A DNA stretch of 64,000 nt. It comes from an uncultured delta proteobacterium. Its GTDB lineage: Bacteria; Desulfobacterota; Binatia; Binatales; Binataceae. The notes under the pieces are model-generated. The model did no database searches and was not told the origin of the DNA. It saw nothing but the letters and a program-made list of their open reading frames with translations. Below are positions 1 to 64,000 of this stretch, one piece after another. Every line of letters begins with the position of its first letter. Positions within the stretch are counted from its first letter, which is position 1. The stretch spans positions 128,001 through 192,000 of the forward strand of contig CAWJET010000001.1 in NCBI GenBank assembly GCA_963842085.1, written 5' to 3'. The translations under genes and the position numbers were made by a program.

Positions 1-751
1 TATCAGGTGGGAGCGAAGCGTTCACCGCCGCTGGATGGAGTTTCACAAGGTGCGGCTCGATCATCGCTCGCAGCGCATCGCCCGCCGTGACATCCGCCGC
101 AATTTCGTGAAGCTCGAAAGGCGCACCCTCGCGATGCAGTCGCATGACGTATGCGCGATCTGCCTGGTTGGCTCGCGGCGTTAGTCCGACGATCCAGAAG
201 CCGGGCAGCTTTTTCGGAGCGCCGTAGCGAAGTCTTCTGTGCCAGAGAGCAGTCGCGCTCACGTCGGAACAGATCGGCCGCCGGCTCTCGATCGTCTCGG
301 CCGGATCGAGCGACACCGCCCCGGCGATCGTGACCGCCGGAGCTTCGTCCAGGATCATTTCGACGATCGTGCCGCCCTCGCCAACTCCGGCGACGATCGG
401 CGTCAGATATTTCGGGAACTTCCGCGTGCGCTGAAAATCTCGGCTGAGCCATTCCGCATCGAAAACCAGCTCGTGGCATTTCTCGTTAAGCTTATCGAGA
501 CGATTCAAATATTCCCGGCTATCGACCTCGGCTACCAGCGCTCCGCCTTTCGCTATCGCTTGTGCGGCGGCCTCGTCCGCTCTCGACCATTTCTTTCGTC
601 CGGAAAATAAAATTACGACACCGCGCGTCGGCCCCTGCGGCTCGACTATTTTGACGCTGCCGAGGCGGCCGGCATCGATCGCGTGGGCCGGCGAGACACC
701 GATGCAGCAGACGACCGCGATTGCCGCGAACCCGCGACCGAGTCCCGTCAT
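1..751 (-). CDS. AcvB/VirJ-family virulence factor (lysyl-PG hydrolase), runs off the window edge
   Basis: ATG at 751 overlaps the mprF stop (ATGA). Manual translation gives a signal peptide then VILFSG..W, LVAEVD, C-H-ELVFDAEWLSR, PIVAGVGEGG, typical of the VirJ N-terminus. Directly downstream of mprF. Confidence 0.8.
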   Translation of the reverse strand, partial: MTGLGRGFAAIAVVCCIGVSPAHAIDAGRLGSVKIVEPQGPTRGVVILFSGRKKWSRADEAAAQAIAKGGALVAEVDSREYLNRLDKLNEKCHELVFDAEWLSRDFQRTRKFPKYLTPIVAGVGEGGTIVEMILDEAPAVTIAGAVSLDPAETIESRRPICSDVSATALWHRRLRYGAPKKLPGFWIVGLTPRANQADRAYVMRLHREGAPFELHEIAADVTAGDALRAMIEPHLVKLHPAAVNASLPPD

Positions 752-3342
752 GCCGCCCTGGAACCCCGGCGGTGACCGTTGGCGAGCGCTGCCACGTCCG
801 CAAGACTGATGAATGGACCGATAGCGCCCGACGCCGCCAGGTAGCGAGGTTCCCAGACCGGACGGAACTTGTTCTTGAAGCTGCGCAGACCCCGAAAGTT
901 GTAGATCGCCCCGCCATGCTCCCATAGCAGGCCCGCAATCCGATGCCACCGCGACGAGAGCGGGGTCCGCGCTATCCCCGCCAGCGGCGCCATTCCCAGG
1001 CTCAGCATCCTGAAGTGCCGCGCTTTCAGCTCCAGCGCCAGTTGGGTGAACATGAACTCCATCGTGCAGGCGGGAGCGTCGGGCACCTGCCGCATAAGTC
1101 CAATCGTCGCCTCGCTTTGCATATCAGTCGTCATGAAGGTGACGAATGCCTGGGGCTTGCCATGCCGGCACGACAGCGCGGCCGATTGCGCCGCGATAAA
1201 CCGCGGCTCGAAGGCCGCCACCGAGAACCGCCGCTCTGCCGCGCTATGGGTGGCGAGCCAACTTTCCGAGATCTCACTCAAGACCCCATGCTGCTGGCCA
1301 ACGTTTTGCGGCGAAAGGATCTGAAACGTCAATCCCTCCCGTTCGCCGCGCTTCAACGCCTGGCGCAGTCCATAACGCTCGGAACCTTCCAGGCTGAATT
1401 GGTCCAGGTGGACGCAGGCCTCTTCGCCGACCTTGACGACTCTGAGCCCCGCGTCGAGATAGAGCGGCAGGTTGTCGGGATGCACCTGGTAAAAGGCCGC
1501 CCGGCCGCCGTGCTCGTCCGCTAGTTCCACGAAGCGCCAAACCAGTTCCGGCCATTCCTCGCACACCCCCACCGGGTCGAACAGCGCAACCCAGCTCCGG
1601 CCGCGCCTGGCGTACATCAGGAACGCGTTTCCCGAGCTGGAAAACAAAAAGCTTTTGTCACCCATTAACGCCAGCATCGGCGCGCTGCGATGCTGCCGGC
1701 GAATGATCGCCGCCGCGCGCGCCAGGTCATCCGCCGACGGCGGCTCGACCCGGCCGGGCGCCGCCTGCATCAACTGCCACAGCGAAATTCCCAGCGCAAA
1801 AATCGACGCTCCCAGGATAGCGCGCAACGATCTTGACGCCTGCGCATCGAACTCGAACTGCCACCATATCTCGTGCCGGTAGGGCACGTCGCGAAAGGCG
1901 AACAGCAGTATCCCGGTCGCGCCTGCCATAACCACGGCGATCGCGATGAACCAGCCCAGCCTGAACGGCTGATGCATGAACGCGGCCGGACGCGTGAACT
2001 CGCGCCGCGTCGCGAGCAGCAGCGCCAGCAGGAAGATAAGCGCAGCCGTCTCGCCGAAGGCCAACCCCTTGGCCAGGCTGAACCCGACGCTGGCCAGCGT
2101 GACCGTAAGCGCCAGCCACCACGCGCCGTCGAGCCGATGGTACAGGCCGCGCGCCACGAACAGCAGAAAGACGCCCGCCAGCGTTGCCAGCAGATGCGAG
2201 ATCTCCACCGCCCACAGCGGCAGAACCACTTGCAGCGCCGCCAACCGCCAATCCAGCGCCGGCGTCGCGCCCGACACGACCAGCATCGTGCCCACTGCAA
2301 ATGTGACTACGCTTAGAAATATCGGCGCCAGCAGTCCTGCTCCCAGCGCAACGCGTTCCGCCGCCTTCGAGCCAAAACGCCCGGTCGCGCTCCGGAGCTC
2401 GAATCCCGCCAGGATGGCCGCGGCCGCCAGCAGCGGCGCGATGAAATAGACGCCGCGATAGATCAGCAACGCCGCCGCTATCTCGTTGGACGGCACCAGC
2501 CTTCTGAGAGCCAGCAGGATGACGGCCTCGAACACTCCAAGCCCGCCGGGAATCCTGCTGATCACCCCCAGCGCCATTGCCGCCGAAAAGATTGCCGCAA
2601 AACTGAAAAAATCCACTCCTGCGCGCGGCAGCAGGAACCACAACGCGGCCGCGGCCGCCGCCAGATCGACAGTGCTCGCAAGGAAATGAAGCAGCGTATC
2701 CCGCAGCGAGGGCATCTCGAACGTGAGCTGCCCCAGCCTGACTGGCGCGCGCCGCCATGCGAGCGTCAGCGGCTCCGCAACGATTGCCAGCAGCGCCGCA
2801 GCCCCCGCGCATCGAAGCCAGATGATTGAGATTGGCACGATATGCCCGAGCGCGCCGCCCGCCAACATCACGCTCCCTGCCATGAACGCGCCGAGCCCAA
2901 TCGCGAATGCCACGTTGCCGAACAACGTCACGCGAGCGGTCTGCTCCGGCCGCACGCCGGCCGCGCCGTAAACCCGATCGCGAACCGCATCCGTCGTCAG
3001 CGCCCGCATGCCGACCGCGTTGCCGAGCGCCGATCCGCAGAACGAGGCAAGCAGCAGCACCGGCGTCGAAACCTTCACCCCCGCATAGCTCAACCCCAAC
3101 ATGTCGCGCGCGACCAGCGCAACGTAGCTCAGCACCGTCAGCGCGATGGAAATGAAGATGAGCTCGCGCGAGGTTCCGCGGATCGCGTGGATCACTCCGT
3201 GGTAATCCAACTGCCGCGACAAGGCTTGCAGAACGACCAGCAGAAGCGCGAACGCAACCAGCGCGGCAACTGGCCCGGCGATTCGTCGCGCGCCTTTCGC
3301 GCGGCCGACTCGGGAACGGTTGAACTGTGGCAGTCGGTACAC
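748..3342 (-). CDS. mprF: Bifunctional lysylphosphatidylglycerol flippase/synthetase MprF
   Basis: Many TM helices, IPGGLGVFE motif, and a C-terminal DUF2156 domain (LALMGDK, DPVG, LSLGMAPL, YNFRGLRSFKNKF.P.WEPRYL). Confidence 0.95.
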   Translation of the reverse strand: MYRLPQFNRSRVGRAKGARRIAGPVAALVAFALLLVVLQALSRQLDYHGVIHAIRGTSRELIFISIALTVLSYVALVARDMLGLSYAGVKVSTPVLLLASFCGSALGNAVGMRALTTDAVRDRVYGAAGVRPEQTARVTLFGNVAFAIGLGAFMAGSVMLAGGALGHIVPISIIWLRCAGAAALLAIVAEPLTLAWRRAPVRLGQLTFEMPSLRDTLLHFLASTVDLAAAAAALWFLLPRAGVDFFSFAAIFSAAMALGVISRIPGGLGVFEAVILLALRRLVPSNEIAAALLIYRGVYFIAPLLAAAAILAGFELRSATGRFGSKAAERVALGAGLLAPIFLSVVTFAVGTMLVVSGATPALDWRLAALQVVLPLWAVEISHLLATLAGVFLLFVARGLYHRLDGAWWLALTVTLASVGFSLAKGLAFGETAALIFLLALLLATRREFTRPAAFMHQPFRLGWFIAIAVVMAGATGILLFAFRDVPYRHEIWWQFEFDAQASRSLRAILGASIFALGISLWQLMQAAPGRVEPPSADDLARAAAIIRRQHRSAPMLALMGDKSFLFSSSGNAFLMYARRGRSWVALFDPVGVCEEWPELVWRFVELADEHGGRAAFYQVHPDNLPLYLDAGLRVVKVGEEACVHLDQFSLEGSERYGLRQALKRGEREGLTFQILSPQNVGQQHGVLSEISESWLATHSAAERRFSVAAFEPRFIAAQSAALSCRHGKPQAFVTFMTTDMQSEATIGLMRQVPDAPACTMEFMFTQLALELKARHFRMLSLGMAPLAGIARTPLSSRWHRIAGLLWEHGGAIYNFRGLRSFKNKFRPVWEPRYLAASGAIGPFISLADVAALANGHRRGSRAA

Positions 3343-3562
3343 GTGCAGTAGGGGTCGCCGCCTCCCTTCTTTTCAGCTCAAGCGCCCGGCGCAGATATTG
3401 GAAAGGCGCAACCAGCGGTTATTCTCGCATTTTGCCCCGCCCCCCGACAAATGAGCAGTTTATGAAGCTCGCCCGTGCTACGACAAAGCCCGGCTCACTC
3501 TCGCTGCCGCTCTTCCATCGCCAGCCCACGCAAGCCGGCGTGATCGTTCGTTTCGGGTCGGC

Positions 3563-3568
3563 TATAAT
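3563..3568 (+). promoter_or_regulatory. Candidate sigma70 -10 box upstream of the rhodanese-channel gene
   Basis: Perfect TATAAT 25 nt upstream of ATG 3594; the -35 element is weak. Confidence 0.3.
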
Positions 3569-3593
3569 TTTGGACGCTCGCGGCGCTGAAATC

Positions 3594-4862
3594 ATGGCTT
3601 CCGAACTCAACGCCACCGCCGACGCATCCGCCACACGTGAGATCTCCCGCGAGGAGCTCCGGCGCCGGCTGCACGATTCTTCGCTCACAATCGTGGACGT
3701 CTTACCCGAAGCGTCGTACGTCGGGGCGCACATCCCGGGCGCACTGAGCCTTCCGCTCGAGCAGATTGCCAGTCGCGCGCACGAACTCCTTCCCGACCCC
3801 GCCGCCGAGCTCGCCGTCTATTGCGGCAAATTCACGTGAACTCGCGCTCAGGAGGCGGTCGCCTCGCTCCATGCACTCGGTTACACGAACGTTCGCCACT
3901 ATAGCGGAGGCATCGCCGACTGGGTCGAGTCGGGCGAACTGACGGAGCGCGTGGCTGAAGCCGCCGCCGCGGACTCGAATCCGGAGCAATCGGTGGTGGC
4001 CGGCCCTCCGCTCACGGTGTCGCCGGATGGAGCGATTGGCCGCGGTCCCGCGCGCGTCTCCCGGATGCGTCGATTCGACAACTCGGTACTGGACCTGATC
4101 CAGCGACGGTCCGCCTTGCAACTCTTTCTCATCTGGATGGGAATGATCGCGCTGTGCGGTGTCGGCTACTGGCTTGGTGCGCTGATGGGCGAGCACGGGC
4201 TGGTCGAGGCGGGCCACCCGCTTGCCGCCGATCTCAACGGCCTGGCGAGCGCGCTCTACTTCAGCTTCGTGACCGCGACCTCCGTCGGTTATGGCGACAT
4301 CGTACCGGTCGGAATGGCGCGCGCGCTCGCGGTCGCCGAGGCCGTCACCGCGCTGCTTATTTTCGGCGCGGTCGTCGCCAAGTTCGTCTCGCATCGGCAG
4401 GAAGAGTTGGTGAGCGAAATCCACCGCGTCACGTTTGAAGAACGGCTCGATCGCGTTCAGACCAACCTGCACATGGTGATTTCGGAACTGCTTTCGATCT
4501 CAGCAATGTGCGAAGCGAAGTCGCCGCTGAATCGAATCAGCACCCGGCTGGAAAGCGCCGCGCTGCTGTTCCTCGGTGAGTTGCGTACCACCCGCGATCT
4601 GCTCTATCAGCCGCGGCTGGTCGTCGAGGAAGGCGTCTTGGCCGGGATTCTCGCCACCCTCACCTCGGCGCTCAGCGTGCTGGCCGACCTCCTCGCATGC
4701 CTGCCGCAGGAATTCTCGCGCTCGCAGCCGTTGGAGATTTCGCTCCAGAACCTGACGCGTCTCGCGCGGGACATTTGCGGCGAATGCGTCCCCCACTCCT
4801 ACACGCCCAGGCTCGTCTTCTGGATGGATCGGATCCACGCGACGGCGAATCGAATCAAGTAA
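3594..4862 (+). CDS. Predicted selenoprotein: rhodanese domain (C-x4-U) fused to a 2-TM K+ channel (Ion_trans_2)
   Basis: ORFs 3327..3839 and 3951..4862 are in the same frame, separated only by TGA 3837-3839. Read-through gives DVLP..Y...HIPGA..LP...AVYCGKFT-U-TRAQEAVASLHALGYTNVRHYSGGIADW, a complete rhodanese fold, followed by a pore domain with YFSFVTATSVGYGDIVP. Confidence 0.85.
3837..3870 (+). promoter_or_regulatory. Bacterial SECIS-like hairpin
   Basis: After the UGA: stem GAGGC (3852-3856), loop GGUC (3857-3860), stem GCCUC (3861-3865). The loop starts with G after a 17-nt spacer from the UGA. Confidence 0.7.
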
Positions 4863-4929
4863 TCCCCGTAGAAAGTCCGTCGAGCGCTCGGCCAGGTTCG
4901 CGCGCTCACCCCCGCGCCGGCGCGGATCT

Positions 4930-6258
4930 TCAGCGCAGCCGCGAGCGTCGAACCTTGAGTACGGGCAACAGCATCGAAGGATAGTCCGGCGACCCGTCGA
5001 AATGCGGCGATCTTATCGGCGGTCGATACTCGAGCGGGAAGGTCGTGACCAACGGCCTGCTGAATACATCGGCGTGACTCACAACGATGACGAAGCGCAG
5101 CGACAAGTTGAACTGCCGGACCTCGTCAAGCGTCTGAAGTGGCAGACGCAAGCCGAAGCAAAAACATTCCGCCTGCTCTCCGCCACCGATGACCGTGGCC
5201 CGAGTGCTTCCATCCGCGGTGCTGACGGTAGTTAGTTTCGAATCTGTATTTTTGACCGCGCCCCTGCCGAGCAGCATCCGCACCCGGATTCGGCGGACGA
5301 TGCCGATGCCTTTGCCGCGATTGCGCAACATGAACCTGAGCATGATGTTGGCGACGTTGCTGGAACCTGCGCCCGCGTACCTTAATGGTTCTAGCGCGAT
5401 GTTTTCTCCCATCGTTCGAGCAGCGAGCGTCGTCGGCAGCGGTAGCGACAGCTCGATCTCCTGCTCTTCGACAAACAGGTGCGGTCGTTGCGCGTTGAGC
5501 ACGAGAGTCGTCACCTCGATACTCTCGCGCGCGGTTGTTTGCGCCGCCTCCGCTATCTCATTTTGCTTTCGACTGAAGTCCGCGAGCCAGCCGGCCGCGA
5601 GAGCAGTCCGTTCGACGCTCCGGCGCGCGGACGCTTCCGCCGCCTCGGCCAACTCCTTCTGCTGACGACTGAAATCACCTAGCAAGCCGGTGGCAAGAGT
5701 AGTGAGTTCCACGCTCTGGCGCGCGATTGTTTGCGCCGCGTCCGCTATATCATTTTGTTTGCGACTGAAATTCTGGAGCAAACCCGCGGCGAGAGTTGTC
5801 ACTTCGATGCTCTGGCGCGCGATTGTCCTGACCGCCTCAGCCATCTCTTTTTGTTTGGGACTAAGATCTCGCAGCAAGCCCGCAACCAGAGTCGTGAGTT
5901 CGACGCTCTCGCGCGCAATCGTTTCGGCCGCTTCCGCCAACTTTTTTTGCTTACGACCGAAGTCCCAGACCAACCCTGCCAGGATGGCGACCAGAACCGC
6001 GGTCAATACCGTCGCTATCTCTCCGGCAATTCTCCATCGCCCCTCGGGCGGATTCGCTGGAGCAGCGTAGCTGAAAGTCCCGTAGTAGTTGTAAGGTTTG
6101 TCAACCGTGACCGCGTGCGCTTTCTCTGCAGGCCCTGGTCCGGCGGGCGTCGCCGATGGACCGCTGCTCGGCACGCCGCTGGCGCTTACATGCGCGGCGC
6201 TTGGGAGTAAGAGCAGCGCAATCAAAATCAACGCCAACCATGGCTTCCAGTGCTTCAT
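4930..6258 (-). CDS. Membrane-anchored hypothetical protein with a 32-aa tandem helical repeat stalk
   Basis: Signal peptide, one TM segment (IATVLTAVLVAILAGLVW), about 5 repeats of FSRKQxExAEAAxTIARxSxExTTLxxGLLxD, then a beta-rich C-terminal domain. Confidence 0.75.
   Translation of the reverse strand: MKHWKPWLALILIALLLLPSAAHVSASGVPSSGPSATPAGPGPAEKAHAVTVDKPYNYYGTFSYAAPANPPEGRWRIAGEIATVLTAVLVAILAGLVWDFGRKQKKLAEAAETIARESVELTTLVAGLLRDLSPKQKEMAEAVRTIARQSIEVTTLAAGLLQNFSRKQNDIADAAQTIARQSVELTTLATGLLGDFSRQQKELAEAAEASARRSVERTALAAGWLADFSRKQNEIAEAAQTTARESIEVTTLVLNAQRPHLFVEEQEIELSLPLPTTLAARTMGENIALEPLRYAGAGSSNVANIMLRFMLRNRGKGIGIVRRIRVRMLLGRGAVKNTDSKLTTVSTADGSTRATVIGGGEQAECFCFGLRLPLQTLDEVRQFNLSLRFVIVVSHADVFSRPLVTTFPLEYRPPIRSPHFDGSPDYPSMLLPVLKVRRSRLR
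5500..5965 (-). repeat. 96-bp intragenic tandem repeat (about 5 units)
   Basis: The motif gactgaa(g/a) and variants recur at about 5571, 5667, 5763, 5859 and 5955 (period 96). Confidence 0.85.
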
Positions 6259-6330
6259 GCAAGCTCAGCGGATGAACCGAAATCGGTCTGGCCTTTGGCA
6301 CAAATGGGGATCCAGAGCAAGCAGGAACCC

Positions 6331-6413
6331 GTTCTAACAGGGTCCTTTGACTTCGCTCAGGGTGAACTCCGCCCGCATCCTGGTCCTCGCTAAGGTGCAG
6401 GGATTAACCTTGC
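6331..6413. repeat. Structured intergenic repeat family C, copy 1 (contains an inserted REP-like hairpin)
   Basis: gttctaacagg..ccgcatc..ctaaggtgcaggg matches 27715-27770 and 8114-8200. Confidence 0.7.
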
Positions 6414-6431
6414 GCCTGCTCGTTCTCGATC

Positions 6432-6650
6432 TTGCTCTTTGTCGTCTTGCCGGCTTTCGAGGAGTCCTCGGAATTCGACGCGCCCGCATCGTCAGCCCGA
6501 GCCCTCGGAATCGCATTCGGGGTCCTCGGCTTGGCGACCTTCTTCAGCCGCACGGCCGAAGCCGCGATCATCGGCGTACTGATCGGCCAGGAACTCTGGA
6601 TGCTGGCGGCGCCAATCGCCCTCGCCCTGACCCGCCCGCAGCCGGAATAG
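6432..6650 (+). CDS. Small hydrophobic ORF or gene remnant
   Basis: 72 aa with two hydrophobic stretches; start uncertain, begins right after repeat C1. Confidence 0.3.
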   Translation: MLFVVLPAFEESSEFDAPASSARALGIAFGVLGLATFFSRTAEAAIIGVLIGQELWMLAAPIALALTRPQPE

Positions 6651-6710
6651 AGCTTACTCGCATCTCCCGCGCGCGGTCATCGCTTACGAGCAATCCGTCC
6701 GATACAAAAG

Positions 6711-8102
6711 ATGGGGGTGTTTCGTCCTTCGTCAAAATATCTTTTGACTGCAGCCGCCGGTCTACTCTGCGCGATTCTTGCTTCTTCGCCGGCCCCCGCT
6801 CAAATCAACTACGACACCGGCAACGATACCGTCTTCGCGCATTCTGACACGCTCCCGTGGTGGCTCTCGGCGCAAGGCAACTACATCTTCCAATGGCACC
6901 CGCGCTTCCACGCCGATTACAGCGGCCTCAACAGCTTCGAGCACGCTTCCGAGCAGGCCGCTTCCGAACTCACCACTCTCTATTCAGGCCTCGAGCTGTC
7001 TCCGACGCTCGAAGCCGTCGCTGATTTCGAAAGCGCCGGTGGCAGCGGCCTGAGCCAGACTCTCGGGCTGGCCGGTTTCCCCAACCTCGACGCGGTTAGA
7101 AACCCCGCCCTCAGCGCGACTCCTTACCTGGCCCGGCTCTGGTACCGCAAAGTGATCGCGCTGAGCGATGAGACTGTCAGCGTCGAGCGCACTCCCATTT
7201 CCATCCTCACCACGCTGCCGGCGCGCCGGCTCGACATCCACCTCGGCAAGTTCGACATGGTGGACTTCTTCGACCTCAACAGCGTCGCCAACGACAGCCA
7301 TACGCAGTTCATGAACTGGACGGTCGTAAACAACGGCGCCTACGACTACGCCGCTGACACGCGCGGCTACACGTGGGGCGGGGTTATGGACTACGAAGAT
7401 CGATGGTGGGGCGTTCGCTTCGCCGAGGCCCTCGTATCCAAGCGCCCCAACGGCCTGAATCTTCAAAAGAACCTGCAGGACGCGCATTCGGAGAACTACG
7501 AAATTGAGTTGCGTCCGCAATTGATCGAAAAACGCACCACCGTCGTTCGATTCCTCGGGTTCACCAACTTCGCCAATATGGGCGACTACCACCAGGCGAT
7601 CGATCTCTTTGCGCAGGGGAAAACGCCGGTGCCCGAGATCACCGACCATCCGCGGCAAACGGAACTGAAGTATGGATTCGGCATCAACGCGGAGCAGGAA
7701 TTCACCGACTATCTGAGGGGCTTCGTTCGCGCGGGATGGAACGAAGGCGAGCACGAATCCTTCAACTACACCGAAGTGAACGATACCGTCGCGTTCGGCG
7801 GCGATCTCCGCGGCGTTCTTTGGAATCGCCCCCAAGACAAGTTCGGCGTCGCCTTCGTCGGCAACGGACTCTCCCAAAGACATCGCCAGTATCTCGCCGA
7901 GGGCGGTCTCGGCTTCCTTTTGGGTGACGGCGCGCTAAGCTACGGCGCCGAGAGAATCATGGAGTGCTACTACAACTTCCCAATCCCGGTGCACGCCGGT
8001 TTTTTTGGCGCCGTGGATCTTCAGTACATTGACAACCCCGGCTACAACCGCGCCCGGGGTCCGGTCGTAGTCCCCGGAATGCGCCTGCACGTCGAACTCT
8101 GA
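6711..8102 (+). CDS. OprB-family carbohydrate porin / high-affinity Mn2+ porin-like
   Basis: Signal peptide, GFPN, GKF...DFFD.N, TQFMNW...NGAYDYAADTRGYTWG, GGLGFLLGDG.L.YG.E, NPGYN..RGPV, C-terminal RLHVEL. Confidence 0.88.
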   Translation: MGVFRPSSKYLLTAAAGLLCAILASSPAPAQINYDTGNDTVFAHSDTLPWWLSAQGNYIFQWHPRFHADYSGLNSFEHASEQAASELTTLYSGLELSPTLEAVADFESAGGSGLSQTLGLAGFPNLDAVRNPALSATPYLARLWYRKVIALSDETVSVERTPISILTTLPARRLDIHLGKFDMVDFFDLNSVANDSHTQFMNWTVVNNGAYDYAADTRGYTWGGVMDYEDRWWGVRFAEALVSKRPNGLNLQKNLQDAHSENYEIELRPQLIEKRTTVVRFLGFTNFANMGDYHQAIDLFAQGKTPVPEITDHPRQTELKYGFGINAEQEFTDYLRGFVRAGWNEGEHESFNYTEVNDTVAFGGDLRGVLWNRPQDKFGVAFVGNGLSQRHRQYLAEGGLGFLLGDGALSYGAERIMECYYNFPIPVHAGFFGAVDLQYIDNPGYNRARGPVVVPGMRLHVEL

Positions 8103-8113
8103 ACTTCCACCCT

Positions 8114-8233
8114 GTTTCCAACAGGGACGAAGTCCCGCATCTTGTTTTCTAATGGGTGCAGAGCCTGTCCTGAGCGACGCCGAAGGAGGTCACCCCCTGC
8201 CCAGGGAAGTGTGAAACCCACGGCGGGTTTCAC
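8114..8233. repeat. Structured repeat family C, copy 2 (contains a REP-like insert)
   Basis: cccctgcccagggaagtgtgaaacccacggcgggtttcac is nearly identical to 27768-27807. Confidence 0.75.
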
Positions 8234-8900
8234 CTTCGATTAAGTGAATTTCTGCACTCTCGCTAGCTGCGCATGTCAGCGCGGTCTGCATCGACTCGGC
8301 CAGGGATACTGGGCGCAAATTGCGATAGGGCTAGTCATCCATACGATCGCTCTCGCCCTTCTTCGCGCCATAAACCAATATCCACTAGGCCATTGTTACC
8401 CGCGACTTATGCCGATTGCGCATGAGGACACCTATATCTTGACTCTATGCCACAATGTTGAAAGCTCTAACACTGCTGCTACTCATCAAGCTCTATCTAT
8501 GGCGGCGAAGCTGACAGCCTTCACGTTCACTCGCTTACTGATAGAACTTCGCACCCTTCCAGTTCTAGTTCTCTTTTTTTTCCCGGTTCCTGACCGCTGT
8601 CATCGAAACTTAATCGGCTCGATCGCACCTACTGCTTGACCTAAGCGCGCACCGGTGCGATAAGCCAGATTGTAGCATTGGCCAACAGTTTGTTTTTCAC
8701 CTTGGCGGGGACCAATGGGGGAGCAAGTTCACTGATGGTCACCTCCCTTTCTTGCTTTCATTTTGCCGAAAGTCGCGCGGCGCCGCATCCGAATCATACT
8801 CACCTGCATGGTAGGAGACCCCGGAGGAATCCTGGCTATGACAAGACGCTTAACTAGGGCGTTCGTCCAGGATGTTTTCTAAACAACATGGAGGAGTGAG

Positions 8901-9662
8901 ATGAGAACACTAACGGCAGGCGCCTTGGCGCTTGGCTTGATTGCGATTGCGGCCTCGGCAGCTCGCGCGGATACCTATGCCTGCGTAAACAATAGCTCAG
9001 GCGAAGTGAAGATTGTCCCGAGCTGCACTGTCGGGACTAATGCGAGCCCATGCCACCACAACGATACTTGCGACCTGATTTTCGCCTCGGGCACGATTCT
9101 ACAGCGACTGGCCGCGGACTTTCAGAATGACACCAGTCTAGGCGGCGAAGAGGTTGAAACGACCGCAACTCCAGCTGCTGGCGGTTTACTGGTATATTCG
9201 AAAACGCTCTCGATCCCGTTTGGCGTCGCCTACATTACGTTCTCCGCTCAAGGTGATGTGCACAACGGGTCGGCCATGCTGATGCAGGCCTCCGTCACCG
9301 ATTCATTGGGTAATGAAACGGTCTGCCAGCCATTGGCTGGGCAAACCGGCATCGGCGGCGGCGGACCGCACCTGTTCCCGGGATGGTACACTCTGCTGCA
9401 CCTGCCGCAACCGGGCACTGACACGGGCAACTGTAACGACGGTGGCGGGGGCACGGCAGACTGCCATGACAACAACATCATGTTCTCGTGCTGCTCTCAG
9501 ATAACGCCTGATACCGCGGCGACCACCCATACGGTCAAGATCAGACTTGCTGACCTGCCCGGAGGTGACCCCAACGTCGCCTTTTACGAAAGGTCGACTA
9601 TCTACATAGATGGGTCGCCGAATCCTGGCGGCAATCTTTGCACGGGAGTTGGACTTCCCTGA
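8901..9662 (+). CDS. Secreted Cys-rich hypothetical protein
   Basis: GGAGGAG RBS, signal peptide ending ARA|D, YACVNNSSGEVKIV N-terminal motif, several Cys. Confidence 0.8.
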   Translation: MRTLTAGALALGLIAIAASAARADTYACVNNSSGEVKIVPSCTVGTNASPCHHNDTCDLIFASGTILQRLAADFQNDTSLGGEEVETTATPAAGGLLVYSKTLSIPFGVAYITFSAQGDVHNGSAMLMQASVTDSLGNETVCQPLAGQTGIGGGGPHLFPGWYTLLHLPQPGTDTGNCNDGGGGTADCHDNNIMFSCCSQITPDTAATTHTVKIRLADLPGGDPNVAFYERSTIYIDGSPNPGGNLCTGVGLP

Positions 9663-9705
9663 CGAGTTGCTCTGATTGAAGCAGGCTCCACCGATTTCGG
9701 GCGTG

Positions 9706-9745
9706 AGCGCGCCGTGGCGGAAATCCCGCCGCGGCGCGCTTTCTT
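9706..9745. terminator. GC-rich hairpin between convergent genes
   Basis: agcgcgccgtggcgg-aaatc-ccgccgcggcgcgct followed by ttctt. Confidence 0.55.
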
Positions 9746-9829
9746 CCGGCGACCCGCAACGACCGCCGTGCGCACTCACATACAGAGAGTCGCGCGCACG
9801 AACTTCTGCTGCTGAACTCTCCAAGCCCC

Positions 9830-11158
9830 TTACGCCGACTGCGCATGCGCGCGCGGGCGTATCGACTCGGCCAGGTCGGCGGCAAACCTGCGCGCGTCTT
9901 CGGGCGGCAGGGTCGATATCGTCACGCGGATTCCGGGGGCGCTTTTGATTCGGTAACACTCGCCGGCGCGAATCGCCCATCCTTTCGCCGCCATCGCGTT
10001 CGTCACCGCCGCTTCTTCCGCAACGGGTACCCACACGTTCAGACCCGAGCGCCCGCGCGCCTCGATTCCGTGCGCCGCCAGCGCTTCGATCAGCGCGCGC
10101 CGCCGATGCGCGTAAGTATCGGCCGCGCGTTGCAACAGCGCCGGCGTCTCCGCATCCGCCCACATCATCGCGACGAGATCCTGCAGGATATGACTGACCC
10201 ATCGCGGGCCAAGACTCTGGCGCCCCTGCACGCGCGCGACCGTCAGCGCGTCACCCGCAACCACGCTCACCCGCAAATCGGGGCCGAGCGACTTCGACAC
10301 CGACCGCACCGTCGCCCAATGCTCGCGGCCCGCCGACAATGTGATCGCAGACGCACCCGACACCGGACCGGCATGGTCGTCCTCGATCAGCACGACATCC
10401 GGAAACGCGGCGAGCACGTGCCGCAACTCGGCCGCGCGCTTTCGATCGAGCGCGGCGCCGCTGGGATTCTGCGCACGCGGCGTCAGTATGAATGCCTTCG
10501 CGCCCAGCTTGAGCGCGCGCATCAAATCCGCAGCCAGCGGCCCCGAGTCATCGATCGCAACCGGCTCCGCCACCAGCGCCAGCGCCGCGACCAGGTCCAG
10601 CACGCCGGTGTAGCTCGGGTCTTCGACCGCGACGATGTCGCCCGGCCGCAAATGCGCCTGCAGCACGCGTTCGACCGCGTCGAGCGCGCCGCTGACAACC
10701 GCAATCGAATCCGCCACGACCGCGTCGCTCTTGAATTGCCGCGCAGCGAGTTTCACCAGTGCGGCGCGATTCTCGGCGTCGCCGTATCTGCCGGGGATTC
10801 CATCGAGCCGCGCGAGATACGGCTTCAGCCGCGGGAGCATCGCCGGGTCCGGCCCGCCGTCGGCCAGATTGCGCAGCCCCGGCGCCGGCGGCGGGAAGAC
10901 CGCCCGCGTCAGCAGCGGCGGCCGGCGATTGACTACTGTCCCGCGACGCCCCGCGCCGTGCACCAATCCGCGCACGCGCAGTGCGTTGTAGGCCGCCGCG
11001 ACGGTGGTTGGGCTGACGCCCAGCCGCGCCGCCAGCGCGCGCACCGTTGGCAGCCGCTCGCCGGCGCGCAGCCGACCGCTGCGAATTCCGTTTTCGATGC
11101 TGGCGGCGATCTGGTTGCCTGAGTCTCCGCGGATTTGATATTGTACCGATACGTTCAT
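9830..11158 (-). CDS. MocR/GntR-family PLP-dependent transcriptional regulator
   Basis: HTH (GERLPTVRALAARLGVSPTTVAAAY) plus aminotransferase domain (TPRAQNPSG, IEDDH, SVSKSLGPDLRV). Start chosen at MNVSVQ. Confidence 0.92.
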   Translation of the reverse strand: MNVSVQYQIRGDSGNQIAASIENGIRSGRLRAGERLPTVRALAARLGVSPTTVAAAYNALRVRGLVHGAGRRGTVVNRRPPLLTRAVFPPPAPGLRNLADGGPDPAMLPRLKPYLARLDGIPGRYGDAENRAALVKLAARQFKSDAVVADSIAVVSGALDAVERVLQAHLRPGDIVAVEDPSYTGVLDLVAALALVAEPVAIDDSGPLAADLMRALKLGAKAFILTPRAQNPSGAALDRKRAAELRHVLAAFPDVVLIEDDHAGPVSGASAITLSAGREHWATVRSVSKSLGPDLRVSVVAGDALTVARVQGRQSLGPRWVSHILQDLVAMMWADAETPALLQRAADTYAHRRRALIEALAAHGIEARGRSGLNVWVPVAEEAAVTNAMAAKGWAIRAGECYRIKSAPGIRVTISTLPPEDARRFAADLAESIRPRAHAQSA

Positions 11159-11189
11159 AGTTACGTACTGTAACAAAAGGGCGAGGCAG

Positions 11190-11918
11190 ATGGAAGAGAC
11201 AACGAGACGGTCAGTGCAGGCGGACAGGTTGGATTCACTGAAAAACGCGATCGCGCCAACCGCCCGCACCCGCGTCAAGCGTCTGCCCAAGCGCGCCTCC
11301 TACGACCGCGATGCGATTTACTCCGTCCTCGATACGGCGCTGGTATGCCACGTTGGTTTCGTCATCGGCGGCCAACCCTACGTGATACCCACGCTTCACG
11401 TTCGTATCGCCGACCGGCTCTATATTCACGGCTCGGCTGCGAGCCGGATGCTGGGCGCCGCGGCCGAGGGAACGCCGATCGCCGTCACGGTGACGCATAT
11501 CGACGGCCTGGTGCTGGCGCGCTCCGCGTTCCATCACTCGGTCAATTACCGTTCCGTCGTGATTCTGGGCGCGGCTACTCTGGTGGCTGAGCCGGCGGAG
11601 AAGTTCGCCGTGATGAAGGGGCTGATCGATCACGTCGCGCCCGGCCGCTGGGATCATATTCGGCATCCCAGCGAAAAGGAGCTGGCTGCCACGTCGGTTC
11701 TGTCGATTCCGATCGTGGAGGCGTCGGCCAAGCTCCGCAGCGGCGGCCCGCTCGACGACGAAGCAGACTACGCGCTGCCGGTTTGGGCGGGACAGATTCC
11801 GTTTGCGATGAAAGCGATGGCGCCGGTCGCCGCTGCGCGTCTGGATGCGTCGATTCCGATTCCCGCGCACGTGACCGAGTACGCGTTGCCCTTGAATCGA
11901 GGAGCAAGAGTCACATGA
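11190..11918 (+). CDS. Pyridoxamine 5'-phosphate oxidase-like flavin-binding protein (NimA-like)
   Basis: RASYDR...LD...CHVGF, LYIHGS, DGLVLARSAFHHSVNYRSV, WAG; divergent from the MocR gene. Confidence 0.9.
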   Translation: MEETTRRSVQADRLDSLKNAIAPTARTRVKRLPKRASYDRDAIYSVLDTALVCHVGFVIGGQPYVIPTLHVRIADRLYIHGSAASRMLGAAAEGTPIAVTVTHIDGLVLARSAFHHSVNYRSVVILGAATLVAEPAEKFAVMKGLIDHVAPGRWDHIRHPSEKELAATSVLSIPIVEASAKLRSGGPLDDEADYALPVWAGQIPFAMKAMAPVAAARLDASIPIPAHVTEYALPLNRGARVT

Positions 11919-12370
11919 CAGCGATGGTGGTGATGGAGATGGGCAGATTTCTGATCAGCACGGATCGGTCGAAGCTCGACGTCGACGTGATTCACAGGTT
12001 TCTCGCGCGCTCGTACTGGGCGGCTGGAATCCCACGCGCGACGGTCGCTCGATCGATCGAAAATTCGTTGTGCTTCGGCGTTTACGACAATGCCCGCCAG
12101 ATCGGTTTCGCGCGCGCGATCTCCGACTTCGCGACGTACGCGTACATCGCCGACATCTTCATCCTCGAGCCCTACCGCGAACGCGGGTTGGGCAAGGAGT
12201 TGATTGCCTCGATCATGGCGCATCCGGATCTGCAGGGGCTGCGGCGGTGGAGTCTCGGCACGCGCGACGCGCAAGGGCTATATGCGCAGTTCGGCTTCAA
12301 GCCGGTCGCCAACACGCGGGCGCGCACGGTCATGGAAATCGTGGACCCCGGGATCTATTCGCGTTCTTGA
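11915..12370 (+). CDS. GNAT N-acetyltransferase
   Basis: ISTD..KLD...IHRFL..SYWA, QIGFAR.ISD, R.RGLGK, TRDAQGLY..FGF; ATGA overlap with the upstream gene. Confidence 0.9.
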   Translation: MTAMVVMEMGRFLISTDRSKLDVDVIHRFLARSYWAAGIPRATVARSIENSLCFGVYDNARQIGFARAISDFATYAYIADIFILEPYRERGLGKELIASIMAHPDLQGLRRWSLGTRDAQGLYAQFGFKPVANTRARTVMEIVDPGIYSRS

Positions 12371-12484
12371 ACGGCCCGCATCGACGTTCTATATAACAAG
12401 TGTTAGGGACCGCAGCCGCCGGCTGACGCTCGTCGTGGGCGCGGCAACGGTGCGCATCAGGCGATCCTCACGCGGGAGGCACTA

Positions 12485-13678
12485 ATGGATTTCAAGTTCA
12501 GCGCCGAAGACGAGGCGTTTCGCCAGGAGTTTCGCAGTTGGCTCAAGGCCAACCTGCCCAAGGCAGGAAAGGGCGAGGACGACGGCGACTTCATGCGCGA
12601 AAGCAGCGCGGACGACTGGAAGCGGCGGCTCGAGTGGCACAAGAAGATGCACGCGGGCGGCTGGGTCGGAATAAGCTGGCCCAAGGAGTACGGCGGACGC
12701 GGCGCCACGCTCACGCAGCAGATCATCTACAACGAGGAGCTCTCGAAAGTTAACTCGCCGATGCTGGTCAACGGACTGGGCATCATGCTGGTCGGTCCGA
12801 CGATCATTCATTGGGGCACCGAGGAGCAGAAGAAGAAGCACATTCCGAAAATTCTTTCGGCAGACGAACTGTGGTGCCAGGGATACTCCGAGCCCGGCGC
12901 CGGCTCCGACGTGGCCAGCCTGCAGACGCGCGCCGTCGAGGAAGGCGACTACTTTATCGTCAACGGCCAGAAGGTGTGGACCTCGGACGCGCATCACGCG
13001 GACATGTGTATCCTGCTGGTGCGCACCGATCCCGACGCGCCCAAGCACAAGGGAATCAGCTATATCCTGGTCGACATGCACAGTCCCGGCGTGACCGTGC
13101 GCCCGCTGGTGCAGATCACGGGCGACGCGAATTTCAACGAGGTCTTCTTCGAGGACGTGAAGGTGCCGAAGAAGAACCTGATCGGCGAGAAGAACCAGGG
13201 ATGGCAGGTCGCGATCACCACGCTGATGTTCGAGCGGTCGGGAATCGGCGGCGGCCGCGACATGATGGGCCAGGTCCGGGAGCTGGTCGAGCTGGCCAAG
13301 ACCGTCCGCAGCAACGGGCACACGGCGTGGGAGGACACCAGCGTGCGCCAGAAGCTCGGAGGTTTTGCGTGCGAGGCGGCGGCGTTGCGCTACACGGGCT
13401 TTCGGCAACTGACGCGTAGGCTCAAGGGCCTGCCGCCGGGGCCCGAGGGCTCCGTGCTCAAGCTATGCACCAGCGAACTCAATTTGCGCATGAACAAATT
13501 CGCGATGGAGATGCTGGGGCCGTACAGCCAGATGGAATTCAAGGCGCCGCATGCGCTGGACAAGGGCAAGTGGTCGTACCGGATGCTCGCATCGCGGGCG
13601 CTGACGATCGCGGGCGGCACCAGCGAAATCCAGCACAACATTATCGGCGAGCGCGTGCTCGGATTGCCCAAGGGCTAG
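12485..13678 (+). CDS. Acyl-CoA dehydrogenase
   Basis: WCQGYSEPGAGSD, NGQKVWTS, FNEVFF, TIAGGTSEIQ.NII.ER.LGLP. Confidence 0.95.
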   Translation: MDFKFSAEDEAFRQEFRSWLKANLPKAGKGEDDGDFMRESSADDWKRRLEWHKKMHAGGWVGISWPKEYGGRGATLTQQIIYNEELSKVNSPMLVNGLGIMLVGPTIIHWGTEEQKKKHIPKILSADELWCQGYSEPGAGSDVASLQTRAVEEGDYFIVNGQKVWTSDAHHADMCILLVRTDPDAPKHKGISYILVDMHSPGVTVRPLVQITGDANFNEVFFEDVKVPKKNLIGEKNQGWQVAITTLMFERSGIGGGRDMMGQVRELVELAKTVRSNGHTAWEDTSVRQKLGGFACEAAALRYTGFRQLTRRLKGLPPGPEGSVLKLCTSELNLRMNKFAMEMLGPYSQMEFKAPHALDKGKWSYRMLASRALTIAGGTSEIQHNIIGERVLGLPKG

Positions 13679-13702
13679 CCATTTTCAACTGAGCAATCGA
13701 CG

Positions 13703-13737
13703 AAGGGCGGCCCCGCGGCGGGTCGCCTTTTTTTTTT
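13703..13737 (+). terminator. Rho-independent terminator
   Basis: gggcggccc...gggtcgcc stem followed by a long T run, just after the ACAD stop. Confidence 0.8.
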
Positions 13738-13756
13738 GCGATGCAAGGAGACGGAC

Positions 13757-14273
13757 ATGGATGGCAAACTGGTCAGGTTGAGAGCTTACGAAAAATCCGA
13801 TCTCGACGCCGTGATGAAATGGGTCAACGACGAGGAAGTCACCGATTTGCTCGGCGGTGCAATGCTCACCTATCCGGTGTCGTCAAGCGCGGAGGAAAAG
13901 TTCATCGAAGCAGCCGCCGGTTCTTCGGAGAAGCAGAAGAACTTCGTGATCGAGACGCTCGCGGACCGACGGTACATCGGTACGATTTCGTTCAACGTGA
14001 TCGACTGGCTCAATCGCAGCGCCGGCCTGGGAATCGTGATCGGCGACAAGTCATTGTGGGGCAAAGGCTACGGCACCGACGCGGCTCGGCTTCGACAAGA
14101 TGAACCTGCATCGCCTATGGCTGCACGTTCACGAATACAACCAGCGCGCGATCGCGTCGTACGAAAAATTCACGCGCGAAGGAGTGCTGCGCCAGGAGCA
14201 TTTCAGGCGCGGCTGTTATCACGACACGATCGTGATGGGGATTCTCGAAAGCGAGTATCGCGCCATCGCGTAG
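13757..14273 (+). pseudogene. RimJ/RimL-type GNAT acetyltransferase, frameshifted near 14082
   Basis: First frame reaches GKGYGTDA; another frame continues RLGFDKMNLHRLWLHVHEYNQRAIASYEK.FTREGVLR...DTIVMGILESEY*. Confidence 0.8.
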
Positions 14274-14282
14274 CGCGCATAA

Positions 14283-17200
14283 CTACTGGCCGGTTCCCGT
14301 TAGGTTCACGGTTCGCGGCCCGCTCGAGCCGTTGTTGTTGATCGTGAGGAGGCCCTGTCGCAGTCCGACTGCGGTTGGAGCGAAGACGACGGCGTATTTG
14401 CATTTCTTTTTTGGTTTCAAGCTACCGCCACAGACCTTCGACAGCGCGAAGTCGCCGCTCACCTGCGCACCTATCAGCAAAATCGAGACGTTGCCGGAGT
14501 TGTGCGCGGTTATTTTCTTGGCCTTGCTCCGCCTTCCCAGCTTCGCGGTAAAACTCGCAGCGGTTGGCGAAACAACCAGCGACGCCGCCACGGTCGGCAT
14601 CGGCGTCGGCGTGAATGTTGCGGTTGCGGTGGGCGTAGCGGTCGCCGTCGGAGTGGATGTCGGCGTCGCCGATGCGACCGGGGTGCGAACCGCGGTGGCC
14701 GTCGCGGACGCTGTCGCCGTCACCGTGGCGGTGGCCGTAGCGGTCGCTGTCCGCGATGCGGTTGCGGTGGCCGTCGCGGTAGGCGTCGCGCTTGCGGTGG
14801 CGGTGACGGTGGCAGTCGCCGTCGGCGACGGCGTGCCCGTACCGGTCGCGGTGGTAGTTGCAGTCGCGGTACGTGTTGACGATGCGGTCGCGGACGCCGT
14901 GGCGGTAAGCGTAGCGCTCGGCGTCGCGCTCGCGGTGGGCGACGCGGTGCGGGTGGCAGTGGCCGTGATTGACGGGTCCGGCGTTGGAGTTGTGGTTGCG
15001 GAGCCCGTGGCGGAGGCGTCGGCGACGGCGTCACGCCCGGCGAGCCCTCGCCCGACAACTCGAATATCCCGCGCCCGTGGGTTGCGGCGAAGACGACCCC
15101 GCTCAGATTTTGCTCGATATCGAAAACCCCGACCGCCGGAACCGTCCCGAGGTTGAACGGAGCCCACGTCGTTCCGCCGTCGGTCGTTCTGAAAATGCCA
15201 ATGTCGGTCGCGGCCAGCACGGTGTTCGCCGTCGGGTCATTGCGATCGACCAGCAGTCGCAGAACTGGAACGTCGGGCAGCGCATTCGCGGGCGGCGGAC
15301 TCAGGAGATCCGGATTGCCGTCGGCCTGGATCCACGAGCCGCCGAAGTCCGTCGTCACGAAAACGTGACCCATGCCGGTCGCAGCGGTGAACCCCGAAAG
15401 GCTTAGCCAGGCGACGCTGGAATCGAACGGGTCGATCGCGATTCCGGTCGCCTGCGTGGAATCCGGAAACACTATTGGCGGCAGTTGTGCGGTCTCGTCG
15501 ATCCAGTGCGCACCTTCGGGCTGGCCGGGGTTGACCTGGATATCGGCCTGGTCGGTGGTGAAGATTTTGAAGGGCGTTGGACGAAAGGTGGTGCTGGTCT
15601 CCATCGAGAGCGCGTACGCCCTGGTAGGGTCCGAAGGCGCGATCTCGAGGTCCTCGAGCGCGCACGCGCCGCTGTTGCATCCGCCGGTCAAATCCTGGGT
15701 CGTTTGCGGCGCCCATGTCGCCATCCCGTCGTTCGACACGTAAACCGAATGCGCGCCGAACAACACGCGCTGGGCGACGGCCGGATCGCTCGCGAGCGGC
15801 GGGAAATAAGCCGCACCGCGATCGCCCGCCGCCGTCATCGCGGCCTGCAGCGCGGCGCTCGAAGAGGCGGAGCTGAAGGTGGCTCCGCCGTCGGTCGAGC
15901 GCGCGACCCATGGACCGGCCGCGGTGGTCGCGAACGTATGATAGGCGAACAGCGGATTGAGCGTGTCGAAAAGCGCGAATCCACCGTCGAGGTTGTCCAC
16001 CTCGGTCCAGCTCGACGCCGGCGGCTGCGCAGCGTTGTAGCGCGCCGTGCCATTGTCCTGAAAGCCGGCGATCGCCACGGTGCTGTCCGTCGGATGAGGT
16101 CCGACAGACTGGGCCTGGGCAGCGCTGATGCTCGCGTTGAGCGTCGCCCAGCCCTGCGTGCCCGCGTCGAAGCGATAGAGTCCGCCGTCGTTGCCGAGGT
16201 AGAAGCTGTGCGCGCTTGTGGGATCGAACGCGATCGCGTGCTGGTCCGAATGCGTTCCACCGCTCGGCGCTGGCGATGTCCAGGTGGTGCCGCCGTTGGT
16301 CGAGCGGTAGATGCCGACGCCGCCAAACACGACGGTCGCGCCGGTCGCGTAGCGTCGGCCGGATCGATCGCCAGCGCCTGGTCGAAGAATGACAGCGAGA
16401 AGTTGCTCGCGCTGGATCCGTCGATAGTTACGCCGCCGACCGTCGCGCTCGGCACCGACGCCTTGGTCCAGGTGACGCCGTCGTTGGCGGAATCCCGCGA
16501 GCTCCATGCCGTCCGCCGCCCCGACCATCGCGTAGGCAACCCCGCCCGCGGCAGCCACGCTCGCGCGGCCGACGCCGCCAGTCAGGTTGGGCAGGCTCGC
16601 TTGCGTCCAACTGAATCCGGAATTCGACGAGCGGAACACGCCGACGCCGAGAATCGAAACCAGCACGGCGGTCGGTGACGCGGGATCGATCGCCACCGAC
16701 TCTGCCGGACATGGATCGTTGGTGAAATACGGGCAGGCGCCGAAGGTCCCCGCCGGATACGAAATCCAGGACGCGCCGCCGTCGCCCGAGCGCCACAGGC
16801 CGTTTTGACTGAAATCGCCCTCGACCCACGACGCGTCCGCCCGGTTCGCGCTCGAGCCGTAGGTCACCGCGGCGTAGATTGTTCGCGGCGTTTGCGTGGT
16901 ATCGACCGCGAGCGAGGCGATCGACGCGTGCGCGAATTCGCTGGCGCCAAGTTGCGTCCAGGTGACGCCAAGATCGCTCGAAACGAACACTCCCTCGCCA
17001 TAGTACGCGTCGGCCGATCCGTTGCCTTCGCCGCTGCCGACATAGAGCGTTGGATTTGGACTGGTGGTCGTATCGAGCGCAAGCGCGCCGACCGACAGCG
17101 TGGGCCCCGGATCGAATATCGGTACGAACGCCGCCGTCCCATTGGCACGCATCCACACTCCGCCGTCGCCCGTGCCGACGAACATCCGTCCGCTCACGGT

Positions 17201-17638
17201 CGGGTCTGTGACTGCTGCGGTGACTCGTCCCGTCACGCCGGCCAGCGCAGTCCCGATCGCAACTCCGCCAAAAGTCGGAATCTCATTAGTCAACGGCAGA
17301 GGACCAAGCGCACTCCACGCAAATGAACCTCCCGCTTGGGTCGAAGCAGTCGTGTCGACGCCGGCACCTGCAACTGCATTGCGCTCCTGCCGGCGCATCT
17401 GTGCGATCGCCGTGTGATACGCACCAGCCGGCACTCCAAAGTTCAGACCGCGCTTGCTCACGAAGAATGCCTCGCGCGCCACACGCTCGCGCGCGTGCAG
17501 CGCTCCGATCGAGTTGCGGTCATCGCGCGCTGATCGCGACGTCGCGCGCTGCGGGAAGGACAGAATTACCCCGAGCCCGGCAGCGATCAGCAAGCCGCCG
17601 GCGGCGACGAAAATCAATGGCGAGACACCCCTGGGCAA
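14283..17638 (-). pseudogene. Large secreted BNR/Asp-box beta-propeller protein with Thr/Ala linker and C-terminal ASH-like Ig domain; three frameshifts
   Basis: Repeated S.DGG.TW motifs and LYVGSGEGN. Frame changes near 16490, 16350 and 15020. The tail frame has TATATAT repeats and C..L.P...C...V.F.P...G...G.LTI. Confidence 0.8.
14590..15030 (-). repeat. Low-complexity Thr/Ala/Pro linker repeat
   Basis: (gcgacc/gccacc/acggcg)n encoding TATATAT/PTPT. Confidence 0.85.
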
Positions 17639-17848
17639 AGCGAAGACCCCCCTTCGGCCTGCATCCAGTAGTCACTCTACTCCTACATTATATACGAACC
17701 AATTATGTAATGAGTATCTAATCGATTATCTATTTAGTATTGATTGGGTCTATCTGAGTATTCGTTCGCCTACGCTAGGCAGCACTTGGCCCTGCCGCTG
17801 TACGCGGAATGGTCTGGATGCTCGACGAATGAATCTGGGCTACGGCGG

Positions 17849-18760
17849 TCAGGCTGCGGCGATTCGGAAGCCAATCTTCGGGAAGTGATTCACAATCCTG
17901 CCCAGTTCCGGCACGTCGCGTTCGATTGCGATCTCGTGAATCGTGCTGACAACCACTCTTCCGGTCACCGGATCGAAGGCGTAGTCGTCCGGCATCACCG
18001 AGACGCGAGTCCCGGCCCTGAGTCCGTTTGGATCGCGCTCGTCGACGTTCTCGTCAGTGGCGGGAGTGCTGTCCTGCGCCACCTTCAGAGCTTCGTCGGG
18101 ATCCATCGGGCGCACGTCGCCGTAACCCATCGCGTCGATTCGCTCGAACCAGCGCATCAGGTGCGAAAACTTTTGCGCGAGGCCAAACGCGGTCGGTTCC
18201 ATGCGCAGGAACCATACCGGATGAAAACAGGCGGCGTCGGCCAGGCTGAACGAATCGCCCAACAGAAAAGGCCGGCTCGCGAGTTGGCGATCGAGAATTT
18301 CAAGGAGCGCGCGCAACTGGTTTCGAGAATCAGGGGCGCTGCGCGCAATCTCGCCGAAGTTCGCGCCCGGCATCATCTTTGAACGATCCTCGATGAATTC
18401 CTTGGGCACCATCGCGGCGAGTTTCTCGAAAATCACGGGCGTCGTGGACCAGAACAGCCGGCGGTCGGCCCATTGATTCATCGTGTCGGCGGCCGCGGTG
18501 AGTCCTTGGGGATAAATCGCCGGCGCGGGTTTCAGCTCGTCGATTTTCCTAACGATGATTCCGGTGTCGCACCATACGTCGGCGCCGATTTGGAGCACCG
18601 GGATGCGCCGATAGCCGCCCGTGAGCGGCACCAGCTTGGGCTTCGGCATGATCACCGGCTGCTCGACCGAGCGCCAGCTCATTTTCTTGTGCGCGAAGAT
18701 CTTGCGGATTTTCTCGGAGAACGGCGAGGTCGGATATTGATGCAGAATTATTTCGTCCAC
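17849..18760 (-). CDS. Glutathione S-transferase family protein
   Basis: HQYPTSPFSEKIR, GGYRRIPVLQIGAD..CDT, FLLGD..SLAD, HFPKIGF. Confidence 0.92.
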   Translation of the reverse strand: MDEIILHQYPTSPFSEKIRKIFAHKKMSWRSVEQPVIMPKPKLVPLTGGYRRIPVLQIGADVWCDTGIIVRKIDELKPAPAIYPQGLTAAADTMNQWADRRLFWSTTPVIFEKLAAMVPKEFIEDRSKMMPGANFGEIARSAPDSRNQLRALLEILDRQLASRPFLLGDSFSLADAACFHPVWFLRMEPTAFGLAQKFSHLMRWFERIDAMGYGDVRPMDPDEALKVAQDSTPATDENVDERDPNGLRAGTRVSVMPDDYAFDPVTGRVVVSTIHEIAIERDVPELGRIVNHFPKIGFRIAAA

Positions 18761-18852
18761 GACAGCCTCCGGCGAAACCGATTTGCGGGAACGATCCTCT
18801 TCTTAGCGCATTGAATTTTCGCTCGCTACCCGAAAACTGATAGGTTCGCGCC

Positions 18853-19506
18853 ATGTACGGCCATCACGAATTCGATTTGTACGAAGCAATCTACACCACC
18901 CGCTCGATGCGGCGGCTGAAGCCCGATCCGGTCAAGCCGGATCTGATCGTCAAGGTGATCGAGGCGGCTACGATGGGTCCCAGCGGGCATAATCGGCAGC
19001 CGTGGTTTTTCATCGTCGTCACCGAGCGCGAGGCGAAAAATTTCATCGCGGAACGTTACGCCAGGGCGTGGGACGCCATCTTCACGCCGGCCGAACGCGA
19101 AGTTGTAGCCAACGATCCGGGCAGCCAGCGCGGGCGAAATTTGCGGTCGGCAAAGTACCTCGCCGAGCATATCGCCGACGTGCCCGTGATGATCTTCGCG
19201 TGCGTGAAAAGATACACCGATCGCGCGCGCGCCGGGCAGCCGATGTGGGGCGCGATTTACCCGGCGATTCAGAATCTGTGCCTGGCGGCGCGCGGCTACG
19301 GACTGGGCACCTCGATCACCGGGATGCATTCGATGTTCGCCAGGGAAATCGACGCGATGCTCGGCGTGCCGCCCGAATATGCCAACGTGATCCTGATTCC
19401 GATGGGTTACCCGAAGGGACGATGGGCGCGCCCCGATCGCAAGCCGGCGCTGCAGGTAACGTTCTGGGAGAAATGGGGCAGCAGGCGCGAGAGTGTGCGC
19501 GATTGA
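18853..19506 (+). CDS. Nitroreductase family protein
   Basis: RSMRRLKPDPV, PSGHNRQPW.F.VV, IYPAIQNL.LAAR..GLG, IPMGYP. Confidence 0.92.
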   Translation: MYGHHEFDLYEAIYTTRSMRRLKPDPVKPDLIVKVIEAATMGPSGHNRQPWFFIVVTEREAKNFIAERYARAWDAIFTPAEREVVANDPGSQRGRNLRSAKYLAEHIADVPVMIFACVKRYTDRARAGQPMWGAIYPAIQNLCLAARGYGLGTSITGMHSMFAREIDAMLGVPPEYANVILIPMGYPKGRWARPDRKPALQVTFWEKWGSRRESVRD

Positions 19507-19527
19507 ATCGAGCGGCGCGCGGCGGCC

Positions 19528-19743
19528 TCAGGCGTCGAGCATGGCGAGCACGAAATTGCGCTGAATCTGATCGCCCGGCTTGACCCGAAACTCCGCGATG
19601 CGCCCGCCGGCCGGCGCTTTGACCGGTATCTCGACCTTCATCGACTCGATCACCATCACTTCGTCGCCGCGCGCGATCTGCGCGCCGAGCGCGACCGAGA
19701 GTCGGATCACCTTGCCCACCGAGGGGCTCTTTATCTCCACCAC
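19528..19743 (-). CDS. Biotin carboxyl carrier (biotinyl domain) protein
   Basis: IESMKVEIPV.AP..G; GTG start with GAAGGA RBS. Confidence 0.88.
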   Translation of the reverse strand: MVEIKSPSVGKVIRLSVALGAQIARGDEVMVIESMKVEIPVKAPAGGRIAEFRVKPGDQIQRNFVLAMLDA

Positions 19744-19889
19744 TCTGCCGTCCTTCTCGAGGCTTGTGGGGCGTCTTAGCAAGCGCGGCGCGCGCGCACC
19801 AGTGCTCGAAGAGTGCGCCTTGTGTTTGCGGCCCCCTTGGTTGTAGAGAAACTAAATCAACGCGCTCGCCGCGCTAATGGGGAAACGGC

Positions 19890-21233
19890 ATGAACAGTTT
19901 CGTCGCGACTCGAACGCTGACAGAATATCCGCGCGGCGCCCATCGATGGTCCCTGCTGATCCTGACGGTGCTCGCGTCGATCCTCGGCGCGTATGACTTC
20001 CAGCTCGCACCGTTGCTGCCGATCCTGCTCCCGTACCTGCACATGAGCCACGTCGCGTACGGCGCGTTCGTCACGTTTGCCGTGCTCATTTCTGGAATCT
20101 CCGCGTTTTTCGGCGGTCCGCTGGCAGACCGCTACGGCCGCGTCCTCATCGTTGACGTATGTCTTGGGCTGGTCACCGGCTTGTTGTTCCTGAACGTGTT
20201 GATCACGGGCATCGTCTCGTTCGTCATCCTGCGCACCTTGATGGGAATCGTGGCCGGTCTCACGGCCGGCGCCCTGGCTGCGCTGGTGCGCGATATGTCG
20301 CCGCGGCTCAGCCGCGCGCTGGCATTCGGACTGCTGACGATCGGGCCGGTCGGCGCGAACTTCCTGGCCAACTTCGTTGCCGGAGCGACGCTGCCGATTT
20401 ATCACACCTGGCAGTCGCAGATTTGGATCATGGGATTTCTCGCGGTCGCGATGTACCTACCGATTATTTTGTGGCTGTGCGATCTAAGCCCCCAACTGCG
20501 CATGCAGATTATGAAGACCGAAATCCAGGTGCTCGCCGCCGAGGGACGGCTGCCCAGCGCCTCTGAACTTCCGTCCGGAACCGGAGACGCCTTCCGGCGC
20601 CTGCTTGGCCACCTGGAGGTCTGGCTGCTGGTCATCGGCATAACTGCGAATCTGACGTTGTATTTCGCGATCCAGGGTTTCGGGCCTCTAATGTTCACCG
20701 AAGCGTTTCACTACACGCCGGCCGAAGCGGCCAGGATGAACGAATATTTCTGGCTGGCAAACCTCGGCGCTCTGGTTTTGACGGGGCTGGTGTCCGATCG
20801 CCTGCAAACGCGCAAACCGATCGCAATCTTCGGCGGGGTACTCGCCTGCATCCTGATGGCCTGGTGGATTCCAACCTTCGGTCACGCGCTGCCGCGCGCC
20901 ACGCTGACGATCGTCGCGTCGTTGATGGGATGCTTCCTGGCGATCGCCTACGTGCCATGGGCTGCCCAGTTCTCCGAAACTCTCGAGGATGTCTCCCCCG
21001 CTCTGCAAGCCACTGGATGGGCCTTCTTCGGGCTGGTCGCCCGCGGATGGGTGGCGATCTCCGCGCCGCTGTCGCTCTACGTTGCGGTCCACTACGGATG
21101 GGGCGAGTGGGTGAAGGTCGCGCTCGCTGGAATGATAATCTACATCGTCGCCATGGCGTTCTCGCGCGGCCATGCGGCGGTTGAAGAACACGCTCACGCC
21201 GCTCCGGCGGCCGGTAAGGCTACCGCCGGCTGA
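19890..21233 (+). CDS. MFS transporter
   Basis: About 12 TM segments; motif A (GPLADRYGR) and GLVSDRLQTRK. Confidence 0.92.
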   Translation: MNSFVATRTLTEYPRGAHRWSLLILTVLASILGAYDFQLAPLLPILLPYLHMSHVAYGAFVTFAVLISGISAFFGGPLADRYGRVLIVDVCLGLVTGLLFLNVLITGIVSFVILRTLMGIVAGLTAGALAALVRDMSPRLSRALAFGLLTIGPVGANFLANFVAGATLPIYHTWQSQIWIMGFLAVAMYLPIILWLCDLSPQLRMQIMKTEIQVLAAEGRLPSASELPSGTGDAFRRLLGHLEVWLLVIGITANLTLYFAIQGFGPLMFTEAFHYTPAEAARMNEYFWLANLGALVLTGLVSDRLQTRKPIAIFGGVLACILMAWWIPTFGHALPRATLTIVASLMGCFLAIAYVPWAAQFSETLEDVSPALQATGWAFFGLVARGWVAISAPLSLYVAVHYGWGEWVKVALAGMIIYIVAMAFSRGHAAVEEHAHAAPAAGKATAG

Positions 21234-21240
21234 CGCTCGT

Positions 21241-22797
21241 CTACGGGCGCATCGTGCGCGTGCGAATCCCCAACTGCGTGGGAACTATCTCGTACGCCTG
21301 ATGCACCCAGTCAACCAGGAGCGGCCGCGTGTCGCGCGGATCGATTATCTCCTCGATGCCGAACGCCTCCGCGGTGCGAAGCGGCGATCGCACGGCGTTG
21401 AATTTGTCCTCGAGCTCTTTGCGCAACTTTTCCGGATCGCTCGACGCCGCCAGGTCGCGCTTGTACGCCGCCTCGATTCCACCCTCTATCGGCAGCGAGC
21501 CCCAATCCGCCGACGGCCACGCGTAGCGAAGATTCAGCCCCGTCGTGATCCCGTGGCCCGCGCCCGCCACGCCGAACGCCTTGCGCACCATGATCGCAAC
21601 TAGCGGCGTCGTCGTCTGAAACATCGCGTACAGCGCGCGCACGCCGCGCCGAATCGTCCCCGCCATCTCGGCCTCGCGCCCTATCAGGAAGCCCGGCTGA
21701 TCGACGAAGTTCACCACCGGCAGATGAAACGTGTCGCAAAGGTCGATGAACTTGACCATCTTGTCCGACGCCGGACCGTCCAGCGACCCGCCAATCGAGA
21801 ACGGATCGTTCGCCATCACACCCACCGGGAATCCGTCGAGCCGCGCGAATCCCGTCACCAGCGACGGGCCAAAGTAGGGAGTCATCTCGAAGAACGACTC
21901 GCGATCCATCACGAGCTCCAGGATTCGCCGCACGTCGTAACCATGGCGCCGATTGCGCGGCACGATGCTGATCAGCTCCTCTTCGCGGCGGCTGGGGTCG
22001 TCGTCGGGCGTCGCGCGCGGCGGCGCCTGCCATACGCTCTGCGGCAGATACGACAGGAAGCGGCGAATCTGCGCGAACGCGTCGTCCTCGTTCTCGGCTT
22101 CGTTGTCCACCGCGCCGCTCATGTGCGCGTGGATTTCGGAGCCGCCGAGTTCCTCCTTGGTCAGCTCCTCGCCCACGCCCCATTTGACCACCGGCGGTCC
22201 CGCGACGAAAAGCTGGCTCGTCCCGCGGATCATCACCGAGAAATGCGACGCCGCCACGCGCGCCGCGCCGATTCCCGCGACCGAGCCCATGCATCCCGCG
22301 ACGACAGGCACCTCGCCCATCAACTTTACCAGCACGTCGAAGTCGGGATTGGCAGGGACGTAGGTGCGCTTGAGCGTCTCGAACGAGCGCGCGCTGCCAC
22401 CGCCGCCGGTGCCGTCCACCAGCCGAATTATCGGGATATGCAGCTCATGTGCGATCAGTTCCGCGTAGCTCCGCTTGTTGCCGATATTTGCGTCCGCCGC
22501 GCCGCCCCGCACGGTGAAGTCGTCGCCGCCGACCACCACGCGCCGCCCGTTGATTCGTCCCGTGCCACCAACAAAGTTCGCCGGCATGATCGACGCGAGC
22601 GTCTCGCCCTCGTACTTCGGCGCTCCCGCCAAGGCGCCGTACTCGTGGAACGTGCCCGCGTCGAGTAGCCGCTCGATGCGCTCGCGCACGGTGAGCTTGC
22701 CGCCGTCATGCTGGCGCTTGATGTTGTCGGCCCCGCCCATCGCTTTCGCGAGTTCGACGCGTCGGCGAATCTCTGCGACTTCCTTCTCCCACGACAT
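21241..22797 (-). CDS. Acyl-CoA carboxylase carboxyltransferase subunit
   Basis: GKLTVRERI, DDFTVRGG, GPPVVK...GE....EELGG, FVDQPGF, IIDPRDTR. Confidence 0.93.
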   Translation of the reverse strand: MSWEKEVAEIRRRVELAKAMGGADNIKRQHDGGKLTVRERIERLLDAGTFHEYGALAGAPKYEGETLASIMPANFVGGTGRINGRRVVVGGDDFTVRGGAADANIGNKRSYAELIAHELHIPIIRLVDGTGGGGSARSFETLKRTYVPANPDFDVLVKLMGEVPVVAGCMGSVAGIGAARVAASHFSVMIRGTSQLFVAGPPVVKWGVGEELTKEELGGSEIHAHMSGAVDNEAENEDDAFAQIRRFLSYLPQSVWQAPPRATPDDDPSRREEELISIVPRNRRHGYDVRRILELVMDRESFFEMTPYFGPSLVTGFARLDGFPVGVMANDPFSIGGSLDGPASDKMVKFIDLCDTFHLPVVNFVDQPGFLIGREAEMAGTIRRGVRALYAMFQTTTPLVAIMVRKAFGVAGAGHGITTGLNLRYAWPSADWGSLPIEGGIEAAYKRDLAASSDPEKLRKELEDKFNAVRSPLRTAEAFGIEEIIDPRDTRPLLVDWVHQAYEIVPTQLGIRTRTMRP

Positions 22798-23232
22798 ACG
22801 ATTCTCCTGGCTAATGGGGACTCTTGAAGCTAGACCGCTCCGAGGCCTTCCAAAAGCGCGCTCATCTAATTGAATGTGACTGACCGAATAGGGCCGAAAT
22901 GAGCAATGAATACCATATGTGGTGGTTCTCGGACGGCCCCTCTACCATCGGTAGCTTCGTTCCGTCAAAAAATGTTTTCACAGGAGGCTGCTGTCGCCCG
23001 ATTTGGGGCGAGCTATGCGGGTGTGGGGAATCGTGACGCATACTGTATGGGTAGCACAAAAAGTTCGCCGGGGTCAGGCTGAAAAGTTCATCGCCCCACT
23101 GATTCATCGAAACTGGACCAGAGCCGAAAGAAACGAAGAACTCGTACTCGCTGCAAAACTCCTTGTCTCGATCCCGAGCGAAGGGAAGAAATCCGGCTTT
23201 TGTGCTTTCCTGATCGGCCGCCGCGGCTCCGA

Positions 23233-23293
23233 CACCTCGCCCGTTATTTTTACGGGAGAGGCGGCCGACCGCATCGCGGCCGGTAGGTGAGGG
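23233..23293. repeat. Palindromic repeat family A (ccctcacc...ctctcccg type), inverted copy
   Basis: Its reverse complement matches 27508-27565 and 27614-27672. Confidence 0.8.
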
Positions 23294-23349
23294 TTCCGCG
23301 TTTCAACCTGCATGCGTGCAAGGCCACTCCGCTCCGAGTTCTCTCTCCG

Positions 23350-23385
23350 TGTCATTCAGAGCGAAGCGAAGAATCCCGGATCCGG
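23350..23385. repeat. REP-like family B left half (tgtcattcagagcgaagcgaagaatcccggatccgg)
   Basis: Matches the left half of the doublet at 48916-48960. Confidence 0.8.
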
Positions 23386-23464
23386 CGTTGCGCAATGGCA
23401 GTCAAATTTTAGAGAAGTGGACAGAAATGGCCTGCCCTGTTGGAGTCTCTACGAAAATGTTTCC

Positions 23465-23926
23465 TGTATCGGCGGCAGAGAGAGCAACAAACACTGGAAC
23501 AAACGGCTCGGCAAGCGAGAAGCATATGCCACGAAAACGCCAGTCATCGGCGTGATCGCGCGCAAGGGCAACGTCATCTGCCAAGCGGTGAACGAACTTG
23601 GTTTCACCACTCAAGAAGATTTCGTGCGTAGAGCCGTATCGGACAAGGTGACGCTCGTTGCGACCGATCAGCACGCAGGCTACCGGAATCTCCGCAAGCC
23701 CGGTCTGCCGCATCAGCAGGTCAATCACTCTGAGAAGCAATATGTTGTCGGCTCCGTTCACACGAACACGATTGAGAATTTCTGGAGCCTGCTCAAGCGG
23801 GGAATCATCGGCAACTATCGTCACGTCAGCCGCGAATATTTGCCGCTGTATCTGAATGAATTTTCGTTCCGGTTCAACAGCCGCAAAAACCCTGACATTT
23901 TCGATGCAATCATGGCAGGATGCTGA
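23465..23926 (+). pseudogene. IS1595-family transposase, 5'-truncated C-terminal fragment
   Basis: IGG..NKH..KR, KTPVIG, TD...GY..L, H..VNHS...YV, HTNTIENFWSLLKRGI.G.Y.HVS..YL..YLNEF.FRFN.R. The N-terminal Zn ribbon and first Asp are missing. Confidence 0.88.
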
Positions 23927-24105
23927 GTTCGCCATGCTGGCGGCGGCCTCAGCGAAAGCCAGAGGCGAGCATACCAAAGCAATTAAGACTTGCGCTCCTT
24001 GGTTCCTAGTCGCAATCCAGCCTCCGCAAGTTCACAAATCGCCGTAACTGCGGTAATCGGATTTTCTGGTCGCAGATAGTGGCCTGCCCCCCGATGCCCG
24101 TCAGA

Positions 24106-24963
24106 TTATAAGTAGAGTCGGTCGTGGTTTTGGCCCTCTCGGGGCGGTTGCTGTTGCTGTCTTTTAAGCATGGCGAACTCGATTGGTGTCAATGCGCCGA
24201 GGCTGCTGTGTGGTCGGAGGTGATTGTAGTCGTAACGCCACGCTTCGATGGTCTCGCGCGCTTCGGCCAGGGTGAGGAAAACGTGCTCGTTGAGGCATTC
24301 GTCGCGCAGCCGGCTGTTGAACGATTCGACGAAAGCGTTCTGCACCGGCTTGCCGGGTTCGATGTATTGCCACTCCAGTCGCCCGGTGGCCCAACGCAGC
24401 ACTGCGCAGCTGGTGAGCTCGGTCCCGTTGTCGCTAACCACCATCCGTGGCAGTGCGCGCTCAGCTGTTAGCCGGTCCAGTTCGCGCACCACGCGCACCC
24501 CGCCCAGTGAAGTGTCCACCACCGTGGCCAGGCATTCGCGGCTGAAGTCGTCGACCACGCATAGGATGCGGAAGCGCCGCCCGTCGCTCAGTGCGTCGGC
24601 CACGAAGTCCAGTGACCACCGTTGGTTGATCGCGCCCGGTAGCGTCATCGGCGTCCTGGTTCCCAGCGCGCGCTTGCGCCCTCTGCGCCGGCGTACCATG
24701 AGCTTTTCCTCGCGGTACAACCGATAGAGCTTCTTGCGGTTCAGCACGTGACCTTCCCTCTCCAGCAGCCAGCCCAGGCGCCGATAGCCAAAACGTCTGC
24801 GCTCAGCGGCCAGCTCGCGCAGCCGCTGCCGCAGCAGCGAATCGTCCGGCCGCCGCGGCCGATAGTGCATGCTCGAGCGATTGAGTCCGACCAGCCTGCA
24901 TGCGCGCACCTGGCTCAGCCCGCGCTGCTCGACCAGTCGAGCAACCGCCGCCTTCCGCGCCAC
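24106..24963 (-). CDS. IS3 transposase OrfB (DDE integrase core)
   Basis: [39 protein letters not shown]. Confidence 0.95.
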
Positions 24964-24968
24964 AGGCT

Positions 24969-25235
24969 TCAGACGTTTTTTCCGAGCAGGTCCTTCAGCG
25001 CTGAGTTGTCCAGCATTGCTTCGGCCAGCAGCTTCTTCAGCCGCCGGTTCTCATCCTCCAGCGACTTCAGGCGGCGCGCCTCGGATACGTCGAGCCCGCC
25101 GTACTTCGCTTTCCACTTGTAAAAGGTCGCGCTTGAGATCCCGTGGCGGCGGCAAACCTCCTCGGTCTTCGCCCCCGCCTCATGTTCGCGCAGCACCCCG
25201 ATGATCTGCTCCTCGCTGAATCGGCTGCCTTTCAT
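24969..25235 (-). CDS. IS3 transposase OrfA
   Basis: [21 protein letters not shown]...[20 protein letters not shown]...[11 protein letters not shown]. Confidence 0.95.
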
Positions 25236-25824
25236 TGCCCGTCTCCTTTCTGTCGACGGACTCTACCTCAAAACTGCTGGGCGTTAGGGGGTCAGGCCAA
25301 TAGAAGCCATCCTGTTGTTGTAGGATAATTTCGTTCAATCTGAATCGGTCAATTAGTTTTTGAATCCGACCACCAAATTTCGTCGTAAAGTTCTCGCGAA
25401 ACACTCGATTGAATTCCTTCAAACGAGAATCATGTAATTCTAGTTCGCGAGGATCATTCATAACAGGCGCCGACATTCTCCATATATTCGAGAAACCAAC
25501 TATATCGGTTACTAGCGAGAATGCTTCGTTCATTATCCGCTCAGGATCATCAAGCGATGCCTTCCGATATTCGGGTATTAATATCGCCAAGAGAGCCACG
25601 ACAACCAAGGCCGCGAATATCGTCGCAAGAATTGCTTGTGCACAGCTTCCAGAAGCCGGTGGATATAGACTTACGAAAAAACCAATGACGCCCATCAGCA
25701 CCCCCAATATCGCAGCTGAATTGGCCGACAGTGCGCGTTGCATCGTGCGAAGGCTCTGTGGAATTGTGATTGGCATTTCGTCGGACTAATGACTTCCAGA
25801 TTCCACAGGTTATACTGCGGATCG

Positions 25825-26016
25825 ATGAGAAAAGGCACGAACAAAGAAGGCGATGCCGAATTGATAAAACGGCTCCAGGCGAAAGCGCCCGAAGTGCTGA
25901 GCGCAAAGGTGGACTTCGATGACCTCATAAACCAAGTCCTAAAGGCGGATGCGCTGCCAACCAACAAGTCAGAATCGAGACTGCAATCCCGGCACAGAAA
26001 AACACGGTCCCGATAA
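25825..26016 (+). CDS. Small hypothetical protein
   Basis: 63-aa ORF with amphipathic DFDDLINQVLK, inside the island. Confidence 0.45.
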   Translation: MRKGTNKEGDAELIKRLQAKAPEVLSAKVDFDDLINQVLKADALPTNKSESRLQSRHRKTRSR

Positions 26017-26071
26017 TCGTTCGCCACTTAAACGCGCTTCTTGTCTGCGGACCTTTTGGGGGAAACTTGAG

Positions 26072-26701
26072 ATGCCAGCCAGCGATGACGAGCAGAATCC
26101 ACGCCAACCCGAACCCAATTGGGTAGACAAATGGATCCTCTACGTTTCTGTCGCCGGCGTAGTCGCTGTCATCTTCTACGCAGGGGAAGCCCGCAGGCAA
26201 AATGGCCTGATCGCGCGGAGTGTTGAACAGGAAGTGTTGAACAATCGACCAGTCTTGATCGGGAATGGTGTAGAGACGATGCAGAAGACACCTGACGGCG
26301 TGCCCATGCAAGTAAAAGTACACCTGAGAAACTACGGCAAGACGCTCGCAGTCGGTGGTGTCGTCGCGGGGGAAATTCTCATCAGAGCGGCTGGTGAACC
26401 AACACCCGTTGACGCCGACTGTGACGAAGCTGGTAAACTGCCGAAAGCAAATATTCCGTTCGTAGACGTGGAGCCTGCGGTTGCGCCAAACGAAGCTGCT
26501 GAACCTATGTGGGTTCCAACTTCCGATCAACCGTTGCCCAGAGCTAACTACGGCGCTGTTCTCTACGTAGTGGGGTGCGTCTATTACTTCGGTCTTGATA
26601 GAGAAAAAAGATATTTCTCTGACGTGTGTGTTACATGGGTGCCCAAAGCGCCCCAAGAATTCCAAACTTGCGACGACGCCACTCGCAACTACGCACACTA
26701 G
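26072..26701 (+). CDS. Membrane-anchored hypothetical protein
   Basis: N-terminal TM, NNRPVL, V.VHLRNYGKT.A, YVVGCVYY and a Cys-containing C-terminus. Confidence 0.7.
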   Translation: MPASDDEQNPRQPEPNWVDKWILYVSVAGVVAVIFYAGEARRQNGLIARSVEQEVLNNRPVLIGNGVETMQKTPDGVPMQVKVHLRNYGKTLAVGGVVAGEILIRAAGEPTPVDADCDEAGKLPKANIPFVDVEPAVAPNEAAEPMWVPTSDQPLPRANYGAVLYVVGCVYYFGLDREKRYFSDVCVTWVPKAPQEFQTCDDATRNYAH

Positions 26702-26727
26702 TAGTAACGCCAGCGGCAACGCGATGG

Positions 26728-27173
26728 TCAAGCCGCGTATTGGCGTCGGGTGTCGGCGACTGTCTGAAAGAAATCGAGCGGCGCCATGTTTTCTGTGATC
26801 TCCTCCGGAAACGCAAAGAAATAGACGAGAGAATCGGCCACAAGCAGTTTCTCAAAGTCCTTGCGGAGATTATGGTGACATTCGATCTCCCCGACGATGA
26901 GCGCCTGCATGGGATAACGCTCGCTCTTCAGGTCGGGGGATCATAAAGAAGTGCGCAAAAGTCGAATAACATCTCACTATCTTCATCGCGCTTGTGGCCG
27001 TATGCGCATTCAATTCCCGCTTGGTGGAGAGTGGCCAAGCGCCTCTCAATAGCAGCGCCGATTATATCCGCCCATCCCTTCCGCGTATTGCGGAGTTTGC
27101 TCGCCACCTCGTCAAGCGCCTCGCGGACAATACGGACGAGTGTGCTTTGATCCGGCAATGGCTGGACGTGCAT
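26728..27173 (-). pseudogene. Possible restriction-endonuclease-fold (PD-(D/E)XK-like) remnant, frameshifted at the G5 run 26935-26939
   Basis: Joined frames give EMLFDFCALLYD..DLKSERYPMQALIVGEIECHHNLRKDFEKLLVAD. Confidence 0.4.
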
Positions 27174-27270
27174 TTTGTTCTCCTACTTGACCGTCTAAGG
27201 CGCAGCAGCATGGCGGCGGTCCATCGACGTTGAGTTATCAAACCACAGCGCGACCGACAACTTAAGAAAA

Positions 27271-27413
27271 GTGTCTTTTTCTGTCTGAGGCGAGCAAATC
27301 CGAGACGATGCGAGGGCTCCCCGATTTGGGAACCCCCGCTTTTTCCTATCCGAACCGACACCAGTCGATGCCGTTAGATGCCCCCGACCACCTTAGCAAT
27401 CTGGTGCCTTCGA
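27271..27413. repeat. Non-coding structured repeat family D, copy 1
   Basis: Collinear with 41922-42066 (tgtctgag..gagcaaa..tgcgagggc..gccgttaga..gaccacct.agcaatc.ggtgccttcga). Confidence 0.8.
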
Positions 27414-27498
27414 CCATTCGGGTTTGTTGTCAGCGTCCGCACCTTTGGCGCAATCGGTGCTCCAAAGTCCCTTTGCTTCAGTTGAGACGACACAAAAT

Positions 27499-27710
27499 GT
27501 TCCTGCACCCTCACCTACCTCGCTGCGCTCGGCCTCCTCTCCCGTAAAAGTAACGGGCGAGGTAGGATCCGGGTTCCTTCCCTGCGGTCAGGATGACGCA
27601 AAACGTTCCTGCGCCCTCACTTACCTCGCTGCGCTCGGCTCCGCCTCTCGCGTAAAAGTAACGGGCGAGGTAGGATCCGGGTTCCTTCGCTGCGCTCCGG
27701 ATGACACAAA
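27499..27710. repeat. Tandem duplication (about 107 bp) of a composite A + B-right-half palindromic unit
   Basis: ccctcac.tacctcgctgcgctcggc...cgtaaaagtaacgggcgaggtaggatccgggttccttc occurs twice. Confidence 0.9.
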
Positions 27711-27714
27711 AAAA

Positions 27715-27808
27715 GTTCTAACAGGCCGTCAGGCCGCATCTTCTTTCTCACTAAGGTGCAGGGGTTACCCCTGCCCAGGGATGCGCGAAACCCACGGCGG
27801 GTTTCGCA
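27715..27808. repeat. Structured repeat family C, copy 3 (no insert)
   Basis: Three hairpins: gcc-gtca-ggc; gcagggg-tta-cccctgc; gcgaaaccc-acggc-gggtttcgc. Confidence 0.75.
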
Positions 27809-27914
27809 TACATTCGCATACAATTGAGTTCTCCATTTTGTTCTGCGCTACGCGCGCAACGCGGGGCGCGGGCGTTTATCGTGTGCGGTCTTCCTGTTAG
27901 CTTCTCATTTAACG

Positions 27915-29333
27915 ATGACGGCGGCGCTTACAGACTCGATGACTACCGCCAATGGGCGCGAAGCCGGCGCGTTGCCGAATCCGCGGCATGCGTTGCTTAC
28001 CGGATGGGGGCGGTATCCGCTCTCGGAGAGCGATGTTTATCGGCCTGATAAGATTGGCGAGCTGCGGGCGGTCGTGACTGCCGATGCGACTTCGCTGATT
28101 GCGCGCGGGGCGGGACGGGCTTATGGCGATGCGGCACTGAACGATCAGAATCGCGTCGTCGATCTTACGCGGCTTAATCGGATGCTCTCGTTCGACGGCG
28201 CGACCGGCCTGTTGCGATGCGAGGCCGGCGTGACCGTTGCGGAGTTGATCGATGTTTTTTTGCCGCGTGGTTTTTTTCCGCCGGTAACTCCGGGCACGCG
28301 CTTCGTTACGCTTGGCGGATCGATCGCCGCCGACGTGCATGGCAAGAATCACCATCGCGACTCCTCGTTGGCCTCGCACGTGACCAGCTTCGACCTGATG
28401 GTCGCGTCGGGCGAGGTGCTTCGATGCTCGCGCGAGGAAAACGCCGGGCTGTTCTGGGCGACGGTCGGAGGGATGGGTTTGACCGGCGTGATCCTCGAGC
28501 TTGAACTGAGGATGCGGCGGGTCGAGAGCGCGTATCTCGATGGCGAGCTGATCCGCGCCGGCAATGTCGATGCGGCGATCGAGGCTTTCGAGCGCACCGA
28601 CGCGCAGTACGGCTATTCGGTCGCGTGGATCGACTGCAACAGCGGCAAAGGCGCGCTCGGCCGCTCGGTGCTCAACCTCGGCAACTTTGCGACACTCGAT
28701 CAGCTGCCGCGAAATCTCGCGCAGAATCCGCTGAGCACGATGCCGAAGCTCAGCCCGATCGTGCCGTTCGACTTTCCGGGATTTGCGCTGAACTCGCTGA
28801 CCGTCAGGGCCTTCAACGCGGTCATCTGGGCGTTGAATCGCGACAAGGCGGCGCACACTATTTTCGACTGGGAAAGTTTTTTCTATCCGCTCGATTCGAT
28901 CCGCAACTGGAACCGAATCTACGGCAAGCGCGGCTTCGTCCAATATCAATGCGTGTGGCCGCCCGACGAAAGCCGCGCCGGGCTGGTCGAAGTGCTCGAG
29001 GCGATCAGCCGCAGCCGGCGCGGCTCGTTTCTCGCGGTGCTCAAGAAGTTCGGCGCGCAGGACGGGCTGCTGTCTTTCCCGATGCCCGGCTACACGCTCG
29101 CGCTGGATTTCCCGGTGACGGACGGGCTGCTCGAATTTCTTTCTTCGTTGGACGCGATGGTATTGAAGCGCGGCGGCCGCGTGTACCTGGCCAAGGACGC
29201 GCGCATGTCGCCCGAGACCTTTCGCGCGATGTATCCGAATCTTCCGAAGTGGCAGGCGGCGAAGGCCGTCGCCGATCCCGACAACCGCTTTTCGTCGAGC
29301 CTGTCGCGCAGGCTTGGGATGTACCCCGCCTGA
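27915..29333 (+). CDS. FAD-binding oxidoreductase, DprE1-like
   Basis: ARGAGRAYGDAA, PVTPGTRFVTLGG.IAADVHGKNHH, GGMGLTG, YSVAWID, FFYPLD, GFVQYQ, GGRVYLAKD. Confidence 0.92.
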   Translation: MTAALTDSMTTANGREAGALPNPRHALLTGWGRYPLSESDVYRPDKIGELRAVVTADATSLIARGAGRAYGDAALNDQNRVVDLTRLNRMLSFDGATGLLRCEAGVTVAELIDVFLPRGFFPPVTPGTRFVTLGGSIAADVHGKNHHRDSSLASHVTSFDLMVASGEVLRCSREENAGLFWATVGGMGLTGVILELELRMRRVESAYLDGELIRAGNVDAAIEAFERTDAQYGYSVAWIDCNSGKGALGRSVLNLGNFATLDQLPRNLAQNPLSTMPKLSPIVPFDFPGFALNSLTVRAFNAVIWALNRDKAAHTIFDWESFFYPLDSIRNWNRIYGKRGFVQYQCVWPPDESRAGLVEVLEAISRSRRGSFLAVLKKFGAQDGLLSFPMPGYTLALDFPVTDGLLEFLSSLDAMVLKRGGRVYLAKDARMSPETFRAMYPNLPKWQAAKAVADPDNRFSSSLSRRLGMYPA

Positions 29334-29354
29334 AAGACGGCGTAAGTCTTCTCG

Positions 29355-30092
29355 ATGACTAAGGTTCTGATTCTTGGCGCCACCAGCCCGATCGCACGCG
29401 CGCTCGCGCTTCGGTTCGCGTCGGACGGAGCGCGATTGTATTTGGCCGCCCGCAACGCCGACGAGGCGCGGCGCGTCGCCGAGGACATCAGCGTTCGTGC
29501 GGGAGTGCCCGCGCTTTCCGGGACCTTCGACGCGTCGGACTTCGCCTCGCACGACGAGTTCGTCCGTCATGCGGCGGGCCGGCTCGGCGGACTCGACGGC
29601 ATCGTCGTATGCTTCGGCACGCTCGGTGACGAGGACACCGCCCAGACCGATCCCGGCGAGGCGCTCGCCACGATACATCAGAACTTCACCGGCGCGGTGT
29701 CGTTGATCACGCTCGCGGCGCGCCATCTCGAACAGCAGCGCTCCGGCTTTATCATCGTGATCGGATCCGTCGCCGGCGAGCGCGGCCGCGCGCGCAATTA
29801 CGTGTACGGCTCGGCCAAGGGTGCGCTCGCGCTGTTTGCGCAGGGCCTGCGCGGGCGGCTGGCCGCCAGCGGCGTGCATGTGATGACGGTAAAGCTCGGC
29901 ACGGTGGATACGCGAATGACCTGGGGACGCGACGGCGCGCTGCTGACGATTGCGCCGGCCAAGGCCGCCGACCTGATCTACGCGGCGTATCGCAAGCGCG
30001 CGGAGGTCGTGTATGTGCCGTGGTTCTGGCGCTTGATCATGGGCGCTATCCGGCTGATCCCGGAAAGCCGCTTCAAACGCCTGAGCTTCTAG
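29355..30092 (+). CDS. SDR oxidoreductase, DprE2-like
   Basis: ILGATS.IA, SVAGERGRARNYVYGSAK, V.TRMT; adjacent to the DprE1-like gene. Confidence 0.9.
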   Translation: MTKVLILGATSPIARALALRFASDGARLYLAARNADEARRVAEDISVRAGVPALSGTFDASDFASHDEFVRHAAGRLGGLDGIVVCFGTLGDEDTAQTDPGEALATIHQNFTGAVSLITLAARHLEQQRSGFIIVIGSVAGERGRARNYVYGSAKGALALFAQGLRGRLAASGVHVMTVKLGTVDTRMTWGRDGALLTIAPAKAADLIYAAYRKRAEVVYVPWFWRLIMGAIRLIPESRFKRLSF

Positions 30093-30208
30093 GCAGGGGT
30101 GACGCCCGCACCCGGTGTCCAGAAAGGCAGCGCTGGTGTTTTTGCGCACGCAATGCGCAAAAATACTCGACGGTGGAAAAATTTCCCGGAAGAAGTCGAA
30201 AACACAAA

Positions 30209-31534
30209 ATGAAAGTAAAGCTTGAAGTTGTCGCTGCGGTCGCGCTTGCGGTTCTGTCGCTTGGAGGCTCGCCATGCGCGGGCGTGAATCCGGGCGATAC
30301 GATCACCAGCGAGCAGGCCGGCAAGGTCGCGGACCTGGTGAGTCCGGGAAATCTGGTCCTGGTGAAACAGGGCATGACGATGAAGATCGTGCCGACCGAG
30401 CGGCTGGATTGGCCGCCGCCGTACAAGGCCGCGACGGAGAAATATTCGGCGCAGGTGCAGCTCGCGCCGGATGGCACGCTGAAGAATTACAAGGCGGGGC
30501 TGCCGTTCCCGCTGGTCGATGCGAACGATCCGCAGGCGGCACTGAAGGTGATGTGGAATTTCAGCTACCGGCCGCTATACACCGACGACGCGGTGTCGAA
30601 GAATGTCGAAATCGCGAGCTACCGGCCGGGCTCGACGCCGGCCGACCCGGTCGAGCACTTCACGATCGGCAACGTGGGATTTTACAACAACACCGGGCGC
30701 ACCGAGGTTCAGCCGATACCCACAAATCCAGAGGCGACGACGGCGGGAATCCGGTACCGGTTCGGCGCGTATCCGTTTCTCGAGCCCTCGGAGATGCGGG
30801 GCTTCGGATTTATCCGCTACCGCAGCCTCGATCCGAAGATCGAGGACAACAGCTGGATGTACAACACGCGTACGCGGCATGTGAACCGGGCTTCCGCCAA
30901 CGAACTCTCGGATGTCCTTGGGATGTACGAACCCGGCGCGGTCAGCGCGGGCGGGGGCGCCGCCACCTACGCGAGCAATCTCGATCCCGATTCGTTCTTT
31001 GGCTTCGCGGCGAAGATCGAGGATTTCAACTACAAGTTCCTCGGCGAAAAGCCGATGCTCGCCGTTGTGAATGCCGAGAACTCTCCGGCCAGGGCTTGCC
31101 CGACCGACGGCGGACGAACGATCTGCCCCGAAAACTGGGAAATGCGCCGGCTCTATGTTATCGAGGCGGACGCGAAACAGACTTCGATGCTGGGCAGCAG
31201 CGTGTCGATTCCGAAGCGGCTCTTTTACATCGACTCGGAAGGTTGGTTCATCACTGCGTCAGACCAGTACGATCGTGACGGCAAACTGTGGAAGACGATC
31301 GCGACCTTTAACGCGTACCGCGACCGGCCGGTCCCGGACGCGCGGGTCGCGATCTGGCCGTTCAAGCGGATGTTCCAGACCGCGCTGGTCGATGAAGACG
31401 TTACCACCGGCTTCTCGACCGTGGTGCTGTCGCCCGGAGTTGAGAGCGACGAGCACGAAAGCTGGTACATCAACATGGGAATCGCGACGGACAATTTTTT
31501 CAATCCGACGACGATGGCCAACGCCGCCCACTGA
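30209..31534 (+). CDS. DUF1329 family exported protein
   Basis: Signal peptide, PGDTIT, GLPFP..D.NDPQA..K.MWN, WEMR, KR.FYID.E, YDRDGKLWK. Confidence 0.88.
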   Translation: MKVKLEVVAAVALAVLSLGGSPCAGVNPGDTITSEQAGKVADLVSPGNLVLVKQGMTMKIVPTERLDWPPPYKAATEKYSAQVQLAPDGTLKNYKAGLPFPLVDANDPQAALKVMWNFSYRPLYTDDAVSKNVEIASYRPGSTPADPVEHFTIGNVGFYNNTGRTEVQPIPTNPEATTAGIRYRFGAYPFLEPSEMRGFGFIRYRSLDPKIEDNSWMYNTRTRHVNRASANELSDVLGMYEPGAVSAGGGAATYASNLDPDSFFGFAAKIEDFNYKFLGEKPMLAVVNAENSPARACPTDGGRTICPENWEMRRLYVIEADAKQTSMLGSSVSIPKRLFYIDSEGWFITASDQYDRDGKLWKTIATFNAYRDRPVPDARVAIWPFKRMFQTALVDEDVTTGFSTVVLSPGVESDEHESWYINMGIATDNFFNPTTMANAAH

Positions 31535-31680
31535 CCAGGGCTGAGCCCTGGACCCAATGTTGAAACTGCTCACGGCTTGCGTTTGGGCTGGCGACGTTGT
31601 CGCCATTCCGCGTTGGCTTTGCCCGCATCATTGCGTGAACTATAAATGACGAATCTCGTGCGCATGCGGAGTGAACATCG

Positions 31681-32853
31681 ATGTCGAATCGTCTCGAAGG
31701 AATCCAGAAACTGACCTTCACCGGCGCTGTCGATGCCGACGGGCACATCCTCGAGGACGCCGGCCTATGGGACCGCTATATCGAAGCGAAGTACAAGGAC
31801 CGCGCCGTCAGAGTTCGCACGGACGCCAGGGGCCTCGAATACCTCGAAGTCGCGGGACGCCCGTCGAAGATCTTCAGCGGCGGCCGGCTCGCTGGACTCT
31901 CCGCGATGGGGACCACGCGGGACGACAAGTTCGAGGGCCCGCCCACCTACGGCGGGATGGCTCCCTACGGCGCGATGGACGCGAAAGAACGGCTGAAGCG
32001 AATCGAAGCCGAAGGCCTCGCCGCCGCATTCCTCTATCCCACCATGAGCCTTTTGTGGGAAACCGAGACCGAAGACCCCGAACTCGCGCAAGCATGCACG
32101 CGCGCCTACAACCGGTACATCGTGGACTTCTGCTCTGGGAGCGGCGGCAAGCTGATCCCGATCGCGCACCTGTCGCTCGGCGATCCGGCCGCGGCCGCAG
32201 TCGAGCTCGAACGCGCGGTCAAGGCGGGATGCAAGGGCGGATGGGTCGCGCAATTCGTGATGACGCGCAAGCCGCATGCGCATCCCGATCACGACGTGCT
32301 GTTCGCCAAGGCGCAGGAGCTGGACGTGCCGATCGGGATTCATCCGTCGCTCGAGCCGGTGTGGGCGGCGCCGGGTCGTTACGACCGCGAGTTCATGCGC
32401 GGGAATTATTACTTCCTGAACATCGTCGCGGCCGACGCGATTCGTCATGCGTTCACCAGCTTCTTCCAGTACGGCACCTTCGACAAATTCCCGAAGATGC
32501 GGCTGGTGCTGCTGGAAGCGGGCGCGGGATGGATCGACTACTGGCTGGGCCGCCTCGACGCGGTCTATGCGAGCGCGATGGGCCGCACGGTGCCGCTCAA
32601 GGAGAAGCCGAGCTTCTACTTCAATCGCAACTGCTGGATCTCGGCGGACCCCGACGAGCGCTCGCTGCCCGCGATGGTCGAGCTGTGCGGCGCCGACAAA
32701 TTTTTCTGGGCGTCGGATTTTCCGCATCCCGATCACGTCGGCAACTACATCGAGGAAGTCGAGGAGCTGGCGCACAAGCTGCCGGCGGCCGCACGCTCAA
32801 AGGTGATGGGCGAGAACGTGATGAAGGTGTACAAGTGCGCGCTGCCGGATTGA
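31681..32853 (+). CDS. Amidohydrolase family (Amidohydro_2)
   Basis: DADGHILE, LYPT, RAYN, IH, LEAGAGW, WASDFPHPD. Confidence 0.92.
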   Translation: MSNRLEGIQKLTFTGAVDADGHILEDAGLWDRYIEAKYKDRAVRVRTDARGLEYLEVAGRPSKIFSGGRLAGLSAMGTTRDDKFEGPPTYGGMAPYGAMDAKERLKRIEAEGLAAAFLYPTMSLLWETETEDPELAQACTRAYNRYIVDFCSGSGGKLIPIAHLSLGDPAAAAVELERAVKAGCKGGWVAQFVMTRKPHAHPDHDVLFAKAQELDVPIGIHPSLEPVWAAPGRYDREFMRGNYYFLNIVAADAIRHAFTSFFQYGTFDKFPKMRLVLLEAGAGWIDYWLGRLDAVYASAMGRTVPLKEKPSFYFNRNCWISADPDERSLPAMVELCGADKFFWASDFPHPDHVGNYIEEVEELAHKLPAAARSKVMGENVMKVYKCALPD

Positions 32854-32900
32854 ACTCATAGCCGCTGCTTGATGGCGGCGCTGCCTGTGGAGCGGCAGGT

Positions 32901-33353
32901 GTGAAACGAGTGCTCATCATTGCAGCGATCGTGGTCGGCGTCTGCGTCGCTTACGTCCTCGCACACCTGGCCTTGATCGAAGTTGGGCGAGAGGTCGTAG
33001 TCGTTTATGAGCCGACTCCAACTGGAGCGGTCCGCAAGGCGCGGCTCTGGATCGTCGACGAAGGACCCTATTCCTGGATTCACCCGGGCAATGCCAACGC
33101 TCGGTGGTGGATTCAGCACATGGACGCGAACCCGATGGTCGAGGTCTATCGACACGGCGAAACCCACCGGTACCGCGCGACACCTGACCCAAACGCGCAC
33201 GCGAGGGTCCATCAGCTACTGCGCGAGAAATACGGCGTGGCCGATAGGTGGGTTCGTTTCCTCGCAGGCACCGACACTCAGGCGGGTCTTCTCACCGGCG
33301 AAAAGTGCAAGACGGTCCCGATCCGACTCGAACGCGTAGCTGATGCGCCGTAG
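32901..33353 (+). CDS. Split-barrel deazaflavin/nitroreductase-like (DUF2255/DUF385-like) membrane-anchored protein
   Basis: RLWIVD, W...M.ANP.VEV, REKYG..D. Confidence 0.6.
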   Translation: MKRVLIIAAIVVGVCVAYVLAHLALIEVGREVVVVYEPTPTGAVRKARLWIVDEGPYSWIHPGNANARWWIQHMDANPMVEVYRHGETHRYRATPDPNAHARVHQLLREKYGVADRWVRFLAGTDTQAGLLTGEKCKTVPIRLERVADAP

Positions 33354-33479
33354 GAACTATATTGGGCGCTGTAGCGACGTCGAGACGCTGCGGCGGAGCG
33401 CGCTTAGCTTTCCCGGTGTCGAGGAAGGGACCTCGTACGGCACCGCGGGCCTTCGTCATTCGCTGGTCAGGTTGGCCGC

Positions 33480-34478
33480 CTAGCTCACGGTCCAGGTGTC
33501 GCCCCGGCTCAGCAGCGTCTTCAGGTCGCCGGCGCCCTGCTTCGCCTTCGCGTCCGCGAGCTGCTTGTTGACTGCGGCGTCGTAGGTCGGCCGCGACGTC
33601 GCGTAGAACACGCCCACCGGAGTCGGCAGCGGCGGCTCGAAGTTGCCGAGCATGAACGCCAGCGAGAGGTTGGTCTCGTCGTGCACGACGAGGTCCTTCT
33701 CCGTGACGCTCGCGCCGAGGTGCACCGCTTCGGGGCGCATGCCGTTTATCCTGATTCCCATGTCGCGATTCTTGCCGAAGACGAGCGGTTTGCCGTGCTC
33801 GAGAACGAGCTGATGCTCCGCCTTGAGCGCTTTGTCGCTGACGTCGTTGAACGCGCCGTCGTTGAAGATGTTGCAGTTCTGCAGAATCTCGACGAACGAC
33901 GAGCCGCGATGCGCATGCGCGCGCTTGAGCATCTCGCCGAGATGCTTCTGCTCGACGTCGATGGTGCGCGCGACGAAAGTCGCATGCGTGCCGAGCGCCA
34001 CCGTGATCGGATTGAACGGAAAATCAACCGAACCGGCCGGTGTGGACTTGGTGATCTTGCCCACCTCTGAAGTCGGCGAGTACTGGCCCTTGGTGAGTCC
34101 GTAGATTCGATTGTTGAAGAGCAGAATCTTCATGTCGACGTTGCGCCGGAGCACGTGGATCAGGTGATTGCCGCCGATCGACAACCCGTCGCCGTCGCCC
34201 GTGACGACCCACACGTCTAGATCGGGCCGCGAAATCTTGAGCCCCGTCGCGAATGCGGGCGCGCGGCCATGAATCGTGTGGAAGCCGTACGTGTTCATGT
34301 AATACGGAAACCGGCTCGAGCATCCGATCCCCGAGATGAAGACCGTGTTTTCGGGCGCGATGCCGAACTCGGGCATCGTCTTTTGCACGGCGGCCAGAAT
34401 CGCGTAGTCACCGCATCCGGGGCACCAGCGCACTTCCTGGTCGGAGACGAAATCCTTGCGGCTAAGCACAGTTGCCAT
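33480..34478 (-). CDS. korB: 2-oxoacid:ferredoxin oxidoreductase beta subunit
   Basis: WCPGCGD, SGIGCSSR, HGRA, GDGDGLSIGGNH, YGLTKGQYSPT. Confidence 0.95.
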   Translation of the reverse strand: MATVLSRKDFVSDQEVRWCPGCGDYAILAAVQKTMPEFGIAPENTVFISGIGCSSRFPYYMNTYGFHTIHGRAPAFATGLKISRPDLDVWVVTGDGDGLSIGGNHLIHVLRRNVDMKILLFNNRIYGLTKGQYSPTSEVGKITKSTPAGSVDFPFNPITVALGTHATFVARTIDVEQKHLGEMLKRAHAHRGSSFVEILQNCNIFNDGAFNDVSDKALKAEHQLVLEHGKPLVFGKNRDMGIRINGMRPEAVHLGASVTEKDLVVHDETNLSLAFMLGNFEPPLPTPVGVFYATSRPTYDAAVNKQLADAKAKQGAGDLKTLLSRGDTWTVS

Positions 34479-34484
34479 TTTCGA

Positions 34485-36380
34485 TCAGCCCTCCAGGGCC
34501 CGGTTGATGCGATTTTCGATCTCGCTGACTTTGAACGGACGGCCCTGGATCTTGTTGAACCCGAAGGCGTCGATCAGGTAATCGGCGCGCACCAGCTTGA
34601 GCAGTTGTCCCATGTTCATTTCGGCGATCATCACCTGCTTGAAACGCTTGAGCGTCTCGCCCAGGTCGCGCGGGAGCGGATTCAGATAGCGCAGATGCAC
34701 GTGCGAAACCTTCTTGCCGTTTTCGCGCACGCGCTTGACGGCCTCGCGAATCGAGCCGTAGGTCGAACCCCATCCGAGCACGACCAGGTCGCCGCCGGCG
34801 GCATCGCCGAAGACTTCGGTCGGCGGAATCTCGCGCGCGATGCCCGCAATCTTGCGCGCCCGCGTCCGCACCATCAGCTCGTTGTTGGCCGGCGAGTAGC
34901 TCACGTTGCCGGTCAGGTTCTCGCTCGACAGTCCGCCGACGCGATGTTCGAGACCCTTGGTGCCCGGTATCGCCCACGGCCGCGACAGCGTTTCCGCGTC
35001 GCGGCTATAGGGCATGAAGCCTTCCGGATTGGTCGCGAACTCAACCTTGATCGGCGCCAGCTTGTCCGCATCGGGCAGCAGCCACGGCTCCGCGCCGTTG
35101 GCCAACTGGCCGTCGGTCAGCAGGATAACCGGCGTCATGTACTTGACGGCGATTCGCACCGCTTCGTACGCGCAATCGAAGCAGTCCGCCGGCGTAGACG
35201 CCGCGATAATCGGAATCGGCGACTCGCCATGCCGTCCGTACATCGACTGCAGCAAATCGGCCTGTTCGGGCTTGGTCGGCATTCCGGTGGACGGTCCCGC
35301 GCGCTGAATGTCGGTGATCACTAACGGCAGCTCGACCTTTACCGCGAGCCCAACCGCCTCGGCCTTCAGGTTCATGCCGGGGCCCGAAGTCGTGGTGATT
35401 GCGATGGCTCCGCCGAAAGACGCGCCGATTGCGGCGCACACGCCGGCTATCTCATCCTCGGCCTGGAAGGTGTAAACCGGGAAATTCTTGTAACTCGAGA
35501 GTTCGTGCAGTACATCGCTGGCGGGCGTGATCGGATACGAGCCCAGGAACAGCGGACGTCCCGCCTTTACGGCAGCCGCCACGAATCCCAGCGCAGTCGC
35601 GCTATTGCCCGTAATATTGCGATACAGCCCCGGCGCGATTCGCGCCGCCGGCACTTCGTACGAGCTCGTGAACATTTCGGTGGTCTCGCCGTAGTTGTAC
35701 CCGGCCTTCAGCACGCGAATGTTCGCCTCGAGTATCTCGGGCGTTTTCTTGAAACGGCTCTCGAGGTACGAAAGCGTGCTCTCGATCGGCCGCTGATACA
35801 GCCACGACAGCATCCCCAGCACGAACATGTTGCGGCATCGGAATACCGCGCGATTGTTCAAACCCATCCCGTGCACGGCCAGCGACGTAAGCTTGGTCAC
35901 GTCGACTTCGAGCACCTGGAATTTGTCCAGCGAATGGTCGGTCAACGGGTTGCCCTTGTAACCGGCGCGCTTGATGTTGGCTTCGGTGAACGCCTCGCGA
36001 TCCACGATTATGACGGCGTTGGGCGGGACATCATCGATGTTCGCGCGGAGCGCCGCGGGATTCATTGCCACCAGCACGTTGGGCTCGTCGCCGGCGGTGA
36101 AGATCTCGTTGCTTGAAAAATTCAGCTGAAATCCGCTGACCCCGGCCAGGGTTCCCTGCGGCGCGCGGATTTCAGCGGGAAAGTCGGGCAATGTTGCGAT
36201 ATCGTTCCCGGCCAGCGCCGATTCGGCCGTGAACTGCATCCCCGTCAACTGCATCCCGTCGCCCGAGTCGCCAGCGAACCGGATAACGATGTGATCGCGC
36301 TTCAGATGCGGCTTGAGCGCGGACGCGGCGGAAGCGTGCGACTCGGCGGCTTGCCCAGCCGCCTCAGGTGGTACAGCCAT
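34485..36380 (-). CDS. korA: 2-oxoacid:ferredoxin oxidoreductase alpha subunit
   Basis: FAGDSGDGMQLTG, YPITPAS, QAEDEIA, TTTSGPG, QRAGPSTGMPTK. Confidence 0.95.
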   Translation of the reverse strand: MAVPPEAAGQAAESHASAASALKPHLKRDHIVIRFAGDSGDGMQLTGMQFTAESALAGNDIATLPDFPAEIRAPQGTLAGVSGFQLNFSSNEIFTAGDEPNVLVAMNPAALRANIDDVPPNAVIIVDREAFTEANIKRAGYKGNPLTDHSLDKFQVLEVDVTKLTSLAVHGMGLNNRAVFRCRNMFVLGMLSWLYQRPIESTLSYLESRFKKTPEILEANIRVLKAGYNYGETTEMFTSSYEVPAARIAPGLYRNITGNSATALGFVAAAVKAGRPLFLGSYPITPASDVLHELSSYKNFPVYTFQAEDEIAGVCAAIGASFGGAIAITTTSGPGMNLKAEAVGLAVKVELPLVITDIQRAGPSTGMPTKPEQADLLQSMYGRHGESPIPIIAASTPADCFDCAYEAVRIAVKYMTPVILLTDGQLANGAEPWLLPDADKLAPIKVEFATNPEGFMPYSRDAETLSRPWAIPGTKGLEHRVGGLSSENLTGNVSYSPANNELMVRTRARKIAGIAREIPPTEVFGDAAGGDLVVLGWGSTYGSIREAVKRVRENGKKVSHVHLRYLNPLPRDLGETLKRFKQVMIAEMNMGQLLKLVRADYLIDAFGFNKIQGRPFKVSEIENRINRALEG

Positions 36381-36521
36381 CTCAGTCCAATCTCCTTGTG
36401 GTTAGAGCCTGATCGAAAAGCTACTCCGATAACTCGAAGCCCTGCAAATACTCGAACACGCGGACTTGAAGCATAGCTAATCTAACCGAGCCATTAAAGG
36501 GCCGCCTTTTCGAGCATCGGA

Positions 36522-38860
<2,339 letters not shown>

Positions 38861-38904
38861 TTACCGAACAAGGAACCGGTGGGCTAGGAGCTTGGACCTT
38901 AGTG

Positions 38905-39333
38905 CTGTCATTCTGAAGCTGTCTCTTGCGCGGAGCGCCGAGATACAGCGGTAGAATCCCGGTGCTGTTCTCTCACTCCTCCTCGCTTAAGTCCTTCCAC
39001 TGAGGATTCATCGATTCGATCAATTCGATCTTTCTCGAACGGAGCATGATCTTGATCTGCTTCTCGCGCGCGATCGCTTCGTTGATATCGCCGAACTCTT
39101 TGTAGTAGGCGAGACGCGTCACCTTGTAACGGGCGGTGAAGGAGCCAGGCTTCTTTTCCTTGTGTTCGAAGACGCGGCGTTCGAGGTTGTTGGTCACCCC
39201 TGCGTACAGAGTACGAGAGGGACTGCTCATGATGTACACGTAATAGGTTCGATCGCCCATATTGTAGCAGTCAAAGATCGGGATTCTACCGGTCAAGTCA
39301 GCGCGAGCGCTTGCTTGACCTTCAGAATGACAG
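38905..39333. mobile_element. GIY-YIG gene enclosed by bipartite inverted REP-like repeats (family B)
   Basis: Perfect IR pairs: ctgtcattctgaag 38905-38918 / cttcagaatgacag 39320-39333, and cggtagaatcccg 38949-38961 / cgggattctaccg 39279-39291. Confidence 0.7.
38973..39260 (-). CDS. Stand-alone GIY-YIG nuclease
   Basis: YYVYIM....TLY.GVTNNLERRV.EH, FTARY.V..L.Y, AIAREKQIK...R..K..LIE..NP.W.DL. Confidence 0.93.
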   Translation of the reverse strand: MGDRTYYVYIMSSPSRTLYAGVTNNLERRVFEHKEKKPGSFTARYKVTRLAYYKEFGDINEAIAREKQIKIMLRSRKIELIESMNPQWKDLSEEE

Positions 39334-39381
39334 ACTCAGAGACGAATGACAGACGTCCAACCGAGACGCTGCTGCCAAGCC

Positions 39382-40083
39382 CTAACGGCGCGGGTAGCCC
39401 ATCGCGTCGAGAAAGTCGTCGAGCGTCGGAAATCGCATGTACATGTTGTGACGCTTCTGCTCGCCGATCGTCGTGCTCGATTCCGACGAGTACGCGTGCC
39501 CCGGATACACCACCGTCGCGTCATCGAGATTGCGCAACGTGTCGTTCAGGCTGTGATACATCGCCTCGGGATCCGAGCCGGGCAGGTCAACGCGCCCGCA
39601 CGAGTTCACGAACAGCGTGTCGCCGGAAATCAGGTTGCCCTCGACCAGGAAGCATTGCGAGCCCGGCGTATGCCCGGGCGTGTGGAGGAACTTCACTTGA
39701 AGCTCGCCGACGCGCACCGTGTCGCCCGCATCGACCTTGACCAGGTCGGAGTCCGCCAATCCCGCGACCTGCTTCACCCCTTCGGCCTCATGCTTGTTCA
39801 CGTAGACTTTGGCCTTCACATGTTCGAGCATCTTGGCGGCGCCCTCGATATTCTGGCCCATCATGCGCCCGCCGAGGTGATCGGGGTGGTAGTGCGTCAG
39901 CAAAATTTTGTCGATCTGGTAGCCCTCCGACTCCGCGAATTTTCGGATCGCCTCGACGTCCCACGCGGGGTCGACGACCGCCAGCTTGTGCGTTGCCGGA
40001 TCGCCGATCAGGTACACGAAATTCGCCATCGGGCCGAGCTGCGCCTGTCGCAGATAAATTTTCCTTTCACTGGTATCAGCCAT
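39382..40083 (-). CDS. MBL-fold metallo-hydrolase (glyoxalase II / persulfide dioxygenase-like)
   Basis: NFVYLIGD, VDP, THYHPDH, HTPGHTPGS, GDTLF...CGR.DL, YPGH.Y. Confidence 0.9.
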   Translation of the reverse strand: MADTSERKIYLRQAQLGPMANFVYLIGDPATHKLAVVDPAWDVEAIRKFAESEGYQIDKILLTHYHPDHLGGRMMGQNIEGAAKMLEHVKAKVYVNKHEAEGVKQVAGLADSDLVKVDAGDTVRVGELQVKFLHTPGHTPGSQCFLVEGNLISGDTLFVNSCGRVDLPGSDPEAMYHSLNDTLRNLDDATVVYPGHAYSSESSTTIGEQKRHNMYMRFPTLDDFLDAMGYPRR

Positions 40084-40099
40084 CGCCAGGTTTCTCCGC

Positions 40100-40756
40100 T
40101 CAGGATTTCGCGCCGCGACCCGCCTTGCTCTTTGCTGCGCGGGCGGTCTTCTCTTCCTCTTCGATCCGCAGCGCCCGGTCCCACAGAAATTCGGGCTCGC
40201 CGAGCCGCTTCGCGACCCATCGCGACTGCACGAACAGATGATCGCTCAGCCGGTTTACATAGATGATGAGATTGTCGTTGACGTCCTCCTCGCGCTTCAG
40301 GCGCCAGCACACGCGCTCCGCACGCCGGCAGACCGTGCGCGCCTGATGCAGGAACGCGTTGAGCACGCCGCCGCCGGGCAAGGTGAAGGACTTCAGCGGC
40401 TCGAGCTCCTTCTCCATCGCGTCCATCTCGGCTTCGAGCTTCTTGATCTCGCCGGCGCCCATCTTGTGCATCTGCGGATATTCGCCGTCGGGCGGCGTCG
40501 CGAGCTGACTGCCCACGTCGAACAACTCGTTCTGTATCCGCCGCAACGTCTCCGAATAGGCTTCGAAGCCGGCACCGAGCCCGTCGCGGCAATCCGGCAG
40601 GTAGGTGCGAACGATTCCGACGATCGAATTCAGCTCGTCGATCGTGCCGTAGGCCTCCAGCCGCGCGCTCTCCTTGGGCACGCGCTGGCCGCCGACCAGG
40701 GCAGTATTGCCCTTGTCTCCAGTGCGCGTATAGATGCGGGTCAGGCGTATCGCCAT
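40100..40756 (-). CDS. pduO: PduO-type cob(I)alamin adenosyltransferase
   Basis: RIYTRTGDKG.T, YGTIDELNS, IQNELFDVG, F.LPGG, ARTVCRRAER, NRLSD.LF. Confidence 0.93.
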   Translation of the reverse strand: MAIRLTRIYTRTGDKGNTALVGGQRVPKESARLEAYGTIDELNSIVGIVRTYLPDCRDGLGAGFEAYSETLRRIQNELFDVGSQLATPPDGEYPQMHKMGAGEIKKLEAEMDAMEKELEPLKSFTLPGGGVLNAFLHQARTVCRRAERVCWRLKREEDVNDNLIIYVNRLSDHLFVQSRWVAKRLGEPEFLWDRALRIEEEEKTARAAKSKAGRGAKS

Positions 40757-41196
40757 CACACCCCCGCCTTGGCTTTCTGCGCCGCGTAGGCGGCGTCGCC
40801 GAGGTCGGTAGTCACCGGCAGTCCCGCGTCCTTCCATCCCGCGACGATTACCTTGCCCGACGCGTCGCGCTGGCCGCCAAAGCCGCTGACCACGTTGGTC
40901 AGGTCGGTGAATCCCGCCTCTTCGAGCATGTCGCACGCGCGCTGCGAACGTACGCCCGCCATGCATCCGACGACGAGCTTCCTGCCTTTTGGAATTACCT
41001 TTTCGGCAACCTCGACAAAGTCGAGATTCAACTGCATCTGTCCCGGACCCTTCGCCACCATCACCGGGATATTGATCGCGCCGGCTGGGTGTCCGGCTGC
41101 AAATTCTCCTTCGGTGCGCACGTCGAGGTAGAGCGCGTCGGGATTCTGCTTGAGCGTTTCGTATGCTTCGGGTGGTACTTGTTGTTTTATCGCCAT
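40756..41196 (-). CDS. Rhodanese-like protein
   Basis: LDVRT..EF..GHP.GA.NIP, VGCMAGVRS, GF. Confidence 0.92.
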   Translation of the reverse strand: MAIKQQVPPEAYETLKQNPDALYLDVRTEGEFAAGHPAGAINIPVMVAKGPGQMQLNLDFVEVAEKVIPKGRKLVVGCMAGVRSQRACDMLEEAGFTDLTNVVSGFGGQRDASGKVIVAGWKDAGLPVTTDLGDAAYAAQKAKAGV

Positions 41197-41241
41197 CGCA
41201 AAGTCTTCCTCCGTTGTAGCTGTCGAGACTCTATCAGATCT

Positions 41242-41754
41242 CTACGGCCTGGGATTTCCTACGCGCTCATAATGCACCATCTCGGCCCGCGGTTTGAGCG
41301 GCCGCGCTTGCGGTGGATTCTGCGGGTCGCTGTAACCGAACGGCAAAATCGTGAAAATCGCCCATCCTTCCTTGACGCCGAGCAGCGCCCCAATCTTCGC
41401 GCCGTCAAAGTTGCCGACCCAGCACGTGCCGAGGCCTTCCGCCCACGCGGCGTTCGCCATGTTCTGCACCGACTGCGCGCAATCGACGTCGGCCCAGCGC
41501 GCGTTGGCGACGTCCTTGAGCACCACGATCGCCGACGGCGCCTGCGCCACGAAGCGGCCGGTCGAGCACAGCGCGCCAATCTCCTTCAACCTGTCGCGAT
41601 TTTGAATCACGACGAACTGCCACGGCTGCAGGTTGCGCGCGCTCATCGCATGACGCCCGGCCTCGACGATCTTCGAGAGTTTTTCGCGCTCGACCGGTTG
41701 GTCCGCAAACGCGCGCTGCACGCGGCGGGAAAGAATCGCTTCAAGAGCGTCCAT
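41242..41754 (-). CDS. Nitroreductase family protein
   Basis: AILSRR..R.F, SARNLQPWQFVV, QNM..AA...GLGTCWVG, PFGY. Confidence 0.92.
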   Translation of the reverse strand: MDALEAILSRRVQRAFADQPVEREKLSKIVEAGRHAMSARNLQPWQFVVIQNRDRLKEIGALCSTGRFVAQAPSAIVVLKDVANARWADVDCAQSVQNMANAAWAEGLGTCWVGNFDGAKIGALLGVKEGWAIFTILPFGYSDPQNPPQARPLKPRAEMVHYERVGNPRP

Positions 41755-41921
41755 CGATGGCGCCTCCGTCTGAAATTTCGTTCGTCAAGCAGACAGGAAA
41801 ACTTCTAGTATCAAGCGGCCGCCGAATCCAGTTCGATTCGCCGGGCTGGCCGTACAACATATTCCGCGTACGGTGTCTGCACCTCCTGCAACTCTCCAGG
41901 CAGGAGGCGGACCCACGAATT

Positions 41922-42066
41922 GTGTCTGTTGAGTGTCTGAGCCGAGCAAACCCGAACGCATGCGAGGGCCCCTCTATTCGGGAAACCCTCGCTCTTTCCG
42001 ATCCGATACGATACGAACCGTCGCCGTTAGAGCCCCCTGACCACCTCAGCAATCCGGTGCCTTCGA
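41922..42066. repeat. Non-coding structured repeat family D, copy 2
   Basis: Collinear with 27271-27413; extra hairpins at 41818-41912. Confidence 0.8.
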
Positions 42067-42095
42067 TCTGGAGGGGGAGCGCATGAAGTGATCCG

Positions 42096-42383
42096 TCAGC
42101 CGCGCTTGTATATCGAAAATTCCTGCTCGAGTTTCGCGATCCGCTCCTGGATCGATGGCAGGCGCTGCACGCCGAGGAAGAACTGTACCAGTTCGTCGTG
42201 GCCGGCCTGGCCGCCCGGGCTCATCACCTCGACCAACTCTTCAATCAGGCTCGGGAACTTTTCACTCGGGATGTAGTAGTTGGCCCATCCGAAGTTGCAA
42301 TGGCGATGCAGAATTTTCGCGATCGTCTTTTCCAGAAGCTCGCGCCGGCCGCCTGCGTGCTGTTGTTGGTTTTCGTTGTTCAA
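42096..42383 (-). CDS. Hypothetical protein
   Basis: TTG start with AGGAGA RBS; 95 aa with host-like codon usage. Confidence 0.65.
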   Translation of the reverse strand: MNNENQQQHAGGRRELLEKTIAKILHRHCNFGWANYYIPSEKFPSLIEELVEVMSPGGQAGHDELVQFFLGVQRLPSIQERIAKLEQEFSIYKRG

Positions 42384-42415
42384 TGAATGCTCTCCTGGTA
42401 CTGGTGTTGCCGCGG

Positions 42416-43307
42416 TCAAGCGCCCTTCTTCACCGGCGCGGGCGGCGGATCGCCGGCCCACAAAATCTTGTGGTAGTCGAACCGCATGTTCTCGATGATA
42501 TTGAATTTGATTATCTCGAAATAGGGCGAGAGATCGAAATCGCGCGGCGTGACCAGCGTCGGCGAGACCATCCTGAGTGCGCCGAATTGCAGCGCGCCGG
42601 TCGCCGCCTTCGAGCCTATCGACCACAGCTTGCGCTTCGGTACCGGCAGCGTCTCGGGCGGCAACTGCTCGTAGCTCGGCACGATCGGAAACTTCACGCG
42701 ATGAAACGACGACGCGATCACGCTCGAACATATCACGCGCGTCGGCTCGCCGCTGCCGAACTGCAGCGCCTGGCGGCGAAACCGCGCGGGCACCAGGCTC
42801 ACCGGCAGGAAGTAGCGCGCCAGATCGATCACGTTGCGCAGGTCGTAGGTATCGCCGACGCTGCCAATCGCCTCGTCCAGCACCTCGGCCAGGTCGGCCG
42901 TCGACAGGTTGAACGCCCGGCATAGGCGAATGTTGAAATCGCGATATTTGGCGAGCGGCGAGAGCACGACGCCCGTCTCGATGGTCGCCTCGACCACCAG
43001 AAAGTCCGCCTCCTCGCCGTATTGCGCGACCAGCGACGCCTTCAGCTCAGGATTGCGCCGAATCGGAGACGTACAACGCCGAGTGTGACCACGAGCTTTG
43101 CGTCAGGTACTTGATGCATTCGCTGACGCGCTCGTTTCCTTCCACCAAAATCACATCGCCTTTGCGGATGTGACGCTTGAGCGCGGCAATGTCGTTGGGG
43201 ATGTGGAGCGCGTAGCTCTTGAGCGGCTTGGTGAGCAGACCGACGGCCCAATCGCTTATCCAGTCCAGCAACCGAGAAAAGATCCCCGATTTTCTGCGCC
43301 GAGCCAT
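42416..43307 (-). pseudogene. YiiX/YebB-like permuted papain amidase, frameshifted near 43065
   Basis: GDVILVEG..RVS..IKYLTQSSWSHSALY, then a second frame with VEA, YDL, ICSS.IA..F, TPRDFDLSPYF.I.K. Confidence 0.82.
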
Positions 43308-43409
43308 CCAAGCCTCGCAAAATCCGCGATTGTGGCAAGCCGCGGACCTGCTCTGAATGAATATAAGAACCCCCAGCACCGCGAAACAAGGACGCGTCGA
43401 AGCTCGGGT

Positions 43410-44465
43410 TCAGGTCTTAAACTGGCCCACGATCGCGTAAAACGGCACGTTCAGCGTCGCCTGGTCCGGGTCGTCGGTCTTTATCGTCAAATTCCCACGC
43501 AGTTGCCCATCGGGCGTGCCATGCCTCAGCGTGACGGTCACCTTGTATTCCCGGCCCGGCGTGACCGGTTCTGCCACCGCACCGACGGCCGGGCTGCTGC
43601 TCGCCACCTCGAGCACCTTTACCGGATGCGGCCCCTGGTTGCTCAGCTTGAAAATTCTAACGATGTCCTGGCCGTGCGGAACGATACCGAACGAAACCTG
43701 CGCGGGATCGACATTCAAGTCGCCCGTCACCGTTCCGAAGACATCAACCTGCAGCGGCACGCGATTGGTGGTGACCTTGATGGTGTCGTCGAACGGTCCC
43801 ACCGGCATCGTCTTCAGCAGCGAGACTTTCAGCAGCGCGCCCGGCTTGCCGTCGGGGCGCTTCTCCTGCACCACTTTGATCGAGGAATTCGAGTTGCTCA
43901 GCGGACCGACCGAGAACGGCCCGGGCACCGGGTAGAGATCGTTGATCAACACCTCCCTGGTGTCTTCGGTCCCCTTCTTCACGTTGCCGAACGAGACTTC
44001 GCTCGGCTGCGCCTGGACCTGCTGCTTGATGATCCCCTGCATCGTCATCGCGACTTGCGGGTTGTCGGGATCGTTGGTGAAGGCGGTGATCGTGCGGACC
44101 TGGTGCCCCTTCTGGAAGTGGGTGTCGAACGCGACGTCGATATCGCTCGTATCGCCCGGCGCCACATGCATCTTCGTCGGACTTCCCGTGGTGCATCCGC
44201 ATGAAGTCTTCACGCCGCGAATATCAAGGTAGCCCTGGCCGGTGTTCTTGATCGTGAAGGTGTGCTTGACCATCGTGCCTTCAAGCGCGGTGCCGAAATC
44301 GTAGAGCGGGTTTGTAACCGCCGCCTTCGGCTCGTGCCCTGGAGGCGCGCTGTTGCCGCCGGGAATCAGCGGGTTCATGCTGTCCTGCGCGACCGCCGGC
44401 ACGCACATCAGCAACCCGAAGATCAGTGCAAGAAACGATAGTTTGATTATTTTCAGGTTGGTCAT
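43410..44465 (-). CDS. DUF1573 domain-containing exported protein
   Basis: YDFG, F..KNTG...L.I..V.TSCGCT, TNDP.NP, followed by further Ig-like repeats. Confidence 0.88.
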   Translation of the reverse strand: MTNLKIIKLSFLALIFGLLMCVPAVAQDSMNPLIPGGNSAPPGHEPKAAVTNPLYDFGTALEGTMVKHTFTIKNTGQGYLDIRGVKTSCGCTTGSPTKMHVAPGDTSDIDVAFDTHFQKGHQVRTITAFTNDPDNPQVAMTMQGIIKQQVQAQPSEVSFGNVKKGTEDTREVLINDLYPVPGPFSVGPLSNSNSSIKVVQEKRPDGKPGALLKVSLLKTMPVGPFDDTIKVTTNRVPLQVDVFGTVTGDLNVDPAQVSFGIVPHGQDIVRIFKLSNQGPHPVKVLEVASSSPAVGAVAEPVTPGREYKVTVTLRHGTPDGQLRGNLTIKTDDPDQATLNVPFYAIVGQFKT

Positions 44466-44533
44466 AAGACTCGGCGTTGAGGCTAACCCGCCTCGCCACC
44501 CAACTATATCAAGCATGGCGCGGAACGTTGCGG

Positions 44534-45919
<1,386 letters not shown>

Positions 45920-45938
45920 CGGCGAGCGCTCCGCCCTG

Positions 45939-46436
45939 TCAGATCACTTCGATGATCATCAAGGGTTGACCGTACTCTATCGGATTTCCGTTCTCCGCGA
46001 GGACCCTTACCACCCGCCCCGCTGCCGGCGATTCGATCTCGTTCATCATCTTCATCGCCTCGATAATGCACAGCGGCTGCCCCTTGCGCACCGACGAGCC
46101 CTCTTCCACGAACGGCGCCGCGTCCGGCGATGCGGCCCGGTAAAACGTGCCCACCATCGGGCTCTCGATCAATTTCTGATTCGGCGCCAGGTCGACTTTG
46201 CCGGCCGCCTTCGATCCTTCCTCCGCCGTCGCCTCCACGTGCCGCGTCGCCATCTTGATCGGCGAGGCCGCGCGGGCCGCGATGTGCGCCTCCGCGCCGG
46301 CCTCGGTCTCGTCCATCGACGCGCGACCGCCGCCGCGCACCAGCCGCACCTTGCCTTTCTTGTCTTCGATCTCGAGTTCAACCAGCCCGTAGTCGCGCAT
46401 CAGGACCAGCAGGGCTTTCAGTTCGCGTACTTCCAT
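45939..46436 (-). CDS. accB: Biotin carboxyl carrier protein
   Basis: [25 protein letters not shown]. Confidence 0.95.
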
Positions 46437-46501
46437 CTGCTCTCCGTGTCTTGCCGAGAGGGCGGCCCGCCTGCGCGCTTGCTCGTTGCCCGCCATGGCG
46501 A

Positions 46502-47020
46502 TCACCCGCTCCGTCGGCGCGACTCCTCGGCCATCGTGCGCGCCGCTCTGAGAGCCAGGCTGTAACTCTCGGCGCCAAATCCCATGATTCGGCCGTGCGC
46601 GATATCCGCAATCGTCGAATGATGCCTGAACGGCTCACGCCGATACACGTTGGACAGATGCACCTCGATCACCGGAATATTCACGGCCGCTATCGCGTCG
46701 CGAATCGCAACGCTGGTGTGGGTGTATGCGCCAGGGTTGATCAATAACACGTCGCACTTGCCGCGCGCTTGCTGAATCCGATCGACAATGCCGCCCTCGC
46801 TGTTCGACTGAAACGTCTCGACCTTCATTTCCAGCTCGCGTCCCAGTTGCTTGAGTTCCGTGTTGATGTCAGCCAGCCGGGTCCGGCCGTAAACCTCGGG
46901 CTCGCGTTCGCCGAGCAAATTCAGGTTGGGGCCATGGACTACGAGCACGGCAATTGGCCGGTTCGCGCCTCTCTCGGCGGCTTCGCCAGCCTTTTGCCGG
47001 GCCTTAGCCCTCATCGCCAT
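46502..47020 (-). CDS. aroQ: Type II 3-dehydroquinate dehydratase
   Basis: [41 protein letters not shown]. Confidence 0.95.
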
Positions 47021-47099
47021 CCCAAACCCCGCTCCTCGCACTCATTGAACCGCACCCTCAGAGCGACTGCAAGCGCGGGCATCGGATGCTGTCCACCGG

Positions 47100-47999
47100 T
47101 CAGTCATCACTCGAGTCATCGTCGCGCGATTTGAGCGCATCCTGGTACACTTCGCGACGGCCCATCCCCGTAAGCCGCGCTACGACCGCGCTCGCCTGCT
47201 TCAGCCCAAGGCCAGCCTCACGCAGGACGTCGAGCGCTTCGCGCACGTCAATCGTGACCACCCCTGCGTCGGCGCCTCCGCTCTTCGCATCCTGCGGCGA
47301 ACCCGCAACGACGATCACGATCTCTCCCAGCGCGGGCGTCGCACGAAACCGCCGTTCCAGCTCGCCCAGCGTCCCGCGAATCGTCCGCTCGAAAGTCTTG
47401 GTGATTTCGCAGACAACCGCCGCGTCCCGCGATTCTCCGAATGCGGTCGCCATCGCGCCCAGCGTATCCGCGAGCCTGCGCGCCGCCTCGTAGAACACCA
47501 TCGTGCGCGGCTCGCGACGCAGTTCATCGAGCGCGCTGCGCCGCGCCGCGTCGCGCGCCGGGATAAATCCCTCGAACATGAACCTGTCGGTCGGGATTCC
47601 GGCAATCGAAAGCGCCGCGACTGCGGCCGACGCTCCCGGCACCGCCATTACGGGCACATTGGCCTCCAACGCCGCGCGCACCAGCCGAAAGCCGGGATCG
47701 GAAATCGCCGGCGTACCCGCATCGGTGACGAGCGCGATTTTTTCGCCCGCCTTCAGCCTCGCGATCAGTTCCGGCACGCGCCGCTCCTCGTTATGCGCGA
47801 AATGGCTGACCGTCGGCGTGCCGATCTGATGGCGCGCGAGCATCTGCCCGGTCCGCCGCGTGTCCTCGCAAGCAATCAGGCTGACTTCGCTGAGCGTGCG
47901 GATTGCCCGCGACGAAATGTCGTCGGGATTGCCGATTGGTGTCGCGACTACATACAAAATGCCGCCGGCCGCGGTTTGTCTATTGGTTCGAGCGGACAT
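47100..47999 (-). CDS. rsmI: 16S rRNA (C1402-2'-O)-methyltransferase
   Basis: LYVVATPIGN..DI, CEDTRRT, DAGTPAISDPG, PGASA, FYE...R. Confidence 0.95.
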   Translation of the reverse strand: MSARTNRQTAAGGILYVVATPIGNPDDISSRAIRTLSEVSLIACEDTRRTGQMLARHQIGTPTVSHFAHNEERRVPELIARLKAGEKIALVTDAGTPAISDPGFRLVRAALEANVPVMAVPGASAAVAALSIAGIPTDRFMFEGFIPARDAARRSALDELRREPRTMVFYEAARRLADTLGAMATAFGESRDAAVVCEITKTFERTIRGTLGELERRFRATPALGEIVIVVAGSPQDAKSGGADAGVVTIDVREALDVLREAGLGLKQASAVVARLTGMGRREVYQDALKSRDDDSSDD

Positions 48000-48037
48000 T
48001 ACAATTCAAATGACTATTCGCCCCCGGAGCAATCAGC

Positions 48038-48901
48038 GTGGCCGCAGGCAAAGCTACTCTCCTCATCTCATGCATCGACCGCCCCGGCATCATAGCCCGG
48101 GTCGCCACCCACTTGTTCACGCTCGGCTGCAATATTATCACCTCCGACCAGTACTCCGACGACGAGGACGGCCACTTCTTCTGGCGCATCCACTTCGAAA
48201 GCTCGCGCCGCCCCATTAGCGAGCTGTCCAAGGATCTCGACGCATCGATGCCGTCGCTGCTGCCGTGGGAACGCCTGAAGTGGGCTCTGTTCGACGCCGC
48301 CAAGCGTGACCGCATTGTCATCATGGTCTCGCGCCTGCCGCACTGCATGATGGATCTGTTGAGCCGCCATCATGTCGGTGAGCTCGACGGCGACGTGGTC
48401 GGCGTCGTCAGCAACCATCCCGACCTCGAACCGCTTGCGCGCCCGTTCGAGGTTCCGTTCACCGTGATTCCGGTCCTGACAGAGCGCAAGGCCGAAGCCG
48501 AAGCCGTACTCGTAAAGCATCTCACCGAGCTGCGCGCCGACACCGTCGTCCTCGCGCGCTACATGCAGGTGCTGTCGGGCGATTTTCTCCGCGCGTGGAG
48601 CAAGCCGATCGTCAACATTCACCACAGCTTCCTGCCCGCATTCGCCGGCCAGCGGCCGCACAAGCAAGCACACGACCGCGGCGTGAAACTAATCGGTGCA
48701 ACCGCGCATTACGTGACCGAGGACCTCGACGCCGGGCCGATAATTGGCCAAGCCACCGCCCCGATGACCCATCGCGACACCGTCGCCGACCTCGCCCGCA
48801 AGGGCAAGGATCTCGAAGTGACGGTGTTAGCCAAGGCCCTGCGCGCCCACCTGAAAAAGCAGGTGCTACTACACCACAACCGCACGATCGTCTTCGAGTA
48901 A
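48038..48901 (+). CDS. purU: Formyltetrahydrofolate deformylase
   Basis: ACT domain C.DRPGI, VLARYMQVLS, NIHHSFLPAF.G, GVKLIGATAHYVT.DLD.GPII. Confidence 0.95.
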   Translation: MAAGKATLLISCIDRPGIIARVATHLFTLGCNIITSDQYSDDEDGHFFWRIHFESSRRPISELSKDLDASMPSLLPWERLKWALFDAAKRDRIVIMVSRLPHCMMDLLSRHHVGELDGDVVGVVSNHPDLEPLARPFEVPFTVIPVLTERKAEAEAVLVKHLTELRADTVVLARYMQVLSGDFLRAWSKPIVNIHHSFLPAFAGQRPHKQAHDRGVKLIGATAHYVTEDLDAGPIIGQATAPMTHRDTVADLARKGKDLEVTVLAKALRAHLKKQVLLHHNRTIVFE

Positions 48902-48915
48902 ACACAGCCTCTATA

Positions 48916-48987
48916 TGTCATTCTGAGTGTAGACTGCCGCAGCAAAGAATCCCGGATCCGGGTTCCTTCGCTACGCTCAGGATGACA
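48916..48987. repeat. Empty REP-like family B inverted doublet (REPIN-like)
   Basis: tgtcattctgag...aagaatcccggatccgggttccttcg...ctcaggatgaca, a palindrome centred on GGATCC, between convergent purU and nuoN. Confidence 0.85.
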
Positions 48988-49004
48988 CAAAAAGCCGGAA
49001 CTGA

Positions 49005-50492
49005 TTACGTCGGGCCGGTAAAGAAACTCAACGACCGGTTCGCGAACGAGATAATCGGCGACCAGTACAGCCCGAACACGATCGTGGCGCAGGCCAGCAC
49101 TCCCATCAGCCCGTAATTCCATCCATCGAAGCGCACCGTGCCTTCGTCGCCGCGCGGCTGCTCGAAGAACATCATCCGAATCGGTTTCAAGTAATAATAC
49201 AAAGACACTACTGAATTGAGTATTCCAACAATAGCCAGTATGTAGAACTGCCCGCGAATCACCGCCGCAAACAAGTAGAATTTTCCTATGAAACCGACGG
49301 TCAACGGAATACCAGTCAACGAAAAAAGAAATATAGTCAGCGCGACCGCCGGCACGATTCCACCGCGCCACGCCAGCCCGCGATATGCCTCGACGTCCTC
49401 GCGCCCGGTCGAGTTCGCCACGATCATCACGACCAGGAAAGCGCCCGCATCCATTACGTAGTAGGCAAACAGGTAGAACAGCATCGCGCGAATCCCGTCA
49501 TTCGACAGCACCACGAATCCCATCAGCGCGTATCCTGCCTGCGCGATACTCGAGTACGCCAGCAGCCGCTTCATGTTGGTCTGCTGCAGCGCGGCAAGGT
49601 TGCCGAGCGTCATCGTGATGATGCAAACGAATAGGAGCAGTTGCGGCCAATCGACGCCCGTCAGCGCCACCCAGCTCCCGCCCGCCGCCAGATGCGAAAT
49701 CGCCGGAAAGAAAAAGCGCGTCAGCAGCGCAAAGCCGGCCGCCTTCGACCCGATCGCGAGAAACGTCGTGATCGGAATCGGCGCGCCCGTGTATACGTCG
49801 GGCGCCCACATGTGAAACGGCACCGACGCCACCTTGTAGCCCATCCCAGTCAAGATCAGCACCAGCGCGATAAACACCGCGAGCACCGGCAGATGCGCGG
49901 GCGTCGAGAGCGCTTTATTGATCAGGCTGAAGTCGAGCGAGCCGGTGATTCCGAAAATCCAGCTCATGCCGTAGATCATCGTGCCCGACGCGACGCCGCC
50001 GTAAATCAGGTACTTCAGCGCGGCTTCGAGCGAGCGCCGGTTATGCCGCAGAAAACCCGTCAGGATGTACGACGTCAGGCTGACGAACTCCAGCGCCAGG
50101 TATGCCATCAGCAGGTTCGCCGACTCCGCCATCAGAAACATCGCAAACGTGCTCGCCAGCAATATCGCGTAGTATTCGCCCTGGTCGCAGTTCTTCACTT
50201 CCTCCGAGCCGATCGACATCCAGATAGCCACCACCGCGGCCAGCGCGATCAGCGCACGGAAGTAAATCGCGAACGAATCGAACACCAGCATCCGATGGAA
50301 CAGCCACGCACCAGACGAGTCCGGCTCCAGCCCAATCGCCACCAGCGACGCCGCAGCCACTATCAGAGCCAGCGCGCCGAGTCGCGACTTGTCGCTCACC
50401 GCCAGGTCGATGATCACGATCGCCAGGACTCCGCCGACCAGGATCATCTCCGGGACGAAATGCCCCAGGCTCGCGAGGTTTCCGAGATCCAT
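49005..50492 (-). CDS. nuoN: NADH-quinone oxidoreductase subunit N
   Basis: EAALKY, GYKVASVPFHMWAPDVYTGAP, KRLLAYSSI. Confidence 0.95.
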   Translation of the reverse strand: MDLGNLASLGHFVPEMILVGGVLAIVIIDLAVSDKSRLGALALIVAAASLVAIGLEPDSSGAWLFHRMLVFDSFAIYFRALIALAAVVAIWMSIGSEEVKNCDQGEYYAILLASTFAMFLMAESANLLMAYLALEFVSLTSYILTGFLRHNRRSLEAALKYLIYGGVASGTMIYGMSWIFGITGSLDFSLINKALSTPAHLPVLAVFIALVLILTGMGYKVASVPFHMWAPDVYTGAPIPITTFLAIGSKAAGFALLTRFFFPAISHLAAGGSWVALTGVDWPQLLLFVCIITMTLGNLAALQQTNMKRLLAYSSIAQAGYALMGFVVLSNDGIRAMLFYLFAYYVMDAGAFLVVMIVANSTGREDVEAYRGLAWRGGIVPAVALTIFLFSLTGIPLTVGFIGKFYLFAAVIRGQFYILAIVGILNSVVSLYYYLKPIRMMFFEQPRGDEGTVRFDGWNYGLMGVLACATIVFGLYWSPIISFANRSLSFFTGPT

Positions 50493-50509
50493 CTAATTCC
50501 TGCTGCGTC

Positions 50510-52009
50510 TCAGCGAACCATCGCGACCGCTGCGCCCGAAGTCGAAAGCACAACCTGGTTAAGATGAACCAGCGAGGTGTTGAGCAATCCCAGAATCGCG
50601 TGCGGATAAACTCCGAGTATCAGCACGATCACGCCCAGCGGCACCAGCGTGAACGCCTCACGAAACGACAGATCGGAGAAGCCTTTGTACTTCTCATTCA
50701 ACGGTCCAAGGTAGATTCGCTGGAAGGTCCACAGCAGGTAGCCCGCCGTCAGAATCGCCGTCGCGGCGCCGAATGCGACCATCAGCGGATGCGTCTGCCA
50801 TGCGCCGATCAGCACCAGCACTTCCGAAATAAATGCCGACATCCCCGGCAGTCCCATGCCCGCGAAAAACGCGAAGCCTGTCATCGCTGTGTATATCGGC
50901 ATCTGTTGAGCCAGGCCCCCGAAACCGTTTATCTCGCGATGGTGCGCACGATCGTAAATCACGCCGACCAAAATAAAGAGCATCGCGGTGATAGTCCCGT
51001 GATTGAACATCTGCAGCACTGCGCCGTTGATCCCCGCCGCCGTGAACGCCGCCAGCCCGAGCATCACGTAACCCATGTGGCTAATCGACGAATACGCAAT
51101 CAGCTTCTTATAGTCAGTCTGCGCCATCGCGCACATCGCGCCGTATACTATGTTGATAGTGCCGATCACTCCAAGGAACAGCCACGCAAGCTGGTAGCTG
51201 GCGGCCGGCAGTACCGCAAAATTGACGCGCAGAATACCGTAAGTGCCCATTTTCAGCAGCACACCCGCAAGAATCACCGAAATCGCCGTCGGCGCCTCGA
51301 CGTGCGCGTCGGGCAACCAGGTATGGAACGGGAACGCCGGAATCTTGATTGCGAACCCGATAAACAGCGCGATCCATACTATTCGTTGAAACCCGATTGA
51401 GTAATGACTCGAATTCGCGGCCAGCTCGGTCAAGTCAAACGTAGGAGTCGCGCCGTAGTAATATAGTCCGAGCATCGCCAGCAGAATTAGTACGGAACCG
51501 AGCAGTGTGTAGAGAAAGAATTTGATCGCCGCGTACTCGCGCCGCGGCCCGCCCCAGATGCCGATTAGAAAATACATCGGCAGCAGCATCACTTCCCAGA
51601 AAATATAGAACAGGAAGAAATCGAGCGACACGAACACGCCCATCATTCCCGTGTCGAGCATCAGCAGCATCGCGTAGTAGCCCTTTTCCGCCCGATTTAT
51701 GCCGAAACTCGCGAACACCGAGATAAACATGATCAACGCCGTCAACAGCACCATCGAGATGCTGATCCCGTCCACGCCGATTAAGTAGCTAATGTGGTAC
51801 GAGGGCATCCACGACGCTTTCTCGGCGAACTGCACGGCGCTGGTCGTCGTGTCGAAGTTCTCGTACAGGTAAAGCGCGATCAGCAGTTGCGGTATCGTCG
51901 CCAGCGCCGCGATCCACTTGAATGCGGGCTTCATCGAGTCGGGCAGCGCCAGTATCAGCACCGTCCCGGCGATCGGAACAAAGGTTATCAGCGTAAGCGC
52001 GTGACTCAT
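50510..52009 (-). CDS. nuoM: NADH-quinone oxidoreductase subunit M
   Basis: GVDGIS, FWEVMLLPMY, PFHTWLPDAHVEAPT, LKMGTYG. Confidence 0.95.
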   Translation of the reverse strand: MSHALTLITFVPIAGTVLILALPDSMKPAFKWIAALATIPQLLIALYLYENFDTTTSAVQFAEKASWMPSYHISYLIGVDGISISMVLLTALIMFISVFASFGINRAEKGYYAMLLMLDTGMMGVFVSLDFFLFYIFWEVMLLPMYFLIGIWGGPRREYAAIKFFLYTLLGSVLILLAMLGLYYYGATPTFDLTELAANSSHYSIGFQRIVWIALFIGFAIKIPAFPFHTWLPDAHVEAPTAISVILAGVLLKMGTYGILRVNFAVLPAASYQLAWLFLGVIGTINIVYGAMCAMAQTDYKKLIAYSSISHMGYVMLGLAAFTAAGINGAVLQMFNHGTITAMLFILVGVIYDRAHHREINGFGGLAQQMPIYTAMTGFAFFAGMGLPGMSAFISEVLVLIGAWQTHPLMVAFGAATAILTAGYLLWTFQRIYLGPLNEKYKGFSDLSFREAFTLVPLGVIVLILGVYPHAILGLLNTSLVHLNQVVLSTSGAAVAMVR

Positions 52010-52061
52010 TTCAGTTTCGCTCTTTCCCGTTTGGCTTGAATTGGCGCCGCCGCCGAATCCG

Positions 52062-54137
52062 TCATGCCCTTGCGACCGCGCGCGCCAGCAGTATCAGCAT
52101 CACCGCGGCCAGGATCCCGTACAGGTATCCATTGATCGAGCCGGTCTGCAGCCGCCGCAGTCTGCCGCCCACGTTGTACGTCACGTTCGAGACTAAGTTC
52201 ACCAGCCAATCGACTACGTAATGATCGAATAGTCCCGACAGCCAGGACAGGAATACTATGACGCGCGCCGCGAGATTAACTACTCCGTCAATTATATTCG
52301 AGTCAAACCACGCCGACGCGCGCGTCGCGAATAGGTACGGCTGCACAACTACTCGGTCGTAGAATTCATCGACGTAGTATTTGTTCAATACCCATTCGTA
52401 CGGTACTCCATCGAACATCTGGCTAAAGCGCACCGGATCTATCTTCTCCTGCCGATACATCAGATCCGCCACCAGCCATCCGATTACTACCATCGTGAAA
52501 GTGATGAATCCGATTGCTGCTTCGGTCGAATGACTATGTATTCCCGCCTCGGTTATCCGCCGCGTCACCTCCGAGTTGAATACGGGATCGAGAAAGGTCT
52601 CGAACGGTTTGAACGTCGCGATGAACTCCGGGATCTTCACGAGCCCGCCGACTACGGACAGCGCGCCCAGCACGATCAGCACGTACGCCATCGACGGCGG
52701 CGATTCGTGCAGATGATGCTCCTGGTCATGGGTGCCGCGGAATTCGCCGAAGAACGTCATGTACACCTGCCGGAACATGTAGAAAACCGTGATCCCGGCG
52801 CCGATCAGCAACATCGCCCACACCACCGTGTGGCCGTGCGAGAACGCCTGCCAGATGATCTCGTCCTTCGACATAAATCCGGCGAACGGCGGCACGCCCG
52901 AGATCGCCAGCGTCGCCGCCATGAACGTGAGAAACGTGATCGGCATCTTGTGCCGCAGAGCGCCCATCTTGCGCATGTCCTGCTCGCCGCCCATCGCGTG
53001 AATCACCGACCCGCTCCCCAGGAACAGGCACGCCTTGAAGAACGCATGCGTCATCAAGTGGAACACGCCCGCCGCGTATGCGCCCACGCCCACCGCCGCG
53101 AACATGTATCCGAGTTGGCTCACCGTCGAGTAGGCGAGCACTTTCTTGATGTCGTTTTGCGCGACACCGATCGTCGCTGCGAACAGCGCGGTCAGCCCGC
53201 CCACCAGCGCGATCACGCCCATCGTAAACGGCGACATCGAAAATAAAAAATTCAGCCGCGCCACCATGTACACGCCCGCCGTCACCATCGTCGCCGCATG
53301 GATCAGCGCGCTCACGGGCGTCGGTCCTGCCATCGCGTCCGGCAGCCACACGTACAGCGGAATCTGCGCCGACTTGCCCGTCGCTCCGATGAACATCAGC
53401 AACGTGACGAACCCCACCAGTGTGTGCGTCGAATTGTAGCCCGCGAAATTTATCGGCACGCCGGTGAGCAATGGCGCGTACTTGCCAACCTCGCGTATCA
53501 CCAGAGTCGGATGCCCGAGTGCCTGCAATCCCGCGAACAAACTGTACAGCGCGATCACGAAGGCCAGGTCGCCGACACGGTTCACGATGAATGCCTTGTT
53601 GCCCGCCGTCGTGTTCGCCGTCACCTTGTACCAGAACCCGATCAGCGCGAACGAGCACAGGCCCACGCCTTCCCAGCCGACGAACATCAGCAGCAGGTTG
53701 TCGCCTAGCACCAGCACCAGCATTGCGAACGTGAACAGGTTGAGCCATCCGAAAAATCGCCAGTAGCCGTCGTCATCGTGCATGTAGCCGATCGAGTAAA
53801 TGTGGATCAGCCCGCCGACGCCCGTGACTATCAGCGTCATCACCATCGACAGCGGATCGAGCCAGAACGCGATGTCGAGATTCAGTCCGCCGACGTCGAA
53901 CCACTTCCAGAGGTCGTCGAGCATGAAGCGGCTGCCCGGCGGCAGTGTCAGCATTCCGAGAAACGCTCGCACCGCCAGGATGAACGCCGCGATCACGACG
54001 CCGCATCCCACCATGCTCACCGCGCGCTTGCCAAACGTCTTCTGCAGCCACGCGCCACCGAGAAAATTGATCGCCGCACCGATCAGCGGAAGCACCACGA
54101 TCAATCGGATGAACGTAACCGGAATCGGATGGTCCAT
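52062..54137 (-). CDS. nuoL: NADH-quinone oxidoreductase subunit L
   Basis: GWEGVGLCS, GKSAQIPL.VWLPDAMAGPTPVSALIHAATMV, THAFFKA. Confidence 0.95.
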   Translation of the reverse strand: MDHPIPVTFIRLIVVLPLIGAAINFLGGAWLQKTFGKRAVSMVGCGVVIAAFILAVRAFLGMLTLPPGSRFMLDDLWKWFDVGGLNLDIAFWLDPLSMVMTLIVTGVGGLIHIYSIGYMHDDDGYWRFFGWLNLFTFAMLVLVLGDNLLLMFVGWEGVGLCSFALIGFWYKVTANTTAGNKAFIVNRVGDLAFVIALYSLFAGLQALGHPTLVIREVGKYAPLLTGVPINFAGYNSTHTLVGFVTLLMFIGATGKSAQIPLYVWLPDAMAGPTPVSALIHAATMVTAGVYMVARLNFLFSMSPFTMGVIALVGGLTALFAATIGVAQNDIKKVLAYSTVSQLGYMFAAVGVGAYAAGVFHLMTHAFFKACLFLGSGSVIHAMGGEQDMRKMGALRHKMPITFLTFMAATLAISGVPPFAGFMSKDEIIWQAFSHGHTVVWAMLLIGAGITVFYMFRQVYMTFFGEFRGTHDQEHHLHESPPSMAYVLIVLGALSVVGGLVKIPEFIATFKPFETFLDPVFNSEVTRRITEAGIHSHSTEAAIGFITFTMVVIGWLVADLMYRQEKIDPVRFSQMFDGVPYEWVLNKYYVDEFYDRVVVQPYLFATRASAWFDSNIIDGVVNLAARVIVFLSWLSGLFDHYVVDWLVNLVSNVTYNVGGRLRRLQTGSINGYLYGILAAVMLILLARAVARA

Positions 54138-54144
54138 CGCTCAG

Positions 54145-54459
54145 CTATCCACGCAGCGTCTCGGTCGCATCGACGTCGATCGTCTTGAAGTTCTGATAAA
54201 TCGCCAGCACCACGGCCAATCCGATCACCGCCTCCGCCGCCGCCAGCATGATCACGAAAATCGCAAAAATCTGCCCGTCGTATTTGCCTCCGCCGTAAAA
54301 CGCGAACGCAAGGTAGTTGATATTGGCGGAGTTGAGGATCAGCTCGACGCCCATCAGGATTCCAATCGCGTTGCGCCGCGTCAGAACCGTGAACAGCCCG
54401 AGCGAAAATACGATCAGGCTAAGCACCAGGAAGTGGTTCAGCGTTATTCCCCCGCCCAT
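54145..54459 (-). CDS. nuoK: NADH-quinone oxidoreductase subunit K
   Basis: RRNAI..LM.VEL.LN, AAAEA.IGLA. Confidence 0.95.
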   Translation of the reverse strand: MGGGITLNHFLVLSLIVFSLGLFTVLTRRNAIGILMGVELILNSANINYLAFAFYGGGKYDGQIFAIFVIMLAAAEAVIGLAVVLAIYQNFKTIDVDATETLRG

Positions 54460-54477
54460 CCCGATTCTCCCGCTCCC

Positions 54478-54975
54478 CTATTCCCTCGCCTCATGACGCG
54501 AGATCACAATCGCGCCGATTAGCGCCGCCAACAGCACCAGCGACGCGACTTCGAACGGCAGCACGTAGTCGCCCAGGAACGCGTTGCCGATCGCGTAGGT
54601 CGTCGGCGCGGGCGTGACCGCCGCCGCCTGATGCCAGTGCGTCCGCATCACCGCGTACAGCATCACGAGCGCGGCGATTCCAACTGTGAAGAGCGCCGGT
54701 CCCGTTCCCACCGCGCGATTCGACACGGTCACGTCTCCGATTCCCGCCGTCAGCATCACCGCGAAGATAGTCAGTACCAATATTCCACCGACGTAAACGA
54801 GCAGCTGCACCATCGCGACAAAGTCCGCCGCCAGCAAAATGTAAATACCCACAACGCCCATGAATGCGCCGAGCAGCGCGAATGTCGAATAAACTATATT
54901 GCGCGAGAACGCCACCAGCATCGCCGACCCCACCGTCAGCGCCGCCAGCGCATAGAATATTACCTGTGCGAGCAT
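54478..54975 (-). CDS. nuoJ: NADH-quinone oxidoreductase subunit J
   Basis: QLLVYVGGILVL..FAVML, PFEVAS. Confidence 0.93.
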   Translation of the reverse strand: MLAQVIFYALAALTVGSAMLVAFSRNIVYSTFALLGAFMGVVGIYILLAADFVAMVQLLVYVGGILVLTIFAVMLTAGIGDVTVSNRAVGTGPALFTVGIAALVMLYAVMRTHWHQAAAVTPAPTTYAIGNAFLGDYVLPFEVASLVLLAALIGAIVISRHEARE

Positions 54976-55012
54976 CGGTTCGCCCTTCCCCGATTCGTGC
55001 TGGCCGCGCGCG

Positions 55013-55579
55013 CTACGCCGGCTCTTCTTCGGCCGGCTTCTCGCCGCCAGGTTGCGCCCATTGATCGAGGTAGGTCATGCCGCGATTCAGAATCGGCGCG
55101 ATTCCCGGATCGGTCTCCGGCCCTTTCTTGGGCTTGTACGCGACCACCGGGTCCTTGACGAAGCGGCGAATCAAACTCTCCAGCGAATAGTCAGCGCCCT
55201 CGAACTCCGTCGTATGATGGATCGAGCCGGTCGGGCACGGCTCGCTGCAAAGCCCGCAGTACATGCACTTTGCGATGTCGATGTCGAACTGCGACAGCAG
55301 CAGCTGCCGAGTCTGCGGATCCTTGTCGGCCACGATCACGATACAATCGATCGGGCACGCGCGCTCGCACGCCAGGCATCCCGTGCAGATTTCGAGATCC
55401 ACTTCCAGGATTCCGCGGTAGCGGAACGGCAGCGTGTCCTGCACGCGCACCGGCATCCTGTCCGGATATTGCACGGTGTACGGCTTGCGCATGAAATGCG
55501 AGGCGGTTACCGCCATGCCCTCGAATATAGTCGAGACCGCGTCCTTTATATTGGTTACGTATTCCGAAACCGCGCCCAT
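55013..55579 (-). CDS. nuoI: NADH-quinone oxidoreductase subunit I
   Basis: TVQYP; two 4Fe-4S motifs CTGCLACERACP and CMYCGLCSEPCP. Confidence 0.93.
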   Translation of the reverse strand: MGAVSEYVTNIKDAVSTIFEGMAVTASHFMRKPYTVQYPDRMPVRVQDTLPFRYRGILEVDLEICTGCLACERACPIDCIVIVADKDPQTRQLLLSQFDIDIAKCMYCGLCSEPCPTGSIHHTTEFEGADYSLESLIRRFVKDPVVAYKPKKGPETDPGIAPILNRGMTYLDQWAQPGGEKPAEEEPA

Positions 55580-55588
55580 CAATAGCCT

Positions 55589-56779
55589 CTATATAGTCGG
55601 ATTGAAGTAAACTTCCATCCGTGAACGCTTGAGATAGTATATAACCCGCTGAATAAATATCGCCGCCAGCGCGAGCGCGCCGGCGAACATGATATAGCCC
55701 ATCGCGGTGTTGCCATCGGGCCAAATAGCTACCCAGACCGCGGTTCCGATCATATCCACAAATGAAATCGGCACGAAGTATTTCCAGCAAAGTGTCATTA
55801 GCTGATCGATACGCACTCGCGGCAGCGTCGCGCGTATCCACATCGACACGAATACCAGGAATAGTACTTTGAGGTTGAACGTGATCAGCTGGAGTATATT
55901 CATCACGACTACATTGTTAGTGATGTGCGGGAACTGCCACCCGCCGAGGAACAGGGTTGTGATTATCGCGCCGATGATGAACAGATTTCCCCATTCCGCC
56001 ATGAAGAAGAACAGGTAGCGCATCCCGCTATACTCAGTCGCGAAACCCGCCACCAGTTCCGACTCGGCTTCGGGCAAATCGAACGGCGTGCGGTTACCCT
56101 CGGCCAGCGCCGAGATATAAAGGATGTTGGCGGCGACGAACGTGAACGGATTCGCGAACAAAAACCAATGCTGCGGCGCCCAGCCCTGCGCGCGGATGAT
56201 TCCCTGCATCGACAGCGTGCCCGCCATCAGCACGACCGGGAAAATCGAAAGCCCCGCCGGTATTTCGTAACTGACTATTTGCGCCGCCGACCGGATTCCG
56301 CCGATCAGCGACCACTTGTCGTTCGACGCCCACCCCGCCATCAGCACGCCAACCACCGTGAGCGCCGTCACCGACGTCATATAGAGGATGCCCACGTTCA
56401 GGTCTGCCAGTATCAGCGACGACGAGAACGGCATCACCGCCCACGGCAACGTGAACGCCAGCATCACCAGGTACGGTGCCATCTTGAACAGCGGCGAGTC
56501 GGATTCGTCGGGGATGATGTCTTCCTTGCAGACGTGTTTGACGCCATCGGCCAGCCACTGCAGGAAGCCCTGCGGCCCGACGCGGTTTGGACCGACGCGC
56601 GACTGGATTCGCGCCCACACCCGCCGCTCGGCCCAGCTCACGATTCCCGCAAACGGAAACGCGACGCCAAGGAACACCACCGCGCTCATCACGAACACAA
56701 CGATTGCGGCAACCAGGCTCGGCGAAGGGTTCTTGCCGAAGGCGCCCGACGCGATCAGGTTTTGTACCAGCGTCTCCAT
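55589..56779 (-). CDS. nuoH: NADH-quinone oxidoreductase subunit H
   Basis: ERR....[42 protein letters not shown]. Confidence 0.95.
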
Positions 56780-56785
56780 CGAGGA

Positions 56786-57904
56786 TTAGCGATCGATCTC
56801 CGGCGCGATCACGTCGAGGCTCGCGATCAACGTAACCAGGTCCGCGATCATCAAGCCCGCGCTGAGTTTCTGAATGATGCCCATTGCGGCGAACGATCCC
56901 GTGCGGACGTGCACCCGCCATGGATAGCCGGTGCCGTCGCTCACGACGTACCATCCCATGTCGCCGCGTCCGCTCTCGAGCCGAATCTGGCATTCGCCTG
57001 CGGGCGGCTTGAAATTGCGCGCCACTTTCGCGAGCACCGGCCCAGCGGGAATCTTCTGCAGCGCCTGTCGCAGTATCTTCGACGATTCCGCCATCTCGCG
57101 AATCCGCACCACGTAGCGATCCATCGAGTCGCCAAGCTTGCCCCAATGGCCGTCGCCAACCGGCACGTCGAACTCGAACTCGGGATACACCGAATACGGG
57201 ATGTCCTTGCGGATGTCCCACTTGATTCCGCACGCGCGCAGGTTGGGCCCGACCAGGTTGTAATTGATCGCTTCCGCGGGCGTGATCACGCCGACGTTCG
57301 CCAGCCGCTCGACGTAGATTTTGTTCCACGAGATGAGCGCGTTGTATTCCTCGAGGATCGGATCGAAATGGTCGAGGTACGCGAGCGCCTTCTCGCGCCA
57401 TCCCGGCGGCAGATCCCACGCCACGCCGCCGATTCGCATGTAGTTGAACGTGAGCCGCGCGCCGCACAGCTCCTCGATCAAATCGTTGATCATCTCGCGC
57501 TCGCGAATCGCATGCGTGAACGGCGTCACCGCGCCGATATCCATCGCCATCGCGCCGACCGACAGCAGATGCGACGCGATTCGATTAAACTCCGCCGCGA
57601 TCACCCTGCAGTACTCGCCACGATGCGGCACTTCGATTCCCGCGAGCTTTTCGCAGGCCATGCCCCAGCCCTGGTTGGTGAACATCGCACACACGTAATC
57701 GACGCGATCGGTGTATGGCATGAAGCCGTGGTAGCCGACCTTCTCCGCGATCTTCTCGATCGAGCGATGCAGGTAGCCGACGTCCGGGATCGCCTCACGC
57801 ATCACCTCGCCGTCGGCCCGCACGATAAACCGCAGCACCCCGTGCGTCGACGGATGCTGCGGGCCCATGTTGAGCGTCATTTCTTCGGTGTGCAGCGTGC
57901 TCAT
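56786..57904 (-). CDS. nuoD: NADH-quinone oxidoreductase subunit D
   Basis: [27 protein letters not shown]-terminal EIDR. Confidence 0.95.
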
Positions 57905-58410
57905 TTCTTTTTCGTGTCGAGCCGGATTATCGGGCTCTCTCTAACTGTTGAGATTCCGTGGTATTCGGCCGGCTCGACAAAATCCTTGCGCAGCGGATGA
58001 CCGATCCAGTCCTCCGGCATCAGGATTCGCCGCATGTCGCTATGCCCCTCGAAGTTCACGCCAAGCAGGTCGAAAACTTCACGCTCCATCCAGTTCGCCG
58101 ACTTCCACACGCCCTCGAGCGTCGCCACGCTGGGGTTCTCGCGCGGCAGCTTAACCTTCAACACCGCACCGTGCCGATGCTTGTACGAGAACAGGTGATA
58201 GACCACCTCGACGCGATCCTTGTAGTCGACGCCGCTCTCGTTGGACAGGCAGTCCATCGCCAGCTCGGGATCCTCGTTCATGAATTTCCCGATCTCGACG
58301 ATCGCCTTCGGATCAATCACCGCAACCGGATCCGGCTTCTTTTCGGAGATTTCCAGAATTCGATCACCGAACTGGTTTTTCACCCGCTCGAGTATTTGCA
58401 GCGACTCCAT
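57901..58410 (-). CDS. nuoC: NADH-quinone oxidoreductase subunit C
   Basis: [30 protein letters not shown]. Confidence 0.95.
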
Positions 58411-58414
58411 CTAC

Positions 58415-58927
58415 TCAGGCAGCCGCGACCTGCTTGCCATTGCCATTGGGCGAGCGCACCAGCCAGCGCTCGGTCATTATCTTCTCCTGCAATTTGAGCA
58501 GGCCTTCGGTCAGCGCCTCGGGACGCGGCGGGCAGCCGGGCACGTACACATCGACCGGCAGGATCTTGTCGACGCCGTCGCAAACCGAGTAGGCGAGCTG
58601 GAACAGTCCGCCGCAGCTCGCGCACGAACCCATCGAGATGACGTATCTCGGGTCGGGCATCTGATCGTAGAGCAGCCGCGTCCTGAGCGCCATTTTCAGC
58701 GTCAGCGTGCCCGCGACGATCATCAGGTCCGACTGGCGCGCCGACGCGCGCGGCGTCGCGCCGAAACGATCGATGTCCGCACGCGGGCCGCCGGTATGCA
58801 TCAGCTCGATCGCGCAGCAAGCCAGGCCGAACAGCATGTACCAGATGCTCGATTTGCGCATCCAGTTCAGCAGTTCGTCTGTCTTGGTGGTCAAAACGTA
58901 ATCGGGAAGCGTGTTCAACAAGGGCAT
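58415..58927 (-). CDS. nuoB: NADH-quinone oxidoreductase subunit B
   Basis: [27 protein letters not shown]. Confidence 0.95.
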
Positions 58928-58937
58928 AAGACCTACC

Positions 58938-59330
58938 TCAATCTTCGACCGGTACCTTCTTGATCCATTCCAGGTCGTGCTTGACCCAGACGTAAACCAG
59001 GCCGACGAACAGGATTAGCAGGAACAGCAAAATTTCGCTGAGCGCGTAAAGGCCGTGTCCCGAGCGCACCCAGTGCAGGTAAACGGCGGCTATCGGATAA
59101 ACGAACGCGACTTCGACCTCGAACACCACGAAAATCAGCGCGATCAGGTAGAAGCGGACGTTGAAATTGATCCACGCGCGGCCGGTCGGCGGCTCGCCGC
59201 ATTCGTAGGGAATCAGCTTTCGATCGTACGGATTTTGCGGCGCCAGTAGCTTCTGCAGCCCGAACATCAGCGCCACGAAACCGACCCCGATGATGGTAAG
59301 CGCCAGCGGCACGCCGAAGTTGAGGTACAT
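58938..59330 (-). CDS. nuoA: NADH-quinone oxidoreductase subunit A
   Basis: [23 protein letters not shown]. Confidence 0.95.
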
Positions 59331-59347
59331 TGGATGTTACCGAGTCC

Positions 59348-59376
59348 TCATTAATTGGACTGGACTAAGCTGTCAA
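59348..59376 (-). promoter_or_regulatory. Candidate sigma70 promoter for the nuo operon
   Basis: TTGACA (59376-59371) followed by the AT-rich AATTAATG, in an AT-rich intergenic region upstream of nuoA. Confidence 0.4.
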
Positions 59377-59485
59377 GAAGGATCGCTTCACCTGTGATTG
59401 ATTTTGCTTAAGTAATTCTTAATTCAAACCTGCGCGCTGCGCTACGGAGACTGACTATTTCGGCGACGCAAGCGCAGCGATTGCG

Positions 59486-60028
59486 TTACCTTCGAGTCTC
59501 GCTGCTGCTGTGCATACCTACGGCGGTGTCCAGGCGTCTACGGATTTCGCGAACCATGTTCTCATCAAGCCACGCGCCGTGGTCCTTCGGACAGGCCATC
59601 CCGGCCAGCCCCACTGCGCCCGGCGAGATCGCCGCTCTGGCGGCAAGCCTGGCACCGCAATCGGGACAGTCGATCTCTTTGCGATATTCGTGACGCAGCT
59701 CTCCAACGGTCTCTGGGATTTTACCGAAAGCCTTTTCGTCCGGGGAACCGTGGTGAAGGGCCGCCGCATTCTCCAAGCGCTCGCGAATCTGCTCGAGCGC
59801 CTCCTTGTCAGCCCACGCGCCGTGATGCTCTGGACAAGCCAATCCTCCCACGCCGATTGGCACCCTGGCATCGAGTTTGGAACCGCAATGCGGGCATTTG
59901 ACTCCCTTGGCGTCCTTCAGGCGCAGCCTTTCGATTATTTCTGCATCGTGCTGTCGTGCCCACTGATTCTCGCGGCCCATCTCAGCGTTGTGGAGCGTGT
60001 CGCCGAGACGGTCTTTTTCGTCGCCCAT
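59486..60028 (-). CDS. Protein with IF1/zeta-like N-terminal helix and two TFIIB-like zinc ribbons
   Basis: EKDRLGDTLH..E..RE.QWARQHD; CPHC...CPEHHGAW and CPDC...CPKDHGAWLD. Confidence 0.75.
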   Translation of the reverse strand: MGDEKDRLGDTLHNAEMGRENQWARQHDAEIIERLRLKDAKGVKCPHCGSKLDARVPIGVGGLACPEHHGAWADKEALEQIRERLENAAALHHGSPDEKAFGKIPETVGELRHEYRKEIDCPDCGARLAARAAISPGAVGLAGMACPKDHGAWLDENMVREIRRRLDTAVGMHSSSETRR

Positions 60029-60067
60029 ATTTCGCCCTCCAGGATGAAGTCTACCGGCGTTGATTGG

Positions 60068-60364
60068 TCATCGCACACCGGTCCGGTGGATCGGGCCGCC
60101 AGGCATTTTTTTTTGCTCCTTCAGCACCGCCTTCAACGTCGCCGCGTCGAGCCACGCGCCATGTCCGGCCGGGCACGCATGCATCTGCACGCCGGCCTCG
60201 GTTCTCGCTACCAGTAATTCCTTGCAATGCGGACACGACGTCTGGCTCACGCGTTTGCGCATCTTCTCCAGCAGCTCAACGTCGCGCTGTCGCGCCCACT
60301 GATCTTCGCGCGCCTTCTCGACGTCGTGGAGCTTGCTGCCCAACCGGTCTTTCTCATCCGCCAT
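60068..60364 (-). CDS. zf-TFIIB-like protein with IF1/zeta-like N-terminal helix (paralog of neighbour)
   Basis: EKDRLGSKLH..EKAREDQWARQRD.ELLEK; CPHC...CPAGHGAWLD. Confidence 0.8.
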   Translation of the reverse strand: MADEKDRLGSKLHDVEKAREDQWARQRDVELLEKMRKRVSQTSCPHCKELLVARTEAGVQMHACPAGHGAWLDAATLKAVLKEQKKMPGGPIHRTGVR

Positions 60365-60373
60365 AGTCGCGCC

Positions 60374-60712
60374 TCAAGTCATCTCCTTGATCAGCTTGCC
60401 GCTGCGCGCTTTCTCGACCGTCGCCTCGAATTTCGACCCGAGATCGACGCCCATCTCCTTGGCCCGCTTCTTCGCCCAAAGTCCGACGTTGCGCGAATCG
60501 CGATAGAACGAATCGTCGCGCGGTTTGGACGCGTCGAAACTCGCAAGCCGCGAGGCCTCGCTCTCGACCACCGCGAACGACGACATTACGCGCCGCAGCC
60601 GCGCCGACCCGCATTCGGGACACTCGCGACGCTCGCGGCGTCGCGATGAACCCATCACCACGTGCGAGCTGACGAGCCCGCATCGCGAGCATTCGTACTC
60701 GAAAATCGGCAT
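60374..60712 (-). CDS. FmdB-family zinc-ribbon protein
   Basis: MPIFEYEC..CG...CPECGS..L.R.MSSF. Confidence 0.9.
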   Translation of the reverse strand: MPIFEYECSRCGLVSSHVVMGSSRRRERRECPECGSARLRRVMSSFAVVESEASRLASFDASKPRDDSFYRDSRNVGLWAKKRAKEMGVDLGSKFEATVEKARSGKLIKEMT

Positions 60713-60756
60713 CGGATCTAAAGAATATCCTGACGGGAGACCGCCCGCAAATCAGC

Positions 60757-61041
60757 TTAATGGTGGGCGGTTTCAGCAGGATTTTCGTCAGCGTCGACCT
60801 CCGGCGGCGACACGGGACGCCAGCTCTCGCGCACGTCGAGCACGGGACCCGCCAACGGGTTGCCGACGAGTAGCAGAAGTCCGACCGCACCGACCGCCAC
60901 CCCGCATCCAAGCCACCAAATCGAGCGGTATTCGACGCCAAGCGCAAGCATCGCAAGCGCCCACATAGGGATGATGAGCGAGACGACGAAGCGCATCAGC
61001 GCACTCATCGCATGCTCAGCCTGTTCAGCGCGGTCGGCCAT
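60757..61041 (-). CDS. Small 2-TM membrane protein
   Basis: Two hydrophobic helices, GAGG RBS, operon position. Confidence 0.65.
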   Translation of the reverse strand: MADRAEQAEHAMSALMRFVVSLIIPMWALAMLALGVEYRSIWWLGCGVAVGAVGLLLLVGNPLAGPVLDVRESWRPVSPPEVDADENPAETAHH

Positions 61042-61049
61042 CGATTCCT

Positions 61050-62741
61050 CTATTTAGCGGCTGCGGGCGAAATTTCAAATAGCGCCGGCGGCCCGCCGCC
61101 ACCGATCAAGTTGGACTTCGCAACGAGCTTGAGCCGCGAGCGATACTCGGGAGTCATAGCGTCCAGCTCGCGCGGCGTCGCAAGCAGATATCCGCACTTA
61201 GGATTTTTGAGATCGGGCACCGCGGCGCCATAGTAGTACGATAGCTCGTAGTTGATGCCACTCGGAATGCATAGCTGATTGCCTTTGACGTGGTCGGCAA
61301 CAATCGGAACGAAGCTCTTCAGGCTGCGTGCGTAAGCCAGTCCAGGTCGCAACCTCGTCGTCCATAGCAGGCTTTGGGAAAGACCGAGCAGGCCGAACGC
61401 CACGCCAACCAGGATCGCGCGCCGCCGCAGTACGCCGAATATCGCGACAGCGTCCAGTGCCAAGTAGCAGAGCGCGAACAGGGTCAATAAAGCGCCCATC
61501 GTTTGAAAAAAAACCGTGTAGTAGGCTTCGTCGCTCGATTGGAGTTTCATCTGCGTGGCGAAGCGCGGAAGGAAAAAAAGAAAAGCGAGAATGGCAACTG
61601 AGCTGAACGCAAACACCACGACGAGCGGGTCGCGTAACTTTGATGCGGCGCCGCGTACATCCAGCTTGAACACCGACGCGCAGAGGATCGCGATTCCCGG
61701 AAGCGCGGGCAAGATGTAATCGTCGCGCTTGACGCTGGCGATCGAGAAAAACAGCAACACCGCGAGCGACATGCTGATTTGGTAAACCACCGGGCGACGT
61801 TTCTCCGCAGCGATCTCGCCAGTGTAGAAGGCGAGCGCGGCCGGCAGTATCAGGAGCGTCATCGGGAATGCGCCGCCCAGAAGACGCGCAGCGATAAAAT
61901 AGAAGGGGCGGTGGCTCTCGCCTGTGCCGCCGAGTTTGGCCGGCATGAAGTGTCCGAAATTCTCGGCGAGGATGATCCTCAAGATTTTGTGCCCGCCGAC
62001 GATCGCCGCCGGTACGTACCAGACCGCGCCGATCGCGACCGCAATCGCGACGACCTGCCACGGCCATCGCTGACGGAGTAACGCCATTGGATTGCGGCGC
62101 TCGATCAGCAGGTAGATCAACGCGGCGAGCGCGCACAGCACCATCGCAATCGGGCCCTTGGTCAAAACCCCCAATCCGAGTATCACGCCCACGAATATTT
62201 TCCTGCGCGAAGAGGCAGGTGACGCCGTCGCGTCTTCGAGTAGCGGAAAGATCGCCGCGTACGCGGCGAACAGCAGAAACGTCAGCAGCATATCGGTCAG
62301 CGCTTCGGTCGCGCGCGACGCAAATCCGTACGTGCCGAGCATTAACAGAAACGCCAGCCATCCTTCGGATGCGCCGACGTTGGCAGCCGTCCACGCGAGC
62401 ACGCTCACCGCGAGCGCCGTGCCTGCCACCACAGACACTGCGCGCGCGCGAAGCTCGTCGACGGTGCCTCCGGTCGTCTCGGCGACGACCGCTGACAGCC
62501 AATAGAACAGCGGCGGTTTGCGATCTGTATAGCCGTACGCGTCATGCGGTATCAGCCAGTGACCGTCGCGCACGATGCTCTGAATCCACTCGGCCGATTG
62601 CGGCTCCGCGTCCTTCTGAAACGGCGCGCTGATTCCCTGCACGAGAACGACAAACGCGAACAACGAAGCGATCGCGAGCATCGCGGGTGGCAGCACGGCG
62701 CCCCCACTTTTCGGCGCGGAAGTGGGACGCTCGGGAGTCAC
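61050..62741 (-). CDS. ArnT/GT39-family polyprenyl-phosphate glycosyltransferase
   Basis: D.E, KPPLFYW, TDMLL, LTKGPIA, P.WY, KR..YILP; GTG start overlaps the upstream TGA. Confidence 0.9.
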   Translation of the reverse strand: MTPERPTSAPKSGGAVLPPAMLAIASLFAFVVLVQGISAPFQKDAEPQSAEWIQSIVRDGHWLIPHDAYGYTDRKPPLFYWLSAVVAETTGGTVDELRARAVSVVAGTALAVSVLAWTAANVGASEGWLAFLLMLGTYGFASRATEALTDMLLTFLLFAAYAAIFPLLEDATASPASSRRKIFVGVILGLGVLTKGPIAMVLCALAALIYLLIERRNPMALLRQRWPWQVVAIAVAIGAVWYVPAAIVGGHKILRIILAENFGHFMPAKLGGTGESHRPFYFIAARLLGGAFPMTLLILPAALAFYTGEIAAEKRRPVVYQISMSLAVLLFFSIASVKRDDYILPALPGIAILCASVFKLDVRGAASKLRDPLVVVFAFSSVAILAFLFFLPRFATQMKLQSSDEAYYTVFFQTMGALLTLFALCYLALDAVAIFGVLRRRAILVGVAFGLLGLSQSLLWTTRLRPGLAYARSLKSFVPIVADHVKGNQLCIPSGINYELSYYYGAAVPDLKNPKCGYLLATPRELDAMTPEYRSRLKLVAKSNLIGGGGPPALFEISPAAAK

Positions 62742-63751
62742 GGATGGCGGGCCGTCGCGATCGGCTCGAGCCACAGAAGTTGCACTCCGCCGGCGGGATC
62801 GTACCGCGCCACCTGCATCGAGGCGGCGTTGTGCGCATAACCAATTCTGCCGCGCCGGTCGACGAGCACAATTCCGGCCTCGGCGCCCGTCGCGTCGATC
62901 ATTTCGGCAATCGCCTCGCGCGCGACGGCCCGGGGCGAGCCGTCGGCGAGCGCCAGTACCGCCTCGCGGCACAGCGCGGTCAGGATGATCGCCTCGCCGT
63001 GCCCGGTCGCCGAGGCTGCGCCGAATGCGTGCGCGAAAGTGCCGGCGCCAATCAGCGCGGAATCGCCGATGCGTCCAAACAGTTTGCCCGGCACGCCCCC
63101 GGTCGAGGTCGCGGCCGCGATCGCACCGTGCACATCGACGGCGACCGCGCCGACGGTGCCATGTCCCATCGTTGCGCGTGCAGCTGCTTCAGCTTCGAGC
63201 ATCCCGATCTGCTGCTTTCGCGCCCGCCATCGTTCGCGAGCACGCTCTGTAACCATTTCCTGGGGCCGCACGAGGCGGATGCCGACTCTGCGCGCGAAGC
63301 TTTCCGCGCCTGCGCCGGCCATCAGGATGTGCGGCGAATGTTCCATCACGGCGCGCGCGAGCATGATTGGATTTCGCACGCGGCTTACCACGGCAACCGC
63401 ACCGGCCGAGACGGTGTAGTCAGCTTCGTCAGAATGAGCGGAGTGGTCTGAGCGCTTGCCTCGTGAAAAATGCGGGACGGGCTCCGCCAACATCACGGAC
63501 GCATCCATTTCGACGTTGCCTTCGGAGTTGAGCAACGAGCCGTAGCCGGCGTTGAAGAACGGATGATCCTCGAGGGCCACGACCGTCGCGACCACTGCGT
63601 CGAGCGCGCTGCCGTTAGCGCGAAGAATGCCCGCGCCGAGGCGCACCGCAGCCATCATCGCGCGGCGCCGCTCAGGGCGTTCGGCGCCGGGCCCCGCGTT
63701 ACCGGCGCCGCCGTGCGCGACGAGCGCGGGACGATTGCGCGCGCGAGCCAT
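62738..63751 (-). CDS. Isoaspartyl peptidase / L-asparaginase (Ntn hydrolase)
   Basis: HGGAG, LED...FNAG.GS, EMDASVM, GTVGAVA, ATSTGG, GRIGDS, TGHGE. Confidence 0.93.
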   Translation of the reverse strand: MARARNRPALVAHGGAGNAGPGAERPERRRAMMAAVRLGAGILRANGSALDAVVATVVALEDHPFFNAGYGSLLNSEGNVEMDASVMLAEPVPHFSRGKRSDHSAHSDEADYTVSAGAVAVVSRVRNPIMLARAVMEHSPHILMAGAGAESFARRVGIRLVRPQEMVTERARERWRARKQQIGMLEAEAAARATMGHGTVGAVAVDVHGAIAAATSTGGVPGKLFGRIGDSALIGAGTFAHAFGAASATGHGEAIILTALCREAVLALADGSPRAVAREAIAEMIDATGAEAGIVLVDRRGRIGYAHNAASMQVARYDPAGGVQLLWLEPIATARHP

Positions 63752-63752
63752 C

Positions 63753-64000
63753 TCAGGGTCCGGGCCGCCGGCCCCAGATAAACAGCCGCTTGAAGTCGAA
63801 CGTCATCGGCCCGGAAGTGCCGTAGGCCGCGTTCAGCCGAGCCGTCAACTGGGCAAGGAATTCGTCGTGACGATTTTTTGGAAGCGCGTCGAGGAAGGGC
63901 CGCAGGCCGGTCGAGCGGTACCATTGAACGACGTCGGCAGGCCGATCCATCGGATGATGAAACATCAGGTGATAGCAGTCGATTCGATCGTAGCCGAGCT
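63753..64000 (-). CDS. tam: Trans-aconitate 2-methyltransferase, C-terminal part (5' end outside window)
   Basis: H.......VVQW..STGLRPFLDAL, FLA....RL..AY, F.RLFI. Confidence 0.75.
   Translation of the reverse strand, partial: LGYDRIDCYHLMFHHPMDRPADVVQWYRSTGLRPFLDALPKNRHDEFLAQLTARLNAAYGTSGPMTFDFKRLFIWGRRPGP

Follow-up and report, generated by a model that had tools for sequence, protein, structure and literature searches.

The selectivity filter of the K+ channel KcsA is TTVGYGD, and the K+ channels MthK and Kch have cytoplasmic RCK sensor domains. KefB and KefC are glutathione-gated K+ efflux systems in which K+ flux is switched by thiol and electrophile chemistry and the cell is protected; they are CPA2 transporters with a KTN domain, their ligand is a glutathione adduct, and they contain no selenocysteine (Sec). 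Haft & Tolstoy 2025 (mSystems) is reportedly the source of the Sec-containing rhodanese TsoB. Sec-containing rhodanese-like proteins are tabulated as forms 1-5 in a 2026 review, in which the selenoproteins of membrane transport comprise a few transporter subunits and no ion channel (PMC13188914). The same review tabulates the Haft & Tolstoy families, none of which is like the protein described here, its prokaryotic selenoprotein table includes no C-x4-U rhodanese or channel, and the word "channel" is absent from its text (PMC13188914). The words "channel", "rhodanese" and "potassium" have 0 occurrences in the deep-Sep paper (PMC12013277). No Sec-containing channel or rhodanese-K+ channel fusion was found in the literature searched; Haft & Tolstoy 2025 (mSystems) may mention the family. 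A membrane rhodanese is represented by E. coli YgaP, a dimer according to its abstract, for which an exit route for a product anion has been proposed (PMC4730233).

The window is the whole stretch of DNA that was analysed, 64,000 nucleotides long, and positions 3594-4862 on its + strand almost certainly encode one 422-residue selenoprotein. The UGA at codon 82 is predicted to be decoded by SelB and tRNA-Sec as directed by a hairpin at 3850-3868, and the protein features a rhodanese-like domain, a KcsA-type pore and a CxxC domain. The features of the locus are the following:

3594..4862, + strand: whole gene, 422 codons plus TAA, with one TGA read through
3648..3929, + strand: rhodanese-like domain at residues 19-112, with a predicted cytoplasmic location (Pfam PF00581, E 1.3e-15)
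3822..3839, + strand: active-site loop C77-G-K-F-T-U82 (sequence, AF2 model)
3837..3839, + strand: TGA, predicted to be decoded as Sec, residue 82 (TGA in 65/80 related loci, TGC/TGT in 12)
3850..3868, + strand: SECIS-like hairpin GAGGC-GGUC-GCCUC, extended (folding and comparison across TGA forms)
4113..4184, + strand: outer transmembrane helix, residues 174-197 (AF2 helix)
4233..4298, + strand: pore helix and selectivity filter (sequence, Pfam, phmmer)
4317..4397, + strand: inner transmembrane helix, from residue 242 (AF2; one continuous long helix to residue 307 in the model)
4401..4859, + strand: C-terminal helical cytoplasmic domain, residues 270-422 (AF2 model)
4776..4787, + strand: CxxC motif C395-G-E-C398, between the last two helices (invariant in 48/48 and 13/13 aligned proteins)

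The in-frame TGA and the SECIS-like hairpin

The gene is a single frame from the ATG at 3594 to the TAA at 4860-4862, and its sole in-frame TGA is codon 82 (3837-3839). A sequence-only reading of the window had proposed that the ORF caller split one frame at this TGA, and the table-11 ORF list does break the frame into 3327-3839 and 3951-4862. The N-terminus MAS... is kept among orthologues, many of which have a stop directly upstream of the start. The read-through peptide is ...AVYCGKFT-U-TRAQEAVASLHALGYTNVRHYSGGIADW..., followed further on by ...YFSFVTATSVGYGD.... A sequencing error, named in that reading as grounds for rejecting the idea, is not what the data indicate, as independent metagenome contigs from 4 runs in 2 studies all carry the same TGA and no other letters occur at the site.

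Related loci were found with alignment A1 in species-representative genomes, 80 in total. The codon at site 82 is TGA in 65 of these, TGC in 8, TGT in 4, ACG in 1 and TCG in 1, with 1 locus unaligned; TGG occurs in 0/80, and 10 of the 12 TGC/TGT loci are intact, well-aligned Cys forms. Both a conserved TGA and Cys codons are found at this position in full-length rhodanese-channel fusions, the comparison that had been proposed as a check. The 18 same-genus loci are divided between TGA (14) and TGC (4). Full-length database proteins feature Cys at the site in 45/47 cases, and two database proteins have Trp there (P0024 and P0080). Peptide identity is 38-79% on either side of the TGA, and the peptide …LGY.NV..Y.GG…W that follows it is kept in all TGA-form loci. 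The recurrence of TGA at exactly this codon in 65/80 loci, within a conserved flanking peptide, is by this alignment far beyond chance, and TGA-82 is very probably selenocysteine. The family tree places the Cys forms as three nested clades within the Sec forms. On the sampled tree Sec is widespread and probably ancestral, and Cys would have taken its place independently at least three times. Position 82 is occupied by Gly, Ser or Thr in three members (P0127, P0134/L122 and L082), all of which retain the CxxC, so the Cys/Sec pair is not indispensable.

The combination of a Sec rhodanese and a K+ channel is conserved across many soil bacteria, in metagenome-assembled genomes labelled by their depositors as Binatota, Acidobacteriota, Planctomycetota, Eisenbacteria and Krumholzibacteriia. 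The hosts of the family are uncultured bacteria of soil and sediment metagenomes, habitats with fluctuating redox and sulfur conditions. The possibility that rhodanese and channel are always encoded separately is contradicted by the relatives inspected, in which the two always form a single frame; the seemingly separate database "channel" proteins that were inspected all begin within the rhodanese domain, just past the loop. Sec forms are shortened to about 330 aa in public gene calls and 42/85 cluster representatives begin inside the rhodanese domain, which makes the fusion and its selenium dependence invisible in annotations. The family has been hidden so far because gene callers cut at the UGA, and public protein sets systematically truncate its genes.

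The selA, selB, selC and selD genes that were to be sought in the genome are all present, selC as a tRNA-Sec with anticodon TCA located away from the selB locus, where ARAGORN detected no tRNA. An in-frame TGA is present in selD as well, within the motif GUAGK. TGA is also the commonest stop of the genome and ends 501/965 open frames of ≥500 codons. Additionally, selA is found in 16/17 TGA-form relatives of the same genus, the remaining genome being 64% complete, and in 4/5 distant TGA-form genomes, the one in which it was not found being G063 (completeness unknown).

In the fdhF SECIS of E. coli the loop is GGUC, which is also the loop of the hairpin that follows TGA-82. The upper stem of this hairpin pairs 3852-3856 with 3861-3865 around the loop at 3857-3860, the core (3852-3865) begins 12 nt past the TGA, and the lower part features a bulged G at 3866 and two extra pairs, 3850-3851 with 3867-3868. 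The bSECIS model requires a loop of 3-9 nt with a G within the first two nucleotides, an upper stem of 4-16 bp, a UGA-to-loop distance of 16-37 nt and a minimum free energy of at most -7.5 kcal/mol (PMC13188914). The hairpin has a 4-nt loop starting with GG, a 5-bp stem, a spacing of 17 nt and an energy of -8.8 kcal/mol, all within these limits, and the spacing agrees with the initial assignment of a bacterial SECIS distance. Over 66 TGA forms the helix formed by alignment columns 14-20 and 26-32 is 87.1% paired, a value reached by 0/500 shuffles; slid helices reach at most 49.1%. G18, G19, C20 and G22 of the hairpin alignment are invariant in these forms. Third codon positions have a conservation of 0.93 within the stem versus 0.57 outside it, and synonymous differences amount to 0.086 directly past the TGA versus 0.318 gene-wide. 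In the 10 Cys forms the hairpin is 55.7% paired and GU is in the loop in 1/10. In the aligned sequences the hairpin conservation and the constrained synonymous sites are restricted to the TGA forms. The support for the hairpin comes from comparison and not from energy, because the 64-nt stretch folded alone is no better than shuffles (stability z 0.55; 134/200 shuffles equally or more stable). Few changes in the helix are truly compensatory (3/7 pairs, 9 cells), and an Rfam scan of 3780-3960 with E up to 10 gave 0 matches. Conservation of the peptide Q/E-A-V-G/A-L-L could in principle explain much of the helix conservation; the fixed third positions argue otherwise.

Rhodanese-like domain, K+ pore and C-terminal domain

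The Pfam Rhodanese match (residues 19-112) encloses codon 82, which places the TGA in the active-loop region of the rhodanese as first supposed. The AF2 model has a pLDDT of 83-90 across the rhodanese part, whose best matches by Foldseek and by phmmer against the PDB are the rhodaneses 6mxv, 3tp9, 3nhv and 1yt8; Foldseek superimposes it on solved rhodaneses with an rmsd of 1.4-2.0 over about 105 columns, and the YgaP structure 5hbo is among the matches. As in other rhodanese folds, the central strand is closed by a Cys ahead of the active-site loop: C77 (codon 3822-3824), the canonical rhodanese Cys, ends strand 72-76 in the model and is invariant in 48/48 and 13/13 aligned proteins. U82 immediately precedes helix 83-94 and is located at its N-terminus. 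The Cys forms have C-x4-C, in agreement with the sequence-only reading of a Cys-x4-Cys rhodanese. More distant C-x4-C members are P0124, P0125, P0130, P0142, P0145 and the peroxiredoxin-fused P0139. The Sec site is indeed the second residue of this pair, but the canonical catalytic Cys, C77, is not the residue that is replaced.

Sulfurtransferases have a six-residue catalytic loop, CRxGx[R/T]. The loop of the window protein does not conform to this pattern, as HMMER aligns it to 6mxv with a two-residue insertion (ycgkftctra versus ycgsg--frsa) and the Sec/Cys occupies loop position 6. Ordinary sulfurtransferase chemistry is not to be assumed for a loop that is two residues longer than those of solved rhodaneses.

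The frame runs without a stop from the TGA to the TAA at 4860-4862 and through a two-helix channel, as had been noted, with Ion_trans_2 (PF07885) matched at residues 216-265 (E 1.9e-12) and the filter T229-S-V-G-Y-G-D235 at 4278-4298, which differs from the KcsA filter in having Ser in place of the second Thr. KcsA chains are matched over residues 203-265 with E about 1e-5 (phmmer against the PDB). The sequence and the model feature a pore helix and T-x-G-Y-G-D between two transmembrane helices, as expected of a two-helix K+ channel. The K+ signature TATS[VI]GYGD is kept in most relatives inspected, including 48/48 rows of alignment A1, in which G232, Y233, G234 and D235 are invariant, and Ion_trans_2 is found in 77/85 cluster representatives.

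Neither an RCK or CNBD domain nor any other known gating domain was found in the window protein with Pfam or NCBIfam. The C-terminal domain (270-422) matched no Pfam family and gave no usable match from the protein atlas. Its CxxC is present in all distant relatives inspected, and the His that follows it is less than fully conserved (38/48). The AF2 model leaves the arrangement of the domains uncertain (pTM 0.45). In a related lineage an AhpC/TSA peroxiredoxin domain is fused at the C-terminus (P0139, E 2.8e-25; 2/85 representatives), and the filter of this lineage is degenerate, SSYGD or ASYGD.

Proposed Cys77/Sec82 switch and its alternatives

The best overall explanation, held with somewhat better than even confidence, is a Sec-rhodanese K+ channel in which a Cys77/Sec82 switch couples the redox or sulfane-sulfur state to gating. 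If the identity of the protein is granted, the sensor mechanism itself has an even to slightly favourable chance of being correct. The rhodanese domain would serve as a sensor and not as an enzyme in its own right. On exposure to oxidants or to sulfane sulfur (persulfide, polysulfide), the Cys77 thiol and the Sec82 selenol would be converted to a selenylsulfide or a sulfur-bridged form, and the shift that this causes in the loop and the helix from residue 83 would reach the inner-helix gate by way of the linker, possibly involving exchange with the CxxC of the C-terminal domain. K+ flux, and hence membrane potential or cytoplasmic pH, would then track the redox or sulfur state of the cell. Compared with Cys, Sec may make the switch faster, more readily reversed and less prone to over-oxidation. 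Indirect support for this mechanism comes from the invariance of C77, C395 and C398, the presence of Sec or Cys at position 82 in almost every member, and the location of U82 at the N-terminus of helix 83-94 in the AF2 model. Redox or sulfur sensing by the pair is additionally supported by the relatives that are fused to a peroxiredoxin domain.

The neighbours of the gene in the window are an MprF-like lysyl-phosphatidylglycerol synthase (748-3342, - strand) and a repeat protein without a Pfam match (4930-6258, - strand), which are not common to the orthologous loci, with the exception of a single gene downstream in L018. When the flanks of the 80 loci were clustered, conserved neighbours emerged in the Binatus subclade alone, with a PhaC-like alpha/beta hydrolase upstream, and no neighbours conserved across phyla. 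No operon partner is therefore proposed, and the sensing is probably built into the protein.

The same selenoprotein channel might instead be gated by a thiophilic metal or metalloid (Cu+, Hg2+, Cd2+, Zn2+ or As(III)) bound at Cys77/Sec82, perhaps together with C395 and C398, and not by redox chemistry. Four conserved chalcogen ligands per subunit are consistent with such a site. This reading is unlikely, as no conserved metal-resistance genes adjoin the gene in the flanks of the 80 loci, the sole extra domain found attached in relatives, a peroxiredoxin, is an indication of peroxide or thiol chemistry, and the His after the CxxC is found in 38/48 proteins only. Less likely again is a membrane-anchored, working sulfur- or selenium-transferase whose pore domain is an anchor or an exit for the product anion and not a gated K+ channel. 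The invariant canonical Cys77 and the intact rhodanese fold (AF2, Foldseek) are compatible with catalysis, and YgaP is a known membrane rhodanese with two transmembrane helices (PMC4730233). The degenerate SSYGD/ASYGD filter of the peroxiredoxin-fused lineage also fits, since K+ selectivity is dispensable in that lineage. The pore, however, aligns to KcsA, the signature and Ion_trans_2 are as widely kept as described above (48/48 rows of A1 and 77/85 representatives), the loop length is atypical and the gene has no linked genes of a substrate pathway.

The interpretation of TGA-82 as something other than Sec, whether as a true stop (with two genes or a pseudogene as the result), as an error of sequencing or as a codon for Trp or another residue, is close to refuted. 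The splitting of the frame by gene callers, the Trp of P0024 and P0080 and the unremarkable energy of the hairpin in the single sequence are what it can draw on. Termination, however, would cut the rhodanese fold mid-way. TGA is shared by 65/80 loci of several phyla with Cys as the alternative, the hairpin and the constrained synonymous sites are confined to the TGA forms, the same TGA is read in independent contigs, and the genome has complete Sec machinery and uses TGA as its main stop codon. Recoding of TGA as Trp, considered on account of P0024 and P0080, is ruled out by the TGG count of 0/80 and by TGA being the commonest stop.

Returning to the Sec-rhodanese K+ channel, the analysis suggests that cells with this protein tie K+ flow to redox or sulfur state. 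The more far-reaching proposal, which is put forward tentatively, is that it would be the first ion channel among selenoproteins, with a K+ pore under the direct control of a Cys-Sec chalcogen switch in a sensor derived from a rhodanese, and that K+ flux and membrane potential would thereby be linked to the status of peroxide, sulfane sulfur or possibly selenium. If true, a channel that carries Sec in its built-in sensor would extend the known uses of selenium to controlling ion flux, and the sensor domain would be a new class for prokaryotic K+ channels. The natural Sec/Cys pairs offer a simple system in which to ask what Sec does better in a switch.

Comparison with known systems

As in the tabulated Sec-rhodaneses, of which TsoB and the LYCAU type are the closest, a rhodanese fold is combined in the window protein with a Sec in or at its active-site loop. 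TsoB, a rhodanese/DsbD fusion with UxxxxU (NF045694), also has four residues between its chalcogen residues and a fused membrane domain, and in the LYCAU type (CxU, NF041203) a Sec close by is likewise paired with the catalytic Cys. In contrast to both, the window protein has C-x4-U, with Cys first and a single Sec second, and its fusion partner is a K+ pore. NCBIfam scores are 32.1 bits for TsoB, against a cut-off of 805, and 28.5 for LYCAU, against 115; no NCBIfam model scored above its cut-off for the window protein. The original placement among the Sec-rhodaneses thus stands as far as a rhodanese with a probable Sec is concerned, but the tabulated families of the 2026 review have other motifs and the protein is not a member of any of them.

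E. coli YgaP likewise has a rhodanese domain in the cytoplasm that is linked to two transmembrane helices, but that domain has a single Cys and no Sec, and the helices form no K+ pore (PMC4730233). From the outer helix through the pore helix and the GYGD filter to the inner helix, the layout is that of KcsA-type channels, and ligand-gated KcsA relatives also have cytoplasmic domains attached to the pore. The window protein differs from these channels in its N-terminal Sec rhodanese sensor and its unclassified helical C-terminal domain with a CxxC, and in having no RCK or CNBD. The idea of a thiol-switched K+ flux is shared with KefB and KefC, which belong to an unrelated family and have no intrinsic Cys/Sec pair.

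The channel gene and the genetic code of its host

The gene at window positions 3594-4862 (+) comprises 422 codons in a single frame that ends with TAA, and its only in-frame TGA is codon 82 (3837-3839). The ORF list under table 11 breaks this frame into 3327-3839 and 3951-4862. The gene and its read-through protein feature the following elements:

Residues 19-112, + strand: Rhodanese domain (Pfam, read-through protein, E 1.3e-15)
Residues 216-265, + strand: Ion_trans_2 pore (Pfam, read-through protein, E 1.9e-12)
Positions 3850-3868, + strand: SECIS-like hairpin with a GGUC loop closed by stem 3852-3856/3861-3865, then two further pairs beyond a bulged G

The rhodanese domain therefore spans the TGA, and the architecture is that of a rhodanese joined to a K+ pore. 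The active-site loop is V-Y-C77-G-K-F-T-U82-T-R and the selectivity filter is T-A-T-S-V-G-Y-G-D. A sequence-only reading had proposed a selenocysteine (Sec) rhodanese fused to a K+ channel, and its frame, lone TGA, loop, filter and hairpin were all found correct when re-read from the window. Neither protein alignment shows any variation at C77, C395 or C398, the latter two of which form a CxxC motif between the last two helices; at the level of sequence, four chalcogen residues are conserved in the channel family.

The AF2 model (48-sequence input, mean pLDDT 79.7, pTM 0.45) predicts a rhodanese fold in which C77 ends strand 72-76 and helix 83-94 begins right after U82. The linker that follows is ill-defined (pLDDT <50 at residues 122-134 and 157-163). 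After it come the outer helix (174-197), the pore helix, an inner helix running on to residue 307, and four more helices. The top Foldseek matches in the PDB are rhodaneses, and in phmmer residues 203-265 also match KcsA. By analogy with KcsA-type channels, the N- and C-terminal domains would both be cytoplasmic.

The window comes from a genome of 4.93 Mb in two contigs (61.5% G+C), which encodes selA and selB, a tRNA-Sec with anticodon TCA, and a selD that has one in-frame TGA of its own in the motif G-U-A-G-K. TGA is the most frequent stop of this genome: among 965 open frames with 500 codons or more, 501 end in it, which rules out a genome-wide reassignment. Among same-genus relatives carrying the TGA form, selA is found in 16 of 17, the exception being a genome that is 64% complete, and the channel gene is absent from the six same-genus genomes of 82-98% completeness in which selA was not found. 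In distant genomes with the TGA form, selA is present in 4 of 5. In G012, G025, G028, G037 and G039 the selA match is split into two neighboring segments or segments lying at contig ends, reflecting either frameshifts or assembly breaks.

The selD gene, with its TGA in CKAAGUAGK, is itself a selenoprotein gene and adjoins selB (G000:C1:2099530-2100456 (-) and 2100611-2102506 (-) in the window's own genome; related locus L010). The same genome holds a second candidate selenoprotein, a 245-aa rhodanese that shares the C-x4-U loop of the channel protein (VVVYCRDSLU) (G000:C2:241315-241650 (-); related locus L043:590-1324 (-)) and a weak CBS match (E 0.0011). A strong hairpin follows its TGA at a spacing similar to that of the channel gene, and many relatives have a 40%-identical match with one TGA. 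Beside the channel gene, window 748-3342 (-) encodes a divergently oriented MprF-like lysyl-phosphatidylglycerol synthase (LPG_synthase_C, E 5.2e-85), which is not kept next to the channel gene in orthologous loci. A 442-aa protein at window 4930-6258 (-) has several internal repeats of ~40 residues (…AEAA.TIAR.S.E.TTL..GLL.DFSRKQ…), matches no Pfam family and is common to locus L018 only.

Codon 82 and the SECIS element

Six-frame searching covered 60 relatives and detected the full-length gene in 22 of 36 same-genus genomes and in none of 24 from the class's other genera; two unpublished same-genus genomes, G018 and G023, enter these counts only, and no conclusion rests on them. The aligned codon is TGA in 14 and TGC in 4 of the 18 readable same-genus loci. 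Of two additional copies, one at a contig end has TGA and one, its frame broken, has Cys. Scanning a single genome for each species with patterns taken from the alignment gave 80 loci with TGA in 65, TGC in 8, TGT in 4 (2 of them unusable, one frameshifted and one truncated and misaligned), ACG in 1, TCG in 1 and 1 unaligned; TGG was seen in none of the 80. This count includes the same-genus genomes of the six-frame search, so the two are not independent. Records with the TGA form are titled Candidatus Binatus/Binataceae, Planctomycetota, Candidatus Eisenbacteria, Krumholzibacteriia and Acidobacteriota (Vicinamibacterales, Thermoanaerobaculia, Holophagales), these being depositors' labels on metagenome-assembled genomes, some of which may be mis-binned. 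Contigs from four public DNA runs (two studies; the assembly may itself derive from one of these runs) have no alternative letter at 3837-3839 and show strain differences elsewhere in the gene.

The public full-length entries (~421 aa) are Cys forms, with Cys in 45 of 47 aligned and W in 2, and 53 of 120 proteins among the matches listed are "channel-only" (289-342 aa). The "channel-only" examples read, P0021, P0060 and P0065, start downstream of the TGA. Public proteins divide in the same way as the genomic loci, and sequence comparison pairs Sec with Cys at position 82. The two entries with W, P0024 and P0080, read CGKFTW up to the Sec position, probably a TGA translated by a gene caller under a TGA=W code. 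Two loci are decayed copies: L080 (= L034, in genome G032) carries TGT at the Sec site, and its frame breaks shortly afterwards; L082 has Thr and is missing the remainder of the rhodanese domain.

In the published model of bacterial SECIS elements (PMC13188914), the loop has 3-9 nt with G in its first two positions, the stem has 4 bp or more, 16-37 nt separate the UGA from the loop, and the MFE does not exceed -7.5 kcal/mol. The window's hairpin falls within all four limits, with 17 nt from UGA to loop and an MFE of -8.8 kcal/mol. Taken alone, the 64-nt stretch folds with no greater stability than shuffled versions of it (z 0.55), and the hairpin region has no Rfam match; the weight of support is comparative in the main and comes from aligned sequences. 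Counted downstream from the TGA, helix columns 14-20 with 26-32 are 87.1% paired across 66 TGA forms, 64 of them distinct, versus 28-49% with a slid partner, and 0 of 500 shuffles matched the observed pairing or covariation score. Two-sided changes occur in 3 of 7 pairs (9 cells), G18, G19, C20 and G22 never vary, and conservation of U23 is 90% or more. Conservation at third codon positions is 0.93 within the stem versus 0.57 outside. Synonymous differences among 14 same-genus Sec forms fall to 0.086-0.098 right after the TGA versus 0.318 gene-wide, the fourth and fifth lowest windows of the gene. In ten intact Cys forms the same columns are 55.7% paired, and GU is found in the loop of one. 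The hairpin takes two registers, with the loop at 5 nt or at 4 nt plus a bulged base; the register is set by codon 90 (GGC/CGC/AGC vs GCC). A SECIS element is present, the gene is a real feature, and its product is very probably a genuine selenoprotein.

The strongest synonymous dip of the gene is elsewhere, at window 4371-4415 (codons 260-273; 0.07 vs 0.318). An SD-like AGGAAGAG precedes codon 273, itself GTG or ATG, in 35 of 69 loci with the motif, including the window and mostly in the Binatus clade. Codon 273 could be an internal start yielding a soluble C-terminal domain, as occurs in MthK and Kch; the dip could equally reflect a conserved peptide.

Family history and proposed function

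A scan of 1.84 billion cluster representatives (E up to 1e-30) gave 105 proteins, of which the best 85 were aligned. Among these 85, 42 start inside the rhodanese domain just past the loop, the signature of a gene call truncated at a TGA; 11 show C-x4-C within a complete rhodanese domain, one has C-x4-G, one has C-x4-S, and the other 30 are fragmentary. Pfam identifies Ion_trans_2 in 77 of the 85, Rhodanese in 14 and AhpC-TSA in 2, and no other kind of N-terminal domain was seen among family members. The Sec-rhodanese/K+ channel family is widespread and systematically mis-annotated. P0139 and P0140 combine a C-terminal peroxiredoxin domain (AhpC-TSA, E 2.8e-25) with a degenerate filter. They belong to a related lineage of P0139 (565 aa), P0140, P0189 and P0246 with C-x4-C, a filter of SSYGD/ASYGD and C-terminal AhpC/TSA.

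In a maximum-likelihood tree of 77 rows (a further four, two frame-broken and two unaligned, were left out), Sec forms span the whole tree. Cys forms occupy three nested clades, comprising seven Binatus-group rows, one pair and one single. There is one Ser form, and the minimum number of changes is 4. The tree is unrooted and the more distant C-x4-C proteins lie outside it, so Sec would be the earlier state only within the sampled part.

As a working hypothesis for gating, the rhodanese domain would act as a sensor in which the Cys77/Sec82 pair toggles between a reduced state and either a selenylsulfide or a sulfur-bridged one; the pair may exchange with the C-terminal CxxC, and this switch would move the channel gate. 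A redox or sulfane-sulfur signal is favored because relatives are fused to peroxiredoxin, because Sec is located at a helix N-terminus, and because there is no conserved partner gene. A sensor of thiophilic metals is a real alternative for the signal, and a membrane-tethered enzyme is one for the sensor-gated channel. HMMER places two extra residues in the active-site loop when aligning it with the solved rhodanese 6mxv; given so atypical a loop, sulfurtransferase activity of the ordinary kind is not to be assumed.

Comparison with known selenoproteins

A full-text literature search found neither a Sec-containing ion channel nor a rhodanese-K+ channel fusion, though either may be mentioned in the paper defining TsoB (Haft & Tolstoy 2025). 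The protein passes no model of NCBIfam release 20, scoring 32 bits for TsoB versus a cut-off of 805 and 28.5 for LYCAU versus 115. The available text of a 2026 review of the prokaryotic selenoproteome (PMC13188914) contains no C-x4-U form and does not use the word "channel". It describes five Sec-rhodanese forms, UxxS, UxxG, CxU, UxxG and TsoB, the last a rhodanese/DsbD fusion with the motif UxxxxU, as well as several Sec-containing transporter subunits. What is new is the combination, as the Sec-bearing domain and the pore are each of a known kind.
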